From contig JAWOFX010000075.1 in the NCBI GenBank assembly GCA_046497275.1, positions 1-32,000 of the forward strand: a DNA stretch of 32,000 bases. Reading direction: 5' to 3'. This DNA comes from Promethearchaeia archaeon. Lineage in GTDB: Archaea > Asgardarchaeota > Lokiarchaeia > Sigyniarchaeales > SOKP01. The position numbers were made by a program, and so were the translations under genes. The number at the start of each line of letters is the position of its first letter. The stretch's first letter is position 1. Under the pieces are notes generated by a model that ran no database searches, was not told the origin of the DNA, and saw only the letters and a list, made by a program, of their open reading frames with translations. This document shows positions 1 through 32,000 of the stretch, piece after piece.

Positions 1-1379
1 GTGATTTTCATAGCATTGAATATATAATTAATATCTGCATCAAAAGGAACAACAATTTGAACATTTTCCTCACCCTCGATATCTCCACACGCCAAGCAAT
101 CCTCTCTCTTATCAACTTCAATGGGATCAAATTGCCCATAGACTCCATTATAATTTATATAAGGAGGATACATAGGAGGACCAATATCTCGTCCATTCAC
201 GCGAAATAAAAGTTTTAAAGCCTCTTGAGATTCAATACTTGAAATTATTGAACTTACAGTTTGAATTGCGGCGATTTTGTTTCCTAAAATATTTTCCATT
301 TCCTCAAATTGATAATTAGGTCCAAAAGTTTTTTTTATATTTGTTTTCCATTCTTGAATCTCTTCAGATGTTAACGACTCCAGTTTTTCTGGAGGAACAT
401 TCTCATTAAAAACTCTTTCTCTTAAGTTTTTCAATTCTATTTGAGCTAATTCTTTCAACTTTATTACTTCCTCATCTATATTGAGATCTGGTTTATGACC
501 ATAAGTTTTTTCAAAATCTACTTCTGCTTTAATCACACATTGGTTTCTGTTCCTGGGGAGTCCTTTTAAAGTACATGCTGCCACTAGTTTATCATCTGGA
601 GGAGGGATGGGAACTAAACATCTATAACAAGCGGTTTGATCCATAATATCGGGGGCGTATTTTTCATCAAATTCTTTCTCGATCTTCTCTCTGATTTCCG
701 TTCTTACAGGTTCAACATTGCTTCGTTTTATGGCTTGTATTTGCTCCTCTAATTTCATTATTTTTTCTTGTGCCGCAAAATATTCGGGATATTCCTCTTC
801 ACTCAATTCCCATAATTTAGAATCTACTACTTTTTCAATTTCTCTTTCTCTGTCTTTATATTGAATTCCTGCGCTTTCTGGGATAATAATTTGAACATGT
901 CCTTCAAATCCTACTGTACCGCCATCTATCATTGGTTTATTTAGGCGAAGACATATCTTATTTAGATCCAATCTGGCATTAAAATTATCTAAAGCAGCTA
1001 TAATGATATCACTCCCTTCATATACGGCCGTTGGTAATTTCTGCAATTTTTCAAAGTAGTAATCAATTTGTAAATAGGGGTTCATTTCTTTAAGACGTTC
1101 TGCTGCTACTTCTGCCTTAGGTCTGCCCTCATCTCCTGGTCTAAATAACATTTGTCGAGAAAGATTGGACGTCTCTATTAGATCTAAATCAACAAGGATT
1201 AATTTGCCAATCCCCATTAATGCAAAATCTTTCGCGATCTCACAACCTAAAGCGCCTACTCCTATGATCATTATGCATCCGCTTTCTAAAACTTCTTGAT
1301 TCCATCCTTCAATTAATTGTTGTCGAGCATACATCCGAGATTTTTTTAATTCGTCCTTTTCGGTCATTTTATAAGCCAT
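1..1379 (-). CDS. Ubiquitin/Ubl-activating enzyme E1, UBA3/Uba2-like (3' end runs off the window)
   Basis: Not in the ORF track because there is no stop in the window. Translated by hand: open for 459 codons from ATG 1379 (alternative ATG 1367). Motifs: YARQ, IGVGALGCE (GxGxxG), VDLDLIETSNLSRQMLF, GRPKAEVA, LDNFNAR, IDGGTVGFEGHV, Zn pair CYRC (618-629) and CLAC (87-98). AACTLKGLPRNRNQC matches the eukaryotic E1 active-site pattern PxCT...P...HC, with Cys at 573-575. Confidence 0.9.
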   Translation of the reverse strand, partial: MAYKMTEKDELKKSRMYARQQLIEGWNQEVLESGCIMIIGVGALGCEIAKDFALMGIGKLILVDLDLIETSNLSRQMLFRPGDEGRPKAEVAAERLKEMNPYLQIDYYFEKLQKLPTAVYEGSDIIIAALDNFNARLDLNKICLRLNKPMIDGGTVGFEGHVQIIIPESAGIQYKDREREIEKVVDSKLWELSEEEYPEYFAAQEKIMKLEEQIQAIKRSNVEPVRTEIREKIEKEFDEKYAPDIMDQTACYRCLVPIPPPDDKLVAACTLKGLPRNRNQCVIKAEVDFEKTYGHKPDLNIDEEVIKLKELAQIELKNLRERVFNENVPPEKLESLTSEEIQEWKTNIKKTFGPNYQFEEMENILGNKIAAIQTVSSIISSIESQEALKLLFRVNGRDIGPPMYPPYINYNGVYGQFDPIEVDKREDCLACGDIEGEENVQIVVPFDADINYIFNAMKI

Positions 1380-1437
1380 TTCTTTTTAATTAACTTAATA
1401 ATAAAGATTTGTTAATTTAAACTCTTTTAGTATAAAT

Positions 1438-2892
1438 ATGAAAAAATCGAAATATTGTATTCTTCTTTTAATGGTTTTAATATTTCCATTATGTGGATAT
1501 TTGATCCAAAATAACCTATACGACTTCAATAGAGATATAAAATTAGCCGATGAATATAATGCCCAAAATTATATTGGTCTTAAGAATGATTTAAGTGAAG
1601 GATTAACTGGGGATGGAATTAATGTGGCGGTGATAGATACAGGAATTGATGCGGATCACGAAGTATTTATAAGTTGGGAAGACAGAATAACCTATTTTGA
1701 TGTTGTAGAAAATGAATCAATCCCCGAAGATAATGATGGACATGGTACATGGGTAGCTTCAATATTAGGGGGTAATAGTCTTGACTATAAAGGAGTGGCT
1801 CCAGATGTTAATTTCACAATAATAAGAGCATTCTTTGAAGATGAAGGTGAGAGAGTCTCAAATATTGGCTTAATAAGTGATGCAGTTGATGTTATTCTCC
1901 AGAAACAAGAAGATTTATCGATTAGGATCGTCAGTATGAGTTTCGGAATTGAATCTGCATCTCAACAAATATCCAACATATTAAATAGTATCGTTGAGCA
2001 GTTAGTAGATAATAATATATTAGCAGTCGCCGCAGCGGGAAATGATGGAGATGGGGGTCTCGGGACTATTCAACCTCCAGCATCTTCAGAAAAAGTTTTA
2101 GCTATAGGTGGGGTTTATGATGATGGAGAACCATGGCCTTTAAGTTCAAAAGGCCCTTCTTATGATCACAAAATAAAACCAGATGTATGTGCTCCAGCTG
2201 TTAATATTAAAGGTGCAAGTGCGAGTACATTTTTTACTAATAGATATACAACTAGTTCTGGAACCTCCGCCTCGACCCCCTTTATTTCTGGTTTAGCAGC
2301 GCTCATGCTAGAAAAAGATAATGATTTAACGGCATTAGAATTAAAAAGTATTATTTCACTCACCTCCTATAGAACCATAGATCCTAGAATTATTAAGGAT
2401 AATATTCAAGGTTGGGGCGTAGTTCAAGGCTATGCTGCTCTTGATGCTTTAGACTCTCCCATTGAGATAAATTCAAATAGTAATTTTGCATTTACTCTGA
2501 ATGAAAGTCAACCTGTACTTTGTTTACCGGTAAAAACTACAGGTTTAAGCAATTATTTTTTACAATTAAATCAATTAGACACTGCAGAAGCTGAAATGTA
2601 TCTCTTTGATACTCAACCAGATGATGATGGAAATCCCCAATTATTAACTCATTCTATTTCTGCATTTGAACCTTATGATACACTAAATAGGATTGGAATT
2701 TCAAGTATTGATTCTCATAATTATTATTTAACGATAAAATTAGTACATGGGACGGGAAGTGGAGATTTTTCCATAATTATGGTAATGGAATATAGATTGT
2801 CTTTATTTTTAATAATCGTAGGAGTTAATTTGCTAGGATTAGTTTTTATTGGATTTCAATACAAAAAGTTTCAAAAAGTAGATTTAAGATAA
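1438..2892 (+). CDS. Membrane-anchored subtilisin-like serine protease (S8)
   Basis: Catalytic motifs VAVIDTG (Asp), HGTWVA (His), AAAGN (oxyanion Asn) and GTSAS (Ser). N-terminal hydrophobic signal; C-terminal TM helix LFLIIVGVNLLGLVFIGF followed by a basic tail. Confidence 0.92.
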   Translation: MKKSKYCILLLMVLIFPLCGYLIQNNLYDFNRDIKLADEYNAQNYIGLKNDLSEGLTGDGINVAVIDTGIDADHEVFISWEDRITYFDVVENESIPEDNDGHGTWVASILGGNSLDYKGVAPDVNFTIIRAFFEDEGERVSNIGLISDAVDVILQKQEDLSIRIVSMSFGIESASQQISNILNSIVEQLVDNNILAVAAAGNDGDGGLGTIQPPASSEKVLAIGGVYDDGEPWPLSSKGPSYDHKIKPDVCAPAVNIKGASASTFFTNRYTTSSGTSASTPFISGLAALMLEKDNDLTALELKSIISLTSYRTIDPRIIKDNIQGWGVVQGYAALDALDSPIEINSNSNFAFTLNESQPVLCLPVKTTGLSNYFLQLNQLDTAEAEMYLFDTQPDDDGNPQLLTHSISAFEPYDTLNRIGISSIDSHNYYLTIKLVHGTGSGDFSIIMVMEYRLSLFLIIVGVNLLGLVFIGFQYKKFQKVDLR

Positions 2893-2911
2893 AGAATATT
2901 TTAATTATTCA

Positions 2912-5900
2912 TTATTTTTTATCATTTTTACCAGTTTCCTTCAGCATTCGTTTTATTTCATCAACTTCTTTTCTCTTTTTTTCTCTGAGCTTCTTCTTCT
3001 TTTCTTCTTCTTTCTTTTTTCTCTCCTCTTCAAGTTTACTTATTAATTCCTCTTTTAATTTTATCATTTTCCCCATGCTTTTTCCAAATTGCTTTGATCC
3101 ACGAATTAATTCTTGTTTTTCTCTTTTTTTCCTGATCTGTTCCTCAATTTTCTCCTGCTCTAAAGTCTCAGAAACCTTTTTAGTAATTGCTCCCACTCTT
3201 TTTCCAAATTCCTTTGATCCTCGAAGTATTTCTTGTTTTTCCCTTTGCTTTTTAAGTTGTTCTTCAATTCTCTCCTCCTCTAAAGTTTCAGAAACCCTTT
3301 TCGCTATAGTCCCGACTTGACCAACCTGTTCTTCAAGCTCACGCTCTTCTTTAATTTTTTCTAATTCTTTTGCTTGCTGTTCAATCTCTTTTTGATGTTG
3401 AATTCTTTTTCTTTGAAGTTTTTCTGCCTTAGCTTTTTCTTCTAATTTCTTAACTTCTTCGATTTCTTTTTGAATATATCCTATTTGTTCATTCCATCCG
3501 AGCATCCTAAATGTTAGGATGGCTTGTTCGAGCATATTATAAGCCTCTTCAAATCTCTGATAAGTGGCTAATCGCTTTCCTTGTTCAATACGTTCTAATC
3601 CAGCATCGCGCATTTCTTCAAGTTTTAATTGATGTTTTTTATACTTCCGTATTTCTAGTTCCTTTTCTTTTTGTTTTCTAAAATCCTCTCTCTGTCTTAA
3701 TTGAATATCCTCTAAAAACTCTCTATATTCCTCTTCTCTTTGTTGTTCAATTTGTTTATTTTTTTCTATTCTCTCATAATATTCTTGCTTTTCGTTTTGA
3801 AGATCTGTGATTAATTTATTTAAATTGTTGATTTCAGGTTCCCATCCAATTCTTTCAGCTAAAATATCTCTCGCCTCAATATATAGGGATATTGCTGCAT
3901 CATATTCGGGGTCCCATCGTTTTAAGTGTTCTGAGGCTTTATCTAACAGAGAATAAGCCGCCTCTCTATAATTCTTTTGTTGTTCAATAAATTGCTCCCT
4001 TTTTTGTAAAGCAATTTGTTTTGCTCGTTTTTTTTCCTCCTCTTGTCTCCTTCTCATCTCAACAAGATTTTCAAGGTCTTTTTCTTTCTGCATTCGATTT
4101 AATTCAAGTCGATATTTTTCTAATCTTTCTTTTTCTTTACTTTCTTGCATATCCCTAATTCTGTTTATCATTTCATCTATAGAATCGGTGGGATAATTTA
4201 TTTGGTTAAGCGTCAATTGAGCTTTTTTATAATATTCGATCGCTGATTCAAATTCTTCCTCTTCTATCAATGAGTCTGCTTCATCCAATAGATCAAATGC
4301 CTCAACTTTTTTCTGTTCTATTAATTTACGGCGTTCCTCAAATTTTTCGACCCGAATTTTTTTCTGTAATACTTTTTGTTTTTCTAATTCCATTTTCCTA
4401 GTCATTTGTTGTTGGAATTCAATTTCTTTTTGTTCGCGCTGGATTTGTTCTTCTAGTTGCTTTTGCTTTTGTAATTGTTTTTCTCTACTTTTTTCTCTTA
4501 CTTGAATTATTAATGAATCGATTGCTTTTGTAGGAAAGTTTAATTCACTCAAAATTATTTCCGCCTCCTCATATAAACTAAGCGCATCTTCATAATCTCC
4601 TTTCTTCGTTAGGTCTTCGGCTTTATCTAATAGATTAAATGCTTTTTCCTTATTGCGTTCAAGATACTTTTTAAATTCTTCTTGTTTTTGTATTCGTTTC
4701 TTTTTGGCTTCTAATTTTTCTCTGTCTAATTTCATTCTTTGGGATATTTGTTTTTGGAGCACCTCATCTCTTTTCTCTTCTTGAAGCTGTGAAATCAAAT
4801 CTTTTTGTTTTTTATATTCCTGTTCACGTGTCGCTTCTTCTAATTTTTGCAATTTTTCCTTGATTGCAGTTGTTGGAAACTGTATCTGACTGAGTATTAA
4901 CTCTGCCTCCCGGTATTTGTCAATTGCGCCATTATATTGAGCTTCCTTTACCAATGTCTCTGCCTCATCAATAATATCAAATGCCTTCTCTTTCAATTCA
5001 TCTTGTTTTTCTTGGATTTCCTTTATTTTCATCATTTTAACTTGTTTCTTCTTTAATCTCTCTTCTTCTCTCTTAAGTGAATCCGTAATTCTCTTTTGAA
5101 ATTCTTCCTCTGCCATTTTTGCTTGATTCTCTCTATCCTTTTCCTTTTGAAGTGAGATTTCTTTCTTTTCTTTTTGCGTTTTAATCTCTTCCAATGTTTC
5201 CTTTAAGATTTTCAAATAAGGACCTTCCCAACCTATTTCTGTAAGTATGTTTATCGCTTCTTTATATACTTGAATTGCGGCTTCATATTTTTCTTCTTTT
5301 AAGAGTGTATCAGCATCTTCAATAATTTTAAAAGCTTTTTTCCGCTCTTCTTCTTTCTGAGAAGATAATTCCTCTTTTAACTTAATTAACTCCTTTCGTT
5401 TTAATTCTTGCATCTTTTGTTTCTTTCTACTTTCTTGAATATTAGCTATGAATCGCTTATCTGCTTCTTCTTTTTCTATTTCTCTTTTTAATCTTTCTTC
5501 TTTTAGTTTTATTTCTTCATCTCTTTTTTGCTTTATCTCTTCTATTGCTTGATGAATTCTCGGAATTTCTTCATTCCATTGAATTTCAGCAAAGATGTTT
5601 GCGACATCGTAATAAACATCAATAGCGTCATTATAATTTCCATTAGAGAGATACTCTTCTGCTAAATCCAACAAAATGAAAGCTCCGTTTTTTCTGACTT
5701 GTACTTGTTTTTCTAAAGTTTCTTCTTTCTCTCTTCTTATTTTTTGTTCTTCAATCATTTGTTGTTTTAACTGAGCTTCCTTTTTAATTTGTTCTCTAAA
5801 CACCTTTTCTTTTTCTTGTTGCTCAATAATTTCCCTCAATTCCCTTACTTTTCTTTTTTCCATCTCTTTCTTTTGTTGCTCAATTTCAAAAATAGAATTT

Positions 5901-8900
5901 CTTATTAAATCACCTTCTTCAGTCCAATTAATATCCTCGAAGATTTCAAGTACTTGATGATATATTTCAATAGCCTTATCATATTCATTTTCATTAATTA
6001 ATTCTTGTGCTTCATTTAATAATTCAAAAGCACGCTTTCTCTGTAGTTCGATTTGTTTTTCGATTTGTTTCTGCCTTGCTAATTCAATTTCTTTTTGTTT
6101 CATTCTCTCTTGTTCTAACTTCATTCTTTCAGCAATTTTTTGTTCTAATATCTTCTCTTCTTGTTCTCTTTTTAATTTTAATTCTAATTCGTTCTGTTTG
6201 GCAATTTCTTGTTCCTTTTGTTTCGATTTGATTTTCATTATGGTTTCTTTAATTAAATCTGTAGGAAATTGGATCTGATTCAAGATTAATTCTGCTTCTC
6301 TATAATGTTCAATTGATTCCTCATAATCGCCTTCATTTAAGCATTTGTCTGCTTCCTCCAATACTTTAAAAGCCTTTTGCTTCAACTCATTTTGTTTCTC
6401 CTTGAATTTCTTGCGTTCCTCTATGCTTAATTGTTTTTCCTCCAATCTTATCTGTTCCCATTCCATTATCTTTGACATTTTAGCTTGGAACTCCATGTTT
6501 TCTTGTTCTAATTGTTTTAACTGTTTTTCTTCTTGTATTTGTTTTATCGTTTGTTCCTCTTTCTGTTTCTTTATTGATCTTATCGTATCTCTTAATAATC
6601 TTAAATATTCTTCACTCCACCCAATAGATTTCAATATCTCCATCGCAGTATTATATTTAGATAACGCTTCATCAAAATATTGCTGTTTTAGTAAAGAATC
6701 GGCCTTATCGATTATATTAAACGCATTTTTTTGTTTTTCCTTGGCTTCTTCTGTTAATTGTTTTTGGATTTCGATATTTCTTCTCCTTTCTAATTCTTTT
6801 TTTCTCTCAAATTCTCTCTCTCTTGCTAACATTTCCATGAAAGCTGATCGTTCTAATTCCTTCTTTATTTCTTCATTAATTGCTTCTTGTTCCCATATTT
6901 TCTTTTGATTCTTTTTCTCTTTTATTTGTACTATAGTATCATTTATTAAAGGTAATTCGTCTATCCATTGAATTTGAGCAAAAATATTTCTCACCTCATA
7001 ATATATCTCCAGGGATTCTTCAAATTTTCCTTGAGATAATAATTGATTTGCTTCATCTAATTTTTTAAATGCCTTAGCACGCCTTCTTCTTCGATAATTT
7101 AACTCTTCTTCCCTCTCTCTTATTTTTATTTGTTTCTCTTCTAATTCATTACGCTTCGCTTCTATCTGCCTTGCAATTTCCATTTGAAAATCGTTCCTCT
7201 CTTTTTCACGGGTTAATGCTTTCTGCAACTCTTTTTCTTTTTGCATTAACTCTTCCTTTTTCCTCTTTTCTAATTCAATTATCGAATTCCGGATTGACTT
7301 TGCCTCATCTTTCCACTGTATAAGCGAGAATATTTTTGCAGCCTCACGATATAGATCAATTGCATTATCATAATTTCCCTCTTCAATGATATTTTGGGCT
7401 TTTTCTAATAATTCTAAAGCTTTTTTCTTTTGCTCTCTTTGATATTGCAATTCATTATCTTTTTCTTCTAATTTGATTTCTTTTTCTTTTAATTTTTCTC
7501 TTTCAAGCTGGAGTTGCTGTCGTATTCTTTTCTGAAAATCTTCATCCTCCTCTAATTTTTTAATTCTTTTTTCCATCTCTTTATTCTTTTGCTCGGTTAA
7601 ATCTTTCTTTCTTTGTTCCAGTTCATTAATGGAGTTATCTAATAATGGTATTTCATCAGTCCATTGGATTTCTGCGAAAATGTTACGGGCATTTTGATAA
7701 TTTTCTATTGCTTCATCAAATTTCAAATCCATAACATTATTTTGAGCTTCTTCTATAAATTTAAACGCTTTATTCTTTAATTTTTCCCTATAATGAATTT
7801 CTTCATCATGTTCCTTTAATTCAATCTCCTTCTCCTCTAGTTTCTTACGCTCCCGTTTTAATTCTTTTGAAATATATTCTTGAAATTCCTGTTTTTGTTT
7901 TATCTCAAGTTCTTTCTTCTTTTGTTGTTGATAATGAATATTATACACGTTTTCTTTTGTGTTTTTGATATTTTCAATGGTTTCTTGGATAGTATCGACA
8001 TAATTTTCCCATCCTGAACCCATATTATCAATTAATTGAAGTGCTTCTTCATAGTGAGAAATTGCGGCGTCATAATTCTCATCCTTTACTAATTTGTCTG
8101 CTCGATTTAACAATGTAAAAAATTTATCTTCGTTTTGTAATTTTGTTGCTTTTTTTCCTTCAATCTCTTTTTTTTTCTTAATCTGAGATTTGGTTATTTC
8201 TTCTAATTTCTCTTTACGTTTTTTTCTAATTGATTCCTTTAAAGCACGCAATTCCTCTTCTCTTTTCTCTCTTTGTTTTCTCTCTTTTTTTTGACTCTCT
8301 TTTTTTTCTTCAATTTGACTAATTTGATTTTTAAGTGGTTCGATATAACTGGACCAATCAATGATTTTTAGGAGATCTGTTGCCTCACTAAGACTATTAA
8401 TCGCTTCTTCCCATTTTTCTTGTTGTTCTAATACCCTTGCATTATCGATTAAACTGAATGCTTTTTCTTTTATTTCGCTCTCTTCTTTTTGCGCCTCAAA
8501 TTCTCTTTGTATTCCTATATATTCTTTATCTCGAGACAAATCACCTTTTAACTCAGGAAGATTTTCAAGATCTACTTTTAGGTTTGATCTATCTGCTTTT
8601 TGTGTCATATATCGAACAATTTTTTGTTTTTTAATCTCTTTTTTTTTATCATAATCCTCCATTAGAGTATTTCTTTTATTTTTGAGGTTTTGTAGCTGTG
8701 AGTCGGACCATCCTGCTTCAGTTAATAAAGAAATTGCTGAATCATATTTACTAAGTGCTTTTTTAAAATCTCCTTCCAATTCTAAGTACTTTCCTTGATC
8801 TAAAAGTAAAAAAGCCTCATCTTGAACCTTTTCTTTTTGAGTTTTTTTAATAAGCTGTTTTGATTTATCTTCACTTTCAATTTTATTCTCAAGTTCAGTA

Positions 8901-9085
8901 ATATGATTTCTAATATCTTCCTCTCTATGAGGCAAATATCCGCTTTCGATAAGATATTTTAATGCTTTTTGATAATTTTCAAGTGCTTGTACAAAATTGT
9001 TCTTATCTTCATAATCCCCTGCTAAATCTAAAAACTTAATTGCTTTATTAGCTAAATCCTCTGGTGTTAATTGTTTTTCCTCCAT
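2912..9085 (-). CDS. Giant (2057 aa) protein of about 17 TPR/MIT-like helical modules separated by charged coiled coils
   Basis: Uninterrupted ORF with a recurring motif KAFxLLDxAxxLxxxxxYxxAIxxYxEAxxIxxxIx(W/F). Spacing is about 115-120 aa in the middle of the protein. Linkers are E/K/Q/R-rich heptad segments; no TM segments. Confidence 0.85.
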   Translation of the reverse strand: MEEKQLTPEDLANKAIKFLDLAGDYEDKNNFVQALENYQKALKYLIESGYLPHREEDIRNHITELENKIESEDKSKQLIKKTQKEKVQDEAFLLLDQGKYLELEGDFKKALSKYDSAISLLTEAGWSDSQLQNLKNKRNTLMEDYDKKKEIKKQKIVRYMTQKADRSNLKVDLENLPELKGDLSRDKEYIGIQREFEAQKEESEIKEKAFSLIDNARVLEQQEKWEEAINSLSEATDLLKIIDWSSYIEPLKNQISQIEEKKESQKKERKQREKREEELRALKESIRKKRKEKLEEITKSQIKKKKEIEGKKATKLQNEDKFFTLLNRADKLVKDENYDAAISHYEEALQLIDNMGSGWENYVDTIQETIENIKNTKENVYNIHYQQQKKKELEIKQKQEFQEYISKELKRERKKLEEKEIELKEHDEEIHYREKLKNKAFKFIEEAQNNVMDLKFDEAIENYQNARNIFAEIQWTDEIPLLDNSINELEQRKKDLTEQKNKEMEKRIKKLEEDEDFQKRIRQQLQLEREKLKEKEIKLEEKDNELQYQREQKKKALELLEKAQNIIEEGNYDNAIDLYREAAKIFSLIQWKDEAKSIRNSIIELEKRKKEELMQKEKELQKALTREKERNDFQMEIARQIEAKRNELEEKQIKIREREEELNYRRRRRAKAFKKLDEANQLLSQGKFEESLEIYYEVRNIFAQIQWIDELPLINDTIVQIKEKKNQKKIWEQEAINEEIKKELERSAFMEMLAREREFERKKELERRRNIEIQKQLTEEAKEKQKNAFNIIDKADSLLKQQYFDEALSKYNTAMEILKSIGWSEEYLRLLRDTIRSIKKQKEEQTIKQIQEEKQLKQLEQENMEFQAKMSKIMEWEQIRLEEKQLSIEERKKFKEKQNELKQKAFKVLEEADKCLNEGDYEESIEHYREAELILNQIQFPTDLIKETIMKIKSKQKEQEIAKQNELELKLKREQEEKILEQKIAERMKLEQERMKQKEIELARQKQIEKQIELQRKRAFELLNEAQELINENEYDKAIEIYHQVLEIFEDINWTEEGDLIRNSIFEIEQQKKEMEKRKVRELREIIEQQEKEKVFREQIKKEAQLKQQMIEEQKIRREKEETLEKQVQVRKNGAFILLDLAEEYLSNGNYNDAIDVYYDVANIFAEIQWNEEIPRIHQAIEEIKQKRDEEIKLKEERLKREIEKEEADKRFIANIQESRKKQKMQELKRKELIKLKEELSSQKEEERKKAFKIIEDADTLLKEEKYEAAIQVYKEAINILTEIGWEGPYLKILKETLEEIKTQKEKKEISLQKEKDRENQAKMAEEEFQKRITDSLKREEERLKKKQVKMMKIKEIQEKQDELKEKAFDIIDEAETLVKEAQYNGAIDKYREAELILSQIQFPTTAIKEKLQKLEEATREQEYKKQKDLISQLQEEKRDEVLQKQISQRMKLDREKLEAKKKRIQKQEEFKKYLERNKEKAFNLLDKAEDLTKKGDYEDALSLYEEAEIILSELNFPTKAIDSLIIQVREKSREKQLQKQKQLEEQIQREQKEIEFQQQMTRKMELEKQKVLQKKIRVEKFEERRKLIEQKKVEAFDLLDEADSLIEEEEFESAIEYYKKAQLTLNQINYPTDSIDEMINRIRDMQESKEKERLEKYRLELNRMQKEKDLENLVEMRRRQEEEKKRAKQIALQKREQFIEQQKNYREAAYSLLDKASEHLKRWDPEYDAAISLYIEARDILAERIGWEPEINNLNKLITDLQNEKQEYYERIEKNKQIEQQREEEYREFLEDIQLRQREDFRKQKEKELEIRKYKKHQLKLEEMRDAGLERIEQGKRLATYQRFEEAYNMLEQAILTFRMLGWNEQIGYIQKEIEEVKKLEEKAKAEKLQRKRIQHQKEIEQQAKELEKIKEERELEEQVGQVGTIAKRVSETLEEERIEEQLKKQREKQEILRGSKEFGKRVGAITKKVSETLEQEKIEEQIRKKREKQELIRGSKQFGKSMGKMIKLKEELISKLEEERKKKEEEKKKKLREKKRKEVDEIKRMLKETGKNDKK
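3078..3317. repeat. Imperfect 120-bp tandem duplication (2 copies) in the 3' end of the giant gene
   Basis: tttttccaaatt..tttgatcc..tcttgttttt and ctctaaagt.tcagaaacc recur at an exact 120-bp offset. They encode VG(T/A)I(A/T)K(R/K)VSETLE(E/Q)E(R/K)IEEQ..K.REKQE..RGSK.FGK twice. Confidence 0.85.
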
Positions 9086-9309
9086 TTTTTGTTCTCTCCA
9101 TATTTTCTTATGATTATAATATAGAACTTATTGGATATCATCACATATTATATTTTAAAATATACCATAGCAAACTATTAAATTTTTTATTTTATTTTAG
9201 GAAAAACCTAATATTACTTTAATCTGATTTAAAATCAGTTGGTATGAAAATATCTACACTTAATTGATTAAGAAAACTTAATTTAAAAAAAAATTTAGAT
9301 TAATTAATT

Positions 9310-11274
9310 ATGAAAAGGGAAAATATGGATATTATTATTGATTTTGAACCGATTTCAAGAAGAGTGACTCTCAAATCATACGAAAAAACATTATTTGAAA
9401 TATTGACTGAAATTAATATTAAGATTAAATCCTTATGTGGAGGTTTGGGGACATGTGGAAAATGTATAATAAGAATACAAGAAGGAAACGAATATTTAAA
9501 TGCCCTTACTGAAGCCGAGAAAAAATTTCTCACTAATGATCAAATTAAAAATGGATCTCGTTTAGCTTGTCAGACAAAAATAGACAGTAAATATGTATCA
9601 GAATTGATCCATAAGCCTACTCCTCAAATTAGGGTATATCTGCCTGAAAATTTACTAATTGAGGATTTTTCCATTTTAACATCTGGAATAGGAAAAGGAG
9701 TGGACCTAAATCCTACAATTGAGAAAATTTTAATAAGTGTTGAAAAACCAAATTTAGAAAAACCTATGGCCGATTATGAAAGAATACTAAAGGCGATTTT
9801 TAAGAAAAACTTAAATTTGAGTAGATCTCTCAAAATAGAATATAATTTACTTAAAAAAATACCTAACTTGTTAAGAAATGAAAAAAATGAGATAACAGTC
9901 ACGATTTGGGACGGGACACATATCATAGATCTCGAATATGGAAATAAAGTTAGTGAAAAATTTGGGATCGCCTTTGATATCGGAACTACTACTATAGTGG
10001 GATATTTAATAAATCTTTATAATCAAAAAATTTATGCTGTGCATTCTAAATTGAATCCTCAGACGGCATATGGAGAGGATGTCGTTACAAGAATAACTTA
10101 TATAAAAGATAATGAAAAAGGGCTTGATAAACTCCATCTCTCAATAACAGATGCACTAAATTCCATTATCGATGAAACGTGTCAAGATGCTAATGTATTA
10201 CCCAATCAGATTTATGAAGCAACCATTGTTGGAAATTCAGTAATGCATCATATTGCTTTAGGGTTGAACCCTATTCATATTGGATTGAGCCCTTATGTGC
10301 CAATTATTCAACAGGGTATAAATATTGAAGCGAAAAATATAGGTTTGAATATTTCTAAAAATGGAAATATATATGCATTACCTTTAATTGCGGGGTTTGT
10401 TGGTGCTGATACCATGGGAGTGATTCTTTCTTCAGAACTATATAAAGAAAAAGCATTAACTCTTGCAATAGATATTGGAACTAATGGAGAAATTATTATA
10501 GGAAACAAGGATGTGCTGATCACGGGAAGTTGCGCCGCAGGATCTGCTTTAGAAGGTGCTCATATTACACATGGTATGAGAGCAGCAGGGGGAGCAATTG
10601 AATCAGTTAATATCAATCCAGATACTCTTGAAGTATCATATAAAACCATTAAAAATAAAAAGGCTATCGGAATTTGTGGCTCGGGGTTAATTGATATTGT
10701 TGCTGAAATGTTGAAATCAAAGATTTTAACTCGGAGCGGTAATTTTAATAAAGAAATCAAGAATAATGAACGTTTTATTGATTATAATGACAAAAAAGAA
10801 TTTGTAATTGCATTTGGTGATCAAACTCCTTTAGATACACATATCTCTGTTTCTCTTCAAGATATACGTCAAATACAAATGGCTAAAGCAGCGTTTTATT
10901 CCGGGACACGTTTAATGTTGGAACATCTTAATAAAACGCATAATAAAACCTTTGAAATTGAACAAATATTTTTAGCAGGAGCCTTTGGTAATTATATCGA
11001 CAAAGAAAACGCGCGATTTATTGGCATGATTCCAGATATCGAATCCGAAAATATCTTTCAGATTGGAAATGCAGCGGGGTTGGGAGCCCAGTATTGTTTA
11101 ATTAATAAGGACTATCGCAAAAAAGCAATGGATTTATTAAAAAAAATAGAATATATAGAAATTGCGGTTAAAGAAAGATTCCAAAGAGAATATGCTGAAG
11201 CTATGTATTTTCCTCATATGAATCTTGATTTATTTCCACATTTGGAGCAATATAAGAACATCCCGAAACGATAA
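9310..11274 (+). CDS. ASKHA-domain reductive activator of corrinoid proteins (RACo/DUF4445 type) with N-terminal [2Fe-2S] ferredoxin
   Basis: CGGLGTCGKC...RLACQ ferredoxin motif. ASKHA motifs FDIGTTT, NPQ..YGEDVVTRI, GFVGAD, IDIGTNGEI, SCAAGSALEG, GICGSG, LAGAFG and GNAAG. Start could be ATG 9325. Confidence 0.92.
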   Translation: MKRENMDIIIDFEPISRRVTLKSYEKTLFEILTEINIKIKSLCGGLGTCGKCIIRIQEGNEYLNALTEAEKKFLTNDQIKNGSRLACQTKIDSKYVSELIHKPTPQIRVYLPENLLIEDFSILTSGIGKGVDLNPTIEKILISVEKPNLEKPMADYERILKAIFKKNLNLSRSLKIEYNLLKKIPNLLRNEKNEITVTIWDGTHIIDLEYGNKVSEKFGIAFDIGTTTIVGYLINLYNQKIYAVHSKLNPQTAYGEDVVTRITYIKDNEKGLDKLHLSITDALNSIIDETCQDANVLPNQIYEATIVGNSVMHHIALGLNPIHIGLSPYVPIIQQGINIEAKNIGLNISKNGNIYALPLIAGFVGADTMGVILSSELYKEKALTLAIDIGTNGEIIIGNKDVLITGSCAAGSALEGAHITHGMRAAGGAIESVNINPDTLEVSYKTIKNKKAIGICGSGLIDIVAEMLKSKILTRSGNFNKEIKNNERFIDYNDKKEFVIAFGDQTPLDTHISVSLQDIRQIQMAKAAFYSGTRLMLEHLNKTHNKTFEIEQIFLAGAFGNYIDKENARFIGMIPDIESENIFQIGNAAGLGAQYCLINKDYRKKAMDLLKKIEYIEIAVKERFQREYAEAMYFPHMNLDLFPHLEQYKNIPKR

Positions 11275-11287
11275 CAAAATTATCTCT

Positions 11288-11315
11288 TTCTAAGAAATGT
11301 TAAAAATTCTTGGAA
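11288..11315 (+). terminator. Possible terminator or operator hairpin downstream of the RACo gene
   Basis: TTCTAAGAA-10 nt-TTCTTGGAA forms a 9-bp stem with one G:U pair, 14 nt after the stop. There is no strong U-tract. Confidence 0.25.
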
Positions 11316-11445
11316 TAGTTAAAAAATTCATTTATTGCTCATTTAACTCATATTTATACAATCCTTTCTAAAAATTTTTAGTTTTACGTGTTTTATAACA
11401 ATTAAATTAATTATAGTGTTAGGAAGTAGATTTATTAGAAGAAAG

Positions 11446-12213
11446 ATGAAAAAATTTAATGAAAATAAGTATTTTACCCTAAAACAAGTTATAGAGAAGT
11501 TTGAAGGAGATGTTTCAAAAGAAGACGTCTTGAAATATATTAAACAAGAGAAAATAATTGGGAAAACATTCAAAGAAAATTGGTATATTAAAAAATCAGA
11601 GTTAAAAAAACTCCAAGATCTTATTATCAGAGAAAATATATACTTTGTAAAAGAACAATATATTGATTTATCTTCTCAAGATCTTAATTATGAAGGTAGA
11701 ATTTTAGATGTCGGAGGGGGAGGAGAAGGGGTAATTGGGCAGCTTTTAGGGCGAAATGTAGTGTCGATAGATATACATAAACAAGAATTTGAAGAAGCTA
11801 TAGAGAGTGGTGATAATAAAAGTCTTAAAATTATTATGGATGCGCGAGAAATGAAATTTTTAGATAATAGTTTTGATTTTGTAACCGCATTTTTCTCATT
11901 ATTATATATCCCTCTCGAAGATCTTGTCGCCGTTTTCAAGGAAATTAGTAGAGTCTTGAAAGAAGGGGGGATATTCTGTATTTGGGATTTAAAAATACCG
12001 AAAAATATTGAAAAAAATAAAAAAATTTATGGAATCCAACTAAAGATAAAAATCAATGGAAAAATAATAGAGACTGGCTATGGCGTTAAATGGAATAAGG
12101 AAAGGAATATGCAAACATATATAGATTTAGGTAAAACGACAAATTTTGACATTTTAAGTAAGAATCAAGATAAAAATATCTTTAAAATAAAGTTCAAAAA
12201 ATTAAATGATTAA
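11446..12213 (+). CDS. Class I SAM-dependent methyltransferase with N-terminal excisionase/MerR-like HTH
   Basis: Motif I ILDVGGGGEG, VVSIDI, MDAREMKFLDNSFDFV and ISRVLKEGG. N-terminal YFTLKQV...SKEDVLKYIKQEKI.G....ENWYIKKSEL resembles an HTH_17-type domain. ATG 11446 is preferred over the GTG at 11416. Confidence 0.8.
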   Translation: MKKFNENKYFTLKQVIEKFEGDVSKEDVLKYIKQEKIIGKTFKENWYIKKSELKKLQDLIIRENIYFVKEQYIDLSSQDLNYEGRILDVGGGGEGVIGQLLGRNVVSIDIHKQEFEEAIESGDNKSLKIIMDAREMKFLDNSFDFVTAFFSLLYIPLEDLVAVFKEISRVLKEGGIFCIWDLKIPKNIEKNKKIYGIQLKIKINGKIIETGYGVKWNKERNMQTYIDLGKTTNFDILSKNQDKNIFKIKFKKLND

Positions 12214-12260
12214 TATTAAAAATTATTTTACTGAATAACAACACATAATTGATTCTGTAA

Positions 12261-12470
12261 AAGGTAATAAATACACTTCCATTATCTAGAATTGCTTGTT
12301 TATTAAAAATAAATGTGTCAACTTTCAAAAAAGTATTAATGGATTATAATATCGAAACAAAACCTTCACATTTTTGGAGTTCAAAAGTATTAGCATCTGG
12401 ACATTCTATTGAGGTTCCAGAAAAGTGTGAGAAATTATTAAAAAATTTAGCTGAAACAAAAAACCTTTAA
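12261..12470 (+). pseudogene. Possible degenerate gene fragment or small ORF (ATG 12339, 43 aa)
   Basis: Stop-free frame reading TLPLSRIACLLKINVSTFKKVLMDYNIETKPSHFWSSK...EKCEKLLKNLAETKNL*. Composition looks protein-like, but there are in-frame stops upstream and no start for the N-terminal part. Confidence 0.2.
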
Positions 12471-12675
12471 ATAAAGAAATTTAAGCTTAAATTTATTATT
12501 ATAACGTGAAAGAAATTCAAAAATAATATAATAAAATATAAATTCTTTATATATACTAAATTTAATTTTATGTAAAAATATAAAAAACTTTAATTTATTC
12601 TTACATATATTAAATAAATAATTAAATACGTATTATTCTATTAATTATTATAATCGAAATTGAAAAAGTGATAAT

Positions 12676-13238
12676 ATGTCAAGTTTCAAATTAAAGGTCC
12701 TACTAACTGGAGCTGCCGCGGTTGGAAAAACCAGTCTAGTCCAGAGATTTATCAAAAATAGATTCCAGCAGAATTATAAACTCACAGTTGGTGTTGACAT
12801 CTTAACTAAGGATGTAGAATTTAAGCCGGGTGAAATCGCTACATTATCCATTTGGGATATTGGCGGGCAATCTTAGAAAATTTATTCTAAGACCCAAGAC
12901 AACGTTTCGAATTCATCCGGAGCACCTTCTATAAAGGAGCGGCAGGAGCTCTATTAGTATTCGACCTAACGCGAGAACAAACGTATACAGAAACAAGGAA
13001 ATGGTTAACTGAAATCAGACAATTTGCTGGAGAGAATATTCCATTTATACTAATTGGTAATAAAGCAGATTTATTAGAAGACGTCGGCAGAGTAATTGAC
13101 CAAGATGAAGCGAGAAATTTTGCGGAAAATGAAGGAAGTATTTATATTGAAACCTCCGCAAAGACAGGAGATAATGTTGAGGATTCATTTACAGAATTAA
13201 CTCGCCGTATAATTGAATCAAGAACTCAAGGGCAATAA
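12676..13238 (+). CDS. Rab-like small GTPase, 177 aa, split: join(12676..12869,12899..13238)
   Basis: Exon 1 (in the ORF track): G1 GAAAVGKT, TVGVD, LSIWDIGGQ. A different frame from 12900 (not in the ORF track; it contains no ATG/GTG/TTG) reads QRFEFIRSTFYKGAAGALLVFDLT...GNKAD...ETSAKTG...GQ*, covering RabF3-F5, G4 and G5. Removing 29 nt joins them as WDIGGQQRFEF. Confidence 0.92.
12870..12898 (+). other. Putative tRNA-type (relaxed bulge-helix-bulge/BHL) intron, 29 nt, in the Rab-like mRNA
   Basis: Pre-mRNA reads CGGG CA^A UCUUAGAA AAUUUA UUCUAAGA CCCA AG^A CAAC. It has a perfect 8-bp intron stem and a central helix GGG/CCC plus a C.A mismatch. The two 3-nt bulges are CAA and AGA. An exon-exon helix 12850-12862/12900-12912 pairs at 12 of 13 positions. 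Cutting after nt 2 of each bulge excises exactly 29 nt and restores the frame. Confidence 0.75.
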
Positions 13239-13447
13239 CAACTCTTTCTTTCCAATAAAATCTTAATCTTAATCACATTTTGGATTTGACTAAACCTATT
13301 TTTAAATTTATCTGATTAATCTTGTCCAAATTCTCTCTTAAATAAGAAGAAATTATGTTTAATGGACTTTAACCCATATTATATAAATATTTTTAAACTC
13401 AAATTTTCATTCTATTATTAAAATGAAAGAAAATAAATTCTAATAAG

Positions 13448-13452
13448 GGTGA
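13448..13452 (+). promoter_or_regulatory. Archaeal Shine-Dalgarno GGTGA
   Basis: GGTGA lies 4 nt upstream of ATG 13457. Confidence 0.6.
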
Positions 13453-13456
13453 GCGG

Positions 13457-15193
13457 ATGGATAAACAAAGAATTCTAAAAGAAGCTCAACAATTGGCATC
13501 AAAATATTCTTTTTGGATGGTTTCTGGCGATATTTCACATTTATATGGATATATTTATGAAACCCCCGATAAAAAATTTGAATTAGAGATAAAGTTTCCC
13601 GAACAATTCCCTCAAAAACCTCCCCACATAATATCTGATGATGACATTAAAAGTTATTTAGGAGAGCCTAATCTTAAAGGAATTTTACAATGGAGACCTG
13701 AGAATAATGTTTTGAATATTGTTGATGAATTATATGAAATGCTTCTAAATAAACTAGAACCTTCAAAATCTCAAGAAAAAGATATGATACAATCTCCCGA
13801 ACACCAAGATCTCTCAATAAGTAAACCTGAGGAAATCAATATTTCCTCAACACCGGATATTGATGAAACTGAAGAATATATAACACCAGATTTAAACCAA
13901 TATCCTCCGGATGATTTTATAGAACCAGAAGCTTTTACTCCTTCGGGAGATGAATTATTTTATGATGAGTCACCTATTTCACCCTCACCATCCCACGAAC
14001 CAACACAAGATCAAGATGAATATATCATTCCAGAAAATGCAGTCACTTCACCTGAAGAGCTTTTTATTTCTCCTGATTCTACAAGTCTGGCAAATAAAAC
14101 AGAATTAGCACTTCTCCAACAAGAATATGCATATGACCAAAAAACGGGAAACCCTGCCAATGTAGTTGTATATCTTACAATTACTTTAACCAGAACCTTT
14201 ATGATTAATATTGATTTCTCGAGCTATCCTGAGAAACCAACAATTTCTTTTCCAGATGAAGTTACCGCGTTAATTGGAAATCCCTACAATTCGTTGGAAT
14301 CTTTAAAAAATTGGAATAGTAAAAATCCTCCTCATATAATTGATATTTTCCATGAACTAGAGAAGAAATTATTTACACTTAAAGATATTGAAGAGCAATT
14401 GCGTAAAATCTCACAAGAATTTCAAATAGAGTCCGATTCGAGAAGTTTAACTATGATAAAAGTACATCTTCTCACCTATGGATTTGATGAATATGTCATT
14501 GATGTGGATTTAGAACCTTATCCTAATCCCCCAAAGATTGACATTTCTTCGGAATTAAAAGATATGATCGATAAACCTATTGAAGAATTTAATTCTATAC
14601 AGATATGGACTAATAATCAATCAGAACCTATTGAAGTGATAAGAGAATTATCGTGGTTAGTGGATAAATATTCTCGAATCAATTTTGAATTAGAATTACT
14701 CAAAGTTAATTATCAAAACGTTTCATATGATTCCACAGTAGATACTCTTAGGGTTGATATGAAAGGAAAAATGAAAACAGAGGATATAACATTTGAATTT
14801 AAAATTCAATTACCAAGAGATTATCCCATGAGTATACCAAAAATCTCTGTGATTAATGAATTTGAGTTAGAAACACATGAAAAAATTAGAGAAGATTTAC
14901 ATCACTCATTTGAAGACTTTTTCGATGAATGGACTCCTTATAATTATCTTGTTGATTTATTTAACTTAATTTCGAAAAAAATATTCGAAGTTTCAGTTAT
15001 TGCATGTGTAATATGTCACGATATTGAATGCCCAACTTGTTCTTTAAAGATTGCTGGCGAGGGAGAAACTTGTCATGTTGCTTGTCCATACTGTGATAGA
15101 GTTTATCATAAACATTGTTGGGATCAAACTATAAAATCTTTTGGGAAATGCGGTTTTTGTTTAAAAGTTCCTCCCCCCAATATGATGCCCTAA
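13457..15193 (+). CDS. Four UEV/RWD (E2-like, no catalytic Cys) domains plus a C-terminal C4HC3-type RING/Zn finger; putative E3 ligase
   Basis: RILKE...FELEIKFPEQFPQKPP...WRP gives an E2-fold signature without HPN or Cys. Three further YPxxP modules follow (SSYPEKP, EPYPNPP, RDYPMSIP) after an acidic Pro-rich linker. C-terminus is CVICH..CPTC...C...CPYC...YHKHCW...GKCGFC. Confidence 0.75.
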   Translation: MDKQRILKEAQQLASKYSFWMVSGDISHLYGYIYETPDKKFELEIKFPEQFPQKPPHIISDDDIKSYLGEPNLKGILQWRPENNVLNIVDELYEMLLNKLEPSKSQEKDMIQSPEHQDLSISKPEEINISSTPDIDETEEYITPDLNQYPPDDFIEPEAFTPSGDELFYDESPISPSPSHEPTQDQDEYIIPENAVTSPEELFISPDSTSLANKTELALLQQEYAYDQKTGNPANVVVYLTITLTRTFMINIDFSSYPEKPTISFPDEVTALIGNPYNSLESLKNWNSKNPPHIIDIFHELEKKLFTLKDIEEQLRKISQEFQIESDSRSLTMIKVHLLTYGFDEYVIDVDLEPYPNPPKIDISSELKDMIDKPIEEFNSIQIWTNNQSEPIEVIRELSWLVDKYSRINFELELLKVNYQNVSYDSTVDTLRVDMKGKMKTEDITFEFKIQLPRDYPMSIPKISVINEFELETHEKIREDLHHSFEDFFDEWTPYNYLVDLFNLISKKIFEVSVIACVICHDIECPTCSLKIAGEGETCHVACPYCDRVYHKHCWDQTIKSFGKCGFCLKVPPPNMMP

Positions 15194-15205
15194 CCTCAAT
15201 AAAAA

Positions 15206-16639
15206 TTAGTTTTGATCAATACATCTAAAGGTTTCAAAATCACCACATAGATCCTCATGAATGATCTTTATTCCGTCCATTAATTTTTCTCTTTCAACAA
15301 CTAAAGACAGATTAAGTTCATCCTTACTTTGAGAAATTGCTTTAACTTTTACGTCTTTTTTCCATAAGGCGTTAAAAATTTCCGCTTTTGTTTTATTCTC
15401 TAAAATTTTTAATCCTATGATATTAATAATTGATACTTTTTCCCAAGAGATTTCATAAAATTCTGAAAAAAAGTTTTCCTCCGTTAAGGCATTGATGGCT
15501 TTCCCTCCCTCTTTTCCTGTGACCACGAATGAAGTACTAATTTCTGATGAACTCTGAGCTACAAAAGAAACACTAATCTTATTTTTTCCCATTATTTCAA
15601 AAATCTTTGCTAAAACACCGGGAACGTCGACCATGCTTCCGGATGTGATGGTTATAATTGTAGCATCTTCTACGGTTGAGATTCCTTTTATCTGTTGTTT
15701 ATTTGTAATTTCAGAAATCGTGGTAAAATTCTCTTTCTCTAGTGGATTGGCAAAATTGCGTATCTCAAGTGGGATATTACGCTTTTCTATTGCCTCTAAG
15801 CATTTAGGATGCAATACTTTCACTCCAAAATTCGCTATTTGTTTTGCTTCCTTATAATCAAGTTGTTTAATTAATAGAGACTCTGGTATGTATTTTGGAT
15901 TAATAGCCAAAAGACCATCAACATCTTTCCATAAAATCACTCTTATATGTTTATCCGATCCCGTGTCATAAATAGACCTAGCAATAATCGTTGCGGTATA
16001 GTCTGATCCTCCTCGGCCTAAAGTTGTAATATATCCAATTTTATTTCTACCAATGAACCCCGTGACACAAAAGATTGCGTCTTTTTTAGGATTTTCTAAA
16101 AGGGGTATAATATGTTTTTTTACGCGATTATTTGTTAAATCATAATGAGGATATGCGTTATTAAATCTATCATCTGTTATAATTATGTCATCTGCGGATA
16201 TGAATACGGATTCAAACCCTTTACTTAATAGAAATTGATTGAGAATATATGTGGAGATTCTTTCTCCAAAACTCGCAACATAATCTCGATAGTAAGGTTC
16301 AAGTCCGAATTCTTCGATATCTGATAAACTATCTTCTAATTCACTTAATCTTGTATCAAGCCACTCTTTACTATTATTATAATGGTCTGTATTTTGCTTA
16401 AAAATATCTTCAATAACATCTAAATGTTTTTTTTCAATAAGTGTTATATTCCGATCAACATATTTATCATCTTTTACATTTTCGGCGGTTTTTAATAACA
16501 TATCTGTAATTCCATTGAACGCGGAGGCTATATATATCTTTTTCTTATCCTTATAAAGTTTAGTAATCTCTATGATTTTCTCAAACGCTTCAGCATCTTG
16601 TAAACAACTTCCACCGAATTTCATTACAACTACGGGCAT
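15206..16639 (-). CDS. lysC: Aspartate kinase with two ACT domains
   Basis: VMKFGGS, SFGERIS, TTLGRGGSDYTA, WKDVDG and KVLHP motifs. C-terminal ACT motifs GVLAKIFEIMGKNKISV..VAQSSSE and AISQS..ELNLSLVV. Confidence 0.95.
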   Translation of the reverse strand: MPVVVMKFGGSCLQDAEAFEKIIEITKLYKDKKKIYIASAFNGITDMLLKTAENVKDDKYVDRNITLIEKKHLDVIEDIFKQNTDHYNNSKEWLDTRLSELEDSLSDIEEFGLEPYYRDYVASFGERISTYILNQFLLSKGFESVFISADDIIITDDRFNNAYPHYDLTNNRVKKHIIPLLENPKKDAIFCVTGFIGRNKIGYITTLGRGGSDYTATIIARSIYDTGSDKHIRVILWKDVDGLLAINPKYIPESLLIKQLDYKEAKQIANFGVKVLHPKCLEAIEKRNIPLEIRNFANPLEKENFTTISEITNKQQIKGISTVEDATIITITSGSMVDVPGVLAKIFEIMGKNKISVSFVAQSSSEISTSFVVTGKEGGKAINALTEENFFSEFYEISWEKVSIINIIGLKILENKTKAEIFNALWKKDVKVKAISQSKDELNLSLVVEREKLMDGIKIIHEDLCGDFETFRCIDQN

Positions 16640-16806
16640 ATTTTCGATCTTTAAAATACACTATATCTTAAAATTTTAATTTTTCTTTCAGAAACAAGAT
16701 ATCTTTTAATAAAGAAAAGTAAATTTAAATAATACAAAAATAAAAGTATTATTCGAGGGAATTTTAATTTATAACTTGATCAATATAAGAAAATAAATCT
16801 AAAATT

Positions 16807-17565
16807 ATGATATATAACAATCTAACATTTCAAGTTTCTGGAATAAGCGCTTTAATAGCTGTGTGTATTGGATTTATAATGGGATCGATAGTTCTGTATA
16901 GATCCATTAAGACAAAAGATAGATTAGTTTTCTCTTTTTTTTTGGCGGTGATTTTCACTTTATCTCCATGGTATCCTAGTGGATTTGGGTATTTAATTTG
17001 GTTATTTACTCAAGGTGGTTTTTTACATCAGTCTTTCTATATTTTAATCGGTACTATAGCAATTCCAATAGCAATAATTGCGTGGTTAGATGTTTATATG
17101 GCGACTATAAGACCAAGAAATAGAACATTTGTTCTTTTAATTTTTGGCGGTCTCTCAGTTGTTTTTGAAATATATTTATTCTATTTTCTATTTATTGCCC
17201 CAAATGCTCCAATTTACGAGATATTAGGAATCATCTCAATGGAGATAAATCCTTTAGATATTGATTATAAAGGTTTTGTATTGATTTATTTAGCTATCGC
17301 GATTATTTCTGCATGTGCAACTGGAATTCATTTTTCCTATACGTCATTAAAAATTGATGAGAAACCAGTGATTTGGAAAGGACGATTCCTGTTTCTAGCA
17401 TTTACTTTTTTCAGTATAGCGGCAATCTTTGATGCAGTGATCGATTTGGGGCCGATATTTATAGTAATAATTAGAATAGTTCTTATTTTAGCAATCTTTT
17501 TCTTTTATGCGGGGTTTTTATTACCCAAATGGATAAGAAAACTCTTACATCTTCCTTTACCCTAA
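16807..17565 (+). CDS. Uncharacterised ~7-TM membrane protein
   Basis: About seven hydrophobic segments with short loops, ending in GFLLPKW. No soluble domain. Confidence 0.8.
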   Translation: MIYNNLTFQVSGISALIAVCIGFIMGSIVLYRSIKTKDRLVFSFFLAVIFTLSPWYPSGFGYLIWLFTQGGFLHQSFYILIGTIAIPIAIIAWLDVYMATIRPRNRTFVLLIFGGLSVVFEIYLFYFLFIAPNAPIYEILGIISMEINPLDIDYKGFVLIYLAIAIISACATGIHFSYTSLKIDEKPVIWKGRFLFLAFTFFSIAAIFDAVIDLGPIFIVIIRIVLILAIFFFYAGFLLPKWIRKLLHLPLP

Positions 17566-17712
17566 ACTCGAATTATCATTTCTAGTCATCTGACTATTAG
17601 AATCTTCTTTTCAAAAAGAAACTTAAATATAAAAATTTAATTTCGTTTACTGATTTTATAATTCAAATTAAATCCTATCATTTAATAACTTCTCATAAGT
17701 TATGTGGTTATA

Positions 17713-18957
17713 ATGAAATGTGCATTAGTAGACGGTGCTCTTGGTCATACAGGTTCTTTCTTAGTGAGAGAATTAGTAAAGCAAGGATGGAAAGTAATTG
17801 CTACTGATTTACAAAAACATACTCGAGATAAAGTAATGACAAAAGAATTTTTATTTGGTGTTAAGAAGGAATTCCTAGATTGTAGAAAATTGGAAAATGT
17901 AACTTATATCTCTTCAGACCTTACTAAAAAGCATACGTTAGAAAAATTATTTTCAGAGGATTTATTTGAGAGGGATAAAAAGAATTATGATGTTGTCTTT
18001 CACCCTGCTTCTTTATATGATTATGGGGCCTCTTATGAATTATTACATGAAGTTAATTATAATGGACTTTACAATTTATTAGACGTTATGTTTGACTATA
18101 GCGGAAAACTAAACATCAAACCTCCCAAATTTATCCATTGGTCCACATGCGGTGTATATGGAGAACCAATGTATCAAAAGGATAAAAAGGGATATATTTA
18201 CCCAGCTGATGAAACCGCTCCCTATGATCCTCCAAATAATTACTCTCAAACCAAGGTGGAACAAGAACATTTATTGTTTGAATTAGCTGAAAATAATAAA
18301 GATTTTAAATATGTAATATTAAGATCCGCTCCAATATATGGGTCTTATCAGACTTACGGGATGTTTCATATCTTTTATACAATATATATAATGGGCCATT
18401 CCACATTAGCTAAAATTTTTCCCAAAAAAAAGAAATTAATGATGCCTATGATTCATGTAAAAGACTTGGTAAGAGCAGCAATATTTTTGTCTCAAAAAGA
18501 AGAAGCTGTTTGTGAAATATTTAATGTTATTAACGATTCTCCACTCCAAGAACACTTTTTAGAATTCGTATATAATGAATTAGGCATTACTTTCTCAGTA
18601 ATCCCAATGCCATGGTTTTTTTTTAAACTCTTGAGTAAATTTATCTATTTCTTGGCTAAGAGGAAAGAAAAGAAGGCAAATCAATTGGGAATCCGACCAA
18701 AATTCGATCTTCCTATGGTAGAATATTTAACCCATCAATATTATTTTTCTAATAAAAAATTAAAAGATTTAGGATTCAATTTTCAATATAATGATTTTAG
18801 AAAAGGTGTGTTCGAGACCATAATGTGGTATAAAAAGCATGGATGGATTCCATATATGCGAGAAAAATTACCCGATTATGTTAATACAGAACCTAAACCA
18901 ACTCAATCATCAAAAATAAGATATAAGACCCCAATGGAGGGAGGTGAGATTTTTTAA
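17713..18957 (+). CDS. Extended SDR (NAD-dependent epimerase/3-beta-HSD-like)
   Basis: GALGHTG (GxxGxxG), VFHPA, HWST.GVYG, YSQTK (YxxxK), ILRSAPIYG and IHVKDLV. ATG 17713 is preferred over GTG 17704. Confidence 0.85.
   Translation: MKCALVDGALGHTGSFLVRELVKQGWKVIATDLQKHTRDKVMTKEFLFGVKKEFLDCRKLENVTYISSDLTKKHTLEKLFSEDLFERDKKNYDVVFHPASLYDYGASYELLHEVNYNGLYNLLDVMFDYSGKLNIKPPKFIHWSTCGVYGEPMYQKDKKGYIYPADETAPYDPPNNYSQTKVEQEHLLFELAENNKDFKYVILRSAPIYGSYQTYGMFHIFYTIYIMGHSTLAKIFPKKKKLMMPMIHVKDLVRAAIFLSQKEEAVCEIFNVINDSPLQEHFLEFVYNELGITFSVIPMPWFFFKLLSKFIYFLAKRKEKKANQLGIRPKFDLPMVEYLTHQYYFSNKKLKDLGFNFQYNDFRKGVFETIMWYKKHGWIPYMREKLPDYVNTEPKPTQSSKIRYKTPMEGGEIF
18940..18947 (+). promoter_or_regulatory. Shine-Dalgarno GGAGGTGA for the coupled downstream gene
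   Basis: Full GGAGGTGA lies 9 nt upstream of ATG 18957, which overlaps the upstream stop (TAATG). Confidence 0.65.
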
Positions 18958-19442
18958 TGGGTTTTGCTTCTAGTCTCATAATTCTTTCCGTATTAGGATT
19001 GTTTTCACATTATTTTTATCGAAGATTTGGTATAGCAAAAGGAAAATTAGCGTGGATTTCCTATTTTACCCTTTTTGTAAATTTAGGATTTTTAATCTTA
19101 GATATTTTAATTTATGCTGGGTTTTTTAATTTTTTATTTCCGATCTTTAACAATCTTCCTTGGGTCTTTATTGAAAATGGAAAAGATTTTATGTGGAATT
19201 CATTTCAATTGATTGGGGTAAACTGGTCAATCCCTTATAATACTGCTTCTTTAAACACTATAGCAATATTCTTATTCATTTCTTATCCTATATGGTTTAT
19301 GTTTTTTAAAGATTTTTCAAGGAAGATTTTTGGAGGGAATGAAAAGCGTCCCTACACAAAAGGAATCAGCTTTTTATTTACTTATCCTAAAAAAACCGAG
19401 GATGAGACAGATTTTGCTAAAAAACCAGAATTAGGCGATTAA
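18957..19442 (+). CDS. Small membrane protein (about 3 TM) translationally coupled to the SDR
   Basis: TAATG overlap, its own SD, and hydrophobic segments flanking GKDFMWNS and YPIW motifs. Confidence 0.75.
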   Translation: MGFASSLIILSVLGLFSHYFYRRFGIAKGKLAWISYFTLFVNLGFLILDILIYAGFFNFLFPIFNNLPWVFIENGKDFMWNSFQLIGVNWSIPYNTASLNTIAIFLFISYPIWFMFFKDFSRKIFGGNEKRPYTKGISFLFTYPKKTEDETDFAKKPELGD

Positions 19443-19468
19443 TTAAAAAAAATAATAAGTAAAAACTT

Positions 19469-20350
19469 ATGATTGATCTTCATTTACATTCTAATGCTTC
19501 CGATGGATTGGACACACCCCAGCAATTAGTTCAGAAAGCAAATAGTTTAAATTTAAAAGCTATTGCATTAACAGATCATGATACAATTGATGGAATAGAG
19601 GAATTTCTTGTGGCAGGGGAACAAAAAAGAATAATCACTCTTTCTGGAATAGAATTTTCAATAAAGCATGAGCCTGAACGAGAAATACGAGATGTACATA
19701 TTGTGGGATTAAATATCGATCCATCCTCGCCTTATTTAATTAAAATATTAAAAAAACAAAGAGAGGGAAGGATTCAACAAAAAAAAGAGATTTGTAAAAG
19801 ATTAGCTCAAGAATTAGGATATAAAATCACATTTGAAGAAGTGAAGAGCATAGCTCAATCTGATACGATCGGACGCCCCCACATAGTTGAGGTGCTTATT
19901 CGCAATAATTCAGAAAGACTTAAAGCATTTACAAAAGATCAAATTTTTAAAATGATCAGTCTTGGAGGAGAAGCGTATGTTGATCGAAAATTCGAAGTTT
20001 CTCTAGAAAAATCAATTGAAGTTATAAAAAGAGCACAAGGTATACCCATTTTAGCACATCCCGGTATATATGAGGTTTCTGATAGGAAAAAGTTCGTGGA
20101 ACTTTGTATAGATGCGGGTATTGAAGGAATAGAAATCGAATATCCATATAATAAGAATAGACCTTATGTAGGCACTGAGAAAGCAGAATGGGCACACCAA
20201 TATTTACCAAAATATTACCTTAATCTTGCTAATCAGTTTAATCTCATTAAATCTGGAGGTTCTGATTATCATGGGGGTAAAAAGGGTTTAAAAATTGGTG
20301 AAGTGGAAGTTCCCGACAGTTATCTAGATGAGATATTAGAAAAATTTTAA
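19469..20350 (+). CDS. PHP-domain metal-dependent phosphoesterase (TrpH/YciV-like)
   Basis: DLHLHSNASDG, IALTDHDT, GIEFS, VHIVG, GRPHI, ILAHPG and GGSDYHG motifs. Confidence 0.92.
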   Translation: MIDLHLHSNASDGLDTPQQLVQKANSLNLKAIALTDHDTIDGIEEFLVAGEQKRIITLSGIEFSIKHEPEREIRDVHIVGLNIDPSSPYLIKILKKQREGRIQQKKEICKRLAQELGYKITFEEVKSIAQSDTIGRPHIVEVLIRNNSERLKAFTKDQIFKMISLGGEAYVDRKFEVSLEKSIEVIKRAQGIPILAHPGIYEVSDRKKFVELCIDAGIEGIEIEYPYNKNRPYVGTEKAEWAHQYLPKYYLNLANQFNLIKSGGSDYHGGKKGLKIGEVEVPDSYLDEILEKF

Positions 20351-20374
20351 TTAAATTGAAGAAAATTCACGCGT

Positions 20375-22357
20375 TTAATCCTTAAGGAATGCTTCTAATT
20401 CTTTAATTTCTCTATTAATATTTTGTTCCAACGCATCTAATCTGCTCTTTTTCTCATGTAATTCTTCAGCGGTTATTTCCCCTGAAAGTTCTTGCATTTC
20501 GAAATCTAAACCCATTTTTGAAACTCTTGCTTTTTTAATTTTTAAATCCATCAGCTCTTTTTTAAGTTGTTTCTTTTGTTCTTCAGAGGCTCCTGTAGGT
20601 AAAGAGCTTGCTATTGTTGGTTGAATTTCTTCTTCTGGTGGTTTTTCAAGTTCTGAAGGAGGTTCTGTACCCCTAGCTTTATCTGTTTTAATTTCTTTTT
20701 TAATTGGTGGAGAAACGATCTCCTCTTTTTTAATTTCTTGTTTTGGAACTTCTTTAACATCCAATGATTTTTGCAATTCTTCATTAGGTTGTAGTTGTCT
20801 ATCTGCAATTTCAGGATTTGCTACATGTCCATATGCAGAGGTCTTTAATTTCTTTTTTGCGTCTTTTGGAACTGTTCCAACTGTCTTAGGTTTTTGTTTA
20901 ATCATAAAATCTTCAGGATTTAATTTTAATCCCAAATCACTCTCAACCTTAGTAGGTTGCGTTATTGGAATTTCTTTATCTTCTATTCCCTCTGGGACAC
21001 TCTCTGGCTCTGGAGATTTCATTTCCTTCTCTTCCTTGCGTGGAAGAGGCTTAATTCTTGGTTTTGAAGCCTCTATATCTTCTTGTGGTGCTTCCATTGG
21101 CTCCTCGATTTCTTCTGGTTTCTCAATAGTTTTCTCATCATATTGTACTTTAGGTCTCTTTTCCTCCTCTAGCGTCTCCTCTTCAATTATTTGCTCTTTT
21201 TGTATTTCCTCTTCCATTTGCTCTTCAAGTAGCTGCACTCCTTCTACTTTCTCCTCTTCAATCTCTTTCTCTTCTACTGGTAATTCTTCTTTAACTACTT
21301 TTTTCTCTTCGCCACCCAATCCCGAAAGTTGTGCTTTTATTTTTTTTCCTTTATTATAAAATTCCTGACTTAGCGAATCATCACCTAAATCAATACATAA
21401 ATCGCTTATCTCTTCAAATAAATCTGCTGCTCTAGCAAAATCAGCATTTTCCAAAGCTTCTTGAGCTTCTTTCATTTTTTCATCTCGTTCTAATAAGGGC
21501 TTCAATAATGGGGATATTTCAGTATTCATTTCTAAAATATCTGCTATGATTTTTATCATCTTATCCCTGTTGTCAGGATCAATAGCTATCATTGAATACG
21601 CCTTCAACCCCAATATATCCTCGATTTTATTAGGTTTTAATGCTTTTTCCAAATCCTGTTTATTCGCTATCACTGCTGAATGAGCGTTAGGTGCTTGTTC
21701 TTTAATAAGTTCTAAGAAGAATTTACTTTTTTCAACATTTTCTAAAGTTGAATCTGTAATCAATAATGCAGCATCACTTCCTTTAATGAAGTTAGACCAT
21801 AAATAACTGAATTGTTCTTGTCCAGCAAAATCCCATAAGTGGAAGTGCAATTTTCCAATCCTAATCGTTGCGATATCCCCAGTTATCGTAGGAATATGTT
21901 GCATTGGAATTTCTTCCGCTTTGATTAGTCTTGTTATCGTAGTTTTACCCACTCCAGAAAAACCAATTAAAGAGATTTTAGGACGAAGATTTCTATGAAT
22001 CGCATCAACTGTTGGATCAAATACTTCAAATGTTTTTGTATCAAACTTATGTTGGAGAATATCATCAAAAAGATTTAAAAACTCTTTTCTGCATCTCCGT
22101 AATTCTTTTTTAATGTCCTCGAAATTATCTGTAAGACCTGTAACAAATAAAAATAATAATTTAAGGTCTTTATCGGTTATATATGAGATCCTATATTTAT
22201 AGAAATCATGATAATCAACCTCATCAGCAGTTTTGCTGAATGCCTCGTCTTCTATCTCATCAATCACAGATGCTAATGCTTGATCCTTCAAAGCTTTACC
22301 AAATTGTCTGTGATATAATAACTCATGTGCTTTATAGATATATACTTGTCGTAAAAT
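20375..22357 (-). CDS. Longin-like N-terminal domain + Ras-superfamily (Arf/Rag-like) GTPase + helical module, acidic linker and C-terminal coiled coil
   Basis: G1 GFSGVGKT, G2 HIPTI, G3 WDFAGQ, G4 ANKQD. The frame stays open 5' of the track's TTG (22291) through ILRQVYIYKAHELLYHRQFGKAL to a TGA at 22366-22364. The likely start is ATT 22357. Confidence 0.85.
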   Translation of the reverse strand: MLRQVYIYKAHELLYHRQFGKALKDQALASVIDEIEDEAFSKTADEVDYHDFYKYRISYITDKDLKLLFLFVTGLTDNFEDIKKELRRCRKEFLNLFDDILQHKFDTKTFEVFDPTVDAIHRNLRPKISLIGFSGVGKTTITRLIKAEEIPMQHIPTITGDIATIRIGKLHFHLWDFAGQEQFSYLWSNFIKGSDAALLITDSTLENVEKSKFFLELIKEQAPNAHSAVIANKQDLEKALKPNKIEDILGLKAYSMIAIDPDNRDKMIKIIADILEMNTEISPLLKPLLERDEKMKEAQEALENADFARAADLFEEISDLCIDLGDDSLSQEFYNKGKKIKAQLSGLGGEEKKVVKEELPVEEKEIEEEKVEGVQLLEEQMEEEIQKEQIIEEETLEEEKRPKVQYDEKTIEKPEEIEEPMEAPQEDIEASKPRIKPLPRKEEKEMKSPEPESVPEGIEDKEIPITQPTKVESDLGLKLNPEDFMIKQKPKTVGTVPKDAKKKLKTSAYGHVANPEIADRQLQPNEELQKSLDVKEVPKQEIKKEEIVSPPIKKEIKTDKARGTEPPSELEKPPEEEIQPTIASSLPTGASEEQKKQLKKELMDLKIKKARVSKMGLDFEMQELSGEITAEELHEKKSRLDALEQNINREIKELEAFLKD

Positions 22358-22363
22358 AAAAAT

Positions 22364-22368
22364 TCACC
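22364..22368 (-). promoter_or_regulatory. Shine-Dalgarno GGTGA 6 nt upstream of a putative ATT start
   Basis: Minus strand reads TAATGGTGAattttt ATT TTA CGA CAA. Confidence 0.45.
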
Positions 22369-22369
22369 A

Positions 22370-22861
22370 TTAGCTTGAAATATATTTTATTAAATCCTTT
22401 ACTATTGAATAATTATCTTTTTTCTTTTTTTCTTCTTTCAGAGTTTCTTCCATTTGCGAAAGCTCCTTCTTGAAATCAAAATTAGAAAATTCTATTGTTT
22501 CTTGTTTGATAATCTTGTTGCTCAAATTTTTAAGAAACATACGAATGCTTGGCATAAATTTTGCCAAATTAACATCAAGACCTAGTTTAGAAATCAAGAT
22601 CAAATCTTCACTAAATGTAAATAAATAATTATATTCTTTTGCCTCTAACGCGAAAGATGTGATCATATCAAGAGAAAGAACATTAGCAATATCGTGTCGA
22701 TTTAAAATTAGTTCAAGAATTTTTTGAGGAATTACTTTTCCTTTAGAAAATTCTTCGATTGCTGACCCCAAAATAATTCCATATTTATTAGCTATTGCGC
22801 ACTCAGCGTTCAGTTCATTTTCTAATTGAGTAATTATTTCATCGTAATCTGTATCGATCAT
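22370..22861 (-). CDS. Putative roadblock/profilin-like small alpha/beta protein upstream of the GTPase
   Basis: Helix, then AIANKYGIILGS (beta hairpin), helix, and NYLFTFSEDLILIS strands. Size and position next to a longin-GTPase fit the roadblock/longin superfamily. The fold is inferred. Confidence 0.55.
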   Translation of the reverse strand: MIDTDYDEIITQLENELNAECAIANKYGIILGSAIEEFSKGKVIPQKILELILNRHDIANVLSLDMITSFALEAKEYNYLFTFSEDLILISKLGLDVNLAKFMPSIRMFLKNLSNKIIKQETIEFSNFDFKKELSQMEETLKEEKKKKDNYSIVKDLIKYISS

Positions 22862-22968
22862 AAATTTAAGGAATTAATGTTTTATTAATTTAATAAAATA
22901 TCATTTATTTATATTTTATCTATATTCTTTGGAATAAAAAATCCTATATAGATAATTTTTCTCTAATT

Positions 22969-23754
22969 GTGAAGCCTTATAAAGTTCATTTTACTGAAAA
23001 AGAATCAGACATTACAATAATATCAGACTTAAAATCTGCCATAGCTAATGCACAAGAGGCATTTTATCGCCATAGAAAGGATTTAGAACATTATATTTCC
23101 AAACATAAGGATTTTTTAACTTCTTTTTCACCTGTATCTGTTAATACTTCTCTCAAAATAATAAATATTATGGCAGAGGCTGCTTATATTTGCGATGTGG
23201 GACCAATGGCGGCAGTAGCGGGAGCATTGGCTGATCTTATGTATAAATCAATGATACAAGAAGAAGAAAAACACAAAATTCCCAAAATAGCATTAGTGGA
23301 AAATGGTGGAGAAATTATCATAGATTCAAAAAAATCCTTACGAATTGCTTTATATGCAGGTGATAATGAATTAAATCTCAATATTGGGTTTCTTATTGAA
23401 GAATCAGATTGTCCCATTGGTGTTGCTACTAGTTCTGCTACTGTTGGTCATGCCATTAGTTTAGGAGAAGCTGATGCTGTTACAGTTTTCGCTGAAAATG
23501 CAACGCTTGCAGATGCTGCAGCTACAAAGATTGCTAATTTAGTTAAGGGAAATGATATAGAAAAGTCTATCAAAAAAGCTTTAGATACTGCTGATGATTT
23601 ACAAGAAATTAGAGGAGTGTTTATAAATCGTGAAAACAAAATTGGAAGGACAGGAAAAATACCTAAAATGATTAAAATTGAAGGAAATAAAAATCAACTT
23701 ATTCATAAAAAAGCAGAAGATTTACTTTTGAATGATTTTGACATATTTAAATGA
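22969..23754 (+). CDS. UPF0280 / ApbE-like family protein
   Basis: VGPMAAVAGA, LVENGGEI, GVATSSATVGHAISLGEADAVTV and LADAAAT motifs. GTG start; its stop overlaps the convergent gene by 8 nt. Confidence 0.85.
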   Translation: MKPYKVHFTEKESDITIISDLKSAIANAQEAFYRHRKDLEHYISKHKDFLTSFSPVSVNTSLKIINIMAEAAYICDVGPMAAVAGALADLMYKSMIQEEEKHKIPKIALVENGGEIIIDSKKSLRIALYAGDNELNLNIGFLIEESDCPIGVATSSATVGHAISLGEADAVTVFAENATLADAAATKIANLVKGNDIEKSIKKALDTADDLQEIRGVFINRENKIGRTGKIPKMIKIEGNKNQLIHKKAEDLLLNDFDIFK

Positions 23755-26011
23755 CCCAGTATATTGGTTTCTCATCTCCACTGCTTGGTTTGGAAGAATA
23801 AATTCTATTGAGATAAGATAGATTATAATATTGTTCTACTTCTTGATCAGATAATCCACTATAAAATGTCCATGTTTCGAATCTAAAATAATATCTCGTT
23901 AAAAATAGATATACATCTGTTCCATAATCTTCTTTAATCTGCGTTAATCTATTAGTACCATTGTCATATATATGTAATTCCGGTTTCAAATATTGATCAT
24001 CCATATATATAAAATAATGAATGTCTTTAGCTTCAAAATTTTTATTTGCTGCGTTATATGGATAATCATAGTAAAAGAATGGTAATCTTTCACCAAATTC
24101 TACAATAAGAATTTTTTTATCTGAACTATATTGAGAGAAATCTTGAATGGGCTTTAATTCTTTTTGCTCAAAACTAAACAATTTAGCGAAGTAAGAGATT
24201 TCTGAAATTGAAATAAAAAGAGAAATGATCATAACTGAAATTAAAAAAATTTGGATTTTTCTGTTTTTAAATAACTGTAATTTGATGAATTTATATAAAT
24301 ATGCGACGAACCCAATAGCAATAAACGGTGAAAAGAGTTCTAATATGCGTGGCCAGATAGTGCTGCTTGCAAAAAGCAGATTATAAAGAAATCCAAGTGC
24401 GAGAATTAAAGCAAATCCAACAAATAATATATATAAAAACTCTCCGCGAGAAGATTTTTGAAACCATATGAAACCCCAAGTCGCAAATATGCCAATTAGA
24501 AGGATTTCAATAATTGTAAATAATGTCTGTATGTTTAAATTAAAAATTAGATTATTTGCAAGAAGAAAAAATGTCGTTAATATACCCATTATCATAATAG
24601 CAAGGGGAATAACAAATTTTTTCTCTATTCTCTGCTTCTTAATTATCTGTTCTTTTTTATATTGAAAAAATATATCTTTTTTCCCAAATCTTATCCCTCG
24701 AATAAATTTTCGAATTATTGGTATTAAAATTATAGCAACTCCACTAATCGCAATTAAGTAATAATAAAATGGAAAATTTAACGCTCCTGAAAATCCACTT
24801 ACGATACTCAATAAATGCCCTACTCCGATATTAAACCCAACAAATATGGCTAATATCACGCATAGAAAAATCAGGATTATAAAATCAAATCCTCTCCTAT
24901 AATCTTTTATGAAATAAATGAGATAAACCCATATATATGCAACTAAAAAAATAGTTGTAATTAGTGAATGTGTTAAGGTGCTCCCTATAAATAATAAAAT
25001 TATTAAAATGTATGAAAATAACAAATTTTCTTTGATCTCCTTGATTGAGACATAATCAAATTCAACAAATTTTTGTCCTCGTGAGTATAAAAGATAGAGG
25101 ATCAAAAGTGATTGTAAGACTGCCAATGTTTCTGGCCAAAAGCTATTCACAATTCGAATAAAACCTAAGGACGAAAATTCTAATACAAAGACTCCAAATA
25201 CAGCCAAATTTGTATTTTTAAATATCTTTTTAAAAAAGATATAGAGTAATAAACCCGATAAAAGAATAGAGTATGTTGTAAAATATCTGGGAATCAAGAA
25301 AATGTTAATGTTTGAAAAAAAGTAATATACTGTACTATATATATGAATTCCCATTGCGCTATAATAATCTTGGGTTGGCAAATAACCTTTTATGTCTATG
25401 ATTTTGATAATCATGACGTGTAGCCACGAATCAGAATTATTAAATGTACTCACTAAAGTTAAATATAGTATACATAAAAATATAAGAAAAATCGTAAGTA
25501 AAATGGCATTTAGATTATTGATAATTTTAGTTTTTAAATAACTATATAATGAAAAATCATTTTGTATTGTTTCAATTTTTTCTTTTTTTTCATCTTTATC
25601 TCTGTTATTATAATCGCTTAGGCTTTTATAATATAAAATTATAACAATTAAGATGCCATAGACTATAAGGATAAAATAAAAGAAAAATAATCCGTTAAGA
25701 TAAAATCCTATCAAATTACCAAAAAATCCAATGATAATATACAAAGAGAGATTAGACATAACAGTGAAAACAAACTTTTCTAGGAGAGTTAACTTATCAT
25801 TTTTTATTAAATTGAAAAATAGAGGATATGTGGGAAATAAAAGAATGATATATAATCCAATAAAATATTGAAGAATCCCCAAATTTATAATATTAGTCAA
25901 AAACAGAAGAGTTTCTAATAAAACCAACGATGAGATCATATGAAAGATTATATTGTATTTCTTTTTTATAAAATATCCAATTCCAAAAATAATCTTATCT
26001 AAATCTTTCAT
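23747..26011 (-). CDS. Large polytopic membrane protein, probable GT-C-fold glycosylation protein
   Basis: More than 15 hydrophobic segments. Contains a luminal SDSWLH loop, YYSAMGIH, FWPETLA and LTHSL, with a soluble C-terminal domain. Lies in a GT2/GT87/epimerase cluster. Confidence 0.6.
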   Translation of the reverse strand: MKDLDKIIFGIGYFIKKKYNIIFHMISSLVLLETLLFLTNIINLGILQYFIGLYIILLFPTYPLFFNLIKNDKLTLLEKFVFTVMSNLSLYIIIGFFGNLIGFYLNGLFFFYFILIVYGILIVIILYYKSLSDYNNRDKDEKKEKIETIQNDFSLYSYLKTKIINNLNAILLTIFLIFLCILYLTLVSTFNNSDSWLHVMIIKIIDIKGYLPTQDYYSAMGIHIYSTVYYFFSNINIFLIPRYFTTYSILLSGLLLYIFFKKIFKNTNLAVFGVFVLEFSSLGFIRIVNSFWPETLAVLQSLLILYLLYSRGQKFVEFDYVSIKEIKENLLFSYILIILLFIGSTLTHSLITTIFLVAYIWVYLIYFIKDYRRGFDFIILIFLCVILAIFVGFNIGVGHLLSIVSGFSGALNFPFYYYLIAISGVAIILIPIIRKFIRGIRFGKKDIFFQYKKEQIIKKQRIEKKFVIPLAIMIMGILTTFFLLANNLIFNLNIQTLFTIIEILLIGIFATWGFIWFQKSSRGEFLYILFVGFALILALGFLYNLLFASSTIWPRILELFSPFIAIGFVAYLYKFIKLQLFKNRKIQIFLISVMIISLFISISEISYFAKLFSFEQKELKPIQDFSQYSSDKKILIVEFGERLPFFYYDYPYNAANKNFEAKDIHYFIYMDDQYLKPELHIYDNGTNRLTQIKEDYGTDVYLFLTRYYFRFETWTFYSGLSDQEVEQYYNLSYLNRIYSSKPSSGDEKPIYWVI

Positions 26012-26186
26012 AATCTCTATTTCTTCCTCTTTTTTTATTCATAGTTTTGGTTTAAATTTAAATTATTCTGTTCCTTCATACTTCTAACTCATTCTAATAT
26101 AATTTCATCGTATTTAACTCCTGAAAGGAAGTTATAAAATTCAATTCGCTTAATGATATCATTTTGAAATTTTCTCATTTTTTATT

Positions 26187-27149
26187 TTACTCTTCCCATT
26201 CGGTAATCCAATCATAAGTTCTTTTCAAACCCTCATCAATAGTAATTTTCGGATGATAATTGAGAAGTTTTTCTGCTTTGGTAGTATCTGAATGGGTAAC
26301 ATCAACATCTCCCTTTCTTTCATCAACATATTTAACATTTTTTGGTTTTTCTGCTATTTTATAGATTTTATCTACTAATTGGTTAACAGAAATTGGATTC
26401 GAGCACCCTAAATTAAAAATCTCCCCGTTTGTTGATTTTTTTTCTGCTGAAAGAATTAAGCCATTTATAATATCAGAAATGTAAGTAAAGTCTCTTAATT
26501 GTTCCCCGTCTCCATAAATTAATATCTTCTCATCATTAAGTACAAGATGAAAAAATTTTCTTATTGCCATATCAGGTCTTCCTCGCGGACCATAGACAGT
26601 GTAAAATCTATTTGAAGTCACTGGTAAATTATATTCTCGATAGTAATAATCTGCATATATTTCACCTGTTAACTTTGATATCGCATAAGGAGATATTGGA
26701 GATTTAGGGTGCTCCTCATCTACAGGAGTATATTCTGGATTTCCATACACTGATGAAGAAGAGGCATATATTATCTTTTCAACTTCATTTTTCACCGCAT
26801 ACTCAAAGATTTTTACTGTACTTGTTATATTATTATGAGATACTTCACTAGCATTTTCTATGGAATAGCGCACCCCTGCTTGAGCGGCTAAATGAAATAT
26901 TATATCGATTCCGTCCTCCAATTGGTCATAAGTAGAATCTTTTAAAAGATCACATCTTAATAGGGAATAATCTTTATTTAAAGTTAGGTGGCTTGTTAAT
27001 TCTGTGAATTGTTCTTCTTTTCCACTATAATAATCATTAAAATTGTCAATTACGATCAAATGATTATTATGTTTACTTAACTCTTCGAACAAACTTGTTC
27101 CAATAAAACCAGCCCCTCCTGTAATCAGAATACGTTTATTTTTAATCAT
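26187..27149 (-). CDS. NDP-sugar epimerase, UDP-glucuronate 4-epimerase-like
   Basis: ITGGAGFIG, HLAAQAGVRYS, ASSSSVYG, YAISK, RFYTVYGPRGRPDMA and RDFTYI. The AGVRYS and RPDMA motifs are typical of this subfamily. Confidence 0.88.
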   Translation of the reverse strand: MIKNKRILITGGAGFIGTSLFEELSKHNNHLIVIDNFNDYYSGKEEQFTELTSHLTLNKDYSLLRCDLLKDSTYDQLEDGIDIIFHLAAQAGVRYSIENASEVSHNNITSTVKIFEYAVKNEVEKIIYASSSSVYGNPEYTPVDEEHPKSPISPYAISKLTGEIYADYYYREYNLPVTSNRFYTVYGPRGRPDMAIRKFFHLVLNDEKILIYGDGEQLRDFTYISDIINGLILSAEKKSTNGEIFNLGCSNPISVNQLVDKIYKIAEKPKNVKYVDERKGDVDVTHSDTTKAEKLLNYHPKITIDEGLKRTYDWITEWEE

Positions 27150-27338
27150 ATTAAGATCTCTTTAGTTTTATATTCTTTTTAACTAATTTCTTTTAGGCTT
27201 CAAATTACATATTTAACAATAGAAAATAAAATTTTGTAAAGTCTCCTCTACTCTTATAAATATATATGATAATCTGATAAAATATATTCATATAAATTTC
27301 AAGACAAAAATTAGAGTTATTACATAATTTTGATTTTT

Positions 27339-28130
27339 TTATTTTTTAAAAATTGATCTATATATTTTATCTACGATATTTAGAAAAGAATAATAGGTAA
27401 TTAAGATGAGAATTGAAATAATTAACTTTGGTAAATATACATAAGAAGTTCCATAACTCCTTTCACTTACTTCGATTGGGACTTCCCTAAACTTAAAATT
27501 ACGAATACCCGATTTAAATAAAAGCTCTGTAGTAAAACCCATTCCTTTAAACCTTGATTTCTCGACAATCTCTTTAACATCTTTATTAAATGCCCTATAG
27601 CCACTTTGGTTGTTTTTAATGGGTTGACCAAACAATACCCACAAAACTTTATCTATTACATATTCTCCCATTCTTGTATGAAGTGGGACAGTATAATGGC
27701 ATGTTCCCATATATCTTGAGCCGACCACTATATCTGTTTCGCCTTTTATAATCGGGTTAATAATATTAGGTATTTCTTTAGGATCATGCTGTCCATCTGA
27801 GTCCAATGTAACAATAATATCTCCCTTAGCTAATTTTATACCTGTTAATAATGCTGCTCCATAGCCTAAATTTTGAGGATGATGGATAATTCTCACGTTT
27901 TTATCATTCAATTTTTTGGCATTCATTACGCTTTTATCCGTGGATCCATCATTAACAACTATAATTTCTTGCGATTTCCGATAGGGTATATTTCTTATTA
28001 CATTTGCAATAGAATTCTCTTCATTATATAATGGTATTACTATTGATAAAAAAGTGGAATTAGGATTCTGGGTATTCGAAGATTTTTTTTGTTCAGAAAT
28101 CGCGATTTGTTTTTCTTTTTTTCTCTTCAT
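27339..28130 (-). CDS. GT2 glycosyltransferase, polyprenol-phosphate sugar synthase (DPM1-like)
   Basis: SIVIPLYNEE, VVNDGSTD, NLGYGAAL, LDSDGQHDP, VVGSRY and QSGYRAF motifs. Confidence 0.9.
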   Translation of the reverse strand: MKRKKEKQIAISEQKKSSNTQNPNSTFLSIVIPLYNEENSIANVIRNIPYRKSQEIIVVNDGSTDKSVMNAKKLNDKNVRIIHHPQNLGYGAALLTGIKLAKGDIIVTLDSDGQHDPKEIPNIINPIIKGETDIVVGSRYMGTCHYTVPLHTRMGEYVIDKVLWVLFGQPIKNNQSGYRAFNKDVKEIVEKSRFKGMGFTTELLFKSGIRNFKFREVPIEVSERSYGTSYVYLPKLIISILILITYYSFLNIVDKIYRSIFKK

Positions 28131-28393
28131 TTTATTTTGAATAGATGAGATTTTTCTCTTAATCAGGGTATAGGATAAATTTAAGAAAGGTTTTTAATAA
28201 TACTCACATAGCACGCTTGAATTTCTTAGTTATCCTTTTAAAATTTTAAGTTTTATCTATTTTTGATTGTATAAATATTTAATTATAGAAAGGAAATAAA
28301 TAATTAATTTTTTTCTGAATTAGTGTAGAATTCAAAATTTCCTATTTAATAATTCATTAAAAAATGATCATTTCTGGTATAACTATATTCATC

Positions 28394-29227
28394 TTAAAGA
28401 TTAAGGTGTGAAAATCTAATTCGATATATATAATTAACTATTTTTGGGTACACCATGGATAATTTTAGTAAAAGGCGATAAATCTTGTTAAATACAGAAT
28501 CAGAATATCCATATTTCTCTAAGGCTTTTTCTTGAATTTTATAGGTAAACTTTATTGTATCCGAAATGCTTTTAAATTTCACTTGTTCTTTGCTTACTCG
28601 ATATTTAACTAAAGGGACATCAAGATTTCTAAGTTTCCAAAATCTCCCCACCCTCAACCAATAATCATAATCTTGGCAAACTTGCCATGTTTCATCATAA
28701 TATCCAATCTTGTCTATAACTTTTTTTCTTAAAAGAACGCATGATTGGGCAATGGGATTATACCGCATGATGACTTTTTTAATTTCTCGGTCTGTTGAGG
28801 GATAATCTCGGTGTCCAATAATCTGAGAATTTTCATCAATTAAATATTTATTACTCCCCACTAATCCATATTCAGGATGGGTTTCTAAAAATTTCACTTG
28901 TAGTTCTAATCTTTTACTAAGTGCTACATCATCACTATCTATTATTGCAAAATATTTAGCATCAGGAGAACTTAATTTAAATCCCTCATTTCGCGTTTTC
29001 ACGATTTTAAGATTTTCTTTATTACGAAAAGGCTTAATTCGGTCATCTTTATTAGCGTATTTTTGAATTATCTCCCAACTTTTATCAGTAGAACCATCAT
29101 CAATTATAATATACTCAAAATTACCATAAGTTTGATTTAAAATACTCTCAATTGTCTCATGAACGACTTTTTCTCTATTATAATTTGGAGTAAACACTGT
29201 TATAAATGGGGATTTATCAGTCATCAT
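28394..29227 (-). CDS. GT2 glycosyltransferase
   Basis: TPNYN, SILNQTY, IIDDGSTD, IDSDD and QDYDYWLR motifs. Confidence 0.9.
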   Translation of the reverse strand: MMTDKSPFITVFTPNYNREKVVHETIESILNQTYGNFEYIIIDDGSTDKSWEIIQKYANKDDRIKPFRNKENLKIVKTRNEGFKLSSPDAKYFAIIDSDDVALSKRLELQVKFLETHPEYGLVGSNKYLIDENSQIIGHRDYPSTDREIKKVIMRYNPIAQSCVLLRKKVIDKIGYYDETWQVCQDYDYWLRVGRFWKLRNLDVPLVKYRVSKEQVKFKSISDTIKFTYKIQEKALEKYGYSDSVFNKIYRLLLKLSMVYPKIVNYIYRIRFSHLNL

Positions 29228-29342
29228 TGTTTTATACTCAGTTATAATTTTATCAAATTCTCTCTATTTTAGAATTCTTTAATTCTATAAAATTTTAATA
29301 TTTATGAATTACACCTAATCCAAAAATCTCTCACATTTCACT

Positions 29343-30620
29343 CTATTTTTCAAGTAATATCTCTTTTTGGCACTGATTTTTAAACAAATATTTGCTTATT
29401 CCATAAAAATTCAAAATTAAAAATACAGTTGCCAGAAAATTGTAAGGAAACCATGGTTTTATTAAATACCAGATTCCCATAAATACTAAATCAAGAAAAA
29501 CATAATATATTACTCCCGGTTTTATAAACTTATTTTTAATCTCTGAATCTTCTGGCATATCAAAAATTATTATGATTAACAATGGGAGGATAATTAGTAA
29601 ATGATGGTCCCAAGAATCAAAATAGACAAGAAGCATGATTATAATACCTAAAGTGAGCCCATAAATGAGTGTTTTCTTAACATGATTAGATAATAAAACT
29701 AATATTAAACCAATTGAACCAAAGAAACTTAATAATACTAGAAGGATTAGTGTTTGATTTACAGGGAGATTGTAAAAAACAAGCATGTTTATGATTAATT
29801 TTGTTATGCTGAATGAATGTCTAAGCTCTATTATATTTGTTCCAGCAAAATTATTATTCAAAAATCCCTCCCATAATTTTGGATTCACTGCAAAAAAAAT
29901 GATATTAGGCAATAAAAATATCGAAATTCCAATTAGTCTTATGATAGATTTCTTTATATTTAGATTGAATTTTCTTTCCTTTATGCTATAATTTAAAACA
30001 ATTAAAAAAGGCACAGCAATTAATGTAATTGGCTTTATTGCGGTACTTATTCCTATCAATATACTAGCAAAAAAATCCCATTTAAGAGTATTTTTCTTAA
30101 GTATAAGATAAATTGCCCATAAAATGAGGAAAATTACAATTAAATTATTCTGACCTAAAATATAATTATTGACCTGGGGCGATGCTCCAAGAAATAAAGC
30201 AAAATATCTAGCCACCCTATCATCGCGTATTTTCTCTTTATTTTTGATTAATTCAATTATTTTATACATAAAATAACAAATCCCTATATTCATGATCAAA
30301 TTGAAAGCCATAAAAGATAAGAATCCGATATTAAAATCTAAGAGAGAAAAAGGTATATAAAATATTGCCGAGAGAGGAAAATACCTAAAGAAAAATATAT
30401 TATTCTCTTTTAAATATAGATTATCGATATCAAATAGCAAACGGTTCCCTGCATTATAAAACACTATAAAATCATTTTGAGAATAAAAAATAGTTAGGAA
30501 TAAGATAATTGAGACAATTATATAACCTATTTGTACAAGAATAGCAATTTTAAAAAATGGATACTTCCAGAGGTTTGAAATCTTTTTTCTAAATTCTATT
30601 AATTTTCCTTCTAAATTCAT
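29343..30620 (-). CDS. GT87 (DUF2029) membrane glycosyltransferase, GT-C fold
   Basis: DFIVFYNAG, FRYFPL, LGQNNL and AIKP motifs in a polytopic membrane protein. Confidence 0.8.
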   Translation of the reverse strand: MNLEGKLIEFRKKISNLWKYPFFKIAILVQIGYIIVSIILFLTIFYSQNDFIVFYNAGNRLLFDIDNLYLKENNIFFFRYFPLSAIFYIPFSLLDFNIGFLSFMAFNLIMNIGICYFMYKIIELIKNKEKIRDDRVARYFALFLGASPQVNNYILGQNNLIVIFLILWAIYLILKKNTLKWDFFASILIGISTAIKPITLIAVPFLIVLNYSIKERKFNLNIKKSIIRLIGISIFLLPNIIFFAVNPKLWEGFLNNNFAGTNIIELRHSFSITKLIINMLVFYNLPVNQTLILLVLLSFFGSIGLILVLLSNHVKKTLIYGLTLGIIIMLLVYFDSWDHHLLIILPLLIIIIFDMPEDSEIKNKFIKPGVIYYVFLDLVFMGIWYLIKPWFPYNFLATVFLILNFYGISKYLFKNQCQKEILLEK

Positions 30621-30725
30621 ATTTAAAATAAATATTATAAATTGCTATTCTCTAAGCTTATTTCTGTAATTAAATAAATTATATCATAAAATCTTTTCTA
30701 AATCTAATAGAAGCAATGATGAAAC

Positions 30726-32000
30726 TTAAATTACCCAATAGATAGGCTCATCGACGTTATTTATTGTCCGTGTAGAACATATCCTATTGAAATAACTCAA
30801 ATTATAATACATTTCAATTTGCTCTTGTGATATTGATCCAAAATTCTCTAATCCTGAAAAAGAAATAAAATAATCCGTGAGGATCAAATATACATCAGTA
30901 CTATAAGTGCTTTTTAGGACCTGGAAAATATTTTCATTATCCTGAATATGATTCTGTGGTAATAATAACCGCTCAGAAATCGTTATGAAATTATGTAATG
31001 ATTCAGGATCCAAATCAGAATCATTATAAGGAAAATCATAATAATAAAAAAGATATTCCCATAAAAATTCGGTAATAATTACTTTCTTCTCATTAGTGTA
31101 TTCAGACATCCAAATTATATTCTGAACTTCATAGTTTTCAATACTATAAGTTCTATAATAATCACGTTCTTCAATAAAAGAGGTAAAAATCGTGAAGATA
31201 ACTAAAAGAAGCAAACTCACTTTAACTACATTCTTATTAATTTGATGAGTTTTTATAAGTTTATAAAAGTAAGAAATAAAACCGATAATTATTGAAACTG
31301 AGGAGAATATAAAGATTCTCCCAAAAAAACTGAATCCACCAAAAATTAGATATAACAACAAACTTGCTCCGATAATAAGAAAAAGATTCACAAACCATAT
31401 AAAGAGAAATTTACCTTTCGGCTTTTTCTGAAAGAGAATAAACCCCCAAACTGAAAAAAGAACAAAGATTCCGTCTTGTATAACCACAAGGAACGTTGAT
31501 ATAGTAAAATTAAACCATAATATGTTTCCAATTGTGAAAACAATACTTGTACTGATTAATACGCTGAAAATTACCGGAATTACAAATTTCTTCTCTAAAT
31601 TATTGTACCACGTATTATGGATTATTTTCTTAAATTTTCCTATTTCAAAATCAATCGACTTCGTAATTATCCGAATAAAAATGAGAAGACAAGGTATTCC
31701 TAATAATAATAACAATATGAACGTTGGATTTGAAATATTATAATAAAATAGAATTCTAGAAAAATGTCCAATAGCAAAATCAATTAAATAAAAACCCCCA
31801 AAAATACCACATAAAATTAGTAATAAAATCAAATCGCCCCCTCTCTTTCTGTTTTTCAAAAAATATATCAAATAAATCATTGTAAATGAGACGATAAAAG
31901 ACATAGTCACTAATGAATGTGTAAATATTGAGCTAATGAAAAGAATCACGATTAAAATATAGCTTAGTATCAGATCTTTTCTGAATTCTTTATTTCTTGG
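30726..32000 (-). CDS. Paralog of the 23747-26011 membrane protein (5' end lies outside the window)
   Basis: Frame is open to position 32000. Shares SYILI.LFI.S..THSL, EKKFVIP, FQK..(R/K)G.FL, Y.L.Y.NRI.S and EPIYWVI/KPIYWVI with the first copy. Confidence 0.75.
   Translation of the reverse strand, partial: PRNKEFRKDLILSYILIVILFISSIFTHSLVTMSFIVSFTMIYLIYFLKNRKRGGDLILLLILCGIFGGFYLIDFAIGHFSRILFYYNISNPTFILLLLLGIPCLLIFIRIITKSIDFEIGKFKKIIHNTWYNNLEKKFVIPVIFSVLISTSIVFTIGNILWFNFTISTFLVVIQDGIFVLFSVWGFILFQKKPKGKFLFIWFVNLFLIIGASLLLYLIFGGFSFFGRIFIFSSVSIIIGFISYFYKLIKTHQINKNVVKVSLLLLVIFTIFTSFIEERDYYRTYSIENYEVQNIIWMSEYTNEKKVIITEFLWEYLFYYYDFPYNDSDLDPESLHNFITISERLLLPQNHIQDNENIFQVLKSTYSTDVYLILTDYFISFSGLENFGSISQEQIEMYYNLSYFNRICSTRTINNVDEPIYWVI

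What the first reader, a model, noticed from the sequence alone, without database searches (positions are those of the whole stretch)
12850..12912. Candidate tRNA-type (bulge-helix-bulge) intron inside a Rab-like GTPase mRNA of an Asgard-like archaeon
Seen in sequence: an otherwise intact Rab gene is interrupted by 29 nt. Only two removal registers give GGQQRF (12870-12898 or 12871-12899). The insert folds as an 8-bp perfect stem (UCUUAGAA/UUCUAAGA, 6-nt loop). It is closed by a CAA bulge, then GGG(12865-67)/CCC(12893-95) with a C.A fourth position, then AGA. An exon-exon helix 12850-12862/12900-12912 pairs at 12 of 13 positions (8 Watson-Crick, 4 G:U). Established knowledge: archaeal splicing endonuclease (EndA) cuts after the second nucleotide of each 3-nt bulge, and some EndA types accept relaxed HBh'/BHL forms. 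Applied here, the cuts CA^A and AG^A excise 12870-12898, one of the two frame-restoring registers, so structure and reading frame agree independently. Exon 2 has no start codon, no stops and no visible decay. A single frameshift cannot join the halves because TAG 12874 closes frame 1 and TAA 12888 blocks frame 2. The only archaeal protein-gene intron of this type I know to be well established is crenarchaeal cbf5. One in an Asgard eukaryotic-signature gene would be notable, but I cannot check the recent literature. Caveat: the exon-side junction is a 2x4 internal loop rather than a strict bulge.
Basis: partly seen in the sequence, partly recalled or inferred. Interest (0 to 1): 0.95.

Follow-up and report, generated by a model that had tools for sequence, protein, structure and literature searches.

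The report
tRNA-type mini-intron in Asgard Rab gene
A highly conserved Rab-like GTPase gene of a Lokiarchaeon (Asgard archaea) is interrupted by a 29-base hairpin with the shape and cut sites of an archaeal tRNA-type intron, and in the papers I could search this kind of splicing inside a coding sequence is documented for only one archaeal gene family (cbf5).

Summary
The Ras/Rab gene at 12676-13238(+) is broken by 29 nt (12870-12898). Applying the standard BHB cutting rule restores GGQQRF exactly.

- Two independent metagenome contigs carry the identical insert, so it is not an assembly artefact.
- Among about 130 orthologs in 135 genomes of the family, most lack an insert. Eight alleles carry 29-31-nt inserts at four codon positions, and all eight fit BHB geometry at the frame-restoring cuts.
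- Interrupted alleles have dN/dS of 0.03-0.05 at dS above 1, the same as intact ones, so they are not pseudogenes.
- The genome encodes an alpha-beta EndA pair and two RtcB ligases. The alpha subunit keeps the loop and the Lys/Arg that give broad substrate range.
- At least seven other genes in this genome carry similar 29-32-nt inserts.

Translational bypass, pseudogene and repeat-insertion readings fail specific tests. The 13-nt exon-exon helix is real but is a by-product of the coding sequence.

This scan has flagged the same phenomenon before on other Asgard DNA (184 notes in at least 75 genomes). I found no paper that describes it.

The parts
12676..12869 (+). Exon 1 of the Rab-like GTPase: codons 1-64 (MSSFKLKVLLTGAAAVGKTS...SIWDIGG) plus CA of the Gln65 codon. 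It contains the P-loop, switch I and the first part of the G3 motif.
   Evidence: Pfam Ras profile positions 1-57/162.
12870..12898 (+). 29-nt BHB-type intron (AUCUUAGAAAAUUUAUUCUAAGACCCAAG). Removal joins CA|A into CAA (Gln65).
   Evidence: Identical in two metagenome contigs and homologous in G017, G012 and Ga0114923.
12899..13238 (+). Exon 2: the third base of the Gln65 codon, codons 66-176 (QRFEFIRSTFYKGAAG...ESRTQGQ) and the stop TAA 13236-38.
   Evidence: Pfam Ras profile positions 60-161/162.
12874..12876 (+). In-frame TAG inside the intron. The unspliced mRNA would give a 66-aa truncated peptide.
12864..12867 (+). 5' strand of the central helix H (CGGG, exon 1). It pairs with 12893-12896 (CCCA, intron 3' end): three G:C pairs plus a C.A mismatch.
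   Evidence: The fourth position is U:A in G012 and G.U in Ga0114923.
12868..12870 (+). 5' three-nucleotide bulge CAA. Predicted EndA cut between 12869 and 12870.
   Evidence: Cut rule from established knowledge of BHB cleavage.
12871..12892 (+). Intron hairpin h': 8-bp stem 12871-78/12885-92 and loop 12879-84.
   Evidence: Pairing is kept in the other alleles, with double changes at two stem pairs.
12893..12896 (+). 3' strand of the central helix H' (CCCA).
12897..12899 (+). 3' bulge AGA, which sits in a 1x3 or 2x4 internal loop opposite G12863 (and C12864). Predicted cut between 12898 and 12899.
12850..12862 (+). 5' strand of the outer exon-exon helix. It pairs with 12900-12912 at 12 of 13 positions. 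The pairing is pre-existing complementarity of the coding sequence and may be what makes the site permissive.
   Evidence: The same pairing is present in 21 intronless orthologs.
12900..12912 (+). 3' strand of the outer exon-exon helix (exon 2).

Best explanation
The 29 nt at 12870-12898 are an archaeal bulge-helix-bulge (tRNA-type) intron inside the coding sequence of a Rab-like small GTPase of a Lokiarchaeon.

Proposed mechanism:
1. In the pre-mRNA the end of exon 1 (CGGG) pairs with the 3' end of the intron (CCCA).
2. This helix is flanked by the bulge CAA and an 8-bp intron hairpin on one side. On the other side lie the bulge AGA and a weak exon-exon helix.
3. The organism's heterotetrameric alpha2-beta2 splicing endonuclease, which has the loop that allows relaxed motifs, cuts after the second base of each bulge (CA|A and AG|A).
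4. RtcB joins the exons. This recreates the catalytic Gln65 codon of the WDIGGQ motif and yields a 176-aa GTPase.
5. Unspliced mRNA would end at TAG 12874 and give a 66-aa fragment.

Shown here: the structure, the agreement between cut sites and reading frame, conservation, purifying selection, and the presence of the enzymes.
Inferred: that cleavage and ligation happen in the cell, and which enzymes carry them out.

The intron is one of a population of roughly 30-nt mini-introns in protein genes of this genome and its relatives. They are gained and lost on the scale of genera.
For: 1. Structure and frame agree. The minimum-energy fold is the BHB-like structure. The canonical cuts excise exactly the 29 nt that restore GGQQRF.

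2. The agreement is replicated. In 135 genomes of the family, about 130 orthologs are mostly uninterrupted. Eight alleles carry inserts at four positions:
   - Gln65 codon: G000, G017, G012 and contig Ga0114923 (29-31 nt).
   - D60|I61: G010 and G015 (30 nt).
   - Asp41 codon: G125 (30 nt).
   - K35|L36: G132 (31 nt).
   Every one carries a premature stop in the upstream reading frame. Every one has 3 or 4 of 4 central-helix pairs, and 3-nt bulges whose second/third-base cuts are the frame-restoring sites. G015 is a textbook BHB (UGGG/CUCA, AU|U, AA|A, 10-bp stem; z = -3.1).

3. It is not an artefact. Contigs Ga0102944_1001403 and Ga0209918_1000276 carry the identical 29 nt in a gene that differs by one residue.

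4. It is not a pseudogene. In the spliced frame, dN/dS is 0.035 for G000-G017 (dS 1.27), 0.053 for G000-G012, 0.032 for G017-G012 and 0.034 for G000-Ga0102944. Intronless pairs give 0.03-0.08.

5. The intron is constrained. Only 6 of 29 intron positions differ between G000 and G017 although dS is 1.27. The Gln65-site alleles are significantly alike (z 4.5-8.1 among G000, G017 and their partners; 0 of 500 shuffles). Stem pairs change C:G to U:A and G:C to G.U to A:U. Overall 87.5% of cells pair, against 58-62% when partners are slid by one column.

6. The machinery is present.
   - Two EndA paralogs of about 200 aa were found.
   - One aligns with the catalytic subunit of A. pernix EndA. It keeps the Crenarchaea-specific loop residues K44 and R46 ('SKPR' against 'EKPR'). 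That loop confers broad substrate range (PMC3241643).
   - The other paralog lacks the catalytic His.
   - Two RtcB genes are present.
   - Asgard EndAs are reported as (alpha-beta)2 with this loop (PMC5829648).

7. It is not alone. 29-32-nt inserts with the same geometry split seven other genes here, with Pfam or motif continuity across the junction:
   - two cold-shock protein genes
   - a UbiA prenyltransferase
   - an ABC ATPase (LFLDEPT|TGVD)
   - a thiolase
   - an AMP/thymidine-phosphorylase-like gene (DKHS|TGG)
   - a DeoC-family aldolase

8. ARAGORN finds only 26 tRNA genes in a 98.9% complete genome. This fits the heavily interrupted tRNA genes reported for Asgard archaea.
Against: - Splicing is therefore inferred, not seen.
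- In this allele the motif is relaxed. The central helix has 3 pairs plus a C.A mismatch. The 3' bulge lies in a 1x3 or 2x4 internal loop. In strict register the outer helix has a single pair.
- The long exon-exon helix is a by-product of the coding sequence.
- Folding energies of three of the four other alleles folded (G017, G012, G010) are not better than shuffles (z -1.05, +0.22 and -1.05).
- With four alleles the covariation count is not significant (46 of 500 shuffles reach 3 double changes).
- My genome-wide structure-plus-ORF scan showed no excess over shifted-cut decoys. The class cannot be recognised from structure alone.
- In archaea translation can start on nascent RNA. How splicing outruns ribosomes that would melt the motif and stop at TAG is unexplained.
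Confidence: 0.85

Rival explanations
1. Translational bypassing, as in T4 gene 60 or the mitochondrial 'byp' elements. The ribosome takes off at CAA 12868-70, slides over the hairpin and the stop, and lands on CAA 12900-02.
For: This allele, G017 and Ga0114923 have matching CAA codons on both sides, a stop two codons after the take-off codon, and a hairpin starting right after it.
Against: - The product would be GGQRF, one residue shorter than the GGQQRF found in the orthologs I extracted and translated.
- G012 has CAU at the take-off position with no CAU or CAC landing codon.
- G010 and G015 (GAU then AUA), G125 and G132 have no matching codon pair that restores the protein.
- BHB geometry explains all eight alleles. 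Bypass explains at most three.
Confidence: 0.03
2. An inactivating insertion: the gene is a pseudogene, or a non-functional allele, in this lineage.
For: Most orthologs lack any insert, including the same-genus genome G002. Unspliced, the frame stops after 66 codons. A truncated duplicate of this gene does exist in G005.
Against: - dN/dS is 0.03-0.05 in the spliced frame between interrupted alleles that have diverged to synonymous saturation.
- Both exons are intact in all eight interrupted alleles.
- The insert itself is conserved and keeps its pairing.
- No other ortholog-level copy is present in G000. The next-best hits to exon 2 are about 45% identical.
Confidence: 0.04
3. The insert is removed or tolerated by some other route. 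Examples are a different RNA endonuclease or ligase, DNA-level excision, or stop-codon readthrough of the in-frame 30-nt versions.
For: No enzyme assay was done. In this allele the motif is relaxed, so EndA recognition is not guaranteed.
Against: - Readthrough cannot rescue the 29- and 31-nt versions.
- Across the alleles the premature stops that would have to be read through include all three stop codons (TAA, TAG, TGA), and readthrough would add 10 residues to the switch regions.
- The exact match to the EndA cutting rule in eight of eight alleles would be a coincidence under any other route.
- The insert is far too small for a group I or II intron, and there is no Rfam hit.
Confidence: 0.07
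4. Assembly or sequencing artefact in this MAG.
For: The genome is a 188-contig metagenome-assembled genome with 4.4% estimated contamination.
Against: The identical insert is present in two independent JGI metagenome contigs. Homologous inserts are present in three other assemblies.
Confidence: 0.01

Closest known systems
cbf5 pre-mRNA intron of Crenarchaeota (Desulfurococcales and Sulfolobales; Watanabe 2002, Yoshinari 2006, Yokobori 2009 = PMC2738675)
   Same: A BHB intron inside a protein-coding sequence. The host has a heteromeric EndA carrying the specific loop. The intron shows lineage-specific presence and precise absence among relatives.
   Different: - Different gene: a Rab-like GTPase, which is a eukaryotic signature protein.
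- Different phylum: Asgard, Lokiarchaeia.
- Here the same gene carries introns at four positions in different genomes.
- At least seven further genes of this genome are interrupted in the same way, whereas cbf5 is reported as a lone case (PMC7714728).
- Splicing of cbf5 is experimentally shown. Here it is inferred.
Non-canonical tRNA introns of Asgard and Thermoproteales archaea (PMC11291895; bioRxiv 10.64898/2026.10.13.758758; PMC5829648)
   Same: The same motif, the same predicted enzymes (alpha-beta EndA with the L1/CSL loop, and RtcB), a short hairpin-like intron, and repeated gains at many positions.
   Different: The host RNA is an mRNA. The exon half of the motif must also encode protein. 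Excision must restore a reading frame and compete with translation.
BHB intron in the 5' UTR of Haloferax volcanii HVO_1309 mRNA (Schwarz 2020, PMC7714728)
   Same: An mRNA that is a substrate of the archaeal splicing endonuclease.
   Different: That intron lies in the untranslated leader and does not interrupt the coding sequence. Haloferax also has a narrow-specificity EndA.
HAC1/XBP1 unconventional cytoplasmic splicing in eukaryotes (IRE1 plus tRNA ligase/RtcB)
   Same: A very short intron (26 nt in XBP1) is removed from a mature-looking mRNA by a protein endonuclease at stem-loop sites. RtcB-type ligation follows, and removal changes the reading frame.
   Different: The endonuclease and the motif are different (IRE1, twin 7-nt loops). 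That splicing is regulated by stress. Nothing here shows regulation.

Membership tests
Archaeal BHB (EndA/RtcB-spliced) intron | [quoted passage not shown] | tested here: met
   This allele has the relaxed form: helix CGGG/CCCA (3 pairs plus C.A), a canonical 5' bulge CAA next to an 8-bp h', and the 3' bulge AGA in a 1x3 or 2x4 internal loop. The full 4-bp helix is present in G012, G015, G125, G132 and Ga0114923.
Archaeal BHB (EndA/RtcB-spliced) intron | Cuts after the second base of each bulge yield a functional ligated RNA | tested here: met
   The predicted cuts 12869|12870 and 12898|12899 restore GGQQRF. The same rule restores the frame in all seven other interrupted alleles.
Archaeal BHB (EndA/RtcB-spliced) intron | The host encodes a splicing endonuclease able to accept relaxed motifs, and an RNA ligase | tested here: met
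   - Alpha subunit (C46, 201 aa) and beta subunit (C168, 200 aa), both with PF01974 and PF02778.
- The alpha subunit keeps the CSL residues K44 and R46 (PMC3241643).
- The beta subunit lacks the catalytic His.
- Two RtcB genes are present.
Archaeal BHB (EndA/RtcB-spliced) intron | Spliced RNA and excised (often circular) intron observed | not testable with these tools
No contiguous spliced form of this allele is in the protein collection; the best full-length hit is 96% identical and intronless.
Archaeal BHB (EndA/RtcB-spliced) intron | Structure conserved through sequence change | tested here: inconclusive
   87.5% of cells pair, against 58-62% when partners are slid by one column. Three pairs have changes on both sides, but 46 of 500 shuffles reach that number with only four alleles.
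cbf5-type crenarchaeal pre-mRNA intron (as a homologous family) | Located in cbf5 of Desulfurococcales or Sulfolobales | tested here: not met
   The host gene is a Ras/Rab-family GTPase of a Promethearchaeota/Lokiarchaeota archaeon. It works in the same way but is not a member of that family.
Programmed translational bypass (T4 gene 60 type) | Matching take-off and landing codons that give the conserved protein | tested here: not met
   Matching CAA codons exist in three alleles but would delete one conserved Gln. G012, G010, G015, G125 and G132 have no usable pair.
MITE or IS insertion / pseudogene | Multi-copy element and relaxed selection on the host gene | tested here: not met
   The insert is single-copy in the genome. 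The G125/G132 intron core is also single-copy in their genomes. dN/dS is 0.03-0.05.
Group I / group II intron, intein | Catalytic RNA core of hundreds of nt, or an in-frame protein-splicing domain | tested here: not met
   The insert is 29 nt, has no Rfam match and contains stop codons.

The most novel reading that the evidence does not exclude
Protein-coding genes of Lokiarchaeia, including eukaryotic signature genes such as this Rab, host a dynamic population of roughly 30-nt EndA-dependent mini-introns. These introns are repeatedly gained, precisely lost and even relocated within a gene.

Observations behind this reading:
- One 176-codon gene has four intron positions across the family.
- Clearly related intron sequences sit 16 nt apart in G125 and G132.
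- Intron presence differs between genomes of one genus.

[quoted passage not shown] It was built on the tRNA machinery, independent of group II introns and the spliceosome.
Probability: 0.45. Interest if true: 0.92.

Novelty: new member of a known kind. Interest (0 to 1): 0.82.

Why it matters
In the papers I could search, BHB introns inside archaeal coding sequences are known from a single gene family, cbf5 of Crenarchaeota. A second case would already be notable. This one sits in a Rab-like GTPase of an Asgard archaeon, recurs at four positions of the gene, and is accompanied by at least seven other interrupted genes in the same genome.

- **Genome annotation.** Gene callers split or truncate such genes. 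Here the product would be annotated as a 66-aa fragment, and the G domain would be missed.
- **RNA biology.** The splicing endonuclease and RtcB would have a substantial mRNA clientele in these organisms.
- **Eukaryogenesis.** The lineage closest to eukaryotes would already tolerate interrupted protein genes and mRNA splicing.
- **Testability.** The junction and cut sites are predicted to the nucleotide, so RT-PCR or a cleavage assay can check them directly.

Tried and rejected

2. **Genome-wide census by structure.**
   - I scanned both strands for BHB geometry with intron lengths of 12-150 nt.
   - I kept candidates whose removal joins two open frames.
   - I compared the counts with decoys whose cut sites were shifted by one base.
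   - No excess appeared at any stringency, with or without a codon-usage coding score.
   - The background comes from chance BHB-like folds at boundaries of adjacent genes. Examples are C174:28448, the carA|carB boundary, and C100:48754, which lies between two HdrA-like genes.
   - A census needs homology, not structure.

3. **Paralog-spanning test.** Junction peptides were searched with BLAST against all ORFs of the genome. This recovered the Rab intron (15 paralog hits) and an ABC ATPase, but was otherwise noisy.

4. **Gene tree.** A tree of 26 orthologs is mostly unresolved. It therefore cannot separate one gain with several losses from several gains at the Gln65 site. It does place intron-bearing G010 as sister to intronless G021 (support 99/93).

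5. **Copy number.** No other copy of the intron exists in G000, and no other copy of the G125/G132 intron core exists in their genomes. The inserts are not a multi-copy repeat. A fuzzy-regex version of this search timed out.

6. **Other searches.** Rfam and ARAGORN found nothing in the window.

7. **Readings rejected.** Bypass, pseudogene, artefact and readthrough were considered and rejected for the reasons given under rivals.

8. **Literature.** Six searches found no paper on BHB introns in Asgard protein genes. The library is incomplete, so a publication elsewhere cannot be excluded.
Full report
**What is there**

The window belongs to a 3.85-Mb, 188-contig genome with 30% G+C. Orthologs of the gene in question are annotated as Rab family GTPase of Promethearchaeota or Lokiarchaeota archaea.

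From ATG 12676 a frame reads MSSFKLKVLLTGAAAVGKTS...SIWDIGGQS and stops at TAG 12874. From 12900 another frame reads QRFEFIRSTFYKGAAG...ESRTQGQ up to TAA 13236. Pfam places the first piece on positions 1-57 of the 162-position Ras profile and the second on positions 60-161. The two pieces are therefore halves of one G domain, broken inside the WDxxGQ (G3) motif.

Removing 12870-12898 gives GGG CAA CAA CGT, that is GGQQRF. This is the sequence found in the orthologs whose coding sequences I extracted. Removing 12871-12899 gives the same product.

**The fold**

It consists of:
- an 8-bp hairpin, 12871-78 paired with 12885-92, with a 6-nt loop
- a 3-nt bulge, CAA
- GGG 12865-67 paired with CCC 12893-95
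- an internal loop
- an outer helix pairing 12 of 13 positions

The energy is -18.3 kcal/mol, z = -3.1, and none of 200 shuffles folds as well.

In BHB register the central helix is CGGG/CCCA, with three pairs and a C.A mismatch. The bulges are CA|A and AG|A. Cutting after the second base of each bulge removes exactly 12870-12898. Across the whole genome, a fixed pair of end points shows a central helix of at least 3 of 4 pairs plus an adjacent stem of at least 7 bp at about 3 in 10,000 positions.

**Relatives**

A search with exon 2 over 135 genomes of the same family found about 130 orthologs. Nearly all are uninterrupted (176-190 codons open), including G002 of the same genus.

Interrupted alleles fall at four positions:

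| Position | Alleles | Insert length |
|---|---|---|
| Gln65 codon | G000, G017 | 29 nt |
| Gln65 codon | G012 | 30 nt |
| Gln65 codon | metagenome contig Ga0114923_10029690 | 31 nt |
| between Asp60 and Ile61 | G010, G015 | 30 nt |
| inside the Asp41 codon | G125 | 30 nt |
| between Lys35 and Leu36 | G132 | 31 nt |

Every insert carries a premature stop in the upstream reading frame.

I defined the insert ends only by alignment to intronless orthologs. All eight alleles then show a central helix of 3 or 4 of 4 pairs, 3-nt bulges whose second/third-base cuts are the frame-restoring sites, and an intron hairpin starting next to the 5' bulge. G015 is a textbook case: UGGG/CUCA, AU|U, AA|A and a 10-bp stem, with z = -3.1.

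The outer exon-exon helix is weak in strict register (0-2 pairs). These are therefore relaxed motifs of the kind that need a broad-specificity enzyme.

**Not an artefact and not a pseudogene**

Two JGI metagenome contigs, Ga0102944_1001403 and Ga0209918_1000276, contain the identical 29 nt in a gene that differs by one residue.

In the spliced frame, dN/dS between interrupted alleles is as follows:
- G000-G017: 0.035, with dS 1.27
- G000-G012: 0.053
- G017-G012: 0.032
- G000-Ga0102944: 0.034

Intronless pairs give 0.03-0.08. The interrupted genes have therefore kept encoding the full protein, in the spliced frame, over a divergence that saturates synonymous sites.

The intron is itself constrained. 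Only 6 of 29 positions differ between G000 and G017. The Gln65-site alleles are significantly similar, except that G012 against Ga0114923 is only weakly so (z 2.0, 18 of 500 shuffles). Stem pairs change C:G to U:A and G:C to G.U to A:U. In the tool count, 87.5% of cells pair, against 58-62% with partners slid by one column. Three pairs have changes on both sides, but with four sequences this is not significant (46 of 500 shuffles).

**Machinery**

The genome has two EndA paralogs of about 200 residues.
- The paralog on contig 46 aligns end to end with the catalytic subunit of the A. pernix alpha2-beta2 enzyme (3P1Z_B, E = 3e-38). It keeps the Crenarchaea-specific loop with both basic residues: SKPR against EKPR, K44 and R46. 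That loop and Lys44 confer cleavage of introns at non-standard positions and of relaxed BHL motifs (PMC3241643).
- The paralog on contig 168 lacks the catalytic His, as expected of a structural beta subunit.

Asgard EndAs have been described as (alpha-beta)2 with this loop (PMC5829648). Two RtcB ligase genes are present.

ARAGORN finds only 26 tRNA genes in a 98.9% complete genome. This is consistent with the heavily interrupted tRNA genes reported for Asgard archaea.

**Other interrupted genes in this genome**

Among candidates from my scan, seven more genes show the same geometry plus continuity of a Pfam profile or a canonical motif across the junction:

| Location | Insert | Gene | Continuity across the junction |
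|---|---|---|---|
| C20:17894 | 30 nt | cold-shock protein | exon 2 starts at CSD profile position 13 |
| C121:8542 | 29 nt | cold-shock protein | same codon position as the gene above |
| C111:36455 | 30 nt | UbiA prenyltransferase | profile 3-48, then 53-231 |
| C59:8285 | 32 nt | ABC ATPase | LFLDEPT, then TGVD |
| C105:26548 | 30 nt | thiolase | Thiolase_N 1-52 in exon 1, thiolase C-terminal domain in exon 2 |
| C171:12136 | 31 nt | AMP/thymidine-phosphorylase-like | DKHS, then TGG |
| C98:30530 | 30 nt | DeoC-family aldolase | DeoC profile runs to the end of exon 1; exon 2 has no Pfam hit |

Earlier notes of this scan list further candidates in the same genome and many in other Asgard genomes. 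I used those notes only as leads.

**What does not hold**

It follows from the conserved coding sequence. At most it made the site permissive.

Folding energies of G017, G012 and G010 are no better than shuffles.

A structure-only census of the genome failed against shifted-cut decoys.

**Rival readings**

- **Bypass.** Gene-60-type bypassing could use the CAA codons that flank the insert in three alleles. It would delete a conserved Gln and has no usable codon pair in the other five.
- **Multi-copy element.** The insert is single-copy.
- **Readthrough.** This cannot rescue the 29- and 31-nt versions.
- **Group I or II intron, or intein.** These are excluded by size, by the stop codons and by the absence of an Rfam match.

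**Dynamics**

Presence differs within genera. G000 has the intron and G002 does not. G010 has one and is sister to intronless G021 in the gene tree with 99/93 support. The tree is otherwise unresolved, so the number of gains and losses cannot be given.

The introns of G125 and G132 are clearly related in sequence (z = 6.2, 0 of 500 shuffles). They nevertheless sit 16 nt apart, and their last six bases differ so as to pair with the local exon.

The Gln65-site intron of G012 also resembles the Asp60-site introns (z = 4.3). Part of that likeness is forced, because both pair with an exon UGGG.

These observations suggest relocation of introns within the gene. I did not test this further.

**Comparison with what is known**

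The mechanism proposed is that of archaeal tRNA and cbf5 intron splicing. As of 2020 the cbf5 mRNA of Crenarchaeota was described as the only additional BHB-intron example beyond tRNA and rRNA, apart from a 5'-UTR intron in Haloferax (PMC7714728; PMC2738675).

Six full-text searches found no paper on such introns in Asgard protein genes. The library is incomplete.

The present case is a new member of that kind, in a new phylum and in a eukaryotic signature gene. The multiplicity of sites and of host genes is the part that goes beyond cbf5.

**Verdict**

Splicing itself remains to be seen in RNA.

Noticed in passing
L039 (G125:C9) and L040 (G132:C24), Rab orthologs: Two genomes of one genus carry clearly related intron sequences (GCG.ATTAGGA...TCCTA.TCGG; z 6.2, 0 of 500 shuffles) at different positions of the same gene, 16 nt apart. 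The last six intron bases are adapted to pair with the local exon. This suggests intron relocation within a gene.
   Followed up: partly
G000 contigs C20:17894(+) and C121:8542(-): Both cold-shock protein paralogs are interrupted at the same codon position (W[YF]D.R|KGYGFI), by 30-nt and 29-nt BHB inserts with different sequences. Either the intron predates the duplication or the site is a hotspot.
   Followed up: partly
whole genome G000: ARAGORN detects only 26 tRNA genes (14 flagged with introns, some doubtful) in a 98.9% complete genome. Most tRNA genes are probably hidden by non-canonical or multiple introns.
   Followed up: no
window 13457-15193 (+): Directly downstream of the Rab gene lies a 578-aa protein ending in a Cys/His-rich zinc-finger-like region. 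The same neighbour follows the intronless ortholog on Logan contig L057, where it is 586 aa with faint UQ_con and RWD hits. The Rab plus E2/RWD-like pair is therefore syntenic.
   Followed up: partly
L041 (G005:C40:5400-6200): A second copy of the Rab gene in G005 lacks the first 50 or so codons. Only ...GEIATLSIWDIGGQQRF onward is present, preceded by unrelated sequence. It is a 5'-truncated duplicate and probably a true pseudogene.
   Followed up: partly
window 12850-12862 / 12900-12912 and orthologs: The codons for IWDIG and QRFEF are mutually complementary at 9-12 of 13 positions in all orthologs, with or without an intron. This pre-existing helix brackets two of the four intron sites.
   Followed up: yes

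What the first reader, a model, noticed from the sequence alone, without database searches (positions are those of the whole stretch)
12868..12902. Intron sits in the switch-II Gln codon and carries an immediate stop: a possible splicing-controlled on/off switch for a Rab
Seen in sequence: the predicted 5' cut falls inside the CAA codon of the G3 DxxGQ glutamine. The unspliced message reads CAA UCU UAG and yields a 66-aa fragment lacking G4/G5. The length is 3n+2, so even readthrough is out of frame. Inference: Rab output would depend entirely on endonuclease and ligase activity, linking a trafficking-type GTPase to the tRNA-splicing machinery. This is conceptually like eukaryotic XBP1/HAC1 non-spliceosomal splicing, where a short intron is removed by an endonuclease and joined by a tRNA ligase. 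That is an analogy only; no IRE1 CNG/CAG consensus is present. It predicts that other apparently frameshifted genes in this genome hide similar mini-introns.
Basis: inference. Interest (0 to 1): 0.65.

Follow-up and report, generated by a model that had tools for sequence, protein, structure and literature searches.

The report
Spliced mini-intron in Asgard Rab gene
A Rab-like GTPase gene of a Loki-type Asgard archaeon is broken inside its catalytic glutamine codon by a 29-base hairpin shaped like an archaeal tRNA intron, and public RNA data contain the message with exactly those 29 bases removed; it is one of many such mini-introns in this genome, and nothing yet shows that it works as an on/off switch.

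Summary
The gene at 12676-13238 (+) is a Ras/Rab-like GTPase. A 29-nt insert at 12870-12898 interrupts the switch-II Gln65 codon (the shift to 12871-12899 gives the same product). Unspliced, the message reads CAA UCU UAG and ends after 66 aa.

- **Comparative evidence:** the syntenic ortholog in the same genus has no insert and reads GGQQRF without a break.
- **Structure:** the insert folds as a relaxed bulge-helix-bulge motif, and the predicted cuts give exactly that junction.
- **RNA and DNA:** a 365-nt metatranscriptome contig, identical to the window, lacks exactly these 29 nt. DNA contigs keep them.
- **Enzymes:** the genome encodes a two-subunit EndA with the broad-specificity loop, and two RtcB ligases.
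- **Other orthologs:** seven more carry 29-31-nt BHB inserts, spread over four sites in the switch I/II coding region.
- **Other genes here:** RNA polymerase A', cdhA, an aldolase, an ABC ATPase and AMP phosphorylase carry the same kind of insert.

The "hidden mini-introns" prediction is therefore met. The "regulatory switch" idea is untested and looks unlikely: about 94% of ortholog-bearing genomes lack any insert, and housekeeping genes carry the same kind of intron. This scan had already noted such mini-introns on other contigs of this genome. The nearest published precedent I found is the crenarchaeal cbf5 intron.

The parts
12573..12675 (+). Transcribed leader upstream of the start codon (minimum extent)
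   Evidence: The RNA contig of run X6 starts at 12573 and runs into the gene without a mismatch (record 11).
12676..12869 (+). Exon 1: Met1 to the first two bases of the Gln65 codon. Encodes the P-loop, switch I and DIGG of G3.
   Evidence: ORF and translation. Pfam Ras profile positions 1-58. 100% amino-acid identity with the intron-less ortholog L002.
12864..12867 (+). 5' strand of the central helix H (CGGG). G12865-67 pair with C12893-95; C12864 faces A12896 as a mismatch.
   Evidence: Fold and BHB scan. In relatives this position pairs as U-A (G012) or G-U (metagenome contig).
12868..12870 (+). 5' bulge CA|A, which is the Gln65 codon. The predicted cut follows A12869.
   Evidence: Unpaired in the minimum-energy fold. 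The cut position fits the 29 letters left out at 12870 in RNA.
12870..12898 (+). The 29-nt intron (equivalently 12871-12899)
   Evidence: Absent from ortholog L002. Left out of RNA contig X6 at depth 29.6 of 29.6. Present in DNA contig X1.
12871..12892 (+). Intron hairpin h': 8-bp stem 12871-78 with 12885-92, loop 12879-84
   Evidence: Fold. Pairs kept with changes on both sides in homologous introns.
12874..12876 (+). In-frame UAG that ends the unspliced reading frame after 66 aa
12893..12896 (+). 3' strand of the central helix H (CCCA), inside the intron
12897..12899 (+). 3' bulge AG|A. The predicted cut follows G12898; A12899 completes the Gln65 codon.
   Evidence: Unpaired in the fold. The junction agrees with RNA and with orthologs.
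12899..13238 (+). Exon 2: third base of Gln65, then Gln66 to Gln177 and the TAA stop. Encodes switch II, G4 NKAD and G5 SAK.
   Evidence: Translation. Pfam Ras profile positions 59-161. Best solved relatives are Rab14, Rab4, Rab11, Rab1 and a Thorarchaeota Rab.

Best explanation
The 29 nt at 12870-12898 are a tRNA-type (bulge-helix-bulge) mini-intron inside the mRNA of a Rab-like small GTPase.

Proposed steps:
1. In the transcript, the intron's 8-bp hairpin forms helix h'.
2. GGG (12865-67) pairs with CCC (12893-95) to form the central helix H.
3. This leaves CAA (the Gln65 codon) and AGA as 3-nt bulges on opposite strands.
4. The (alpha-beta)2 splicing endonuclease EndA cuts after the second base of each bulge, that is after A12869 and after G12898.
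5. An RtcB ligase joins the exons. The Gln65 codon is rebuilt (CA+A) and the frame runs on through QRFEF... to give a 177-aa GTPase with an intact DIGGQ switch II.
6. A message translated before splicing ends at UAG after 66 aa.

Shown here: the insert is in DNA, it is exactly absent from an RNA contig, the structure and its conservation hold, and the enzyme genes are present. Inferred: that EndA and RtcB are the acting enzymes, which of the two equivalent cut registers is used, and that splicing is routine rather than regulated.
For: **RNA versus DNA**
- RNA contig of run X6: 365 nt, depth 29.6, no mismatch, spans 12573-12966 with exactly 29 letters left out at 12870. DNA contig of run X1 keeps them.

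**Orthologs**
- The syntenic same-genus ortholog L002 is contiguous (GGCCAGCAACGT) and 100%/94% identical in the two exons.
- Pfam Ras positions 1-58 and 59-161 abut at the junction.
- Homologous inserts sit at the same site in G017 (29 nt), G012 (30 nt) and a metagenome contig (31 nt). Other BHB inserts sit after Asp61 (G010, G015), in the Lys35 codon (G135) and in the Asp41 codon (G128).
- At all eight, cutting after the second bulge base restores the conserved protein.

**Structure and constraint**
- 84.6% of cells pair and 4 pairs change on both sides; slides of one to three columns give none, except two at +2.
- Site-A introns differ by 17-41%, while third codon positions differ by 39-57%.
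- dN 0.03-0.09 against a saturated dS, so the interrupted genes are under purifying selection.

**Enzymes**
- EndA alpha and beta-like genes are present. The alpha subunit aligns without gaps across the loop to Aeropyrum EndA and keeps its loop Lys and Arg (PMC3241643; PMC5829648).
- Two RtcB genes are present.

**Other genes of this genome**
- The same kind of insert splits RpoA' exactly between Pfam Rpb1_1 positions 73 and 74.
Against: - The motif here is relaxed. The central helix has 3 G-C pairs plus a C/A mismatch, and the outer exon helix is a single G-C pair or is displaced by a 2x4 loop.
- My two simple BHB scores each rank the true junction first in only some of the eight genes: 4 of 8 and 3 of 8.
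- RNA support is one assembled contig from one study.
- Another RNA study holds only the unspliced contig (X13, depth 7.2). A third has no contig bridging the site.
- Contigs cannot show cut ends, cyclic phosphates or a circular intron.
- No enzyme assay links EndA or RtcB to this substrate.
Confidence: 0.88

Rival explanations
1. One reading: splicing of this intron is conditional and rate-limiting. The level of the Rab-like GTPase would then be set after transcription by EndA/RtcB activity, as an archaeal counterpart of HAC1/XBP1 splicing.
For: - The product is all-or-none. The stop sits two codons after the cut, and the length is 3n+2.
- One RNA study holds only the spliced contig (X6) and another only the unspliced one (X13).
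- All eight introns of this gene family carry an in-frame stop. So do the seven frame-shifting mini-introns I examined, where shuffles give about 0.5 each.
Against: - The intron is absent from the syntenic ortholog of the same genus and from about 94% of the 116 genomes that carry an ortholog.
- Carriers are scattered in the gene tree.
- The same kind of intron sits in RpoA' and in central metabolic genes, so it is a genome-wide feature and not a device of this gene.
- No IRE1-type nuclease domain was found, although the control genomes could not validate that search.
- Contigs give no ratios, and the unspliced contig may be pre-mRNA or DNA carry-over.
Confidence: 0.1
2. The RNA contig does not report splicing. 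It would come from a co-occurring strain whose DNA lacks the insert, or from a reverse-transcription or assembly skip across the hairpin.
For: - Intron-less alleles of the gene exist in related species.
- Only one bridging RNA contig was seen.
- Reverse transcriptase can skip stable hairpins (general knowledge).
Against: - The contig matches the window without a single other letter over 365 nt, whereas the intron-less same-genus ortholog L002 shows many synonymous differences in the DNA alignment.
- All DNA contigs of this sequence keep the insert.
- A hairpin skip would remove the 22-nt stem-loop or use a direct repeat. What is removed is the stem-loop plus 6-7 nt on the 3' side, as the BHB rule predicts, and only 1 nt is repeated at the borders.
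Confidence: 0.05
3. The gene is a pseudogene, broken by a small palindromic insertion that is never removed.
For: The reading frame is broken, and the insert is a near-perfect palindrome.
Against: - dN/dS is about 0.03-0.05 between interrupted copies.
- Exon 1 is 100% identical in protein to L002 despite many synonymous changes.
- The insert is unique in the genome and not a repeat family.
- The genome has no second ortholog.
- RNA without the insert exists.
Confidence: 0.03
4. Programmed translational bypass: the ribosome hops over the insert, as in T4 gene 60 or the mitochondrial byp elements, and no RNA cutting is needed.
For: A hairpin and a stop lie close behind a CAA codon, and another CAA lies at 12900-12902.
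Against: - Landing on the second CAA would give GGQRF, one residue shorter than every ortholog.
- The site-B inserts have no matching take-off and landing codons.
- RNA lacking the 29 nt exists.
Confidence: 0.02

Closest known systems
BHB intron in the cbf5 (pseudouridine synthase) pre-mRNA of Crenarchaeota (Desulfurococcales, Sulfolobales; PMC2738675 and the work it cites)
   Same: - A tRNA-type bulge-helix-bulge intron inside a protein-coding message.
- Presumably removed by EndA and a ligase.
- Patchy distribution with gains and losses among relatives.
   Different: - A different phylum (Asgard, Lokiarchaeia-type) and a different gene (Rab-like GTPase).
- Only 29-31 nt long.
- Four alternative insertion sites within 100 nt of one gene.
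- One of many such introns in the same genome, not a single case.
Archaeal tRNA and rRNA BHB introns, including the many non-canonical introns of Asgard tRNA genes (PMC11291895; bioRxiv 10.64898/2026.10.13.758758; PMC5829648)
   Same: - The same motif geometry: 3-nt bulges, a 4-position central helix, and a cut after the second bulge base.
- The same enzyme type, (alpha-beta)2 EndA with the L1/CSL loop.
- Relaxed motifs are tolerated.
   Different: - The host RNA is an mRNA.
- The exon half of the motif is made of codons (GGC GGG CAA).
- Failure to splice gives a truncated protein rather than a defective tRNA.
HAC1/XBP1 unconventional splicing (IRE1 endonuclease plus tRNA ligase; RtcB in animals)
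   Same: Non-spliceosomal removal of a short intron from an mRNA. The removal changes the reading frame, and a tRNA-type ligase joins the exons.
   Different: - The cuts here lie in 3-nt bulges of a BHB, not in the two 7-nt loops with the IRE1 consensus.
- No IRE1-type domain was found.
- No evidence of stress control.
Translational bypass elements (T4 gene 60; byp elements of Magnusiomyces mitochondria)
   Same: Short inserts of about 30-50 nt with a hairpin and a nearby stop, interrupting otherwise intact genes.
   Different: Those are skipped by the ribosome and stay in the mRNA. Here the RNA itself lacks the insert, and matched take-off and landing codons are missing at site B.

Membership tests
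Archaeal bulge-helix-bulge intron (pre-mRNA case, cbf5-like) | [quoted passage not shown] | tested here: inconclusive
   The bulges CAA and AGA are present at the right spacing. In this window the central helix has 3 G-C pairs plus a C/A mismatch. All four positions pair in G015, G128, G135, G012 and the metagenome contig. This is therefore a relaxed form of the motif.
Archaeal bulge-helix-bulge intron (pre-mRNA case, cbf5-like) | Cuts after the second base of each bulge give a functional joined RNA | tested here: met
   The predicted cuts 12869|12870 and 12898|12899 remove 29 nt. This equals the gap in ortholog L002 and the 29 letters left out at 12870 in RNA. The same rule restores the ORF in all eight interrupted orthologs.
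Archaeal bulge-helix-bulge intron (pre-mRNA case, cbf5-like) | Flanking helices h (exon) and h' (intron) | tested here: inconclusive
   h' is a clear 8-bp stem. h is a single G-C pair, or a displaced UUG/CAA helix behind a 2x4 loop. The motif is of the relaxed HBh' type.
Archaeal bulge-helix-bulge intron (pre-mRNA case, cbf5-like) | Present in DNA, absent from mature RNA | tested here: met
   DNA contig X1 keeps the insert and RNA contig X6 lacks it. The support is one bridging RNA contig, and another RNA run holds the unspliced form.
Archaeal bulge-helix-bulge intron (pre-mRNA case, cbf5-like) | Host encodes a splicing endonuclease able to take relaxed motifs, and an RtcB ligase | tested here: met
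   Two EndA paralogs of 201 and 200 aa are present. The catalytic one aligns best with the A. pernix alpha subunit and keeps the SKPR loop residues that match K44 and R46 (PMC3241643). Two RtcB genes are present. Enzyme activity was not assayed.
Archaeal bulge-helix-bulge intron (pre-mRNA case, cbf5-like) | 2',3'-cyclic phosphate and 5'-OH ends; circular excised intron | not testable with these tools
   Only assembled contigs were available.
IRE1-type unconventional mRNA splicing (HAC1/XBP1) | Cut sites in twin 7-nt loops with the IRE1 consensus, and an IRE1 kinase-RNase | tested here: not met
   The cuts lie in 3-nt bulges. There is no match to the Ribonuc_2-5A domain in the genome, although no control genome rang either.
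IRE1-type unconventional mRNA splicing (HAC1/XBP1) | Splicing induced by a signal | not testable with these tools
   Contigs of different studies differ (spliced in X6, unspliced in X13), but they give no ratios or conditions.
Programmed translational bypass | Matched take-off and landing codons, and the insert retained in the mRNA | tested here: not met
   Landing on the second CAA would lose one conserved residue. There are no matched codons at site B. The mRNA lacks the insert.
Rab family of small GTPases | Ras-superfamily G domain with G1-G5, closest to Rabs | tested here: met
   Pfam Ras positions 1-58 plus 59-161. The best solved relatives are Rab14, Rab4, Rab25, Rab11, Rab1 and a Thorarchaeota Rab.
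Rab family of small GTPases | C-terminal cysteine motif for prenylation | tested here: not met
   The protein ends ...RRIIESRTQGQ and has no cysteine there. It is therefore Rab-like, not a canonical Rab.

The most novel reading that the evidence does not exclude
BHB mini-introns in this Asgard lineage are a mobile population that colonises protein-coding genes. In this one GTPase gene they occupy four sites within 100 nt. Two of them (Lys35 in G135, Asp41 in G128) share a 75%-identical hairpin core that occurs nowhere else in 135 genomes, while their 3' ends differ so that each pairs with its own exon. That would mean a hairpin can move to a new place in a gene and become spliceable there. This would be an endonuclease-based route to intron gain in mRNAs in the closest archaeal relatives of eukaryotes, and splicing efficiency could then tune individual genes such as this Rab-like GTPase.
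Probability: 0.3. Interest if true: 0.85.

Novelty: new member of a known kind. Interest (0 to 1): 0.7.

Why it matters
In the papers I could search, endonuclease-spliced introns in archaeal protein-coding messages are documented only for cbf5 of Crenarchaeota.

Here the same mechanism acts on a eukaryote-signature gene, a Rab-like GTPase, in an Asgard archaeon, and RNA evidence supports the exact junction. The host genome also carries such introns in RNA polymerase and in metabolic genes.

Three consequences follow:
- **Annotation:** gene callers will report these genes as truncated or frameshifted, so Asgard gene inventories undercount intact genes.
- **Expression:** production of many proteins depends on the tRNA-splicing enzymes.
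- **Evolution:** the patchy, multi-site distribution gives a tractable system for studying how protein-gene introns are gained and lost without a spliceosome.

The specific idea of a Rab switch would matter greatly if it were shown, but it is not shown here.

Tried and rejected
- **Repeat or mobile-element family:** the 29-mer, its hairpin and the 41-nt core are unique in the 3.85-Mb genome with up to 6 substitutions for the 29-mer and the core; the 22-nt hairpin is unique up to 2.
- **Paralog comparison:** about 30 Ras-like paralogs in the genome are all uninterrupted and at most about 45% identical, so they say nothing about the junction.
- **Loose genome-wide scan:** requiring a BHB motif plus ORF merging gave frame-compatible to incompatible counts of 7293:14645, which is the null ratio of 1:2. 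Only the class of 28-33 nt with a stem of at least 7 bp showed an excess, at 50:50.
- **Candidate at window 18943:** it proved to be two adjacent genes, an epimerase ending at 18957 and an ATG-started ORF at 18957.
- **Energy-based BHB ranking over intron lengths 15-100:** it was dominated by long spurious folds.
- **Synteny:** it could be confirmed only for the same-genus ortholog L002. The other loci share no neighbours within the DNA fetched.
- **RNA run X5:** it has no contig bridging the site, and its contigs stop at read ends with adapter sequence, so it is uninformative.
- **IRE1 domain search:** it found nothing, but no control genome could ring, so it carries little weight.
- **Comparison with eukaryotic Rab intron positions:** this could not be done with the tools at hand.

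Full report
**What is in the sequence**

The window is contig 45 of a 3.85-Mb, 30% G+C assembly that is 98.9% complete. An ORF starts at 12676 and reads MSSFKLKVLLTGAAAVGKTS...WDIGGQ. It then continues UCU UAG and ends after 66 aa. The rest of a small GTPase (RFEFIRSTFYKGA...NKAD...SAK) is open from 12891 to the TAA at 13236-13238, in a frame shifted by +2.

Pfam Ras matches the first piece at profile positions 1-58 and the second from position 59 to 161. The intact protein must therefore read GGQ|QRF, and the interruption must be 3n+2 long. The best solved relatives are Rab14, Rab4, Rab25, Rab11, Rab1 and a Thorarchaeota Rab. The protein has no C-terminal cysteine, so I call it Rab-like.

**Size and place of the insert**

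About 30 Ras-like paralogs in the genome are uninterrupted and at most about 45% identical. Relatives in the same family carry orthologs at 74-93% identity. The closest is in the same genus (L002) and keeps the same neighbours, a methyltransferase upstream and an E2/RWD protein downstream. It is contiguous across the site. Exon 1 is 100% identical in protein despite many synonymous differences.

Against L002 the window has exactly 29 extra bases, at 12870-12898. Base 12870 equals base 12899, so 12871-12899 is equivalent. The insert is unique in the genome and is present in independent DNA assemblies.

**Structure**

The minimum-energy fold of 12850-12925 has these elements (z = -2.1):
- an 8-bp hairpin, 12871-78 with 12885-92;
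- three G-C pairs, 12865-67 with 12893-95;
- CAA (12868-70) unpaired on the 5' strand;
- AAGA (12896-99) unpaired on the 3' strand.

Read as a bulge-helix-bulge motif, the central helix is CGGG/CCCA, with three pairs and one C/A mismatch. The bulges are CA|A and AG|A, and the intron helix is the hairpin. The outer exon helix is weak.

The rule "cut after the second bulge base" gives cuts at 12869|12870 and 12898|12899. That is exactly the 29-nt deletion required by the ortholog. In a blind scan of the whole gene, this junction scored first of 275 candidates.

**RNA evidence**

Twenty public runs from ten studies hold at least part of this stretch, eleven of them on record as RNA. I laid four of them on the window:

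| Run | Kind | What the contigs show |
|---|---|---|
| X6 | metatranscriptome | One 365-nt contig, depth 29.6, spans 12573-12966 with no other difference and exactly 29 letters left out at 12870 |
| X1 | DNA | Contig keeps the insert |
| X13 | RNA, another study | 233-nt contig (12671-12903, depth 7.2) with the insert |
| X5 | RNA | No bridging contig |

The spliced message therefore exists. The unspliced form is also in an RNA library, either as precursor or as DNA carry-over. Contigs cannot give ratios.

A hairpin skip by reverse transcriptase would not remove the extra 6-7 nt on the 3' side. An intron-less strain would not be expected to match the window at every base, because the intron-less same-genus ortholog L002 shows many synonymous differences in the DNA alignment.

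**Relatives**

In the order-wide search, 116 genomes, all of one family, have the ortholog. Seven are interrupted, and a metagenome contig adds an eighth.

| Site | Position in the gene | Carriers and insert length |
|---|---|---|
| A | Gln65 codon | G000 (29 nt), G017 (29 nt), G012 (30 nt), metagenome contig (31 nt) |
| B | after Asp61 | G010 (30 nt), G015 (30 nt) |
| C | Lys35 codon | G135 (31 nt) |
| D | Asp41 codon | G128 (30 nt) |

- Each insert has a hairpin, a 4-position helix to the exon and 3-nt bulges. In each, the BHB cut rule restores the conserved protein. G015 is a nearly canonical hBHBh' motif.
- The 30-nt inserts are in frame but carry stops, and the 29- and 31-nt inserts shift the frame. 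Removal from the RNA explains all eight cases; frameshifting or readthrough each fail for some of them.
- Across the four site-A introns, 84.6% of cells pair and four pairs change on both sides. Slides of one to three columns give none, except two at +2.
- Site-A introns differ by 17-41%, while third codon positions differ by 39-57%.
- dN is 0.03-0.09 against a saturated dS, so both the genes and the introns are under constraint.
- Carriers are scattered in the gene tree. This means several losses, or transfers, or both.

**Enzymes**

The genome has two EndA paralogs of 201 and 200 aa. The first matches the catalytic half of two-domain endonucleases, and the second matches the structural half and weakly a beta-subunit model. 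This is the (alpha-beta)2 arrangement reported for Asgard archaea (PMC5829648).

The catalytic subunit aligns best with the Aeropyrum pernix alpha subunit, without a gap through the Crenarchaea-specific loop. It keeps the Lys and Arg (SKPR against EKPR) that confer broad substrate range there (PMC3241643). Two RtcB genes are present. Activity remains untested.

**Other introns in the genome**

My own scan for BHB geometry joined to ORF merging was at the null ratio overall. It showed an excess for 28-33-nt inserts with stems of at least 7 bp, at 50 frame-compatible against 50 incompatible where the null is 1:2.

| Gene | Insert | What the join gives |
|---|---|---|
| RNA polymerase A' | 30 nt | GHFGH\|IELA; Pfam Rpb1_1 positions 2-73 and 74-272 on the two sides |
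| cdhA | 31 nt | ICD\|MCCLCTFGKC |
| DeoC-type aldolase | 30 nt | (no further motif check) |
| ABC ATPase | 32 nt | DEPT\|TGVD |
| AMP phosphorylase | 31 nt | KHS\|TGG |

Earlier notes of this scan list the same and further cases on other contigs. I used them as leads and re-derived those named here.

One candidate in this window, at 18943, is a false positive.

**The switch idea**

Dependence on splicing is real: the genome has no second ortholog, and the unspliced frame stops at once. A dedicated switch is not indicated, for three reasons:
- the intron is missing from the syntenic ortholog and from about 94% of the genomes that carry an ortholog;
- its position varies among carriers;
- housekeeping genes carry the same device.

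The early stop is common to all 13 mini-introns I examined. That includes 7 of 7 frame-shifting ones, where shuffles give about 0.5 each. Some of these are related to one another, and the in-frame ones were found because they carry a stop.

I put about 0.1 on conditional splicing and leave it open.

**Comparison and novelty**

The closest documented case is the cbf5 intron of Crenarchaeota (PMC2738675). The papers on Asgard introns that I found treat tRNA genes only (PMC11291895; bioRxiv 10.64898/2026.10.13.758758), and I found none on Asgard mRNA introns.

The mechanism is therefore a known kind. What is new is the host gene, the lineage, the mini size and the several sites in one gene. The scan had already met this class on other DNA of the same genome.

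Noticed in passing
L047 (G135:C24, gene nt 104) and L046 (G128:C9, gene nt 121): The introns in the Lys35 and Asp41 codons of two species of one genus are 75% identical (24 of 32). They share the core ATTAGGA-N4-CTCCTAWTCGG, which occurs nowhere else in 135 genomes. Yet they sit 17 nt apart, and their 3' ends differ so that each pairs with its own exon. This looks like one hairpin relocated within the gene.
   Followed up: partly
G000:C83:1644-1673 (locus L050): A 30-nt BHB insert splits the RNA polymerase A' gene inside the GHFGH|IELA motif. Pfam Rpb1_1 positions 2-73 and 74-272 lie on the two sides.
   Followed up: yes
G000 contigs C46:5373-5403, C98:30530-30559, C59:8285-8316, C171:12136-12166: Similar 30-32-nt inserts lie in cdhA, a DeoC-type aldolase, an ABC ATPase (DEPT|TGVD) and AMP phosphorylase (KHS|TGG). 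Most end in an A-rich 3' bulge (AA|A), and several use Gly or other G-rich codons as the exon strand of the central helix.
   Followed up: partly
whole genome G000: ARAGORN finds only 19 tRNA genes, several of them dubious, in a genome that is 98.9% complete. This fits the heavy, non-canonical interruption of Asgard tRNA genes reported in the literature.
   Followed up: no
window 13457-15193 (+): The gene next to the GTPase encodes a 578-aa protein with UBC-like and RWD domains and a Cys-rich C-terminus. The same neighbour is kept in the same-genus relative, so a GTPase and a ubiquitin-system gene are paired.
   Followed up: no
L048 (G005:C40:4900-6500): A second copy of the GTPase gene in a same-genus genome lacks the first 50 or so codons and follows unrelated sequence. 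It is probably a truncated pseudogene copy.
   Followed up: no
window 12573-12675: The spliced RNA contig begins at least 103 nt upstream of the start codon, so the message has a long AT-rich leader and is not leaderless.
   Followed up: no
window 18943-18971: A BHB-like hit from my scan lies at the junction of an epimerase gene (17704-18957) and the next ORF (18957-19442). Its stem consists mostly of G-U pairs. It is a chance match, not an intron.
   Followed up: yes
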